From Malacoraja senta (lineage: Eukaryota), in assembly GCA_038087875.1 (NCBI GenBank), contig CM075977.1:153822001-153886000 (forward strand): 64,000 nt of DNA. The letters are read 5' to 3'. Below, piece by piece: positions 1 to 64,000 of this stretch (position 1 is its first letter; each line of letters starts with the position of its first letter). Below the pieces are notes generated by a model. It saw only the letters and a list, made by a program, of their open reading frames with translations. It was not told where the DNA came from and did not search any database. The translations under genes and the position numbers were made by a program.

Positions 1-3000
1 TTTCACCACTTTTCAAATGTGCTGCTATCCCATCTTTAACAACTGACTCTAGCAGTTTCCCCACTACCGATGTTAGACTAACTGGTCTGTAATTCCCCGT
101 TTTCTCTCTCCCTCCCTTTTTTAAAAAGTGGGGTTACATTAGCTACCCTGCAATCCTCAGGAACTACTCCAGAATCTAAAGAGTTTTGAAAAATTATCAC
201 TAATGCATCCACTATTTCTGGAGCTACTTCCTTAAGTACTCTGGGATGCAGCCTATCTGGCCCTGGGGATTTTTCGGCCTTTAATCCATTCAATTTACCT
301 AACACCACTTCCCAGCTCACCTGGATTTCACTCAGTTCCTCCATCTCCTTAGACCCGCGGTCCCCTGCTATTTCCGGCAGATTATTTATGTCTTCCTTAG
401 TGAAGACGGAACCAAAGTACTTATTCAATTGGTCCGCCATGTCCTTGTTCCCCATGATCAATTCACCTGGTTCTGACTGCAAGGGACCTACATTTGTTTT
501 AACTAATCTCTTTCTCTTCACATATCTATAAAAACGTTTGCAGTCAGTTTTAATGTTCCCTGCCAGTTTTCTTTCTTTTCATAATCTATTTCCCTTTCCT
601 AAAGGAGATGCTGGGTGGACTCACTGTGGTGGATGTTAATATGTGTTTATTGTTGTTTTTATTGTATTATATGTATGACTGCTGCAATTTCGTCCAGACT
701 TCGGTCTTAATGACAATAAAGGCATATCTATCTACCTAAGCCCTTTGTCCTCCTCTGCTGGTCTCTGAATTTCTCCCAGTCCTCTGGTCGGCTGCTTTTT
801 CTGTCTAATTTGTACGCTTCATCTTTTGCTTTGATACTATCCCTGATTTCCTTTGTTATCCACGGATGCACTACCTTCCCTGATTTATTCTTTTGCCAAA
901 CTGGGATGAACAATTTTTGTAGTTCATCCATGCAGTCTTTAAATGCCTTCCATTGCATATCCATCGTCGTCCCTTTAAGAATTAATCGCCAGTCAATCTT
1001 GGCCAATTCACGCCTCATACCCTCAAAGTTACCTTTCTTTAAGTTCAGAACCATTGTTTCTGAATTAACCATGTCACTCTCCATCCTAATGATGAACTCA
1101 ACCATATTATGGTCACCCTTGCCCAAGGGGCCACGCACAACAAGACTGTTAACTAACCCTTCCTCATTACTCAATACCCAGTCTAGAATAGCCTGCTCTC
1201 TCGTTGGTTCCTCTACATGTTGGTTTAGAAAACTATCCCGCATACTTTCCAAGAAATCCTCTTCCTCAGCACCCCTGCCAATTTGATTCACCCAATCTAT
1301 ATGTAGATTGAAGTCACCCATTATAACTGTTTTACCTTTGTTGCACGCATTTCTAATTTCCTGTTTAATGCCATCCCCAACTTCACTTCTACTGTTAGGT
1401 GGCCTGTACACAACACCCACTGCATTTTCTGCCCCTTAGTGTTTCGCAGCTCTACCCATATCAATTACACATCCTCCAAGCTAATGTCCTTCCTTTCCAT
1501 TGTGTTAATCTCCTCTCTAACCAGAAACGCTAGCCCACCTCCTTTTCCTTTCTGTCTATCCCTCCTGAATATTGAATATCCCTGGATGTTCAGCTCCCAG
1601 CCTTGGTCACCCTGGAGCCATGTCTCCGTGATCCCAACTATATCATAATCATTAATAGCTATCTGCACATTCAACTCATCTACCTTATTACGAATGCTCC
1701 TTGCATTGAGACGCAAAGCCTTCCGGCTTGTTTTTACAACGCTCTTACCCCTTATACAATTTTGTTGAAAAGTGGCCCTTTTTAATTTTTGCCCTGCCAC
1801 TTTTATTTTTCACCTTGCTACCTATTGCTTTTACCCCCATTTTACACCTCTCTGTCTCTCTGCTCACACATTTAAGAACCCCACCACCTCTTATTCTCTG
1901 TTTATTATTGTTTTCTTCTTTCCCCCCAACATGTTGGATCTGAGTGCTTCCCTTCTCTGCCTCCTGCCTCACACACTGTCTACTAGCTTTCTCTATTTGA
2001 GTCCCTCCCCCCAACCATTCTAGTTTAAATTCTCCGCAGTAGCCTTTGCAAATCTCCCCGCCAGGATATTGGTCCCCCTCGGGTTCAAGTGCAACCCATC
2101 CTTTTTGTACAGGTCGCACCTTCCACAAAAGAGGTCTCAATGATCCAGAAACTTAAATCCCTGCCTTCTGCACCAGTCCTTCAGCCACGCATTTATCCCC
2201 CACCTCGCTCCATTCCTACTCTCACTGTCGTGTGGTACAGGCAAAAATCCCGAGATTGTTACCTTTGCGGTCCTTCTTTTTAACTCTCCTCCTAACTCCC
2301 TAAATTCTCCTTTCAGGACCTCTTCTCTTTTTCTACCTATGTCATTGGTACCTATATGTACCACGACCTAGGGCTCCTCTCCCATTTCAGGATATCTTGG
2401 ACATGTTCAGACACATCCGAGACCCTGGCACCAGGGAAGCAAACTACCATCCGGGTCTCCCGACTGCGTCCACAGAATCGCCTGTCTGACCCCCTAACTA
2501 TAGAGTCCCCTATTACTAATGCCCTCCTCTTCTTTTCCTTACCCTTCTGAGCAACAGGGCCGGTCTCTGTACCGGAGGCCCAGCCACTGTTGCTGCCCCC
2601 AGGTAGGCTGTCGCCCCCAACAGTACTCAAACAGGAATACTTATTGTCAAGGTGTACAGCCACCAGGGTACTGTCTAGTCCTTGCCTGTGCCCCTTGCCC
2701 CTCCTAACCGTGACCCACTTGCCTGCCTCCTGTGGTCTTTGAGTGACCACCTCTCTGTAACTCCTCTCAATGACTTCCTCGCTCTCCCTGACCAGACGGA
2801 GGTCATCGAGCTGCTGCTCCAGGTTCCTAATACGGTCCCTTAGGAGCCCCATCTCGACGCACCTGGCGCAGATGTGGACGTCTGGAAGGCTATCAGATTC
2901 CTTGACCTCCCACATCTGACATCCAGAACAGTAAACTGCCCTGGCCCTCATACTCCCCTCTTACCCTGGATACAATGCAAAGTACAGTACAATCAGCAAG

Positions 3001-3342
3001 GATCCGACTCCCAATCAGCTGCTCCCTCTTGTCCGATTCCACCAATCAGCGGCTTCCTCAAGCCCACTTGTTTTGAAATGCGAATGGAACTTGGAACGTT
3101 ACAGATTTCGGTTCCTCCTCCCTCTGCGACCGCTCCAACGGCTCTCGGGCCTCTGTAAGAAGCAAGCCCCACACTCGAGTTTATCTCCTACCGCTCGGGT
3201 GTAGCTCCCCCCTCTGCGACCGCTCCAACGGCTCTCGGGCCTCTGTAAGAAGCAAGCCCCGCGCTCGAGTTTATCTCCTACCGCTCGGGTGTAGCTCCCC
3301 CCTCTGCGACCGCTCCAAAGGCTCTCGGGCCTCTGTAAGAAG
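1..3342 (-). mobile_element. CR1-clade LINE, 5' half (5' UTR, ORF1, APE endonuclease, start of RT); continues past the window start; frameshifted
   Basis: ORF1 pieces 2352-2951 and 2137-2364 contain CxxC zinc-knuckle motifs, a coiled coil and SGNH esterase motifs (VIGDSIVR, HIGTND). ORF2 pieces 1465-1800, 728-1420 and 78-521 contain APE motifs (LNARSI, ITETW, GVVYRPP, GDFN, GDH) and KSPGPD/ANVTPLFKKG. A foreign insert lies at about 603-734. Confidence 0.93.
3121..3342 (-). repeat. 90-bp tandem repeat (about 2.5 copies) in the CR1 5' UTR
   Basis: CCTCTGCGACCGCTCCAA recurs at 3121, 3211 and 3301; the units are nearly identical. Confidence 0.9.
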
Positions 3343-3402
3343 GTCTATAAATTGGTCAGAGTCGGGCAGAGAATTCAAGTGATGTACCTGATGTACTTTA
3401 AC

Positions 3403-3760
3403 ATCATGGAGCTTGCGGTCCCTGGTTTGAGACCAACTTTGGGAGCTCCAAGCCGCAGGAGCTTCGATCGCCCCGACACGGGAGCTTCGATCACCCCGAC
3501 GCGGGAAATTCGATCGTCCCGACGAAGGGTTCGACTGCCCCGACCGTGGGAGAAAAATGAGTAAAGAAGATTAGACTTTATTGCCTTCCATCACAGTGAG
3601 GAATGTGGGAAATCCACTGTGGTGGAAGTTTATGTTAACTTTTATGTAGTTGTGCGTCGTTGCATTTTTTTTAGTATGGCTATGTGGTAATACGAATATT
3701 ACTGTATCTTAATTGGTACATGTGACAATAAAAGACCTTTGAAACCTTTGAAACCTTTGA
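3403..3760 (+). mobile_element. Non-autonomous SINE-like element with Rex1/Babar-type 3' tail
   Basis: CpG-rich ~21-bp tandem units, then a TCCATCACAGTG...CACTGTGGTGGA hairpin, a TGTGACAATAAA tail and a (CCTTTGAAA)n terminus. Confidence 0.6.
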
Positions 3761-4964
3761 TGGTGGAATCTCTGAAGATGAAGGAAGTTGACACAACCTG
3801 TTCGTGAGCTGTTTGACTGAGCAACTGAGCTGTGAATTTATAACTCTAGGATCAGGGAAGACTTGATGGGCTAGGGGTTTCCAGGAGTCCATGAGGATTT
3901 TTTCCCAAAGGCTTTCAGGGAGCTTAGAATACATTGTCAGTTTTGAGAGGCTGGTGTGGGCTTGCAAATGATGTGGCCATCCCGGTGGAACTATCACTAT
4001 GATCTCACCAATGGCATGGTGACAGAAATGTGAAATCACTCTTCCATAGAATCATTAAAATAAAATGATCAGAAAATCCCATCCAAGGATATCAATTCAA
4101 ATTAACAGCATAAATACAGGATAAAATAAATATAAAGACATGAGCATTTTATTTTCAAAGATCTTTGAAAATATTAGAAAAATAACAAATTGAATTCACA
4201 TTATCACTAATAACATACCTTAACAACATAGCAGTCACTACACACAATTAATATAACATTCAACACTCCTTTAAATAAAAGTACCTTGCAATCAGACTAA
4301 TGTTTATCACTTTAGTTCCCTTTGTGCCATGCCCTATTGTTTAATAGGATCTGTATCCCCAGAGTTGAACTCAATTCTTACAGCACATTACTCAATTTCT
4401 TCTTTCCTTAATTACAGTGAATGATTCTCAGGTGTTTCCAATCTGAATAGTTTATAGAACTCTATATGTTTGCTTATTTAAACCTGGCTTGTCATGACAT
4501 TTTTCCTGAGATAATTTTGATAAATTAAGTGATTCAGGATTCATTGCCACAGAACATCAGTTACATCATTTGAAAGCAATTTATATCCAGGTTGTCTCAC
4601 ACCAAAATGATGAATCTTCAATAATTTAACATGTTGTGTTATGTTATAACATAACATGCAGTAATATAATATGATATAAATACTGAGGAGAAAAAATGGG
4701 TGGTAATCTGAGTATCTCAAATGAGCAAAAATATTTCTCTTCATGGAGCAAAAATGGGAAACCGCTAAACAAGAAATTGCAATTAAATGGATTGTTTAAT
4801 GGGTAATGTGTAAAACGAGCTTCATCACTAATGTTTAGCTCAATTGATGCTTTTATAACAGTGGGCATTCTGGTGGAGAAGGCCTAATCTGAATGAGTTC
4901 CCCAAGTAGATACAACTCAAAGTCTATTAGGTATATTTATAAATAATCTATGCAATTGAAAGAA

Positions 4965-5105
4965 AGTCTTTATTATGTAGCTGTCACAGCCCTTTGGATC
5001 ATCCAAAGCAAATAATGGCTAGTGAGGTATTTTTGAATTGAAGCTACCTGTTGTAAAAGTAGAAAACACAGCAGTCAATTTGGCACAGCAAGCTTCCACA
5101 AACAA
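4965..5105 (-). mobile_element. Old Deu-domain SINE (SacSINE1/AmnSINE-like) 3' remnant
   Basis: The reverse complement resembles the DeuSINE tail (GCTTGCTGTGCCAAATTGACTGCTG...GCTTTGGATGATCC). Recognised from memory and heavily diverged. Confidence 0.45.
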
Positions 5106-5396
5106 AAGAGAAACAAGTCACAATTTCAGCAAATACTGTCCAGTAAAGTGGGCTGGAGTCTATGTTTCTGATCGGAACTATTAGATTTCAGTTGGTGAAA
5201 CTTTGGCACACACCACTGAATGCAGAAGTCCAGGACTATTGAATGCTAGATGGAGCCATATTTGTTATTCTGCCTTTCACTGGAATCCATATCATTTATT
5301 ATTGCTGAGATTATCTGGTATTAAATTGGAGAATCTCCTCTCCAACCCAACTCAAGTCAGACCTGATGCAGAATCTGACATCAGTTGGGAGTCTAA

Positions 5397-6358
5397 TGGG
5401 CCTGTCCCACTTAGGCGGATTTTTAGTCGCCACATGTTCGCGGGTGGTTGCTGGGGAGTCGCCTTCATGGTCGTGAGGAGTTCCCGCATTCTGGGAGCTA
5501 GTCACGGCCTCATTATGGTCACTGTGAATTTTTCAACATGTTGAAAAATTAGCAGCGACTAGAATGAAGTCGCCATGGAGAGTACCGAGAATTCTCGTGC
5601 CGTAGGTGGGTCGCCAGGAGGTCCTAATGGGTTGTCAGAAGGTCGAAGGTTCTCGCTGGTCCTTGTAGGTTGTAGCTGGTGCTGACCAGTGAATTTCATT
5701 GGCTCATTGGGGAAAAAAAGGTAAGCAGTAGTTTTCAGAACCAAGGATAACCGACCGGTAATGTTAAATGTCCGCCGAGCTTTTCAGCCATGTATCTCTG
5801 GTTTCTTAAAAGTTGTTTCCACTCCTTCTCCCCCCTTCTCCCCCTTCTCCCCTTCTCCCCCCTTCTCCCCCTTCTTCCCCCTCTCCCCCCCACCTCTCCC
5901 CCCCACCTCTCCCCCTTCTTTTAAAGGACTTACCGTACACTGTGCTTTAGCTCTTAAAGAAGGAACTGCAGATGCTGGAAAACCGAAGGTACACAAAAAT
6001 GCTGGAGAAACTCAGCGGGTGCAGCAGCATCTATGGAGCGAAGGAAATAGGCAACGTTTCGGGCCGAAACCCTTCTTCAGACTGTGCTTTAGCTGTCTTT
6101 TTACAGCGCCAACCTTCCTGTTCATCACGGTGTGTGTCTGTTTCACCTTGGCTTTGCACCGCGTGAATTTGTTAGACAGCACTCCCCCCGATTGTCCTAT
6201 CCCCCGCCTGCATAACGGGCTGGTGAAAGAAGCGATGTGTTTGTATGTGTGTGTTTCACTCTGACAGTTGCCGTTCCAGTTGCCGGTTTTTCAGGCGACT
6301 GCCAACAACTTGACATTCGCCAGCAGTCCGCTGAAAAATGGACTGTGGGACAGGCCCA
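5397..6358. mobile_element. PIF/Harbinger-type MITE
   Basis: TIRs TGGGCCTGTCCCAC (5397-5410) and GTGGGACAGGCCCA (6345-6358), flanked by TAA on both sides; no transposase ORF. Confidence 0.8.
5953..6080 (-). mobile_element. Penelope terminal-repeat fragment with hammerhead motif, nested in the MITE
   Basis: 14-bp TSD ACTGTGCTTTAGCT (5939-5952 and 6081-6094); the minus strand reads CTGAAGAAGGGTTTCGGCCCGAAACGTT. Confidence 0.8.
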
Positions 6359-6596
6359 TAAGCCTATCAATATGATCTTTGTTGAAAATTAAATTTTTGG
6401 GGTTAAGTTTTTCAATAATATCCAAGTGTGCTTCATTTTTTAAATATTTTTTAACATTTTCTCATTCTTAATTTACCTCATGTTTACTGATTGTTTGAGA
6501 CATAAAAACTGCTAATTCACTGTCAGCAAAACACAAAGTACTGGAGTAACTCTGGGCCCTACCATTCCCTCCACAGTTGCTGCCTGGGGTCTGAGT

Positions 6597-6905
6597 TTTT
6601 AGTTTAGTGTTTATTTTAGGGATACAGCATTAAACCTGGCCCTTCGGCCGACCGATTCCACACCCGCCATCAATCACCCCTACACTGTTATCCCACTTTT
6701 GCATCCTACAAACTAGAGGCAATTTACTGAAGCCATTAACCTACAAACCTACATCTTTTAACGTGGGAGGAAACCAGAGCACCCGGAGAATGCCCACACG
6801 GTCACAGCGAGAATGTACAAGCTCTGTGCAGGCAACACCCGTGGTCAGGATCGAAGGTGCTGTGAGGCAGTGGCTCTACCACTGCAACACCGTGCTGCCA
6901 TGCCA
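6597..6905 (-). mobile_element. HE1-like tRNA-derived V-SINE
   Basis: Reverse complement has the V-domain (TTCTCCGGGTGCTCTGGTTTCCTCCCAC), a CR1-like tail (GGCCGAAGGGCC) and a TAAAC-type terminus. Confidence 0.8.
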
Positions 6906-7028
6906 CCATGTGAGTTACTCCAGAAGTTTGTGTTTTGCTCAAGATTCCAGCATCTACAGTTCCTTATGTCCCGAATTCACTGTCAACTTTGACATAAAGC
7001 TAACCCTGCCCTTAGCTTTAAAGCTAAC

Positions 7029-7170
7029 AGAATCAAGGGATATGGGGAGAAAGCAGGAACGGGGTACTGATTTTGGATGATCAGCCATAATCATATTGAA
7101 TGGGGGTGCTAGCTCAAAGGGCCGAATGGCCTACTCCTGCACCTCTTTTCTATGTCTATGTTTCTATGTT
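7029..7170 (+). mobile_element. CR1 3' end fragment
   Basis: GAATCAAGGGATATGGGG...GGCCGAATGGCCTACTCCTGCACC followed by (TTTCTATG)n. Confidence 0.8.
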
Positions 7171-9047
7171 TATCTGTCAAAGCTTGAGGTCAGTCACCAT
7201 TTAGACCTTGCTGTCTAATTCAGTGATCCAGAGGATTTGGTCTCCGTGTGCAGTCTACCTTGGTGGAGGTGAGCAAAAACGGTGGGATGGATCCAACAAA
7301 ATCTGGCTCAATATTTGAGAGGTGGTTTCGTTCAAGGAGCATGGGAACAATACTTCTTGGATCTCTTGCTAAGTCAGGTACCTCTCTAATTTGGAACTAT
7401 ATCGGTGTTCCTTCATTGTGACTGGGTATAAATACTGGAACTCACAGTCCAGCAACAGTGTTTGGGAATACCTTCACTCAAAGGACAGTAGAAAATGGCT
7501 CATCACCAATTTCCCTGAGGCTATTTGGGATGCTGGTTGGCTCACGATTCTTGCATTCCAGAAAAACAAATTTAAACTAAGGTGCAGACAGATACTCATT
7601 AGAGGGAAAGGAAATGCAAAAAAAATTAAAGCTCCCCGTTCGACGAAAAGCAGAGGCTAAAGTTAAAATGATAAAGGAAAGTTACGGTGATTCAGTGGAG
7701 AACCAAGCGGAAAATAAAAGCTACAAGGACAGCTGAAAGAAGAAATTAAATGATAATTAAAATCAAGACACAGCAAAAACTGGTAATATTTAGCAGGTCA
7801 GGCAGAATCTATAGAGTAAAATAAAATGCTTTCATATTGATGATCTTCTGTTAGCTTTAATGAAAAATGATTATTGTGAAATCTAACTCATTTTCAACCT
7901 TGATTGATGCTGCTTAATCTCTTGAATATTTTTAGAGTTTCCTTTTTCATTCTCAGATTTCTACCATCCACCGTATACACTATATCCTTTCTTTCGAATT
8001 AAATCAGATCAGTAGCTAATGCTGAAAGGAAATCAAATGTCCTTTATCAATATAGGAACTGTGAAAGAGCAGTTAAACATGATGCTATTGGGGACCAAGA
8101 AGCATGTGCAATGGAAGAAGGGATTCTGCAGAGATAATAAATTACTACCGGTAACCTGAATTGGAAACAACAAACGAGAGGATGCTCTCCAGTAAATGAC
8201 AAGGTTGGAAAGAGAGTATTTACATATAAACTGGAGTGTGAAATTAAAATGGATGTCAGCGGAAAAAGTGGAAAAGACATCAGGCAGAATAGAGTGCATC
8301 TTCTTTGGCTGAGGGAAGTAATCCAGAAGCTCTGGTCAAAATTTCTAATTCATCTTCAAAATAAGAGCAGTGCTAGTACGCTGGAGTACCTCAAACGATA
8401 CACCAAAGGAGGGAAATGTGAGTCTAGCAATTGTAGACCAATGCACCCATTGTCAACAATGGGGATTGGTTTCGAGACAAAGGTACTGGAAAAAAAAGAC
8501 TTGCTGGAAAATACGGATTAATTGATGAAAATGTAGTCATTTTTTTCTAAAAGACTAGAGTGCTTGTTAAAATTAAGTCCAAATAAAACTACTTGACTAA
8601 TTTCAAGGATGAAGTAATGGTTGATACAGATTGACATGTTCATGCCATTTGATAAAGACTTCTGAAGACAATGGAATAAAAGGGACAGTACCTGGACGGA
8701 AACAAGTTGGCTAAAGGATAGAACGAGCAAATTCTGACACTTGAAGGTGCAGAGATGACTTATCAAAAAAAAATCCAGAGATGAGAAACTTACATTTTGT
8801 AAGATGCACTGAGAAACTGGAATTGTGCTCCTTAGAGTCAGAGGATTATGGGGAAATTAAAAAAAGATGTTGACATTTATGTGAGGTTTTGATTTGAGTG
8901 GAAAAAGAGTTTTCATTGGCAGGAAGAGTGGTAACCAGATGAAGCTGTTTTAACATGATTGACTAAAGAAAAATTCTATTTATGCAACAGATTTTTACGG
9001 CATGGAATGATCTGCGGTGGAGGAAATTCAATGATAACTTTCAGAAA

Positions 9048-9580
9048 TTTGAGAAAGGACATCCTTGCTATTGAGGCAGTGCAGCGTAACTTCACGAGGT
9101 TAATCCCCGGGATGGCGGGACTGTCATATGAGGAAAGATTGGAAAGACTGGGCTTGCATTCACTGGAATTTAGAAGGATGAGAGGGAATCTTATAGAAAC
9201 GTATAAAATTATAAAAAGGACTGGACAAGTTAGATGCAGGAAAAATGTTACCAATGTTGGGCGAGTCCAGAACCAGGGGGCACAGTCTACGAATAAAGGG
9301 GAGGCCATTTAAAACTGAGATGAGAAAAAACGTTTTCACCCAGAGAGTTGTGAATTTGTAGAATTCTCTGCCACAGAAGGCGGTAGAGGCCAACACTGGA
9401 TGAATTTAAAAGAGAGTTAGAGCTCTAGGGACTAGTGGAATCAAGGGATATGGGGAGAAGGCAGGCCCGGGTTACTGATTGTGGATGATCAGCCATGATC
9501 ACAATGAATGGCGGTGCAGCTCGAGGGGCCAAATGGCCTCCTCCTGCACCTATTTTCTATGTTTCTATGTTTCTATGTTT
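9048..9580 (+). mobile_element. CR1 3' fragment (5'-truncated)
   Basis: LRKDILAIEAVQR...LSYEERLERLGL...RRMRGNLIETYK and a (TTTCTATG)n tail. Confidence 0.9.
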
Positions 9581-10279
9581 AGAAAGGAATATTTGAAATG
9601 AATACATTTTTTGGAAGAATAGAAAACAGGTCAGTTGGAATAATTGAACAGCTCTTAAAAGCTGCCACACAATGGGCCAAATGTTCTCCTGCTCTGCTGT
9701 AGGATTGCACAATTCTATGATAAAATGACAATGATAAATTTGGAAAGAAAATCAATAAGTTCAGTTGAAAGCATTTATTTTAGTGAAATTTATTGCATTC
9801 TCTGAGAACCACCTTTTCACATATCTATTCGTCTTTTACCACATGATTACATGATTCTTTTATATAAAATGTACTGTAACTTTACTGAAACCTGTTACAG
9901 CTGTAATGCTAGAACCTGTAATTATCAACCAGTTTAGTTGCTGAATACTGATAGAAATTCAATGCCTGTGAAATGCCCTATTGTACTCTAAAGGCATGTA
10001 ATAAGAATACTTTTCTTGGGAAGACAGGATTTTATGTATTACTAAGAAAGGAATAAACCAACATACCAGTTTGATTCCAAAACTATTTCGTCTCAGTTTT
10101 GCAGCTGCTGATGTTATTTGAGTTACTGGTGTCTCAATTCATTCAATTTCTTCTTAGATGACTTTTTGTTTAAGTGCTGTTGCACTGCAGAGTGGGCTTC
10201 ATTCCAGCATATGGATGATTTTGAATATTAACCATTTTGAGCAAAATGAACTGTGGCCAATTGCACCAAAAATTGCACT

Positions 10280-11117
10280 CCCCATCCCCCCACTCGTAAC
10301 AAGGGCAGAGTTCCCCCTTGTCCTCACCTTCCACCCTACCAGCAGCCACATACAACAAATAATTCTCTGACATTTTCGCCACCTCCAACGGGATCCTACC
10401 ACTGGCCACATCTTCCCATCTCCTTCCCTTTCGGCTTTCTGCAGAGACCGCTCCCTCCATAACTCCCTGGTCAATTCGTCCCTTCCCACCCAAACCACCC
10501 CCTCTCCTGGCACTTTTTCTTGCGACTGTAGGAAATGCTACACTTGTCACTTTACCTCCCCCCTTGACTCCATCCAAGGACCCAAGCAGTCTTTCCAGGT
10601 GCGGCAGAGGTTCATATGCACCTCCTCCAACCTCATCTATTGCATTCGCTGCTCGAGGTGTCAGCTGATCTACATCGGTGAGACCAAGCGTAGGCTTGGC
10701 GATCGCTTCGCCCAACACCTCTGCTCAGTTCGCAATAACCAACCTGATCTCCCGGTGGCTCAGCACTTCAACTCTCCCTCCCATTCTGAATCTGACCTTT
10801 CTGTCCTGGGCCTCCTCCATGGCCAGAGTGAGGCCCACCGTAAATTGGAGGAGCAGCACCTCATATTTCACTTGGTTAGTTTACACCCCAGCGGTATGAC
10901 CGTTGACTTCTCCAATTTCAGGTAGTCCCTGCTTTCTCCTTCTTTCCCCTCCCCTTCCCAGCTCTCCCACAGCCCACTGTCTCCGCCTCTTCCTTTCTTC
11001 TTCCCACGCACCCCCCTCCCCCCACCCCCACATTAGTCTGAAGAAGGGTCTCGACCCAAAATGTCGGCTATTTCCTTCGCTCCATAGATGCTGTCTCACC
11101 CGCTGAGTTTCTCCAAA
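10280..11117 (+). mobile_element. Penelope-like element 3' part (RT thumb, Cys-rich linker, GIY-YIG endonuclease, terminal repeat)
   Basis: ORF 10599-10925 reads NLIYCIRC..C..IYIGETKRRLGDRF..H...VAQHFN...RKLEEQHLI. A decayed hammerhead motif lies at about 11035-11066. Confidence 0.9.
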
Positions 11118-11909
11118 ACTTGTATTACATTGAGCTTTAATGCAACCAAAAACTTTAAGGTGTTTCAAACCAACATTATTGGACAAAATTGACACTGACA
11201 TCAGGGTAGATGACCAAAGTCTGCTCAATGAGGTAACTTTAAATGAACACCTTAAAATAATAGAAAGTTGAACGTAAGTGTTTGTGGATAGGATTCCAGA
11301 GCTTGAGGTTTCAGCAGCTGAAGGCAAAGCCACTGGTAGTGGATTTAAAACAGGCCCTAGAGAGTAGTAATGAAGCAGTGTAGATATCTTGTGGGATTAC
11401 AGGGGTGGAGTCACAGAACCATGTAGGGGTTAAAACCAAACTATTGCTTAGCCAAGGATTATTGGAGGTCCGTGAACACGGCAGATGGATGAATGTCACC
11501 CAATCCAAGTCATCTAATGGAGAAAAAGTTTCTGCTGATTTATCTACAGAGACTAACATGGGGAAGATATGCAAGGTGGGTATGAAATAGTCATTTTTAG
11601 CTGCAAGGGTTTCTGCAGCAGATACACCAAGGCAGGGGAAGAATTGGCACTTCCTGGAGTCTGCGCAATGCAGTGAGGAAAATCTACTGCAAGGATGTAA
11701 AACATATTCAACTGGAATTATCATTATAGCATCCCTGCTTACATGTTCAAAGCTGGATGTGTATCAGAATCAATAACAATAACTTAATGAAGTAACAAAT
11801 CCAGTGGGTATTATGAAACGTTATTGCAATGTGTAGACATTTAATAATAGGACAATGGTGTAGCTAGCAGAGTTGTCACCTCAATCCTGACCTCGGATGC
11901 TGTCTGCTT

Positions 11910-12960
11910 AATTGGCATAGAATTAATGAGCTATACAGCAAGGATACAGGCCCTTCAACCCAACTCAGCTATTTTGACCAAGTTGCCGAACCAAGATAGT
12001 CTCACTTGCCTGCACCTGGCTCATACCCCTGCAAATCTTTCTTGTCCAAATACCTGTCCAAGTGACTTTTAAATATTGTGGTTGTACCCATCTCTATCAC
12101 TTTCTATGGCATCTCCTCACATGTACGCTCCACCCTGTGTGTGAAAATGTTGTCCCGCAGATCCATTTAAAATCTTTCCCCTCTTACGTTAAACCTCTGC
12201 TCTTTGTTTTACCCACTATTACCTTGGGAAAAAGACCATGGCTGTTCACCTTATCTGTTCCCCTCATGATCTTATACCTCTATGTGGTTGTGCTCCAAGG
12301 GAAAAAAGACCCAACCTATTTGCCTCCCCTTATAACTCAAACCATCTAGACCTGGTGTCATGCTTGTAATTTTCTTTTTGCACTCTTTTATAATATCTTT
12401 CCTAGAGCAAGGCAACCTGAACTGTACACAGTACTCCAAATGTGGCCTTGCCAATGTCATTCCCCAAGGCTCTATCATTTACAATGAACATTCCCAATGA
12501 ACATTCCCCAAAGCTCTATCATCGTGCCCTTATTTGTCTTACCAAAATGAAACATCTTGCATTTATTGGAATTAAACTCCTTTCCCCATTGACCCAGTTG
12601 ATCAAGATCTCTTCATAGTCTTAGATAACTTTCTTCACTGTTCACCATGTCACAGATTTTTGTGTCATCTAAAAACTTACTAACAATGCTACCTACACCC
12701 TTATCCAAATTGTTGATATAAAATACGAGCAACAGTGGATCCAGCACAGAGTCCTGTGGTACACCACCTATTACAAGCCTCCAGTCTGAAAAAATCAACC
12801 CTCCACCACTACCTGCTGTTTTCTACCGTCAAGACAATTTTGTATCCTATTGGCTAGCTTGCCCTGGATCTCATGTGATTGAACCTTCCGGATCAGCCTA
12901 CCATGCAGTACCTTGACAAAGGCCCTGCTTATCTCCATGCAGACAACATCTCCGACACTG
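11910..12960 (-). mobile_element. Old CR1 RT/3' fragment
   Basis: GVPQDSVLDPLL...SKFLDDTKI and RPHLEYCVQF motifs; many frameshifts. Confidence 0.8.
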
Positions 12961-12961
12961 T

Positions 12962-13460
12962 CATCAGATTCAGATTCAGATTAGTTTATTGCCATAGAAA
13001 CATGCGTGCAATGAAATTCCTATTTTACAAAAATTGAGGAATGGTGTAGACAATAAATACAATAAGTACAACAATAAATATGATGAATGCAAAGCAGCAG
13101 AATACAGTCTGAAGCAGTACACAAAAAACTCTAAACTGCAATGACAGAATAACTGAATGAGACCAGAGTACATGGCAACACCCCTGGGAAAGGGCTGTAA
13201 AAGAAAAGTCTGATGGCCATAGGGAAGAAGCTGTTCTTAAGTCTGGATATCCAGACTTTCAAGTTCCTTATCTTCTCCCAGAAGATAAAAGAGAGTAAAG
13301 GAAATGACCAGGGTGGCAGGTATTCTTGATGATACAACCAGCCTTCCTGATGCAACACACCACGACGATGGACTGGATGGTTGGAAGTGACAAGCCCATG
13401 ATAGAATGGACATTGTTGACCACTCTCTGCACATGCAGGTGGTCAAGAGTCCTCATAAGT
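12962..13460 (-). mobile_element. Rex1/Babar 3' fragment
   Basis: HPGHFLYSLLSSGRR and SRLKNSFFPMAIRL motifs; CAATAAA followed by a (TCTGAA)n tail. Confidence 0.75.
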
Positions 13461-13656
13461 CTTCCTGGTCACCCCTTCAAAAAACTCAATCAATTTGGTG
13501 CGACACAATTTCCTATCCACAAAGCTGCTCTGACCATTCCTGATTCGTCCTGATTGTTCCAGATGCATAGAGATCCCATGTCTCAGAAACCATTGCAATA
13601 ATGTATCCAGCACTGATGTAGTCTTTGTTCAATAGAGGCATAACATTAGCCACCCT

Positions 13657-14000
13657 CCTGATGCACAGAATCTCTTGCCCAGAGTAGGAGAATCGAGGGC
13701 CAGAGAACATAGGTTCAAGGTGAAGGAGAAAAGATTTAATAGGATTCTGAGGGGTAACCTTTTCACACAAAGGGTGGTGGGTGTATGGAACAAGCTGCCA
13801 GAAAAGGTAGTTGAGGTAGGGACTATCCCAATGTTTAAGAAACAGTTAGACAGGTATATGGATAGGACAGGTTTGGAGGGATATGGACCAAGCTCAGGCA
13901 GGTGGGACTAGTGCAGCAGGGACATGTTGTCCAGTGTGGGCAAGTTGGGTCGAAGGGTCTGTTTCCACACTGTATCACTCTATGACTCTGTGACTCTATG
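13657..14000 (+). mobile_element. CR1 3' fragment nested in an older opposite-strand CR1 remnant (about 13455-14300)
   Basis: HRFKVKEKRF...FTQRVVGVWNKLP motif and a (TCTATGAC)n tail; the flanks carry LNVYFSSVFT. Confidence 0.8.
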
Positions 14001-14449
14001 ATACAAATAAATATATTTGCCAGTGGCCCTGCAATTTATTTCCTAGCTTCTCACAGTGCTCTAGAATGTATTTGAACAGGTCAAAGGGTTTTGTCTACCT
14101 TCATTCATTTTATGACCTCCTGCACTCTTCTGCTGTAATGTTGACTCTCTTTAATACATCGGTGTTAACTTCCCCAAGTTCTCTAACTTTCTTAATGTCT
14201 TTTTCCACAGTAAATACAGATGAGAAATATACATTCAGCATCTTGTCCTCCTGTGCCTTCAAAGGGTCCTTCACAGTTACCCTTTTGCCTTGAATGAATG
14301 CAGCCAAAGGGTCTATTTCTCTGTTGTATAGCTCTATGACTCTATGACTGTAGCACAGACACTGAAATCCAGGCACAATTGCTATTGTCTGAGACTGTCC
14401 ACACTAGCAAGAGGCTCCTTGCATTACGAAAAAAATAAAATAATTTTGA

Positions 14450-14750
14450 GGCGGCACATTGGCACAGTGGTAGAGTTGTTGCCTTACGGCACCACAGCCC
14501 CGGGATCGATTCTGACTATGGGTTCTGACTACGGAGTTTGTATATTCTCCCGTGACCGATTTACCCGGATGCTCTGGTTTCCTCCTAAACTCCAAAGATA
14601 TACAGGTCTGTATGTAATTGGCTTTGGTAAAAACTATAAATTGTCCCGAGTGTGTAATGTGTGGTAATATGACGGGGATCGCTGGTCGGCACAGGCTCGG
14701 TGGGCCAAAGGGCCTGTTTCAGCGCTGAATCTCTAAAGCTAAAACTAAAA
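14450..14750 (+). mobile_element. HE1-like V-SINE
   Basis: tRNA-like head (GGCACAGTGG...GGATCGATTC), V-domain, CR1-like tail and CTAAA repeats. Confidence 0.8.
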
Positions 14751-15908
14751 ATAGATATTTGTGAAAATAAAGCAACATTAATGAAGCAAGATTAAATTGC
14801 TACGTATATCTTAAATTAATGAATGTAAAATTATAAACTGCTTTGAACAATTTCTGCATCTGGATCTGTGGATCAACATTGTTGAATAACTCCTAGGAGA
14901 AGTACCGTTAACTTGTGTTGGAAGGAGGCAATGGCACTCCCGGCAACACTAAGAAGTTCTGCAAGTGCCTTAAGCAGAATCAGTGCCAGCCTCTGACCCC
15001 ACTTAAAGAGTGACAGCTGGGAAAGACATAGGAAGCAATTAAAAACACTGCATTGTTCAGAAAGCCCTGTCCCTGATGGCACTTCGCACTCTTGAACAGT
15101 GGTCTGCAAAAGAGATAAAGGGTTCCAGGCTTGTGTTACATGGCCTGTAAGACTTTGTGTGATGTATCCTTCTGGTTTCACTTGAGGTTATTTATTTACG
15201 TAGGCTGTTTTTAAGGGCTGTAGGCTTTGGCCTACTTGACTAATTATCCGCAACACCTGTCTCTGGCGACACAGTTTGCAACAAAAGCAGATCCCCCCCT
15301 TAGCCTGCTAACAGTCGAAAGCCTTTGAGTGGATCAGGAAAAACAAAGAAATGAATAGATATGTTTTTGTTTTTTCACTGAGATGTTTACCATCCCAATA
15401 AGTTTGCTGCAGATACTCCCAGGAGAGATTTCTTTTAACTTTACAGTGCGGCTGAGGTCTTAATAAAGTTCACATCAAGAGAAGTCATGCTAGCACTTAA
15501 TTTAACTTCTGCCTTCTTCTGACTTACTGCAGGCCAGATCTGGACTTTAGCTTCCCGTTTCTGCGCTTTAGAATCGCCACCAAATGTTTCACATTACTCA
15601 GTGTGAAAAACCTCCTATTCTTTCAGATTTTTACAAGTTCATACATCCGCGGAAACTTGATATTTCATATTTCATTCTGCTTTGCGGATGTCACGATGAG
15701 GGATGCTGGTTCACATGCAACTGGCCCCTTCGGCCTTTGATCAGCCTGACCACAACTAATTGGAGATGGAGAACAAATGAAGGAAATATTTACAAATTTC
15801 ATGGGAATTCAGCGATGGTTCGTCTAAAGCCTCCACTGTCCTATAACTTTCCTTGGCAGTACATGGCCAGTCGATGGTCTTTCTCCACAAAGTGCACTGG
15901 AATTTTTT

Positions 15909-16039
15909 TATAGTGCTAAGTTTGGGACTATATTCTGCGGCTTTACAGGACCAACGATGAAATGGCGTCTTATCCTTTTCTTCTTAAAGTCCTGTTTGTT
16001 GAAACGGGGGAGAGTTCTTATTTTCTTTCCAGGTTGCAG
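15909..16039 (-). CDS. Candidate terminal exon of an unidentified host gene (coding part; 3' UTR would extend towards about 14800)
   Basis: Strong acceptor TCCTTTTCTTTTGTCTTGCTTACAG| with the exon starting at 16039, followed by about 1.2 kb of repeat-free sequence. All three frames stop within 131 nt (e.g. LQPGKKIRTLPVSTNRTLRRKG* or ATWKENKNSPRFNKQDFKKKRIRRHF...AL*). Protein not recognised. Confidence 0.35.
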
Positions 16040-16555
16040 CTGTAAGCAAGACAAAAGAAAAGGATGACCGTAAAATTAAAACCAAATTTTTAGGCGCACA
16101 GTAAAGTGGAGAAAATTAGTAGAAAATGCAACTGTTGAAAATAAAGTTACAAACACTTAGAGCCAAATTTAACAGCTGAAGGGTCACAGAGGCTAATGCT
16201 AAATGACAATTGTAAAACTCCGACAAAGTTTATTTTACAAATATTCCAGCTGAATTAAAATGCCTGGCAGCAAAACTTTAGTTAACCAGATGTGCTTTTG
16301 AATGCTCTATGTTATTTTTGCTTTGCTTCATATATATCATCAAATATAAATCTGGCAAAGGAAAAGGATTAACAAAACAACTTATTTGCAAAAAATGTGA
16401 ATCTGGCTAAACTGACAACATCTAATAGTTAAATCATGGATAAAATTGTGAGAGAGAATTAGTGTGTGTTCGGCCATCCTCTGTCCATTTTCAATGGAGC
16501 TCAGTTCTTATATTCAAAAAATACTTCTGTGATTAATATCTGACATTTAAAAAAA

Positions 16556-17593
16556 AACCTCCATTCACACTTACACACACTAACCACCCCCACACACACA
16601 CACTAACCCCCCCCCTTGATATTATATTAATATTATTCATTTGCCCCTTTTCCCCATCCCCCGCCCTATCCACTCACGCACAGCCCGCAACTGCGCAGAC
16701 GCGGTTAGAGAGGAAGAGGGAGGGGGTAGAGAGGGAGGGGATAGAGAGGGAGAGGGTGAGGGGGGTAGAGAGGGAGGATGGAGGGAGGGGGAGGGGGAGG
16801 GGGTAGAGATTGAGGGGCAAGGGGTGCGCGCGGTGTCACAGGGGAGGGCTGGTTCCCGAATGCAATATTCCACCACTCACCCATAGGTCCCAATACTCAC
16901 CACTCCCTAGAGCGGGAGGGGGGGTGGTGTTGAGAGGGAGAAGGGGGGAGAGAGTGAGAGGGGCCAGAGAGGGAGGGGGCAGAGAGGGAGGGGGCAGAGA
17001 GGGAGGGGGCAGAGAGGGAGGGGGTGGGGTAGAGAGGGATGGGGAGGGGGTAGAGAGGTAGTGGGGTAGAGAGGGAGGAGGTAGATAGGGAGGGGGGTAG
17101 AGGGGGGGCTGGGTAGATAGGGATGGTTAGAGGGAGGGGGAGGACAACTTGTTCTATTTGATCTTATTTGATTGTGCACGCCAGGTTGATTGCATCCGTG
17201 GAAACACGTGAAGATTGCAATCTCCCACCCCTGTCCCATTGTGATGTCATATGTAAATGATATCCATTGTGATTGGACGTCTGTGAGGTGGCACTGGGAC
17301 ATCATCAATGGAAAGTGCTGCAAGTCTCCCACTGAAAAGCAGTTATTTTTTTGAAATAAACGATTAAAACTTAAAAAAACGTTGGAAATATAGGTTGGAA
17401 TGCGACGGGAAGATGTTTATCCCGTCGAGGGAACAAATGTGAGTAGCATGTGTGAAAATGGGAAGGCTGTGGCCAAGCGTTTTGGAAGAAGATACAAATT
17501 AAGGAGATTAAAAGAAAGCCAACACAACCCTGCACACACTTAGAAATTTAGAATGTGGAGAACAAAGGGAAGAGTTTTAGTATAATATAGATG
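16556..17593 (+). mobile_element. Non-autonomous element with GA-rich internal repeats, possibly Helitron/Helentron-associated
   Basis: Shares the block GGGCTGGT.CCCGA.TGCAATATTCC with the element at 33252-34578 (opposite strand) and ends in TTTTAGTATAATATAGAT. The superfamily assignment is inference. Confidence 0.4.
17141..17231 (-). mobile_element. Degenerate second copy of the ribozyme-SINE, embedded in another element
   Basis: Reverse complement is GGGGTGGGAGATTGCAATCTTCACGT[10-nt deletion]GTTTCCACGGATGCAATCAACCTGGCGTGCACAATCAAATAAGATCAAATAGAACAAGTTGTCCT, which aligns to 43416-43516. Confidence 0.9.
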
Positions 17594-18092
17594 AGTAATT
17601 AAAGAAAAGTAATTAAAGAAATTTGGAAGGCTATATAGTAGCTAATTAGATTTTCTTTTCACATAAAAAGCCCTACAAATAGTTCCTATAATGAAAGGAA
17701 TACAGGGAAAATGGTAATAATAGATGAGATGTGGTTTTCTTCCTGCTTCTTCTTCACTCAGTAACGGAGTGACCAGGAATTAATTGCTGTGACTGTGCAT
17801 GAACGAAAGCAGAAACCAAGCAGCCTCTTAGGGATTTAGAGGGTAAATACCCTCTGTGTACTATGTAGCAAAATTGTAACCCCATTTGTAAAAAGTGATG
17901 TTCCAAAACTGTTACATGTGGTGCTTGAGGAATTCTTAACCCAAGTGGGTTTAGAAAAGGTATTAGCATTTCTGCAGTTTTTGAAGAAGTTATCGCACCT
18001 CAATGAGAGAGTTGTACAGTGACAAGCTATCTCTATAGAATGAGTTGTGATGATGATAGTCAGACAACTCTGGCATGAGGGAAAACTCTTAC

Positions 18093-18118
18093 CCAGCGCC
18101 AAACAGGTTTTGTTCGAG
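18093..18118 (-). CDS. Candidate 26-nt micro-exon of the host gene
   Basis: CATTTTACTTTTGTTTCTACAG|CTCGAACAAAACCTGTTTGGCGCTGG|GTAAGAG: canonical acceptor and donor in repeat-free sequence; open in all three frames. Confidence 0.4.
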
Positions 18119-18732
18119 CTGTAGAAACAAAAGTAAAATGCGAAAAAAGTAAAAACAAACACATTTAGCTGCGTACAAGGAGTTTGTGAGGCAAATTTCC
18201 CTTGAGCTGTCTATCTGAAGAGGGATGGGATCAGGATAAAATGCTGGTTTTATGCCTTGCCCAATATCACTGTAAATTAAGTTAACATGAGAGAAGGTGT
18301 AGAGTAGGCAATTCACTCAGAATTGTGGCTTTCCGAACGGATCAGATGACTAAAAATTAATCCTTTCTCCTGCCATCTTAACTCTTTCCCTGGTTCTATC
18401 TATATTTGTTCCATCTACTTTTCTATATTAGCCCTAATATTCTTTAATTTGCTCTTTAGATTTAAATTGACGGTATTCTCGTAAATCCAGAATTTATTTC
18501 AATAAACTCTATTGAAGTCCATCTTATGGAATAAGGTGATAAAGAAGTCCACTAAAACTGCAGGGAATCTTGCTAAATCTTACTGCAGTTACTTTTTCTA
18601 TCAAGGTAGTTTTCTTTCTTGTTTTTTTTTACTCCCCAACTCCCTTCTCACAAGAAATAATCACAGGGAGCACTTTATTCACCCTTTATTCCTGCAAATC
18701 ACTCCTAGGTGCACATAAACAAACCAGAATAC

Positions 18733-18786
18733 CTTTTGTGTAGACTTGCCCCCTTCTCTGTGAGGAAATTCCAGACTGCCACTGAT
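18733..18786 (-). CDS. Candidate 54-nt exon of the host gene
   Basis: TTGTTGTACAAAG|ATCAGTGG...CACAAAAG|GTATTC; weaker acceptor; open in all three frames. Confidence 0.25.
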
Positions 18787-19679
18787 CTTTGTACAACAAC
18801 ACACAAAATACAATAAATCTATTTTATCAGACATCCATCTGATTTGCAGCTGACTACTTTGTAGCTCAATGCTTTGGATCTCCATAATGCTTCACTGCCC
18901 TGCCTTTCCTGGCTGAGATTTATTTGTGAAATGTGCAGAGATACTTTTGTGAAATTTGAGGTACAATTTCCTTACAGTTAAAACTGTTTCCTCATCAATA
19001 AAACTAATGCACCACATGTTGTCAATAATAAAAAGCACATGGCCGCATTAGACAAAGCACTGAATTTATTTCACAAGTGCCAATTCCATAATCCATCTCA
19101 CTTTCACATATGCATTCAGCTTTACTAATTAGTTTTGATTCTTCCTGCTCGCATTTTCAACACCTCTGCACTGAATGAATATCAAAAAAAATAACTGCAG
19201 GTGTTGGCAAACTGAAATAAAAAAGAGAAAATGTTGGAAACACCCAACAGGTCAGGCAGCTGTGGAAAGAGAAACAAGATAAACGTTTCATGCCAAGATC
19301 CTGTCAGAATTAGGAACGTTGGGAAACAAGTTGGTTTTATGTTGCAGAGACAGTGGCAGTTAAGACAAAGGCAACAACTGTGATTATGATGATAGAGAGA
19401 GGTCAGGGAGGACATTTTAAAAAGTTGTGGAGATCAACTGGTTGATAGGTTAATGACAGTGATCACTGAGTGAGAATGAAAAGAGTATAAACAAGATGGC
19501 CTGAATATTGGAGCCAATTAATCTAATCAGGGCCTCACTGCTGGCGAAATTGGCTTGGGAGAGGACATTGATGTGACAAAATTGACTTGGAGGATTTGTG
19601 AAAACAGGTTTGACAGTATATTTCCAGTGTTTTGACATTCTTACACTGGTGCAGGTGGGACAGGGAAGAAGAACATTTT

Positions 19680-20500
19680 GTCTCTACTGGATCTACTTCA
19701 TTAGAAGGCTTAGGAAGTTTGGCATGTCCCCTACAACTCTCACCAATTTCAACAGATGAGGTGAAATTTTATCGGGATGCATCACAGCATGGTTTGGGAA
19801 CAGCTCCATCCAAGACCACAAGAAATTGCAGAGAATTGTGGACACAGCCCAGACCATCACACAAACCAACCTCCCTTTTATTGACTTCATCTATACTTCA
19901 CTTTACTTCGGCAAGGCCAGAAGCATAATCAAGGTTGAGTCTCACCCCGGGCACTCCTTCTTCTCCCCTCTCCCATCAGGCAAGAGGTATAGAAATGTAG
20001 AAATATACACATCCAGATTCAGTTTCTTCCCGGCTGTTATCAGGCAGCTAAACCATCCTATCACCAACTAGAGAACAGTCCTGAGCTATCATCTGCCTCA
20101 TTCTAGACCCTCGGCCTATCTTTCATTGGACTTTGTGTAGGAAAGAACTGCAGATGCTGGTTTAAATTGAAGGTAAACACAAAATGCTGGAGTAACTCAG
20201 TGGGACAGGCAGCATCTCTGGAGAAGGAGTGGTTGACGTTTCGGGTTGAGACCTTCAGAATCTGAATCTTCAATGTCTGAAGAAGGGTCTCGACCTGAAA
20301 CATCACCCATTCATTCTCTCCAGAGATGCTGTCTGTCCCGCTGAGTTACTCCAGCATATTGTGTCTTTCATTGGACTTTAATGGACATCTGTATCTGTAC
20401 ACTGTGGATGGCCGGATTGCAATCATGTATAGTCTTTCTGTTGACAAAAAAGCATTTCACTGTACCCTCAGTACACATGACAATAAACTAAACTAAACTA
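19680..20500 (+). mobile_element. Rex1/Babar 3' fragment
   Basis: QRIVDTAQTIT...HPGHSFFSPLPSGKRYR...FFPAVIRQLN; tail TGACAATAAA followed by (CTAAA)n. Confidence 0.85.
20135..20363. mobile_element. Two inverted Penelope terminal-repeat copies (palindromic mini-element)
   Basis: 16-bp TSD TCTTTCATTGGACTTT (20119-20134 and 20364-20379); inverted arms, each with a hammerhead-like core. Confidence 0.8.
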
Positions 20501-20899
20501 TACTAGATGTTGGGTGTAAGATTCGTACTCTTGTATGGGAACAAGCCAGCAAGGACAAAGTATGGCTTCCAATGTACATACACACAAGCAACATTTGCAC
20601 ACAACATCTCGACTACCGAGTATGTGTCAATCTTTGTAAAGACATATTTAGGTTTAGGTTTATTGTTTAGGTTTATTATTCTCACATGAGGTACGGTGAG
20701 GAGTTTTTGTTTGTATACTATTTAATCAAATCAGTTAATACTATACATGATTACAATCAAACCAAACACAAAAGACAGAGCAAAGAGAAAAATACCAGTG
20801 TAGAATATAGTTCTCAACATTTCCAAAGAAATTAAATGCACAATGTTTGGATTGTCGATTACACAGTTGCCCATTAAGAACCATTTAAAAACCCTTCCC

Positions 20900-21440
20900 A
20901 TTCCTATATTGACCTTTTTGTGCTAGATATCCACAATTGCCATAGTAAGACCACATGCAAACTGGAGGAACAGCACCTCCTATACTTCTTGGGAGCTTAC
21001 AACCCAATAGTATGAACGTTCATTCTCAAATTTCATGCAATACCTATTTATCGCCCCTCTCCTTCCTGTGCCCCCAGCCTGGTGTGCATCTATTTCTCCC
21101 AACATCATGTCCCCTTCCCCCCCTGTCCCCTTCCACCTTAATCCCTTCGGCTTTATATTTCACACCTCTTATCTCCTTTTCATATATCTCATTTTCATCT
21201 CTGGCCTTTGTCCACCAATCTGCCAATCAACCTCCTCTCATCTGTATCCACCTATCACTTGTCACTCTTTTTTCCACCCCAACCTCTTTTCCAGCTTACT
21301 CCCCCTACTACAGTGAGTCTGAAGAAGAAATGCCAACGTTGCCTATCCATTCCCTTCACAGATGCTGTCTGACTTGCCGAGTTACTCCCACACTTTTTTT
21401 GACTTACTCAAGATTCCAGCAACTGCAATTCCTTGTGTCT
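20900..21440 (+). mobile_element. Old Penelope-like 3' fragment
   Basis: KLEEQHL-type coding remnant and a terminal repeat (CTGAAGAAG...GATGCTG...GAGTTACTCC). Confidence 0.65.
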
Positions 21441-24400
21441 TTGTGTTCCCATTAGCAATGTTGGTTAGTTTCATTCCAGGCAGGAAGCTCATTGGAGGTA
21501 AGGTACAGCATTGCAGCAAGAAGAACTGTTGGTTTAGTGAGGCAGCTTTGTTTGGCACAGGTCTTCACTGAGGATAGTAAGATTAAATGAGAACTTACCA
21601 GTTTGAAGTTTGATCTTTATTTTATGAGGAGTTACGATAAGCGATTACGTGAATAATTCCCGCCAGTCCGCATGCGCGTCAATCTTCAAAGCACCGGTGT
21701 GAAATCACAGGTAAGAGTAATTGAAGTAACATAGTAAGATTAGAAACCTAGAACTATCAGATGACCTTTGTGATATGAGGGCTGGGAGCGGTGGGCACGT
21801 AATCACTCATCGTAACTCCTCATAAAATAATGATCAAACTTCAAACTGGTAAGTTCTCGTTTAATCTTACTATTTTACTTCGGAGTCACGTGAGTGATTC
21901 CGTGAAGATTTCAAAGCTCTGTGATTTCATGCCGTGAGAAACGAGTCTACACAACCACAACTGCTTCATTGACAGATGAGGGAAACATTCATAATGAATA
22001 AATAATATTAATAGTAACCCCTCTCATCCGGGAGGAAACTATACAACTGAACCTAAAATAGAGTTGGCAAATACACCTGGTCTGGCAATGGGTTATTATG
22101 AAATGTTTGGAAAGTTCGTTCGTTTGACCATCCTGCAGCCGCTAGGATATGGTCCAGCGGAATGTAAATAACCCTTGCTGCTGATGTTGTAGCAGCCCTG
22201 ATGAAGTGAGATTTGAAAATCAGTATCTGCTCCTGCATAAACCAAACCCCGTTTCACCACCTGGAGATGGTCTGAACTGATACCTTCTTATAAAGGTTTT
22301 TGTAACTAACAAGCATTGCTAGTTCAGAGCCTCTGAGGCTCTAGGTGACCTTGATGTATTGTTGTATATGTGTGACCTCACATAACCGAAGGTCCCTGGG
22401 TATGCCATGAAACTAGTTTGAGACCTGACACCCCTTCTGCTCTGCTTAACTAAATCATAAACATAAAATATTATATTATTTGCAGATGTAACCATCCTGT
22501 CCAGTCGCAATTATGTAGCGACTGAACCCGTTGCGCTGAGACCAGCGCCATGAGGATAACTACCTTATGAGAGCCGGCCAAAGCTAAAGATGTAGCTGGA
22601 GCCCCCTGGTGAAGTAGTGTTAACACAATGTCAATATCCCATACTGCCCTGTACTTGTCCTGGGAGAACTTGTGTTAAAGATATCCTTTACAAACTCGAT
22701 ATCCGGGGGTGAAACCCGACTGAGTGGGTCCCATTCGTTGCAGCAAATATGATGGGAAGGCATGTTGGGCACAGTTAATGGCCCTATAACTCAATTATTG
22801 TCAAAGACCCATTTGAAAATGAACTCCAAGATGTCAGTAATCTGTACCATATTAAATGTAACATTAGCATTAAACAAAACGCTTCCCATCTCCTGAAGAA
22901 GAACTGTACTGCTTTTTTGGTGCTATCCCTGCACTCTGCAGTGAGCACATACATGGATCGTTGTGACATCCCGAGCTGTAGGAGCAGTCTACTCAGAATA
23001 TGTAAGTCAATAAATTGATTTTATCATGCAGAGGCTGGTTTCCCGAGCCACAGGCTGAACCAGCAAAGTTTTACGTTTAGAATAACCGTATAAGGTTGTA
23101 TTATTATTCCTGACAAAAGTGGGAATCATGGCTGCATAGGTCACAGACAGTACAAAACCTAAAGCGGGATCTAGCTGACTTCATTTCGAGACCCGATTGA
23201 TGAGGCAAAATGGAGGAAGACATAAAAGAACATTCATCCTCCTTGTAGCGAGAATGTATCTCTCGCCACTGTTATGCCACATATTTTTGCAACCGGTGAA
23301 TAAGCATGAAAACAGCATATCGATATTCGGTGTTCCATCGAACCATAATTTCATAAATACTTTGTGCTCCAACACCCATTCTGTGTAGTCATTGATCTGT
23401 ACTTGATGATACACCAGTGGCAAATGAGATTAGGTAAATTATTACAGGATACTTTTACTTGATTGCACCCATGTGACTAACATATGCCACCACCATAGTG
23501 TATCAAGTTGAAGTTGAGCATGCAGATTATGCATATTCGCTCAAAAAACCTTTAACCCATAGAATGAACCTGTGTCTATAGATAGTTGATACCAATAACT
23601 GAAGAATTGGCAACTCATGCAAATCTCCTCCACCTCCGAACTAGAGATGACATTCACAATTTTCCACCTTAGAGCACTTAGCATCAGTTTGTAATATAAC
23701 TGAAATTTTACTGACCAAACTACTGGAGCAATGCTCAAGTTCAAGTTCAAGTGAGTTTATTGTCATGTGTCCCCGATGGGGCAATGAAATTCTTGCTTTG
23801 CCTCAGCCCACAGAACACAGTAGGCATTTACTACAAAACAGATCAGTGTGTCCATATACAGGTACCGTTATATAAATATATACACACATGAATAAATAGA
23901 CTGACAAAGTGCAATTAACAGATACTGGGTTATAAATTATCAGAGTTTTGTCCGAACCAGGTTTAATAGCCTGAATACTGTTCATCCATCATTGTGACTT
24001 TGGTAGCTTCAGCTGGTAATAGCATAGGAATGTTAACAATGACCTACATGGCACTTGAGAGGTTGCTACTTTGCATGATGTCAGCCCCACTTGCACAGCT
24101 GAATCACAGCTACTATATTGCCAATTACTCTTGATGAATAGAAGGCTGCTTTATAACAACAAGGTTGTTATAGGTTTCTATTAACTCCAATCTCTTGCCC
24201 AAGGGCGGAGTCATAGGCTAATTAATAGTTAAAGGTAAATCCCAAAGACCAACAAGTCTATTTGGTAACAACTTAAATTTAACTGGATGGATGCCAATTT
24301 CTCAAATATAGTTTGAGGCTGAAACAGTTGATTTTAGCAAAATACAGCATTAGAATATCATCCAATCAAGACATAACAAGTGTTTTTGAACTCTGAGTAG

Positions 24401-24599
24401 TCCAAGCACCGATTTTAGAAAGTTTGGTAAAACCTGGGTAAATAATTTAGCCCATTTTGCAATGCTTTACTGTTATCATTACTGTTATCAATCCTGATCA
24501 TTTCAAATGTCTCCGGTGCTCCCTGTAAATGGGAACTGAATAGAATGTATCTTTAAGATCCTTATGAAAATCAGTTGTTAGTCACTAATGAAGTTTCCT

Positions 24600-25085
24600 T
24601 ATTCGGAAAAGTTTATACTGCACATGCGAGTTAAACGACATTCTCCATCTTTCCCAATGAACAGGCCACGCCTGCCATCTCTCGCCGAGATTGCCAGTAT
24701 GTGGAGCTCCGTCCAGCGTGGCCTGTTGGATTGGAAGGCGCGGTCTCCGGTAAGAAGGTGGCCGTTGCTGGCACCCCAAGCCACTGAGAGGGTTCTCCCG
24801 ACGCCGGAGTACCATCACCCGGCGAGAATGGCCAGGAACATCGAGCCTCCGTAGCGGCGACTGTGGAGGCCTCAATAGGCCCGACTATGGGTGGACATGG
24901 GGATGGGGACTGGACTTTGTGCCTTCCCCCACAGTGGGAACCATTGTGGGGGGATGTTTTTATGTTTAATGTTAAACTTCTTTAATGCTATGTTGTATTT
25001 TTATTAGTGTGCTGCAAGGACATCTGAATTTCCCCTGAATAAGGGGATTAATAAAGTATTTATTATTATTATTATTATTATTACT
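24600..25085 (+). mobile_element. SINE-like element with Rex1-type tail inserted in the DIRS element
   Basis: CpG-rich body, TCCCCCACAGTGG-GAA-CCATTGTGGGGGA hairpin, AATAAA and a (TTA)n tail. Confidence 0.6.
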
Positions 25086-25090
25086 ATTCC

Positions 25091-25233
25091 GTGCCTGCCA
25101 CGAACGACAACTCTAGCCATAATTCTGAGCCTGCCGCGAAAGACAACTCTGGCCATATTTCCGATCCTGTCTCGAAGGCAACCCTGGCCATAATACTGAG
25201 CCTGTCTCAAAAGACAATTCTGGCCCAAATTCC
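25091..25233. repeat. ~39-bp tandem repeat (about 4 units) inside the DIRS element
   Basis: GCCTG.C.CGAA.GACAACTCTGGCCATA units recur with a period of about 39. Confidence 0.75.
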
Positions 25234-27339
25234 AAACCTGCTTGGAATGTTAGTATTATGCAGTTTTACATGGTTAGATGCTGCTTAGTAGATAACAATG
25301 CCTTAACCATTTGTGTGTTGTACAAACAAGTGTAAATATAACCACCTTGTAAGTGGTCCACTTACCCCATGTTTCGGAAGTGCCAGACCCACCTACCTGC
25401 CTGGTTATGTAGAGTAGGACTGGTAGGGTGCGTGCAACCTCTGCCCAGCTTTCACGCTGCCATCAGCTTCAGTGAACCGCTTACTGCCGCTGGAGGCGTG
25501 GGGTGCATTGTCGCCTTAACGATGAAGCTTTGCTCATCTTTGGTACCTTGATTGGTCCAACAGCTTTTGCTTCCTCATCCAGGTTTTGTCTGTTGAATAG
25601 GTCTTACCTGAATAGAAGATTTGGCGGCTGCTCTACTGTTCCCCTTATAGCGCTGTTCACTGCCGGCACTTGTAGCGTGAGGGGAACTCTGGCCCCTTCC
25701 GGGTATTCTGCCAACAGCTGGTAACCAACTCTTCTGGCAGCAACACCTTCGTTTGCGAGGATTCTCTTGAAGCCATACGCATGTGCTCCAGTATGTTCCA
25801 CGGACATACTTTAGAATTTGAAGTCAGTTACATACTGACCACTCGCACTCCCCTCCACAGAGAGGGAGATTCGTAGGCAGCCCTGAAACCGGAGCTGCTG
25901 CAGGCCCCTGAGGATACCTGCCCTGATATGGCCCCTCCAATGGACCTATACCAGGATGGAACATCACCATCCATGCTCCATTTTTCCTTGCGGGCACGTC
26001 GATTTAAGCCCTTTGTGCCTCGTGGTATGCTCTCCGCTGTACCTTCGATCTCCTGAGTCAGAAAACTGACCCCGAATGCTCCCCTCCTCAGAGAGGGAGA
26101 CATTGTGCAGCCCTGTAACAGGTGCCGCTGCCGCGGGCTCTCGAGGAGACCCGGGCTGATAGCTCCCTCCATCGGAGCATATCATCGTGGAGCAACCTCT
26201 CCATTAGGTGCTCCATGTGGGGTAGACGTCCGAAGACGCTACCTATTGAAGGAGGTGAACCCTCATGGCCTGACTCACCCGAGTCCATAGGCCTGACCGA
26301 CGTATTGTTGGTTTTACCCCATGTCCTGGGGACCACAGCGGTCTGGGAGCCACTGACCGCACTGTCAGCGACTCTGGTGGTGATACCGCCTTCCTCTTGG
26401 ATTTACCCCTCCACGGGAACCACAGCGGCCTGGATTCCGCTGACCGCATTGTCAGCGACTGGGATCGCGAACCCGCCGGCCGCCGGCTACCCGCGCTTCC
26501 GCGGTCCGGACCGGAGTGTCCCCACAGCCCATAGCCGGTTTCCCGCGGCCCGTCCGGACTTCGCGACAATATCGAGCAGGAAACCTCTGTAAGAAGAGGT
26601 TCCTGCAAGAAAAAACAGAACCTGGTAAGAAATACAAAACTTACCTGTAGGTTTAAACTTACCGCTGGCAGGACCAACGCGCCTGCCAGTCAGTCGCTTC
26701 GCCATGCGACAGACGTAATGACGCACATGCGGACTGGCAGGACTTCTTCACGGAATCACTCACGTGACTCCGAAGTAAAACGATGAATTCACTCCATTGT
26801 GAATGGATTGTATCGTATGTGCTATCATGTAACAAATGTAAGATAATATAATTTCATAATAAACTGGAATAATAGTAATTACAGTTTTATCATGAAACAA
26901 TAGAAAGAATAAAATATAGATATAAATCATATATTTGTTATTTATATGTTAGTATATTTCTATCAATCAACCACCTTAGGAAATACTACGATTAAAGAGG
27001 TGAATATTTTATATAAAAGTTTTACAAGAGAGATTCAGAAACACGTTTTGGAATGTTCTATTGGTGCTGTCAGAAATAAAGCAAAATTAATTTGTTCCCT
27101 TTGTTTTTTTTATTCATTTAGAGGAGAGTTCAGAAATGTAAGAAAAGATGTTTCTTTGTGTCAGAGCAGCTCTTTTCAACCAGTAATCAGTGGAAAAACA
27201 TAGAACAATCTTGCCTGATCCCACCTGTCAAGATAATGCTATCTCTCATTAAATTATGCCCAATAGATTATCCAAAGATCCATTCTGCACTCTCCTTGTG
27301 TATCCTGGTTCCCTCAATTTCTAAATAATGATAAATTTC

Positions 27340-28331
27340 AGACTGTAGACACAAAATGTTGGAGTAACTCAGTGGGACAGGCAGCATATCTGGAGAGAAG
27401 AAATCGGTGACGTTTCGGGTCGAGACCCTTCTTCAGACTGATGTCAGGGGAGTGGGCGGGACAGAGATAGAATGTAGTCGGAGACAGTAAGACTGGTGGG
27501 AGAACTAGGAAGGGGAGGGGTTGGAGAGAGAGGGAAAGCAAGAGCTATTTAAAGTTAGAGAAGTCAATGTTCAGACTGCTGGGGTGTAAGCTACCCAAGC
27601 GAAAAATTAGGTGCTGTTCCTCCAATTTGCGCTGGGCCTCACTCTGACAATGGAGGAGACCCAGGACAGAAAGGTCAGATTGGGGATGGGAGGGGGAGTT
27701 AAAGTACTGAGCAACCAGGAGATCAGGTAGGTTAAGACGGACTGCGGAGGTGTTCAGCAAAACAATAGCCGAGCCTGCGCAAGGTCTTTCTGATGTACAG
27801 AGGTTGACACCTGGAACAGCGGATACAGTCCACGAGGTTGGAGGAGGTGCAAGTGAACCTCTGCCTCACCTGAAAATACTGTCGGGGTCCTTGGACGGAG
27901 TCAAGGGGGGAGGTAAAGGGACAGGTGTTGCATCTCCTGCGGTAGCAGGGGAAAGTACCTGGAGAGGGGGTGCTTTGGGTGGGAAGGGATGAGTTGACCA
28001 GGGAGTTGCGGAGGGAATGGTCTCTGCGGAAAGCAGAAAGGGGTGGAGATGGAAAGATGTGGCCAGTAGTGGGATGCCGTTGGAGGTGGCGAAAGTGTTG
28101 GAGGATTATATGCTGTATGCAACGGCTGATGGGGTGGAAGGTGAGGACAAGGGGGACTCTGTCCTTGTTGCGAATGGGGGGAGGGGAAGCAAGAGCGGAG
28201 CTGCGGGATATCGAAGAGACCCTAGTGAGAGCCTCATCTATAATGGAAGAGGGGAACCCCCGTTTCCTAAAGAATGAGGACATCTCCGATGATCTAGTAT
28301 GGAAAACCTCATCCTGGGCGCAGATGCAGCG
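27340..28331 (-). mobile_element. Penelope-like element 3' part with GIY-YIG and terminal repeat
   Basis: ORFs 27732-28367 and 27545-27760 (RGFPSSII, PLVLTFHP, CxRxRCxTC, CIRCSRC..YI, RKLEEQHLIFRLGSLHP); same family as 10280-11117. Confidence 0.9.
27403..27442 (-). ncRNA. Minimal type I hammerhead ribozyme motif of a Penelope element
   Basis: AUCAGU-CUGAAGA-A-GGGUC UC GACCC-GAAA-CG-UC-ACCGAU: core boxes CUGANGA and GAAA, stem II, palindromic ACGU stem III, GUC triplet and a 5/6-bp stem I. Confidence 0.75.
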
Positions 28332-28689
28332 CACAAATTTCAGATTGACAGTTTGAAAACAATCCATTTGTTATAACCAAGATATATGTATTCACATCGA
28401 AATAAGGAACTGCAGATGCTGGTTTACAAAAATTGACACAAAGTGCTGAAGTGACTTCTCTGAGAACATGGACAGATGATGTTTTGGATTGGGTCCCTTC
28501 CTCAACCTGAAACTTTACCTATCTATGTTCTCGAAAGATGCTGCTTGACTCGCTGAGTCCAGCACTTTGTGTCCATATACATATTGGCATCCATCATGAG
28601 TTATGGAATGTGAGCAGAGATGTGCACAATCTCTCCAAAACATTGCACAAGGACAAAAATGGGTAAAGTAAGTCCCATCCCTAAAGATA

Positions 28690-29620
28690 CACTGGCCATC
28701 TTAACTGCTATCAAATAATTAGCGTGATGCCAAGGCCTAAATCTAACATATGCCTCCTTTCTCCTGACCAGAGCCTCAAGATCTCTTGTCAAATAAGTTT
28801 CCCTACACATGCCAACCTTATCCTTTGCCATAACATGTACATGCTGCCCCCGTACTCTTGCTATCTCACTTTGAAAAGCTTCCCAAATGCCAGCCCTCCA
28901 TTGACCTGCAAATAGACTCACCTAACCAAATCTGCAAATACCAGCCTAATGCCTCTAAAATCGGCCTTGCTCCAACTTGTGGACCAGTCATATTGTTCTC
29001 CATAACTACTTTAAAATTAGTAGAATTATGGTCACTGGTCCTAAAGTGCTCCCCCACTGACACGTCAGTCTCTTGCCCAAGCTCATTTCTTAAGAGAAGA
29101 TAGAGTGTTGTCTAGTAGCACCCTCTATGCAGTGATTAAGGAAGCTTTATGGGTGACATTTAACAAAATCCATCCCATCCAACCCCTTTACACTTTGAGA
29201 GATACAATCAATGTTGAAGTTGAAGTCTCCCACTAATGCTATTCCATTATTCTTACAGGTATCTACAATCTCCTTACATGTCTGCTCTTACAATTTGTGC
29301 TGACTATTGGAGGAGGCTATAATACATCAAAATGATCATTCCCTTCCTGTTTTTACACTCTACGCATATAGCTTCACTGGACAATCCCCCAAGAATATCC
29401 TCTCTAAACTCATATATCCTCCCTCATTAAAAAAAAAAACCTCCCCTGCTCTCTCTCCGACATCTCTATGGTGCCTTTAATATAGTGTACCCTAGAACAT
29501 TGAGCCTTCTCTCATCCACGTTTCTGTTATGGTTACAATATCCCAGTCCCTGAGCCAATCCACGCTCTGAGATCATTCACCTTACATGTTAAGCCTCTAG
29601 CATTGAAATCAATGCATTGG
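28690..29620 (-). mobile_element. Old CR1 endonuclease/linker fragment
   Basis: FNARGL and VGEHFRTSDHNS motifs. Confidence 0.7.
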
Positions 29621-29741
29621 TGTGAACCATTGGTCTTTCCTATCTCTTTGCTGTGCCCCTGTCTGTCTTGTCTGCTAACCTCGCTCTCTTTGAATTGTGA
29701 CATTGTAGGATTAATTTGCAAAGGAATGATTCTATATCAAA

Positions 29742-30083
29742 GGTGGCATGGTGGCACAAAGGCCGGCACAGTGAAGCAGCAGTAGAGTTGCTGCCTTACA
29801 GCGCCAGAGACCAAGGTTCGATCCTGACTACAGGTGCTGTTTGTACAGAGTTTGTACATTCTCCCTGTGATCTGCTTGGGTTTTCTCCGAGATCTTTGGT
29901 ACCCCCCCCCCCCCCCAACACTCCAAAGACATACAGGTGTGTAGGTTAATTGGCTTAGTATAATTGTAATTTGTCCCTAGTGTGTGTAGGATAGCGTTAG
30001 TGTGCGAGGATCGCTGGTCGGTGCTGACTTGGTGGGCCGAAGGGCCTGTTTCAGCGGTGTATCTCTAAACTAAACTAACTAAA
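29742..30083 (+). mobile_element. HE1-like V-SINE
   Basis: GGTTCGATCC B-box, V-domain, GGCCGAAGGGCCTGTTTC tail and (CTAAA)n. Confidence 0.85.
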
Positions 30084-30287
30084 TTAGTAAAAACTGCATG
30101 TACAACATGTGATAAACACCATATGAAATCTGTCAGTGATCATGAAGAAGCAAACCACCGTTATATGTGCAATCATCTGGGACTATGCCAGTTCTGGCTA
30201 TTTAGCAGTACTTTTGCCTTCAAGTCAGAAGGTTATGGGTTCAACTCTCACTCCAGAGACAAGAGTGCAGCAATGTACACTGCTGAG

Positions 30288-31200
30288 ATTCAATTCAATT
30301 CAATTCAATTGAATTCAAGCACTTTATTCATCCCCAAGGGTCAATTTAAAAGGGCGCATTACAGTAGCTTTTAAAAAAAAAGAAAGGGACACAAACAACG
30401 TAATGAAAAGACAAACATTCAAAGCTACTCTCTGCACCGACCGGTCGACCGCACGAGCAGTGACCCGGCAAGGATTGGGTTGTCAGCAGCGATACAATAA
30501 TAAAGAACACACAAATGTAACACAAACATCCACCACAGCATTCATCACTGTGGTGGAAGGCACAAAAATTTGGCCAGTCCTCCTCCATTTCCCCCCCGTG
30601 GACAGTACCAGAGTCCAAGTCAGTCCAGCATCAGCTCTTCCTCACCGGAGACCGCGGCTTTAGATTGTTGTAGGCCGCAGGCCGGCGGTCAAGATTTAAA
30701 GTCCCCGCCGCAGCCAGAAGCACCGTAGACTGCAGGGCCGGCGGTCGAAGCTCCCCTCCAGGGGTGATGGTAAGTCCATGCTGGCCCCGCGGTAGAAATT
30801 GGCTGCGGGCCGGCAGTGATGGCTTCTTCTTCCCCCGGGTCCCCCACGAGGGATCCCGGGCTGTAGACGCCACACCAGCTGGAGCTCTGCAGACCACGGC
30901 TTCAGGCTGCGACTTCAGGCTGCCGGCTGCCCCGGGCCAGCGAAACGGAGCGCTCCCCTCCAGCAAGCCCCAGCGAGGGTTCACCCGCTCCACGCCGAGA
31001 GTCCACGCTGCGCCCGCCGCTGAAGCCCGGGCACGTCTCCGGGAAAGGCCGCGCCGATCCTTGATGTTAGGCCACGGGGGAGGCGACCTGGAAAAAGTCG
31101 CCTCTCCATGGAGGAGGCGACCGAAGCAGTTTCCCCCTTACCCCCCCACACCAGCCCCCACACAAGACACCCAAAGAAACATTAAATACACACTTTAAAA
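30288..31200 (-). mobile_element. Long CpG-rich SINE-like element with Rex1-type tail
   Basis: Minus strand has the hairpin TCCACCACAGTGATGAATGCTGTGGTGGA, then GGGGATGAATAAAG and a (TTGAA)n terminus. It appears to split an older DeuSINE-like remnant (about 30205-30287 and 31283-31380). Confidence 0.6.
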
Positions 31201-31985
31201 CATAATTTAAAAAAAAAAAGTAAAAAAATAAAATAAAATAAAAAAAATAATAATAAAAAATAAATTAAAAAAAATAAAGAGATTTGGTGCAGTGCTGAGA
31301 GAGTGCTCTACCCTTGTAGGCAAAATATTCCATGGCACTCAAAGAAGCAAAGGGGAAATATCTCTGGTACTCTGACCTCAATTAACATTATCATGTGTAG
31401 AAAGGAACTGCAGATGCTGGTTTACACCGAAGATAGACACAAAATGCTGGAATACCAAAGGGTCAGGCAGCATCTCTGGAGAAAAGGAATAGGTGACAGT
31501 TTGGGTCAAGACCATTCTTTATCATTCTCCGTTTGAAATGTTACTTATTCCAGGGAATAAGAAATTCTATCACGTGTTTGAGTGCAATAGAATATTGTGA
31601 AAACATAATTGTAGTTAGCTCATCTGTGCATATGATATACAAACTGTATGTATGGAGGCATGAGCAACGAAAACAAATAGCACACTGTTATGCTTTGTGC
31701 ATAACTGTTCAGTACAAATGAAGTCTACACATTGCATGGTGAAGCATGGTGAGGGGTTAATTGAGGGGTTGAGTCCTGCTTCATTGTAAGTAAAAGGAGT
31801 CTGTTTTTTGATGTTCTGCTACCGGAGCATTTCAGACATGTTCTCCTTTTAGTGTTTTATTCCGTTTATCCAGACCTGCAAACATTTTCAATATCAATGT
31901 CCTGATTACCCCTCAATCTAAAACGTTCACCCAATCCCTGATCTCCTTTTTGACTGTTCCCATTCTTTGACCCCTATTCATCATT

Positions 31986-32185
31986 NNNNNNNNNNNNNNN
32001 NNNNNNNNNNNNNNNNNNNNNNNNNNNNNNNNNNNNNNNNNNNNNNNNNNNNNNNNNNNNNNNNNNNNNNNNNNNNNNNNNNNNNNNNNNNNNNNNNNNN
32101 NNNNNNNNNNNNNNNNNNNNNNNNNNNNNNNNNNNNNNNNNNNNNNNNNNNNNNNNNNNNNNNNNNNNNNNNNNNNNNNNNNNNN
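31986..32185. other. Assembly gap (200 N)
   Basis: Run of N. Confidence 1.
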
Positions 32186-33251
32186 CTCAGAGGACGTCAG
32201 GAAAGGCTTGGGAGTATAGATAAGTTTTTAGTCTTGACTTGAAAGAGTCGATGGAGGGGGCAGTTCTGATGGGAAAGGGGATGCTGTTCCACAGTCTAGG
32301 GGCTGCAACCGCAAAGGCGCGGTTGCCCCTGAGCTTATACCTAGACGTGGGATATTCAGCAACCCCAAGTCGGCTGATCTGAGGAGGCCTGGAGGTCGGA
32401 GTGGTGGGTAGAGAAGACTTTTTATGTAGGTGGGCGAGGCAAGCCCATTGAGGGCTTTGTAGACATGGAGGAGGATCTTGAAGTTTATACGGAACCTAGC
32501 ACAGGGAGCCTGTGGAGAAGAGGCCAGGATCGGGGTGATGTGGTAACCTTTTTCGGATGCCCGTCAAGAGTCTCGGCAGTGGCGTTTTGGACCTAGTTGC
32601 AGGCGGACAGTGTAAAGGGAGTTGCAATAATTCGAGGCGGGAGGAGATGAATGTGTGGATGATCTTTTCGTGTCATCAAACTGGAGGAATTGTTTTATTT
32701 TAGCTATCGTCCAGAAGCTGAAATAAGCTAGCTTTTACCACAGGCATTGACTTGTTTGTCAAATTTCAGTGCTGAGTTCAAATATCACGCCAAGGTTTTT
32801 GACGTGAGGTTTAAGTAGTGGGGTAAGGCTTCCAAGGCTGCCTGCTATCATTTCGATTGAGTCCGAGGGGCCGAGAAGGATGACCTCAGACTTACTCTCG
32901 TTTAGTTGGAGGAAGTTCTGGGCCATCCAACACTATATATCCTCGAGGCAGTGGGTAAGGTTAAGCAGATTTGATTGTTTTTTGGGCTTCAGGGAAGACA
33001 GAGTTGTGTATCGTCTGCGTAAGCAATGGAAGGAAATGCCGTGCCTTTCAATGACTTGGCCTAAGGGGATCATATACAGGGAGAAGAGAATTGGGGCCAA
33101 GGATGGAACCTTGTGGAACCCCACAGCAGAGATTAGCTGGGGAGGAGAAAGAGTTGCCTATGTTAGTCGAGAAACTCCTACCTTTGAGGTAGGAGATGAA
33201 CCAGCTCAGGGCAGTGCCATCAATACCAACCCCATACTGGAGATGGTCAAT
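32186..33251 (-). mobile_element. L2-clade LINE RT fragment, heavily frameshifted
   Basis: GVPQGSIL-type segment and PILFSLYMIPLGQVIERHGISFHC, with an L2-like 3' region. The indel density next to the gap may be sequencing error. Confidence 0.75.
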
Positions 33252-33540
33252 TAGGGGGGGTTTGGGTTGAAGTGAAAGGCACTGCCTGCAAATGGTTGTT
33301 TGGGGGGTTTGGGTTGAAGTGAAAAGGCAGTGCCTGCAAATGGTTGTTTGGGGGGTTTGGGTTGAAGTGAAAAGGCACTGCCTGCAAATGGTTGTTTGGG
33401 GGGTTTGGGTTGAAGTGAAAAGGCACTGCCTGCAAATGGTTGTTTGGGGGGTTTGGGTTGAAGTGAAAAGGCACTGCCTGCAAATGGTTGTTTGGGGGGG
33501 TTGGGTTAAAGTGAAAAGGCACAGCCTGCAAATGGTTGTT
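33252..33540. repeat. 45-bp minisatellite (about 6.5 copies)
   Basis: GGGGGGTTTGGGTTGAAGTGAAAAGGCACTGCCTGCAAATGGTTGTTT-type units. Confidence 0.9.
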
Positions 33541-33924
33541 TGTCTAAACTTGACAACTTCCTGTTTGCACTATATTGATTTTAGATAAAACGCTACCACT
33601 TACGGCTGTGATTTTTGGCCATCTTACTCCATTCCCCTCCGCTCATCAGGTGCAGAGGATTCTTCCCATCAATGAAAAACAAAAGTGTTATTAGTGTTTA
33701 AAAAATGTTGAAAATCTCTCACATGTTAATCACGCCATAAAGGCCACACCTTTTTCCGGTGGGAGGGGGAGGGATTATAAAACCCGGAAGTGTGGGTGTG
33801 GCTCAGTCTCTGCTTGATGGGGGAGAGAGAGGTCACAGAGTCTGAGCTGTGAATCAACTGAACACACTGAATGTCTACTGAACTGTGAGTGTGGTGTTTT
33901 GTGTGGTTTTATGGTGTTTTTTTT

Positions 33925-34290
33925 ATGGTGGTTTCACCCTGCTTGAAATAGTATGAAACTGCATTTGAATGTGGTGGCCTTGCATCCTGCATGAAATGGT
34001 ATGAAACTGCATTTGAATGTGGTGTTGTTGCACCCTGCATGAAATGGTATTAAACTGCACTTGAATTTGGTGGCCTTGCACCCTGCTTGAAGTGGTTGGA
34101 AACTGCACTTGAATACGCTGGCCTTGCACCCTGATTGAAGTGGTATGAAACTGCACTTGAATTTTGTGGCCTTGCACCCTGCTCGAAGAGGTAAGAAACT
34201 GCACTTGAATTTGGTGGCCTTGCACCCTGCTTGAAATGGTAGGAAAATGGATTTGAATTAGGTGGTCTTGCACTCTGCTTGAAATGGAAT
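33925..34290. repeat. 48-bp minisatellite (about 7.5 copies)
   Basis: GAAATGGTATGAAACTGCATTTGAATGTGGTGGCCTTGCACCCTGCTT-type units. Confidence 0.9.
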
Positions 34291-34696
34291 TTCAAGGAAT
34301 AGCCCTGAGTGAGCCGCCAGCCCACCAGCCATGAGTGAGCCGCCAGCACATCAGGCGTGAGGGACTGAGCTGCCACCCAAAGAATGCATTTGGCCCACAA
34401 TGTCCATACTGGCCCTCTGGAGACCAGTAGTCCCTGCAGTCAACAACACCCATACCAGCGCTCCAGAAACCCCCCCCCCCCCACTGGCCACCAATATTGG
34501 AATTGGTGGAGGGGCGGAATATTGCATCGGGGACCAGCCCCCCCATGTGAACATGGGACCCAACGGGTCCCACTTAGACACGCACACACGCACACATGAA
34601 CACACACACACACGCACACACGCACCACACCACACACACGCACACACACACATATATATCTTACACACATATATCTTACACACATATATTCACACA

Positions 34697-34921
34697 TATG
34701 GGGCAATTTTCAATTTTACCAAGCCAATTAACCTACAAACTTGTACGTCTTTGGAGTGTGGGAGGAAACCGGAGCACCCAGGGAAAATCCATACAGGTCA
34801 CGAGAAGTACCTGCAAACTGCATACAGCACCCGTAGTCAAAATCGAACTCGTGTCTCTGGCGCTATAAGGCTATAACTCTGTGATTCACTGTAACTAGAC
34901 CACTGCGCCACTGCTCCGCCC
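34697..34921 (-). mobile_element. HE1-like V-SINE, 3'-truncated, next to a (CA)n microsatellite
   Basis: Reverse-complemented V-domain GGGTGCTCCGGTTTCCTCCCAC. Confidence 0.75.
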
Positions 34922-36089
34922 CTGTTTTGTGGTTGTTGTGAAAGGCTTATCTTCTTGCCAACTTCGTTGAACAAATAGGAAGTAGTTTGATGCTCAGCCT
35001 CTAAGCATGCACAACTGCAAATATTGTTTCAAGATAAGGTATTGTTTCAAATCATACTGTGGTAACTACAAAGTGTTTACCCGATCCTTGCCTAAGATTA
35101 ATGTCACACTGATGAGCTAAAAACAAATACATCATCAAATGTTACATGAGATGTTACTTGAAAAGTTATAAAATGCAGTAAAACTGTTAGTCCAGTACAC
35201 ACAGGACTTTAGTGGTGCCATACGGGCAGATTTTCTGGACTATTGTATATTATTCCCATTAATAATCCAATACGCTTTTTGTTAATTTTTCAGACATTTA
35301 ATTTTCCAATTAACCCATCATGTTTAAAAGAAGTGCAGTTATGGAGAACCTGGTGGGTTTTAGCAGAATATGGGAACGGGGTTTCAAGTGAGTTTCAAGG
35401 AGAGCAGGATGCAGGGCCATGGTCTGTCAAAGAGAGTGTGGATAAGGGGATGCCAGCATGTCACAGGGAGTTAGGGAATCAGCACGTGGGGAGCCTGATG
35501 CTGCAAGGTTAGGATTTCTGAATAATGGGACAGTACTTGAAATGCAAATGCAGATTCAGATACTGTAACTAAACAGAAACTGCAGGTTAACATATATGCC
35601 AGTCTTTGACATAAATTCCACCTGTGATCTTTTTTATCCATTGAAGGGGAAGAATTTGGAATCAATTTATATGGCTATCTGATCTGGAGGAGGGTTTTTC
35701 ACAGTCCCTCCCATTTGAAGAAGTCAAGAGCTTCAGTAAGTTTAGTTTAGTTTAGTTTATTATTGTCACTTGTACTGAGGTACGGTGAAAAGCTTTTCTT
35801 TGCGTGCTATCCAGTCAGAAAAGAGAATGTACATGAATACGATCAAACCGTCCACAGTGCACAGAAAAAGGGTACAACATTCAGTGCAAGATATAAAGGA
35901 TTTAAAGAGGGTATTATTAGTGTAACTAATGTGCTGTTAAAGATTTAAAAGAGTGGAGCGATTGTAATGGATTATAGCAGATCCCCTTCTGGGACCAGCA
36001 TGCAAAAGGTCACCTTGCTCCAGCGCTATCTTGAACAAGGTCAAAGAAGGCCATGTGTAGCAGGTGCTGCTACTCCCTGCAACCTTTTA

Positions 36090-37400
36090 GATTCATAAAT
36101 TCATAGGTTTATTCAGCTCAGAAACAGGCCCTTCATCACAACTCATCCATGCCGATCAAAATGCTTATCTACCCTAATCCCGTTTGCCTACATTTGGCCT
36201 TTATCCCTTTAACCTTATGTAATAAAAAAGGACTGCAGAGGTTGGTTTATACCAAAGATAGACACAAAATGCTGGAGTATCTGGAGTCAGGCATTATCTC
36301 TGGAGAAAATGGATAGGTGACGTTTTGGGTAAGGACCCTTCTTCAGACTCAGATTCTGTGATGAACTTTTTCCTCGGAACTCCTTTAAATATTTCTCCTC
36401 TCACCTTAAACCTATGCCCTCTAGTTTCAGGCACTCCTCTGGAAAAACCTGTATCTACCCACCTTATCTATGCCCCGCATCATTTTACAAACCTCTATAT
36501 GGTCACAGCTAGACCTCCTTCACTCATGAGAAAAGTCTCAGCCTGTCCAATCTATTTTTATAATTCAAGCCTGCCAGTCCAGGCATATTCCCATGAATCT
36601 TTTTGGCACCCTCTTGCGTTTAATCACATCCTTTCGACAGCTTGGCAACCAGAACTGCACACAATACTCCAACTGAGGCCTAACCCTTGATTTGTATATC
36701 TGTATAATATCATCCCTGTTCCTATTATGTCTCGGTCGATTAAAACAAGCACAAGACAAGTAGATAGTGTGGTATAGTAGCCGTATGGAATGCTTGCCAT
36801 CATCAGTCAGGGCACTGAGTATAAGAGTCAGGAAGTCATGTTGCCAAATCAGACCTTTATAATATTTTGATTAGGCTGTATTTGGAGTACCATATGTTGC
36901 TCTAGTCTTGCATTTTGGAGAGTATGTTGAAGACGTTTACCCACATGCTGCCTGGATTAGAGGCTATTAGTTATAAGGAGAGGTTGGATAAATTTGGATT
37001 GTTTCCTCTGGGGTGTCGGTGACAAGAGGTGACCTGAGAGAAGTTTATAAAAATTATGAGAGACATAGAACGGGTAGACAATCAGAACATTTTTCCCAGC
37101 CGGGAAATATCAAATACTAGAGTGCATACGTTTAAGGTCAGAGGGGGGGAATTTAAAGGAGGTGTGCAGGGCAATTTTTTTACACCTGGAGTGGTAGGTG
37201 CCTCGAACCTGCTACCGGGGATGGTAGTGGAAGCAGATATGATAATGGTGTTTAAGATGCTTACAGAAGGCACATGAATATGCAGGGATGGAGGGTTGTG
37301 GATCATGTACAGGCAGAAGGGATTAGTTGAAATTGGCAGCATGTTAACACAGATATAATTGGCTGAAGGGCCTGCTTGTGTGCTGTACTGATCTATGTGT
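36090..37400. mobile_element. Two old CR1 3' fragments in opposite orientation (about 36090-36720 minus, 36750-37400 plus) with a Penelope repeat insert
   Basis: RPQLEYCVQFW on the minus strand and FFTPGVVGASNLLP on the plus strand. Confidence 0.75.
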
Positions 37401-38780
37401 TTTAAATGCCTTCTTCAAACTCTGTATTGATTTGTCATCACCTTCTGGGAACTACAGTATGTATTTTTACCCCAAGCTCTCATTGCCAATACTAAGTCTG
37501 CCGATAATGCTCTCCAGGGCCCTGTCATTCGCTAGGTATATCCTAGCATAGTATAAATAGCCAAAATGCATCACTTCACACTTGCCTTTATTGCCAGAAT
37601 TGGACTGGCCTCATTTCTTGAAGATGGTCATGATAATAGCCAGCAATTGCGTCTGTGCTCACCTTCATTGGTGAGCATTAGCACATGCTGTGGAGACTGG
37701 TCTCTAGTTCTCTTGGTCCCTACTTTCAATTGATCAAGAGTCCATGTACTAAACGACAAACAAATCTTTCTTTAATCAGCAAGGAGGTTAGCGTAGAAAT
37801 AAACCTGGTTTGTATGTCTCTATTCAAATTTCTTATCTTGAGCATTTTGGTTTACTCCAAGCCTGCTGATACATCCAATCGAGAGTCAAGAGTGTTTTAT
37901 TGTCATATATACTCGAACAGAACAATGTGATTCTTACTAGTAACAACAGTAAGTTTAGTAAACGCAGTACTCAATAAATAATATAAGAAACAATTTTAAA
38001 AATTCAATAAATAAATAACCCAAGTTAGTGCAAAAAACACAACATGCCCTAAGTCTCTAGTGCAACCCAGGCTGTTCGTAGTTCAGAATTTATTTGGAGT
38101 TTGTAGTGTTCAATAGCTTGATGGTTGAGCTAAGTTTACATAGTCTGTTTACATATTCTATTGTGCTGCAGCAAGTAAGAATTTCATTGTTCTATCTGGG
38201 ACATATGACAATAAAACACCCTTGACTCTGGACTCTTGGTTGTTGGGAAGAAGCCGTTCCTGAACCTGATCGTTACACTTCTCAGACTCCTATACCTTCT
38301 TCCCGATGGCAGGAGTGAAACGAGATTGTGGGCAGAGTGGTGTGGGTCCTTGGTGATGCTGGTTGGTTTCTTGAGACAGCGCTTCTTATTGATCTCTTCA
38401 CTGGTGGAGAGGTCAGCACCCACCATGCACCAGGCAGTATTCATCACTTTTTGAAATCTCCTTAGTTTTTGATCATTTGAGTTGCCAAACCAGGCTGTGA
38501 TGCAACTAGTCAATATGCTCTCTGTGATACACCTGTAGAAGTTCAAGAGAGTATCCATCGACATACCAAATCTCATCAGTCTTTGAAAGAAGTAAAGCGG
38601 TTGGTGTGCTTTCTCTATGATTGCATCAATGTGCTGGGTCCAGGAGAGATCTTCAAAGATATGCACACCCAAGAATTTAAGGTTGTTGACTGTCTCCACC
38701 ACTGACCTGTTGATGAATATAGGTTTGGGAAGGGCCTTTTCTAAAATCATCAATCATTTACATGATTTTACTGCTGTTCA

Positions 38781-38853
38781 GGGGATCAAGGTAGAAGCGT
38801 TCACGTCGCGATGCCTGTCAAGTAATATCACCAAATTACTTGCGAATTCTACC
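38781..38853 (+). ncRNA. HDV-like (CPEB3-type) self-cleaving ribozyme fold at the Vingi 5' end
   Basis: P1 GGGGAUC/GAUGCCU (G1-U wobble, one G-G mismatch), P2 GGUAGAA/UUCUACC, P3 GCG/CGC, L3 UUCACGU, J1.1 GU, P4 CAAGUAAU/AUUACUUG, J4/2 CGAA (putative catalytic C38843). Confidence 0.9.
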
Positions 38854-38882
38854 AAACACTTTGAAGCCAAGCCGAAAGACAA

Positions 38883-41800
38883 ATGATGTCCAGAAGCCCA
38901 ACAAATGGCAGTAGCCCATCAGCCCGGAACAGGAAGAGAGGCCAACACCAGCCCCCAAGGCCGGCTTTGACCATCATATCTCTAAATGGTGAAGGACTGT
39001 CTGCAACTAAAGAAGAACTTGTTGCCCAACTCTGCAGAGAGCATCAGTGTGATATTCTCTGCCTTCAAGAAACTCACTGCGGACCCAAACATCCCCGCCC
39101 TCGAGTGGAAGGCATGACCACCCTCATTGAAAGACCACATGAGAAACATGGAAGCGTCATGCTTGCAAAAAACGGGACAATCATCGAATCAACATCAAAG
39201 AGCGATGAAAACAACATTGAGGTCCTAACCGCTGAGCTCAGAGGAATTACCATCACCTCCGTCTACAAGCCACCTCCCACACCTTTCCTGATGCCAGAAA
39301 TACCATCATCTGGGAAACCAAGGATAGTGATTGGAGACTTCAACAGCCACAGCTCACAATGGGGTTACACCGGAAACAACGCTGATGGAGATGCAGTGCA
39401 AGCATGGGCCGAAACTAACCAGCTCTACCTGATCCATGATGCCAAACAACCAAAGTCCTTTAATAGCGGGTGATGGAAAGCCGGCTACAACCCTGATATC
39501 GCGTTTGTCAGCCATAGCATCTCTGGATTGGGCAAGAAGCTGGTACTGAAGCCACTGCCAAAAACCCAACACCGCCCCATTGGCCTTACAGTCAATGCTG
39601 CAGTTACCCCAGCCACAGTTCCTTTCCAGAGAAGATTCAACTTTGGGAAAGCGAACTGGCCTGGTTTCCAAGAAGATCTTGAAGGGAAGATCGCCCACCT
39701 TCCAGCGGACCCCAAAAACTATCAAATCTTCACCAAGTTAGTGCACCAGGCAGCTCGGAAGAACATCCCAAGAGGCTGCCGCACTCAATACATCCCCGGC
39801 CTTGACACTCCAAGCAGTGAACTATATGAGGAATACCAACAGCTCTACGAATCTGACCCCTTTGCTGAAAGCACCATGGAAGTAGGTGAGAGACTCATGA
39901 CCTCCCTATCAGAATGCCGCCAGCGGAAATGGCAAACTCTACTGGAGACAACTGATATGGCAAAAAACAGCAAAAAGGCATGGAGCCTCATCTGAAAAAT
40001 CAGCAATGACCCATCAACACCAACACATCAACAGTATACCACCACGGCCAACCAAGTTGCGTATCAGTTGCTGCTCAACGGGAAATCCACCACCAAACAG
40101 CCAAGACCAAAGGCAGACCGACTTCAGCACTCCCAAAACATCGGACTGACTGAGCCGTTCTCCCTTGAAGAGCTCAATATCAGCATCAAAGCCCTCAAGA
40201 CTGGCAAAGCCATCGGCCTGGACAATATTTTCACAGAGATCAAGCAGTTTGGACCTCTGACACGGAAGTGGGTCCTTGAGCTGATGAACAACTGCATGCT
40301 GACAAGAAACATCCCAAAGATCTGGAGGAAAACCAAAATCATCGCTCTTCTAAAACCCGGTAAAAATCCAGCATATGCAAAGAGCTTCCGCCCAATCTCC
40401 CTGCTATGCCACCCGTACAAGCTGTTTGAGCGCCTGATCCTCAACAGGCTTGCCCCAGTCATTGAACCAGCCATCATCCCTCAACAAGCTGGATTCCGAC
40501 CTGGCAAATCCACAACAAGTCAACTTCTGAATCTCACACAGCACATTGAAGACGGGTTCCAGAAAGGACTGGTGACAGGAGCCATCTTTGTTGATATGTC
40601 TGCCGCGTATGACACTGTGAACCACCGCCTCCTCCAAAAAAAGATCATGGAGAATACCAAAGACCTGGCACTCACGGACCTCATCGGAGCCCTCCTGAAA
40701 GATAGGCGCTTCTATGTTGTCCTTAACAACAAGCAAAGTTGCTGGCGACGACAACGGAATGGCTTGCCTCAAGGTAGTGTGCTGGCTCCACTACTATATA
40801 ACATCTACACCAATGACCAGCCAATGGACCAGAACACTGAGCGGTTCATCTACGCCGACGACCTCTGGGTAACATCCCAAGAGAGTACGTTTGAAGCTGT
40901 AGAAGCGAATCTCACCTCAGCCCTAGATGAGCTACACCTCTACTATGAGTGCAACCACCTACACGCAAACCCTGCGAAGACCCAAGCCTGCTCGTTCCAT
41001 CTCAGGAACCGGGAAGCAAACAGACCCCTTAACATCACATGGTCTGGAACACCTCTTGAGCACTGCACCAACCCTGTCTACCTCGGTGTAACACTGGATC
41101 GTACTCTCTCCTATAAGGAACACGTCAAAAACACCAAACTGAGAGTAAACTCTCGGAATAACATTCTCCGGAAGCTGACCAACTCCAAATGGGGAGCCAC
41201 AGCTCACACATTAAGATCTACTGCTCTGGCCCTGTGCTACTCCTCTGCGGAGTATGCGTGTCCTGTTTGGGAGCGATCATCCCATGCCAAGAAACTAGAC
41301 CCAGCGTTGAATAACACCTGCCGCTCAATCACTGGCTGCTTGAAGCCCACCAACATAAACAACCTGCATCTCCTCGCTGGCATTGCCCCTGCTGATGTGA
41401 GACGGAACGTCGCCAGCCGAGTAGAGATGACCAAGGCCACCAATGATGAACGCCACCTCCTCTACGGACGTGTACCCCCGGCCCAACGGCTGAAGTCCAG
41501 GAGAAGCTTTCTCAGCCATGTCCAGCCCCTAATAGCATCACGGGAAGAAACCAGACTCCAACTATGGACAAAAAGGCTTGAGGACGACCCCCCTCCTACT
41601 GACATGGGTATCCCTCCTTCTGAAGCCCTCCCTCCGGGCTCAGAAGCACCATGGGTCCAGTGGAAGACGCTCAACCGCCTGAGAACAGGAACAGGGCGAT
41701 CAAAAGATGCCATGGCCAGATGGGGCTATGAAACTGGCCAAACCACCTGTGAATGTGGAGAAGAGGACCACACAATGCAGCACTGCCTTGTCTGCCCCCT

Positions 41801-41888
41801 ACTACCCAACCAGTGCAGCTCAAAGGATCTTGCAGTGTTCAATAAAAACACAAAGGACTGTGTAAAGGAATGGGAAACTGTCATATAG
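38883..41888 (+). pseudogene. Vingi ORF (APE endonuclease, RT, C-terminal CCHC), about 1000 codons with two premature TGA stops
   Basis: ORFs starting at 38883, 39528 and 40068 are all in the same frame. Motifs: CLQETH, VYKPP, IGDFN, QAGFRPGKST, GLPQGSVLAP, IYADD, YLGVTLD, CECG..TMQH..C. Stops at 39471-39473 and 39993-39995 are probably CGA>TGA changes. Confidence 0.9.
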
Positions 41889-41960
41889 CCAACCAGCTTC
41901 AAAGACACGAAAAGAAGAAGACTGATGTTCAAGGCAAGGTTGTTGTTCTGACACCATTCA

Positions 41961-42865
41961 TAGAGTCAAAGTATAATACAGTGTGGAAACAGGCCCTTCG
42001 GCCCAAATTGCCCACACAGGCCAACATGTCCCAGCTATACTAGTCCCATCTGCCAGCATTTGGCCAAATACCCCTCCAAACCTGTCCTATATATGTACTT
42101 GTCCAACTGTTTCTTAAATATTGGGATAGTCCCAGCCTCAACTACCTCCTCAGGCAGCTTGCTCCATACATCCACCACCTTTTGTGTGAAAAGGTGACCC
42201 CCATCTACTCTGGGCAAGAGACTCTGTGCATCTACCCGATCTATTCCTCTCATGATCTTATACACCTCTATAAGATCACCCCTCATCCTCCTGCGCTCTA
42301 TTGAATAGAGTCCCAGCCTACTCAACCTCTGCCTGTAGCTCAGACCCTCTAGTCCTGGTAACATTCTCGTAAATCTTCTTTGTACCCTTTCCAGCTTAAC
42401 AACATCTTTCCTATACACGTGGTGCCAAGAACTGAACACAATACTTGTGTGGCTTCACCAGCGTCTTATACAACTGCAACATGACCTCCCAACTTCTATA
42501 CTCAATACTCTGGCTGATGAAGACCAATGTACCAAAAGCCTTTTTGACTACCTGGTCTACCTGTGATTCCACCTTCATGGAATCATGCACCTGCACTCCC
42601 AGATCCCTCTGCTCGACAACACTACTCAGAGCCCTACCATTCACTGTGTAAGTCCTGCCCATGTTAGACTTCCCAAAATGCACACCTCACATTTTTCTGC
42701 ATTAAATTCCATCAACCATTCCTCAGCCCACTTGGCCAATTGATCAAGATCCTGCTACAATTTTTCATGACCATCTTTATGATCTGCAAAACCACCCAGT
42801 TTTGTATCATCTGCAAAGTTGCTAATCGTACCGTGTATGTTCTCATCCAAATCATTGATATAGAT
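41961..42865 (-). mobile_element. CR1 3' fragment
   Basis: EQRDLGVQVH and LERVQRRFTRMLPGL..LSYRQRL motifs. Confidence 0.9.
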
Positions 42866-43415
42866 CAGACGATCGGTATCCCTCCTATGATTCATCGATA
42901 TCCATAATTCATTTAACAATAGTAGTATCATCAGTGAATTTAAGGATGGCGTTGGATCTGTGTCTGGTTACATAGTCATTGGGTATAGAGTGAGTGAGCA
43001 TGCAGCCTTGAGGTGCCCTTGTGCTGATGGTTATCAAGTGTGTTGCCAATTTGTATGGATAACATTCTGTTGATCACAATCTTGGTCAAGTCTATACATG
43101 CACCTCCTTGGAAAAGCACTGCCCCTTCCTTAACCACAGAAAACTTGATAGTGAGGTAGCAAAGGAATATTGTGATCAGAAAAAAGAAAAAAGATCTGAA
43201 ATAAAAACAGCCAACTTTGGAAAACTTTCAACAGGTCAGATAGCATCTGTGAAAGGAGAAACAGAGTCGATATTTCAGCTCCAAAACCATTCATTACCTT
43301 TGGGAATACACGCTCTTTTTCCTAGTCTCTGATCGGCTTCTCTTTCCACAGATGCTGCACAACCGGCTGTGTGCTTTCAGTATTATCTTTTTCTATAGGA
43401 ATCAAGACATGCAGT

Positions 43416-43469
43416 GGGGTGGAAGATTGCAACCTTCACGTGGTCCGCCCTGTTTCGACGAATGCAATC
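43416..43469 (+). ncRNA. Minimal (P4-less) HDV-like ribozyme fold, 54 nt
   Basis: P1 GGGGUGG/CCGCCCU, P2 GAUUGCA/UGCAAUC, P3 ACC/GGU, L3 UUCACGU, GU, a UUCGA stub and CGAA (putative catalytic C43459). All stems pair fully (Watson-Crick or G-U). Confidence 0.9.
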
Positions 43470-43553
43470 AACCTGGCGTGCACAATCAAATAAGATCAAA
43501 TAGAACAAGTTGTCCTGCAACTTTAGGCTGTGCACGCCATACGCAAGAAGAAG
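43416..43553 (+). mobile_element. 138-bp ribozyme-headed SINE with a Vingi-like 3' tail
   Basis: 12-bp TSD AAGACATGCAGT (43404-43415 and 43554-43565), 5' ribozyme fold, 11-bp inverted repeat (43474-43484 / 43529-43539) and tail ACGCAAGAAGAAG. Confidence 0.88.
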
Positions 43554-44169
43554 AAGACATGCAGTTAATGCAGTGATTTGAACAGAGAGCTGAGGTGGAC
43601 AAGTTTAAGGTAATACCAATGTTATTGCTGGATTGGATACTTGTATGGTCACCAATGTTGGGAGAAATGAAGTTGGGAAAAAGATTTAAAAAATTCTTAA
43701 TAAAACGTAGAGACTATACTGAAGATACGGCAAAATTAAACTCAATAAAAGCTTCAGTTGAAACAATAATTTTCTTGTCGTGGTACTCATACAATATAGT
43801 GAAGATCTATGGAATGCCTGAGGCAGTTTGATTGGCAGTTATAGACATTGTTGCCATTGTGTATAAGATTTATATACACTTAACTTATTTGTACAGATAG
43901 AGAAAGCATTCTTTTGTGGTTCGCAGCATGTACAGTATCTGACATTATGCTGAATTATTTTCCATCCAGGTTTTGTAAGTAAGGAGTGATTAAATCATAG
44001 TTGAATTCCATGCATCTCTATAAATATTAAATGTTATTGAGGGGAGTGAAATGTAGTAGGCTCCGGGCACTTATTCGCCTCTTTTGTTAGAACAATACCT
44101 TTCTGAGCACACTTGTCTCTCTCAAAAAGACAAGCAGCATCATAGTAATTAATAAATGGAACTGAAAAA

Positions 44170-44475
44170 AGGGGGGATAGATAGAGTGAATGCACAGAGT
44201 CTTTTACCCAGAGTTGGGAAATCAAGAACCAGAGGACATAAGTTTAAAGTAAGAGGGGAAAGATTTAATAGGAACCTGAGGGGCAACGTTTTCACTCAGA
44301 GGGTGGTGGGTATATGGAACAAGCTGCCAGATGAGGTAGTTGAGGCAGGTACTATAACAACATTTAAAAGACCTTGGACAGGTACATGGAGAAGAAAGGA
44401 TTAGAGGGATATGGGCCAAATACGAGCAGGTGGGGCTAGTGTAGATAGGGAATCTTGGCCAACATGGGCATGCTA
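44170..44475 (+). mobile_element. CR1 3' fragment
   Basis: RTRGHKFKVRGERF...FTQRVVGIWNKLP. Confidence 0.85.
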
Positions 44476-44576
44476 GGGAAATGTAAACAACAATTATGCT
44501 TAAATCTGTTCTTTTTGGTATTACCTTCAACAAACTGATGGATGGTGTAGAAGGCAATGATGAATGGTGTTGAAGA

Positions 44577-44890
44577 GTGACACAGTGGTGCAACAGTAGA
44601 GCTGCTGCCTCACAGTGCCAGATACCTGGGTTTGATCCTGCCTATGGGTGCTGTCTGTGCAGAGATTGTACATTCTCCCTGTGACCATGTGGGTTTCCCC
44701 CAGGTGCTCTGCTTTCCTCCCACATTCCTAAGGTATGCAGTTTGTGGGTTAATTGGCCTCTGTAAATTGGAGCTAGTGTGTAGAATGTGAAAGTGGGATA
44801 ACATGGAACTAGTGTGTGGGTGATCAAAAGTCTGTGTGGACTTGGTTGGCCAAAGGACCTGTTTCCATGCTGTATCTCTAAACTAAACTC
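44577..44890 (+). mobile_element. HE1-like V-SINE
   Basis: tRNA-like head, V-domain and (CTAAA)n tail. Confidence 0.8.
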
Positions 44891-46379
44891 AATTAAACTA
44901 GCAAACAGCTGACTCATTAGTTACCTACTCATTAAGCCATCTACCAGGACTACTGGACTCCAGATCTCATCATAGCTTCAGCCCAAAGACAGACAAAAAA
45001 TGCTGAATCCCAGGACTATGGTGATGTTGAGAGCACTGAACGTCAAGACAGCATTTGACTGGGTGTGGTCTCAAGGACCCTCAGTAACATTGGTCAAAGG
45101 GAGTCAAGGGGAAAACATCCTACTATTCGCAGTCATACCTCACAAATTGGTGTGTGGCTGCGTGAGATCTGTTGTTGTCTACACAACAAAATGTTCTGCA
45201 CTTCAAAGGAAATTAACTGTGAAATATTTTGGACATTTCAACATGATACAGCATGTGGAATGACTTGAAAATCCTGTTTTGCCACACATTGTCATATTTG
45301 TTATACGTGTACGATCAAATGTGATCATGGAGGCCCATCCATTTGATCAGCAACCTGCTTGAATTTCTGTACTTAAACTAAATGATTATGAATCAGACTC
45401 AGTGACCTGCAGAATCCCTGGAACTACTCAATCTACCACCTAGAAGGTACACATGACAAATATGGAAGGGAAGCTGGTCAATGCTACTTGTGCAGAAGGG
45501 CTGATTATGAGTTGGCTGCTCCATATGTAGCTCTTGATTTTTCATTTCCATTCCACTAATTCTGTATGCATCCCAAAAGGTTTGAAAGAATACTACAATA
45601 TTTCAACTGATTTTAACTCTCTATCTTGAATGACATCGGCTCCAATCAGGAGAAATCCAAGATAGATTGGTTTCCATTGGCGTTCTGGCAAGGATGATGG
45701 GTAGGAATTTTCATTGTTTCCACATGGATAGTGAGCTGGCAGGAGGGTCTCACAGCTGTTGCAGCAACCACAAATTGTCATCATACTGAACCAATGAAAA
45801 CGGAATTAAGGTGATCTCCAGTGTCAGATCGTGAGGGTGAAATTTATACCCAATGAATAATGATTAGACTCAACATTGAGTTGATTTTCACCTTCATTAG
45901 ACTGTGTGTTTTACAATTTTTATCAGTACCATCCGTGGCTCAGCTAGAATCAGCAGGCATATTGCAGGCCAGTTTTGTACCACATTCTCCTCATCTGGAG
46001 CACAAGAGACTGCAAGGTGCAGGAATCTCTGGCAAAAAAAACAACTTTGTAGATCAGGCAGCACCTGAGGAGGGAAATGTTTGAAATTCATGTTTCGAGT
46101 CAAATCTTGACTATCCGTTTCCCTCCACAGATGCTGCCTGACTCGCTGAGTTCCTTCAGTTGCTCTACCCTTTCTAGTCCTCATCTGTATGGCCAGTACT
46201 GTGCATAACTTTATTTTCATCAACTAATCAGGGGAACATGTTATAATTTGTTTTTATTACATCCTGTTGCACAAGACACAGACTGAGTCGATAGAAATAA
46301 AGTATCCACACAAAAATCCAGTTACAGCTTGACGGTGACATTCCAACCCCAAGAAATATTTTTTGAAGGACACTCACCT

Positions 46380-46880
46380 GTCATAAGGTCATGAAATCAT
46401 GTGATAGGAGTAGAAGTAGGCCATTTGGCCCATCAAGTCTATTCCACCATTCAATCATGGCTGATCTATCTCTCCTAACCCCATTCTCCAGCCTTCTCCC
46501 CGTAACCTCTGACACCCGTACTAATCAAGATTCTTTCCCCATTTAGAAAATAGTCTACACCTTTATTACTACTACCAAAATGCATGACTCCACACTTTGC
46601 TACACTATATTCCATCTGCCACTTCTCTGCCCACTCTCCCAACCTGTCCTAGTCTGTCTGCAGAGTCCCTGCTTTCTCTACCTATTTTCGTATCATCCGC
46701 AAACTTGGCCACAAAGCCTTGAATCCCCTCATCCAAATCATTAATATACAACATGAAGAGTAATGGCACCAGCACCGACCCCTGTGGAACTCCGCTAGTC
46801 ACTGGCAGCCAAACAGAGAAAGCCCCCTTTATTGCCACTCTTTGGCTTCTGCAATCCAGCCAACCTTATATCCATGCTAG
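46380..46880 (-). mobile_element. Internally deleted CR1 fragment
   Basis: SGVPQGSVL..YINDLD..KFADDTKIG joined to a CR1 3' UTR. Confidence 0.8.
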
Positions 46881-47319
46881 TAATGTGGGAAATGTGGCAT
46901 CTGACTGGAGCATATTCAGATCATTCACAATGCAATTTGATAATGAGCAGATAATCTGTGAGTTATAATAACAGAGATAAATATTGTTCAGGACTTCAAA
47001 ATTAAGCCCCCTTATTCTTGTTCATATAGTACAATGGGTGTCACCTGAGCAAGTCAACCAGACCTCACCTTAACATTTCATCCAAAGGATGGTAAAAATT
47101 ACAAATGCTGTGCAGTCATTTTTTAGGTATACCCAAATTTTGACCTGGCCAAATTGGATGAACAATATTTTGATAACCCTGTAATTTTGGTTTAGCCTTG
47201 AGGTAGTTTCTCTTTCTCTCAGTCCACCACAAAAAGATTGAAGAGGGACAACGTGAAAAATATAAGAAACAGGTTCTGATTCCTAGAGATCACCTGTACC
47301 TGACAATATCTGTCAAGCC

Positions 47320-48030
47320 TATTTGCATTTATTGTCATGTGTACAACTACAGTGAGGGACAGATACAATGAAAATCTTGCTTGCAATGGTATCACGGGCA
47401 CAAAGACACAAACAACATGAAAAAACATCAATTATAGTTAAATTACACTTGAATTCTGCAGTGAATAGAAAAAGACTGCAAAAAATATTTAGAAAGCAAG
47501 TCCATGGTAGTGGAAACGGTAATGTTTCGTTGTTGAAGTAGCATTAGAGTAATGCAGCTTAGTTCGAGAACCTGATAGTTGTAGGAAAGTAGCTGTCCTG
47601 AACCTGGCTTCTGTACCTTCTCCCGATAGTAGCAGCAAGATGAGGTGCATGGGCCGGATCGTGGAGATCCTTAATGATGGATGCCATCTTCTTGAGGCAG
47701 CAACTCATGCAGATGCATTTGATGGTGGAAAGAGCAGTGCTTGTTATCGTATGGGCTGAATCCACTGCTCTCTATAGCCTCTTGTGTTTCTGTGCATTGG
47801 AATTGTCATACCAAACCATGAACTAGTCAGTCCGATACGTTCTACAGTACATCTGCAAAGTTTTCTAGAATATTCGGTGACATGCCAAATCTCTTTCAAC
47901 TTCTGAAAAAGCAGAGGCATGGCAAGCCTTCTTTGTGATTACATCTGTGCTGGGTCCAGGACGGAACATCCAAGATGTTAATGCTCAGGAATTTGAAGCC
48001 GCCAATTCTCTCTATCTCTGACCTACCAAA
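47320..48030 (-). mobile_element. Old Rex1/Babar 3' fragment
   Basis: ASIIKD..H..GRRYRS..SYFPTTIR motifs and a TGACAATAAA tail. Confidence 0.7.
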
Positions 48031-50591
48031 GTAAACTTGTATGATATGTTTTTCTGTATAACTTTGCCAGAAAGTCTACATTCAACATTATGCAGAATGA
48101 ACTGTTCATTTAATATGTGCAAGCAAGGGGCGTATTATTTTCATGAAAATTACTTAATTGATTACTCTTCAATTTGAAATGTTTCACTGTCGATGACAGC
48201 CAAATATCCAGTCTAACTTGGACCTTTTTCATCTGATGGTCTTTTCTCATTCAAATATAGCACACTCCACTTGAGTAACAATCAGAGCTACCAAAGGCCA
48301 GCTTAATCATGTCTTGGTGAAATGGTGGGGGGAACATTCCATTCAGCTATATATCAATCATCTGCAATTAACACAAACTGTTGTCTGAACATACCTTTAA
48401 TGTTGCTGGAATTTAAACAAAATCTTTTCAATAAGATCACCTGGCTCAAAAAGAAGAGGTTAAATTGAACCATAATACAGATTTGTTTTTACTCCCTTTT
48501 TGGTTATGTTAAAGATAATATTGCAAATGGTCACCATGATTCTGCCAACTGGAATACTGAGCATGAAACTACTTCAAGTAATGGAGAATAATCTTTAAAT
48601 GATTCACAGCTGCTGGGCGCAGCAGTCAGAATGCAGTGCATGAAGTATGCTTTGCTTCTTCAATCTACTTGTGACAATGAACCAGATGGGAAAAATTATT
48701 CCTGCCGGCTGTTTAACGCAGAGCTCTGTAATCTTGTGCTTAATGTGATCACCAGGCTTCCATTTTGACATTTGGTCTTCACTTGAGGTTTAAATGTGCT
48801 GTCTTATAAAGAGTAGACATAAATTTCAAATATGACTCAATAAATTAATTGAAATTATCTCGTTGTAGGGTCATACATAACAATAAGAAAGGTGTGGTTT
48901 TGATCATGCTTCCTAAAATGTTAATTATATTATCATTCAAAAGCATTTTTTGGAGGTCACTATATTACAGGAATTTCCCATGGAAAATTTTAAAGGGGAA
49001 TTATTTATATTTCCTGTCAATCTTCTAAACGAAAATAAGTGTGTCCGTTTTATATTTCATGATGCAAATGGCTTTTACCTTATAATAGTGCTTTAAAACT
49101 GCCATTTCAATCTGGAGATTTGTACTCTGTGCACAGATACATTAACAACAGAACTGGGAACTGATTTCAAAGGCTGGCTTTGACATGCTTAAGAAGAAAA
49201 ATACTATTAAGGAGGACTGAGAGCAATTGACTATAAAGGAATATTTTATTAAATATTAGCAACGATTATATGGAAATTTACACAAATCCTCTTTCCTTTT
49301 AATATCACCTGTTGAGTGCATTGATGCAGGAAACCCTCTGCTTAAAACTACAATCATCACATCAATTGTTGATCCTACCAAGTATTTAATTTCACTTCCA
49401 CAGACTCAAATTGTTATTTACGATTAAAACTGTGTGAATACATGTATCAAATGGTTTTACCTTTTTAAATTTCCTTGTGGATCTAAATTGCCCTAGATTT
49501 CAGGCTTGTGTTTCCTTCTCTTTGCGTCTGTGAGGTTCTCAGCTGCATAGGCTTTTGAATGGGTTCACTGCAGGTCCAATGAAAGCATTGCTGGAAGCAT
49601 TCCTCATGAGAATGCCCTACATCTAACCATTTTCTAGACCTTCCCTCCATCTTAAGCTCAGAATTATAAGGGTGTCAGTGGTTATGGGGTGAAGGCAGAA
49701 GAATGGGGTTGAGAGACAAAGATAGATCGGCCATGATTGAATGGCAGAGTAAATGATGGGCTGATTGGCCTAATTCTGCTCCTAGAACATATGAACTGAT
49801 GAAATGGGGATGCTCACTGCTGATCGGTACGGTACATGTACGGTTCCATTCAGGCAATGAAATAGTCCAGGTTTGCATGATCAAGACCTAGACAACATTC
49901 ATTATTGGCCTCATGAATGGCAAGTGCAAGGCAGTAACAATCTCTGTCAACTTATAAAATCATACAGCATGGAGAGGCCATTTGGCTCAATATCCCCATG
50001 GCAAGCAGAGTGTGCCCTTCCATTTTATTCCCATTGGTTCACACCCCTCCAAGCACCCTAAACATATTTCTTCATAACATTTTTTTGCCTCTGATTTGGG
50101 GGAATTTAATTCCACCCAATTGGAACAGCATTTCCATTGCTGAATTTCTGCCATTGACATCCTGATTCACCATTAATCAGAAATTTAACTGGAGTGGCAG
50201 CATAAATAGTGGGGCTACATCAACAGATCAGGGACTGGGCTTTCTGTGGTGAATGACATACCTCTTAACATCTAAATATTTCCAGTCACCTTCATGAAAA
50301 GGTGAAGTGTATGGTGGATTACTCTCTACTTGCGGGATATGTACAGCCCTAGCAATACCCAGGTAGCTCAGCGCCATTCTGGACAACTCAGCATCTTTAG
50401 TTGGCCTCCTCGTCACCACCTAAAGTATTCTCCATTACTGGTGCAATGAATTCTTGATGTTCATCTTGTAGAAGTGAATTACAAAATGAACATCAGGAAT
50501 TCACTAAGATTTGTTTGACCTCAGAAACTCATGCCTTCTGCCATTCAGGCTGACAGCAGCAGAAAACAAGTGAGAACAACACCACCTCTAA

Positions 50592-50921
50592 AGGCCCTGT
50601 CCCACTTTCCTGAGTTACTCACGAACTCTCCCGTGTTTTCCCCTTGATTCGAACTCGGGGAATGTCAGGGAATGTCGGTAGCGAGCTCGTAGGAGGTCGT
50701 AGGAGTCCGTAGATGTTTCGTAGCGGCTCGTAATGCCAGCTGTAGGAACTCGGGGCATCAGGTAAGTCGGGACGTTTTTTCAACATGTTGAAAAATGTCC
50801 ATGAGTTTTTAAAAATAGCCCCGTGTACATACGAACGGCTATTACCGTAATTCTCCGAGTTCGAATCAAGGGGATAACTCGGGAGAGTTCGTGAGTAACT
50901 CGGGAAAGTGGGACAGGGCCT
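50592..50921. mobile_element. Harbinger-like MITE with ~65-bp TIRs
   Basis: AGGCCCTGTCCCACTTTCC...TTCGAACTCGG and its inverse at the right end. Shares terminal similarity and the central TTTTTCAACATGTTGAAAAA palindrome with the MITE at 5397-6358. Confidence 0.8.
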
Positions 50922-51470
50922 TAGCTTGCCATCCCAGTCATAAACGACCCTCGATGTGAAAGCATTTCTCAGTGCAATTAGGAGTGTGCAATTAGTGCTG
51001 GCTATTGCAATAATGTCCACATTCAGTGAATGAATAAAAATAACTAGATTGCTGCTTCCTTCATTGTCACTAGGCCAAAGTTATCCGATGGTACCATGGC
51101 AGCATGTTCACCTCATAAATAACAAAGGTTCAGAAAGCTGATTGCTGCCGTCTTCTTGAGGTTAATTAGGAATGAGCATTATTTTCTGGCCCTTTTACCT
51201 ATTCCCACATCACACGTACGAATAGCAAAATATATACATTTTAGTCCTTCAGTTAGTTTTTAAACCAGCAAATTTAAAGGCTGCTTAAAGTTTTTGCACA
51301 CCTCTTCAACCAAATTTTCATGACAGGAAAAACAGCAAAATTATGTCTACTGGAACGACATTCAACATATCCAAACATGAGCAGACACCACACAAATACC
51401 AATGCATCATACTGGCGTTTAACAGGCACAACGTTTGTAAGGATCCATTATTTTTATTTTTTAAATGATG

Positions 51471-51784
51471 GGCGGCGCGGTGGCATAGCGGTAAAGTTGC
51501 TGCCTTACAAGGCCAGAGACCCAGGTTCAATCCTAACTACTGGTGCAGTCTGTATGGAGTTTGTACGTTCTCCCCATAACCGCGTGGGTTTACTCCGGGT
51601 GCTCCGGTTTCCTCCCACGTTCCAAAGACATGCACGTTAGTAGGTTCATTGGCTTCGGTAAAATTGTAAAATTGTCCCTCGTGTATGTAGGATAGTGCTA
51701 GTGTGAGGGGATCACTGGACTGCGCAGATTCGGTGGGCCGAAGGGCCTATTTCCATGCTGTATCTCTAAACTAAACTAAACTAA
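51471..51784 (+). mobile_element. HE1-like V-SINE
   Basis: GGCGGCGCGGTGGCATAGCGG head, V-domain and (CTAAA)n tail. Confidence 0.85.
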
Positions 51785-52286
51785 TATTATTGAATGGTCT
51801 TCTGCATATTACTGTAGATGGCGGTATCAAAAATTAAATGACTTATTAAGTGTACACACTTTCCAAGTGTGACAAACAAGTGAAAGAAAGAGACAACAAT
51901 GCTGTGAAAGCAATAGTATAGATGTAAGGGTGGGCTCTACTGGCATGTTAATCATCGCCACTCAACAGGAATTATTCCCCCTCCTCGGAATGAATGCTTT
52001 ATCTATTAACAAATTATCTGGTGGGTTCCACGTGCATTATGTTCAATCCAGTTCAGGTGTCAGATGGTTGCCTCTCATGTCAGATGCAGTATAAGGGAAA
52101 GAAGCTTCTAGTTCCAGCACATAAGCATCTGTTTGAACTGATTACTGTGATGTAAAATGTCTTAGCTCGACTTAATAACACTTCAACAGGCAACAATGGT
52201 TCTGCTGAGGCTGGTGTGATATAATCAGTGGTGTGTAGGACAATTTGATTTTTCATTGCCTTCTCTTACAAATGCAGGATCGTCTA

Positions 52287-52484
52287 TGTTGTGTATTTGG
52301 GTGACTTAAAATAACACTCAGATACGGGAGTAAACTAACAAGCTTCTTTATTCCAGGATGCCACCTTGAGTCTCTCCCAACACATGCGTCCCCTCGCACA
52401 AGACATAACATATGCTAATTATGTCACATACATCACACTGCTCCCCCTTTAACAGATAACACCATTTATATAATATACACCACA
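52287..52484 (-). mobile_element. LTR-retrotransposon remnant: polypurine tract plus a 151-bp LTR
   Basis: TG...CA LTR at 52287-52437 with a minus-strand AATAAA; PPT TTAAAGGGGGAGCAG at 52438-52452; 5-bp TSD GTCTA (52282-52286 and 52485-52489). Confidence 0.7.
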
Positions 52485-53269
52485 GTCTACTTGAAAATGG
52501 GGGTCACATTGTGCTCCTTCAGTGTTATATATATGTACAGTAACTCTGAGCATTTACTTCGCCGAAACCAAGTGTATTCCGACATAAAAGGACACAGATT
52601 GCAGGAGTAACTCAGCGGGTCAAACAGCATCTCTGAAGATCATGGATGGGGGACATTTCGGGTCAGGGCCCTTCTTCCGACCCAAAATGTCACCCATCCA
52701 TGTTCTCCAGAGGTGCTACGCCCTTAACAACAACTGGGACTTAAAACTGGTGCTAAATTTGGCGACTGTATACTGTCTCAGTGTCCTACTGCTCTACACT
52801 TGTTCTGTATCTGAGATGCTCATCTAAGACATATCTAAATGCTTATGTATAGTAATACTGAACTATAAGCAAAATTTAATTTCACTGTACCTCAGTGTGT
52901 GTGACAATTAAAGTGCCATTGAACCATTGTGTTACTCCAGGACCTTGTGTCCTTTGGTGAACACTAGTATCTGCAGTTCCTTTGTACATTCCGTGTTCTG
53001 TCATATCTATCCATCTGTAACAGTCTAGGTGTTTGGTCATTGAACAAAACATTCTGGATGTGAAATATTTTGTGTTTTTCTTTTGTTCCAATTTGTCCTC
53101 CATTCATTTTTGAGTTCACTTTTTATACTTTGAACTACCCTTTAGGTTAGGTCAATGCAGTTGAAACTGGGTGGAGTTGTGTGCATACTTTTGATCCAAT
53201 CTTTGCTGAGGAATTTACAAAATTCAGCACCAGTGAGGTTATTAAATTGTCCGTCATATGCAACTCAGG

Positions 53270-55040
53270 ATCATCCTGTAACAAAGGTAATGCCACTGTG
53301 GTCATGGGAGATTTCAATAGGCAGGTAGACTGGGAAAATCAGGTTGGTTCTGGACCTCAAGAAAGGGAGTTAGTAGAGTGCCTCTGAGATGGATTCTTAG
53401 AGCACCTTGTATTGGAGCCGACCATAGAGAAGGCATTTCCAGATTTAGTGTTGTCTAATGAAACAGAATTAATAAGGGAACTCACGGTAAAGGAACTGCT
53501 AGGAGGTAGTGACCATAATATAATGAGTTTTAATCTGCAATTTGAGAGGGAGAAGGTTAAATCAGAAGTGTCAGTGTTACAGTTGAACAAAGGGGACTAT
53601 GAAGGCATGAAAGAGGAACTGGCCAAGGCCGACTGGAAAAGGATCCTAGCTGGAATGACGGAAGTACAGCAATGGCAGGAATTTCTGAGCATAATCCAGA
53701 AGATGCAGGATCATTTCATTCCAAAGAGGAATAAAGATTCTAAGGGGAGTAAGAGGTAACCATGGCTGACAAGGGAAGTTAGGGACAGTATAAAACTAAA
53801 AGAAAAGGTGTAAAACATAGCAGGACGGGACGCCAGAGGATTGGGAAACTTTCAAAGGACATCAGAAGGTAACAAAAAGGGCAACACGGGGTGAAAAGAT
53901 GAAGTACGAAGGTAAGCTCGCCAAGAATATAAAGAAGGATAGTAAAAGCTTCTTTATGTTAAGAGAAAAAGATTAGTAAAGACAAATGTGGGTCCCTTGA
54001 AGGCAGAGACAGGTGAAATTATTATGGGGAACAAGGAAGTGGCAGAAGAGTTGAACAGGTACTTTGCTGGGGCCGCAACTATTTACAATATATATTAATG
54101 ATTTAGATGATGGAATTAAAAGTAACATTAGCAAATTTGCAGATGACACAAAGCTGGGTGGCAGTGTGAACTGTGAAGAGGATGCGAGGAGGTTGCAGGG
54201 TGACTTGGACAGGTTGAGTGAGTGGGCAGATGCGTGGCAGATGCAGTATAATGTAGATAAATGTGAGGTTATCCACTTTGGCAGTAAGAACAATGAGGCC
54301 GATTATTATCTCCATCGTGTCAGATTAGGAAAAAGGGAAGTGCAACGAGACCTGGGTGTCCTTGTACACCAGTCAGTGAGAGTAAACATGCACGTACAGC
54401 AGGCAGTGAAGAAAGCTAATGGCATGGTGGCCTTCATAACAAGAGGATTTGAGGATAAGAGTAAAGAGGTCCTTCGGCAGTTGTACAGGGCCCCGGTGAG
54501 ACCACATCTGAAATATTGTGTGCAGTTTTAGTCTCCTAATTTGAGAAGGACATCCTTGCTGTGGAGGGAGTGCAGGGTAGGTTCATGAGGTTAATGCCTG
54601 GCATGGCAGGACTGTCATATGAGGAAAGATTGGAAAGTCTGGACTTGTATTCACTGGAATTTGGAAGGATGAGAGGGGATCTTATAGAAACTTATACCAT
54701 TATAAAAGGACTGGACAAGCTAGATGCAGGAAAAATGTTCCCAATGTCGGAGGGAGTCCAGAGTCCATTTAAAACTGCGATGAGAAAAAACATTTTCACC
54801 CAGAGAGTTGTGAATTTGTAGAATTCTCTGCCACAGAAGACAGTGGAGGCCAATTCACTGGATGAATTTAAAAGAGAGTTACAGTAGAGAGAGCTCTTGG
54901 GGCTATCGGAATCAAGGGGTATGGGGAGAAGGCAGGCACGGGTTACTGTTGTTGATGATCAGCCACGATCACAGTGAATGGCAGTGCTGGCTCGAAGGGC
55001 CGAATGACCTCCTCCTGCACCTATTTTCTATGTTTCTATG
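53270..55040 (+). mobile_element. CR1 ORF2 with a large internal deletion at about 54066
   Basis: APE C-terminus (GDFN, GSDHN) and linker ending ELNRYF, fused directly to LGPQLFTIYINDLD..KFADDTKLG; complete 3' UTR and tail. Confidence 0.9.
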
Positions 55041-55889
55041 AAATTATCACTGTAGCTACAGGAATGGCTTCTATCTACGAATGACTGTATTCATAGTTAT
55101 TATTATCCATACATGGACATGTGAAATTCATAGCTGGGGCCATGAGATGAGAGGTGCTACTGGTGAGTTTTTGTAATACTCTTGACATTGCTCACAATGC
55201 CTCACAGTATTGTCTCATTACTTATTTATTCCCAGCTACTTGTTAAAACCTCTGCTAACTAAATAAATTTGGATACACCAGTGTACACTTCAAGCAAATT
55301 CTTCACACAGTATTGAAGTTGGGATGTTATGTTACAGTTGTACAAGATGTTGATGAGGCCACATTTGGTGTATAGGCACTCCCCGACTTACATAAGGATT
55401 ACGTTTCATGAACCCTTACGTAATCAGGTTCCACATAAGTTGGACTCACCAACTCTGTGCCTGTTTCCATTCCCTGCACAAAATAACTCACTGAGTATTG
55501 ACTCAAACCAGGAGTCAATGCCGCTGAGCTAAAGCTTGCTGTCTCAGCAGCATCTGGCTGCAACACAGCAGCAGCTAATTTACTCCAAACTATGCCACAG
55601 CATCTGTAGAGGAAATGTACATCCATGGCATCCAGAGATTCTGAGTTACTCCAGCACTTTGTGTTTTGCGCAAGTTACTTGTACACTTGAGTTCTGTCTT
55701 GACATTGGGGCACTTTCTGTGGCCTCTGGGTAACACTGCAGGCTTCTTTCCGATATAAACTTTAGTGATCGTATAGTGTTGTGGAAATTACAAACTGCCT
55801 TGATTGCACTAGGGACTAAGTACAGGATTGTTTATGTATGTTTGAGTTAACGTACTGTGTCACCTATTGCATTAGAGGGGAAGAATCTG

Positions 55890-56432
55890 TATTGTGTTCG
55901 ATGTTGGTCACCCTGCTATAGAAAGGATGTTGTTAAGCTGGAAAGACTACAAAGAAGATGTACAAGGATGTTGCCAGGACTTGAGTGCCTGAGGTATAGG
56001 GAGATGTTGGACAGGCTATAACATTATTCCTTGGAGTGCTGGAGGCTAAGTGGGGTGATCTTATTAAGATCTTATAAGATCATGAGGGGAATAGATAGGG
56101 TAAATGTGCAATGGCTTTTACCCAGAGTAGGGGAATCAAGAACCAGAAGACATAGGTTTGAGGTGAGAGGGGAAAGATTTAATAGGAACTTGAGGGGCAA
56201 TTTTTAAAAACAGTGGGTGATGGGTATAAGGAATGAGCTGCCCAAGGATGTAGTTGAGGCAGGTATGATAACAACATTTAAAAGACAGTTAGATAGGTAC
56301 ATAGATAGGAATGATTTAGAAGGATATGGGCCAAATGCAGGCAGGTGGGTCTAGCATAGATGGGGGATCTTGGTCGACATGGACAAGTGGGGCTGTTTCC
56401 ATGCTGCAAGACTGTATGACTCTAAGACTCTT
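55890..56432 (+). mobile_element. CR1 3' fragment
   Basis: Same subfamily as 13657-14000 and 41961-42865; (TGACTC)n-like tail. Confidence 0.8.
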
Positions 56433-56849
56433 TGAGGTGTCGACACTGTGTCATCTGTAAAATAATTTGAGTCCAAAGATTGTTGTTTCAGTTTGAAAAG
56501 CAGCAAAGCAGGTTGCTAGAACCAAATCATGATATTGTTTTCACCTGGCATGGGACCTTGAAAATCCTTATGATAAATAATCCAGTTATTGCCTTTCATC
56601 AAAGTAACTGATAACTATTGTGCCTACTAAGGGAAGCATCTATTTATTTGTGGATGAACACAAGGGGAAGAAGCTGCTCATCTTTGATCTGTTTCCACAT
56701 TTATGAAATTAGATATTATTTGAGCATTAATATTATATTACTTTTAATTTTTGTACTAACACTGTGGGACACACGTGATAAATGTGAACGACATGAGAAG
56801 CAGGTTCCGACCACAAGAGATCACATGCTTTTCCTTCATCTGTCATGTT

Positions 56850-57400
56850 GTGTCAAGTCGAGTTTATTGCCATTGCGTGAGAGACGGATACAATGAAAAC
56901 CTTGCTTGCAGTGGCATCACAGGCACATAAAAACTGAAAATGCACATCAACTTTCTAAAAGAAAAAAGGCTGTGGGGAAAAAAAACAAGACATTAATATA
57001 AATACACAATTTAAAAAAAAATCTATCGTAGTGCAAGATGTGGACCTTAGTGTTCCATTGCTGAGATAGAATTAGAGATGTGAACTTGATAGTTCTAGGA
57101 AAGTAGGTGTTCCTGAATTAGGTGGTGTAGGCTTCTGTATCTCCTGCCCTGCGATAGCAATGAGAAGAGGGATTGGGCTAGATGTTGAGTATTTTAGATG
57201 ATAGATGCCATTTTCTTGAGGTAGTGCCTCATGTGGAGGTTTTTGATGGAGGGGAGGGGTGTGCGTCTGAGGGAGTAGGCTGTATCTCCCCATTATCAAG
57301 GTTTCCCCCAACACTCCTCTGCAGCACCATACAAACCATCCTATCAGGGTGCAACATAGCTTGATATGCAACTGCTCTGCCCTAGACTGCAAAAATTGCA
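56850..57400 (-). mobile_element. Old Rex1/Babar 3' fragment
   Basis: Similar to the 47320-48030 copy; CAATAAA tail. Confidence 0.55.
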
Positions 57401-57630
57401 GTCGTGAATGCAGATCACCAATCATGCATCCGACACCCACACCGCTGAATTCTTCTAGCATCTGCAGTCTCTTTTGTGTTCACATCCATTCTAAGTCTAA
57501 GAATATTACTCCCAAAGGCCTTGCTCCAAATTGGTAGAGTACGCAGTGGAACTTGAACATGTGTTTTTACACCAATAATTTTTAGAAGATTATTTTACAC
57601 CAATAATTTTTAGGTTAAATTCCTCAGTGA

Positions 57631-60600
57631 ACTGAAAAATGGGAAGACACCAGGGCCTGATTGTTTTAATAATGAATTCTATAAAAGATTTCAGGAGTTG
57701 AATGAATACGTTTATTGTCATTGCACAATACTGTGCAACAAAATTCCATTGCATCTCCTCCGGTTAAAAAATACAAACACGACAACCATTGACACATATG
57801 TACACTTATTAGTAAAAATAATAAATAAGTATTTAAAAAGAATTTTAAAAGAATGTTGCATTTCTTGGAATTACATTTTGCTTCCCCAGTGTTCTCTGTT
57901 GGATTTAAGTTCTTTTATCGCACATGGGTAGAAACTATTTTTTAGTCTATTGGTGCGAACCTTCAGAGACCCGAATCGCCTCCCAGAGGGTAGCAGAGTG
58001 AAAAGGTGGTTGGCAGGGTGGGATGTGTCCTGCTTGATGTTTATGGCCCAGCGCAAGCATCGGGCCCTATATATATCATCCAAGGAGGGCAGTTGAGCGT
58101 TTGTGATGCTCTGTGCAGTTTTTATTACTCTCTGCAGCGCCCTCCTCTCAGCCACAGTGCAGCTAGCAAACCACACCAGGATGCCATAGGAGAGGATACT
58201 TTCCACGGCGCATTGGTAGAAGGACAGCAGCAGCGGCTGTGAGACGTTTGCTCTCCGCAGAGACCTCAGGAAATACAGCCGCTGCTGTGACTTCTTCACG
58301 AGAGTGATGGTGTTCATTTGCCATTTGAGGTCCTGGGAGATGTTTATTCCCAGGAATTTAAAGCCAGTGACTCTCTCCACTATGTCTCCTTTGATGTATA
58401 GAGGAGCAGGTTCCTCTCTCCTCTTCCTCCTGAAGTCAACGACCAGTTATTTTGTCTTTGATGGGTACCAGGTTGTTTTTGGTACACCAGACAGTCAGTT
58501 TTTGGACCATCTCTGTTGGCAGACTCGTCGTTGTTGTGTATCAGTCCCACTACAGTCGTGTCGTCCGCAAACTTGATGATCCTGTTTGTACTGTGTGTTG
58601 GTGTGCAGTCATAAGTGTATATTGTATACAAGATGGGACTCAGCACACAACCTTGTGGCACTCCTGTGCTGAGCGTCAGGACTGGGGAGTAATTGGACCC
58701 TATCCTGACAGTCTGTGGGCGGTCTGTTAAGAAGCCCTTAATCCATCTGCATGTGTTTGCATTAACACCCAGATCAGACAGTTTGTCCACCATTCTGCTG
58801 GGGATGATTGTATTAAATGCAGAACTAAAGTCTACAAATAACATCCTCACATATGAGCCAGGGCGCTCCAGATGTGTCAGTGTGGAATGTAGAGCTATGT
58901 TGATGGCATCTTCCGTTGACCTATTTGCTCTATATGCAAACTGATGCTGATCCAGGGTGGATGGGAGTGAGGACTTAATGTGGGCCAGGACCAGCCGTTC
59001 AAAACACTTCATCACAGTTGAAGTGAGAGCAACAGGTCTGTAGTCATTCAAACTGGTAATGGAGTTAATGGTCCCACGATTACTTAAATTATATACTTAT
59101 GCTTTTACCGAAAAGAAATTACCAGAAACTTTAGCAGAATCTACAATTACGCATATACCAAAAAAAGATAAAGATCTAGAAGATCCAGGCTCGTATAGAG
59201 CTATATCACTTTTAAACACAGATCAAAAAATTTTAGCAAAGATTTTAGCAAGAAGATTGAGTAAATATATTAATAAATTGATAAACCCGGACCAAACGGG
59301 GTTTATACCTAAAAGACAATCATTTAATACTTTGAGATGACTTTTTAACATAATGTATTCACATAGAGTGGAAAAGGAAGACTTATCAGTTATATCTTTG
59401 GATGCAGAGAAAGCATTTGATCAGGTAGAGTGGCAGTATTTATACATAGTATTCCAAAAATTTAATATGGGAGATAATTTGATTAGATGGGTGAAATTAT
59501 TATATGATAAACCAATGGCAAGAATATTAACTAATAATATGTTGTCTCCAAAATTCCAATTATCACGGGGCAATAGGCAGGGATGTGTTTTATCACCCCT
59601 GCTATTTGCCCTTATGATAGAGCCTTTGGCTGAAAGGATAAGAACACATCCGAATATTCAGGGATATAATACTAAGGACTCTAATAACAAAATTTCATTA
59701 TATGCGGATGATATACTTTTATATATTAGAAATTCAGAAATGAGTATCCCGAATTTACTAAACGTAATAGAGGAATTTGGCTCTTTTTCTGGATATAGAA
59801 TAAATTGGAATAAAAGTGAAATTATGTCATTACAGCCCCAGAAAGCGAAGCATCTATTAAAATTTATATTTAAAATTGCAACGGAAAAATTTAAGTATTT
59901 AGGTATTCAAGTTACTAGAAGATATAAATCATTATTTAATGCTAATTTTAGTCCTTTATTAAATAAATTGAACGCTCTGATTACATTTTGGAAAACGCTC
60001 CCACTATCATTAATCGGCAGAATAAATGCTATAAAAATGATAGTTCTACCACAAATAATATATTTATTTCAATCCATACCAATATATATACCAAAATATA
60101 TATATTTTAAACTAGACTCTAATATTACTAATTTTATTTGGGACTACAAAGCACATAGAATTAAAAGAAATCATTTGTGTAAACCTAAAGATGTAGGGGG
60201 TCTTGCACTGCCTAATTTTTTATATTATTATTGGGCAGTGCATATTAAGAATATCATTTATTGGTTGGACTGCCCTTCTCAACAGATGGAATGGATAAGA
60301 ATGGAGAAAGAGGATTGTTTTCCGTACGATTTAGGAGCGATCCTCTTCTCCCCGATAAAATTGAATAATACATTATATAAGAAGAATCCAATTATACATA
60401 ATATAATTCGAATTTGGAAACAAATAAAATTAACTTTAAAATTAAGGAACTTATCATCATTAACACCAATAGTGAATAATCCGGTATTTAAACCATCTTT
60501 TATGGATAAAACATATAGACAATGGGAAAGATTGGGAATTAAAAAGGTGGGTGACATGTATGAAATGGGAAATTTATTATCATTTCAACAATTAAAATCA

Positions 60601-61721
60601 AAATTGAATCTGAATAATAATCAATACTTTAAATATTTACAGATATGTGACTTTATAAAAAAATATATACCAAGACTACAGAGCATAATGATAGACCCAC
60701 TGGAAGAAGCAATGAATATTAAGGCGGACTCACAAAAGTTAATATCATATTTATATAATAGTATTCTTAATAGAGAATTGCCATCAACAGAGGCAATTAG
60801 AGAAGACTGGGAAAAAGAATTAATGGCAAAAATTTCTAAAGAAACATGGGAGAGGTATTTGATATATATACATAAATGTTTGATTAACGCTAGACATAAT
60901 TTAATTCAATTTAAAATATGACATAGATTATATTATTCAAAAGTTAGTTTGAATAAATTGTATTCAAATATTTCTCCCATCTGTGATAAATGTCTTTCTC
61001 AAAATGCTAATATCACACATTCTTTTGTTTCTTGCACAAAACGTCATGGATTTTGATATATTTGATATATTCACTAGTTTATTTAAGATAAAAATGGAAC
61101 CTAATATGGAAATGATTATCTTCGGAGTAATAGGAGATGGAAACAAATTAAATATATCCCAAATTTCATTTTTTAATTATGGTTTAATAACAGCAAAAAA
61201 ACTCATACTTAAATTTTGGAAATATGCTACTATACCAACACTCAAAATGTGGATTGGTAATATGTTGGAAACTGCCCACTTGGAAGAAATGAGATTCCTC
61301 CTAATAGATAAACAAGACCAATTCTTAACGAGTTGGTCTCCATTTATTGACCTTGTGGATTCATGTGGTGCAATAGTATCGTAAAATTAAAAATTCTGGG
61401 TTTGGGCGAAAAATGATTAAGAATATAAAAAAGCATCGACTTGTGGCGAGGGAGAATCTCCTTTCTGCTTCACTTTCTTACTTATTTCTTTTCTTTACCT
61501 CACACTCACTAGATTTTCCCTTACTCTTCACTACTTCTTTCTTTCTCATTTCTTTCTAAAAAAAAAAAAAAGGAAGTTGTACAAAGAATGTTTTAATAAT
61601 TCTGGGAACCTGTAAAAAGGTACCATCAAAATGTAATGTACTTACTTCTAATAAATAAAATATTTAAAAAAAAAAAAAAAAAACCTCAATAAAAACACGA
61701 ATGTTACAAAAAACAAAACAA
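57631..61721 (+). mobile_element. 5'-truncated L1-clade LINE (ORF2 RT and C-terminal CCHC) with poly(A)
   Basis: LKNGKTPGPD..EFYKRF, YRAISLLNTD, DQTGFI, SLDAEKAFD, GNRQGCVLSP, LYADD, KYLGI. 14-bp TSD AAATTCCTC(A/G)GTGA (57617-57630 and 61722-61735) at a TT/AAA site. Confidence 0.92.
57700..59060 (-). mobile_element. Rex1/Babar RT-to-3' fragment nested in the L1
   Basis: [52 protein letters not shown] is duplicated at 57694-57699 and 59061-59066, and the L1 frame reads through (KRFQELMVPR) when the insert is removed. Confidence 0.92.
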
Positions 61722-62133
61722 AAATTCCTCGGTGACCTTGCTTGCTCTAAATACTTCATTTTATATGTGAATGATGTTCCTTGATGTTACTGAAAATTAC
61801 ATTGAAGTAAATGAAATATGTAGAAAACAGGATGAAAAATCATTGAATTATCATTATGTTTCCGTGACAATCATGAGATGGTATAAAATTGTTTTGATGT
61901 AAAAAATTTAAAATTATATACTATTTTTTGATGACATTGCAGACGTAATGTCTATAAAGCGTGCCAATGTAGTTTGAAACTTAACCTTGTCATTGTGGGC
62001 AAATATGAAGAATCATTTGGAGTTTTGCTTCCTCAGTAAGTATATGCTGGAAATGGAATGTGTGGACTCTGTTGGCATGTTGTGAGACTTATGGGTCTAA
62101 ATTTTCATTCTTACTGAAATTGGTGAATCAAAT

Positions 62134-62802
62134 TGGTACAGCAGGCAGTGAAGAAAGCGAATGGCATGTTGGCCTTCATAACAAGAGGAGTTGAGTATAG
62201 GAGCAAAGAATCCTTCTGCACTTGTACAGGGCCCTGGTGAGACCACACCTGGGGTATTGTGTGTAGTTTTGGTCCCCTAATTTGAGGAAGGACATTCTTG
62301 CTATTGAGGGAGTACAGCGTAGGTTCACAAGGTTAATTCCCGGGATGGCGGGACTGTCATATGCTGAGAGCATGGAGCGGCTGGGCTTGTATACTCTGGA
62401 ATTTAGAAAGATGAGAGGGAATCTTATTGAAATATATACGATTATTAAGGGTTTGGACACACTAGAGGCAGGAAATATGTTCCCGATGTTGGGGGAGTCC
62501 AGAGCCAGGGGCCACAGTTTAAGAATAAGGGGTAAGCCATTTAGAACGGAGATGAGGAAATACTTTTTCACACAGTTTGTGAGCTTGTGGAATTCTCTGC
62601 CTCAGAGGGAGGTGGAGGCCGGTTCTCTGGATACTTTCAAGAGAGAGCTTGATAGGGGTCTTAAAGATAGCGGAGTCAGGGGATATGGAGAGAAGGCAGG
62701 AACCGGTTACTGATTGTGGATGATCAGCCATGATCACATTGAATGACGGCGCTGGCTCGAAGGGCCGAATGGCCTACTCCTGCACCTATTGTCTATTGTC
62801 TA
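62134..62802 (+). mobile_element. CR1 3' fragment
   Basis: RKDILAIEGVQRRFTRLIPG...WNSLP and a (CTATTGT)n tail. Confidence 0.9.
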
Positions 62803-63966
62803 AAACTCCATTGGAAACTCACTTCCTTCCAAAGTGACAGAGCTGGGACACAGAAATTCGTCCAGATCGCAGTTCATACATTTATGCATGATTTGAATGG
62901 TCACTTCTGATAGCCTGTTAGAGCACTTATGCATGTGCATGTGTGAAGTCTTAACAGGGTAAATTTGGAGAGGATTTCTGCATGAGTCTGAGTGCTGCTT
63001 TTATAAATTTACCCCATATTATTTTTCATTAATTTAAGCCATGAGACTTCAGGATGAGACTCATTCACTGGTGACCTTTCATTGTAACAGATTTAACTAT
63101 CAAAAAATCAGTAGTCTGACAGCATGTCATGGCAACTGTGCGTCTCTGTTGTGTGCTCACATAATCCTCTTCTTTCAGTTTCTCTGCTAGCATACTCTCC
63201 CTGCCCCACCTCATTCACCTCACCTTGCAGTAGAACCGCAGGGAAAAGGTGTCCTCCTGTGGGTGAGGTTGTGATGCGAACAGCTGGCAATGGATAAGAA
63301 TATTTTTTTCTCCTGAAAGTACTTCAACACCCCACCCTGCAATGCATATACCAGAAACCTATCTTAGGCATTCCAAAGGTACTCTCTACAAGGTTCCTGG
63401 TTGACTTCATTGAAACGTTATTTCTGCAGCATGGCTTTGAATTATAGAGCAAATAAGAAGGGGATGGTTCTCTTCTCTCACAAAATGGACATTAATATAA
63501 CTTGGTGGATGAAACATGGTAACTCTGAGAATAACGGGGACCCCAATCTCCCCAGGTACAAAACATTGACCCTGAGACATATATATTCATGATTGCGCAA
63601 AGGTCATATCTTCAGGGAATGATAGCCTTTACTATTCATATCAATCTCCGGGACCCCGCAGGGTTATGGTGAGGGTACTTTACCATTGCCTGAACTTTGG
63701 GGTAGACTGTCATTGTCACAAATCTACATAGCTGCTCAGCCTGCTGGCCTCCACTCACTGAGTGACCTTCCTGACACAGCAGAGTACAGTGGACTAGATT
63801 ACATGATATAATGCAGCCACCATGGGCTGGACTAATCTAGAGGCTAGAAGCTCCAAGTGACCGTGACTTTGGTCTAGTCGGGTAGAGCAGTCCAGGCACA
63901 GTTGTATTTCTGGAACTCCAGTTGCAAAAATACACAAACTTCCACCACTTCCTCTTGCCCACCCAA

Positions 63967-64000
63967 GAGAAACATAGAAACATAGAAACATAGAAATTAG
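63967..64000 (-). repeat. (CATAGAAA)n CR1 tail microsatellite at the window end
   Basis: Reverse complement of the (TTTCTATG)n CR1 tail. Confidence 0.7.

Follow-up and report, generated by a model that had tools for sequence, protein, structure and literature searches.

A predicted CPEB3-type ribozyme at the 5' end of a LINE retrotransposon

Organization of the element and its insertion site

A stretch of 64,000 nt from Malacoraja senta (GCA_038087875.1, contig CM075977.1, positions 153,822,001 to 153,886,000), hereafter called the window, contains a 3,140-bp LINE with a single open reading frame at positions 38781-41920 (+). The first 73 nt of the element (38781-38853, +) match the self-cleaving CPEB3 ribozyme, which has so far been known only from one mammalian gene. 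A spacer of 29 nt (38854-38882) separates this region from the start codon and forms the rest of a 5' UTR of 102 nt, leaving no room for an ORF1. The open reading frame (38883-41888, +) corresponds to 1001 codons in one frame, interrupted by two in-frame stop codons at 39471-73 and 39993-95. APE endonuclease (PFAM family domains Exo_endo_phos and Exo_endo_phos_2) and reverse transcriptase (RVT_1) domains were identified, whereas no RNase H domain was found at E<=0.01. The predicted protein also has a conserved C-terminal Cys/His motif, LNRLRTG..C.CG..QT..H.L.CP. The only matches among PDB structures were the distant L1 ORF2p and R2. The 3' UTR of 32 nt (41889-41920) ends in ..CACGAAAAGAAGAAG, an ACGA + (AAG)n tail.

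The element is flanked by an 11-bp target-site duplication, ACTGCTGTTCA (38770-38780) and ACTGATGTTCA (41921-41931), the copies of which are identical at 10 of 11 positions and of which the left one directly abuts G38781. Joining the flanks with one copy of the duplication removed restored a continuous minus-strand reading frame (..WCQNNNLALNSSK..MIDDFRKG..) of an older LINE of the L2/CR1 type, showing that the duplication is real. The insertion lies in the reverse transcriptase-coding part of this older and very abundant LINE, which had a word depth of 5,000-9,500 in one run of public contigs (X1). The minus-strand segments 38184-38780, 41932-~41950 and 42035-42683 comprise the older LINE and the 3' end of another CR1-like element, the latter immediately beyond the right-hand duplication.

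A related non-autonomous mini-element of 139 bp was found at 43416-43554 (+), flanked by a perfect AGACATGCAGT duplication. It consists of an HDV-like ribozyme fold without P4 (43416-43469, L3 UUCACGU, J4/2 CGAA) joined to an ..ACGCAAGAAGAAGAAG tail like that of the LINE (a matching ACG.AAGAAGAAG tail). Only a weak Rfam hit was obtained for it (HDV-F-prausnitzii, 14 bits). L3 and J4/2 are the same as in the LINE, but all three stems differ from those of the LINE ribozyme yet remain paired, so the mini-element probably derives from, and is probably mobilised in trans by, a sister family rather than this LINE.

Predicted structure of the 5' terminal ribozyme

The helices of a nested double pseudoknot (HDV fold), which had been proposed in a preliminary description made from the sequence alone, were all present at positions 38781-38853. 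P1 pairs 38781-87 (GGGGAUC) with 38810-16 (GAUGCCU), with 6 of 7 pairs formed, including a G38781.U38816 wobble at the predicted cleavage site, and one G38784-G38813 mismatch. J1/2 is AA, and P2 pairs 38790-96 with 38847-53 (7/7). P3 (GCG/CGC, 38797-99 with 38807-09) closes the 7-nt loop L3 (UUCACGU, 38800-06). J1/4 is GU, P4 pairs 38819-26 with 38835-42 (8/8) and J4/2 is CGAA (38843-46), with C38843 at the catalytic-C position.

A gathering-threshold Rfam scan of the whole window returned a single hit, RF00622 (CPEB3_ribozyme), matching 38770-38853 (+) over the full-length model (1-78) at 57.1 bits against a cut-off of 35 (E 7.6e-13 for the whole window, 3e-15 locally). No other Rfam family matched this region in a permissive local scan, even at E<=10. 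The cleavage site in the model alignment falls 5' of G38781, and J1/4 and J4/2 are identical to the corresponding consensus columns. Three sequence blocks mentioned in the preliminary description as being shared with the mammalian ribozyme (AGAAGCGUUCACGUCGC, CCUGUCA and UGCGAAUUCU) are likewise identical to the Rfam consensus.

A structural descriptor based on P1, P2, P3, L3 and C.AA found two hits in the window, this region and 43416-43469, and none in 60 Markov-simulated windows. The minimum-free-energy structure without pseudoknots was unremarkable (z = -1.1), but such folding is uninformative for this fold. A chance match without any functional RNA is very unlikely and in practice refuted by the covariance-model score, by the absence of descriptor hits in the simulated windows and by the recurrence of the motif at the same position in independent LINE families.

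The 5' end of the family

Public contigs were aligned to positions 38631-39080. Word depth in run X1 was 0-2 just upstream of the element and 90-156 from 38781 onward, with contigs starting at 38781, 38783 and 38784. In a run labelled with a different organism (X26), two contigs left the window at 38781 and 38784 into unlike flanks. The family's 5' ends thus do not extend upstream of G38781 (G1). The possibility that the match is the host's own CPEB3-intron orthologue was rejected, since the region is multicopy, flanked by a target-site duplication and followed by a LINE reading frame; it is therefore a relative of the CPEB3 ribozyme at the sequence level and not an orthologue.

G38813 was C in 84.5 of 101.4 depth units in run X1 and in all contigs of X26 and of a further run (X25), which restores the fourth P1 pair and gives a perfect P1 of 7 bp. 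The P1 mismatch is thus a lesion of this copy, which is dead, carrying also the two stop codons, and the functional unit is the family rather than this locus. No RNA evidence of cleavage was obtained: in the one raw-read RNA run examined (X24, polyA, from a related organism) only 8 reads aligned, all to the unrelated upstream repeat, and RNA-labelled contigs of X26 carried upstream flank sequence, indicating either uncleaved RNA or DNA carry-over.

Ribozymes in related LINEs

The reverse transcriptase part of the protein has more than 1,150 homologues at 50-85 % identity, including annotated proteins of sea urchin, amphioxus, aphid, psyllid, moths and Anolis at 50-58 % identity (Anolis 52 %). 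DNA of thirteen related loci was examined. Four further loci from three related LINE families (60-65 % protein identity) carry CPEB3-type ribozymes at the 5' end. The first of these, L001 (65 % protein identity), scored 54.7 bits with RF00622; its 7-bp P1 starts one base after the flank and its tail is ..ACGATAGAAGAAGAAG. In the second, L128 (61 %), the ribozyme spans positions 49-251 and has an insert of approximately 155 nt in the P4 loop (86-236), built from repeats of an agattgtagta-like unit, so that only the 5' half was scored (34.9 bits, just below the cut-off). L129 and L130 (60 %), two marine-metagenome copies of one element, have a version without P4, scoring 35.7 and 41.0 bits, and their flanks diverge exactly 5' of GGGGUC. 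P4 is therefore a freely expandable peripheral domain in this lineage.

A decayed version (18 bits) was found in a locus from the teleost Pogonophryne albipinna (L132), in which a 9-bp duplication, TTTACAAAT, is flush with G1 and with the tail. The terminal ACGA + (AAG)n motif of the window element also occurs in L001, L128, L129/L130 and L132, and in the mini-element. More distant members, an aphid locus (L006, 30.2 bits) and the loci L002 and L003, have clear HDV-like folds in the same place with different stems, so that a ribozyme is found at this position in relatives at 53-65 % protein identity. However, no ribozyme was seen upstream of the amphioxus locus (L005) or of L007, the sea urchin copy (L004) is decayed, and the contig closest to the Anolis protein (L131) begins inside the motif.

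Among the 7 LINE-associated ribozymes compared, 14 of the 17 P1/P2/P3 pairs varied while remaining paired, with one non-pair, although this count is partly circular, since the descriptor with which the distant ribozymes were found demands pairing. The covariation was counted from the descriptor parses and no covariance model was built, because MAFFT alignments misaligned the 3' halves as a result of the long P4 inserts and of P1 being 6 bp in some sequences and 7 bp in others.

In a maximum-likelihood protein tree the families with CPEB3-type ribozymes (the window element, L001, L128 and L129/L130 with Pogonophryne) grouped together with 86/90 support, whereas Anolis, L131 and the insect elements formed the other branch. 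The nearest named relative of L129/L130 is a teleost fish LINE.

Comparison with the mammalian CPEB3 ribozyme

The window ribozyme and the mammalian CPEB3 ribozyme (RF00622; Salehi-Ashtiani et al. 2006) have the same double-pseudoknot fold and identical L3, P3, J1/4 and J4/2, and blocks of 18, 7 and 10 nt are also identical. P1, distal P2 and P4 carry compensatory changes. The window sequence is identical to the mammalian consensus at 48 of 62 core positions. L128 is identical at 55 of 62, including the P2 stem (GCAGAA/UUCUGC) and six base pairs of P4 (CAGAUU/AAUCUG), stems which are not fixed by the fold. The relatives outside the window support the link to mammals better than the window copy does.

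The resemblance could also reflect convergence of a small fold on a shared functional optimum. HDV-like ribozymes from a metagenome scan with the pattern AAGCGTYCNCGTCGCG served as a background set. After structural filtering only four loci were real HDV-like folds, and none of them is linked to a LINE. In L065 (1998-2051, -) and at the matching place in L066 (around 6290-6345, +) ribozymes without P4 are followed within about 30 nt by AAGGAG and ATG and look like bacterial 5'-leader ribozymes. In L071 (110-183, -; 24 bits with RF00622) a minimal ribozyme directly adjoins an array of six tRNA genes (178-1804, -), resembling the phage theta ribozymes (PMC10879173). The fourth was L080.

The P3/L3 core GCG-UYCNCGU-CGC also occurs in these unrelated ribozymes, so that part of the identical 18-nt block is shared across the class, and G1.U, the J1/4 G and C.AA are invariant class features. 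However, these ribozymes scored only 24-28 bits or nothing with RF00622 and 37-42 of 62 on the core, even though they had been pre-selected for a shared 15-nt pattern, whereas the LINE group scored 35-57 bits and 47-55 of 62. The P2 and P4-base stems shared by L128 and mammals differ in every other HDV-like ribozyme seen here, and the CPEB3-type ribozymes fall in one clade of the LINE protein tree. Convergence is therefore considered unlikely and common descent probable.

The preliminary description suggested that the mammalian intronic ribozyme may descend from a Vingi-like element, and this suggestion became stronger with the related LINEs. The opposite direction, capture of a host CPEB3-type ribozyme by a LINE, for example by template switching onto a CPEB3 pre-mRNA, is conceivable, since non-LTR elements can acquire 5' sequences in this way, but appears improbable. 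HDV-like ribozymes sit at the 5' end across the LINE group, including aphid and metagenomic lineages with diverged sequences, so that the module looks ancestral to the group, whereas the mammalian ribozyme is a single locus and was reported in 2021 as unknown outside mammals (PMC8233481). The direction of descent is thus inferred from distribution only. It is somewhat more likely than not that the mammalian ribozyme is an exapted 5' end of a LINE of this Vingi-like lineage, inserted in sense orientation into the CPEB3 intron of an early mammal, in which case the LINE-borne ribozymes, L128 being the best, would be its missing non-mammalian outgroups.

The origin of the CPEB3 ribozyme has been open since 2006, and domestication of such ribozymes from mobile elements has been suggested only in general terms (2020, PMC7761336). 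No paper linking CPEB3 to a LINE clade was found, although the literature searched was not exhaustive and prior publication cannot be excluded. The LINE clade provides a concrete candidate donor, and natural outgroups and variants for studies of ribozyme evolution.

Clade and proposed function

The element belongs to the I/Ingi-like group and is probably a member of the Vingi clade (Kojima, Kapitonov & Jurka 2011), as proposed in the preliminary description, although this rests on indirect support. The single APE and reverse transcriptase ORF, the absence of RNase H and ORF1, the length (3,140 bp compared to 3,128 bp for Vingi-2_Gav), the microsatellite tail and the Anolis relatives fit Vingi (PMC5786205, PMC13708176). 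The Cys/His tail is typical of LINEs of the I/Jockey group and argues against RTE, elements of which appear to lack it (Malik & Eickbush 1998). The human genome keeps an ancient Vingi trace, X12_LINE (PMC5753468).

HDV-like 5' ribozymes are established for R2, R1, R4, RTE, LOA and Ingi/L1Tc (PMC5786205, PMC3185411, PMC3774820), but none is listed for Vingi in the 2018 survey of LINE ribozymes (PMC5786205). If the assignment is correct, the present element would add another lineage to these. Nucleotides 2-74 of Vingi-2_Gav recur inside a SINE and Vingi forms bipartite non-autonomous elements (PMC5786205), both of which a 5' ribozyme module would explain.

In L1Tc and ingi elements an HDV-like ribozyme (L1TcRz/Pr77) similarly occupies the first ~75 nt of an APE-type LINE of the Ingi-related group and is shared with short non-autonomous derivatives, NARTc and RIME, that keep only the 5' and 3' ends (Sanchez-Luque et al. 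2011, PMC3185411; PMC4035085). The elements described here differ in having animal hosts rather than trypanosomatids, in lacking an RNase H domain and in having a ribozyme sequence of the CPEB3 type. In R2 and RTE the 5' end is released co-transcriptionally and full-length copies begin at or near the cleavage site (Eickbush & Eickbush 2010; Ruminski et al. 2011), but R2 is site-specific and uses a restriction-like endonuclease.

It is inferred that the element is transcribed from its own promoter or as part of host read-through transcripts and, by analogy with R2, RTE and L1Tc, that the ribozyme folds co-transcriptionally and cuts 5' of G38781, with C38843 as general acid, discarding upstream host RNA and leaving a structured, cap-less 5' end. 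Target-primed reverse transcription to that end would result in full-length insertions starting exactly at G1 next to the duplication, as observed at the boundaries. The anatomy of the mini-element suggests that the same 5' module joined to the 3' ACGA(AAG)n tail may be enough for mobilisation in trans. This explanation is strongly favoured, although self-cleavage remains a prediction.

Alternatively, the 5' module could act mainly as an internal promoter or as a translation or RNP-assembly element, with cleavage weak or lost. The first 77 nt of L1Tc are both promoter (Pr77) and ribozyme (PMC3383444), Vingi-1 gene-writing constructs keep the native 5' UTR (PMC13708176), for which the present finding is also relevant, and the window copy has a mismatch in P1. 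However, all catalytic-core features are kept across families that differ in every stem, the signature of selection on the ribozyme fold itself, making this alternative doubtful as the main role, although the roles are not mutually exclusive.

Interestingly, a conserved 6-bp stem with a 4-nt U-rich loop lies inside the first ~20 codons of the LINE reading frame, with compensatory stem changes between families. It was found in L001 (220-235), L128 (331-346), L129 (220-235), L130 (181-196), L002 and L003 (1544-1559), L005 (1553-1568), L006 (1526-1541) and L131 (108-123), whereas the window copy keeps only the 3' arm (~38947-38952). The Rfam histone 3' stem-loop model scored it at 32.1 bits in the aphid locus (cut-off 34) and at 22 bits in L131. 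It may be a protein-binding (SLBP-like) or translation element of this LINE clade.
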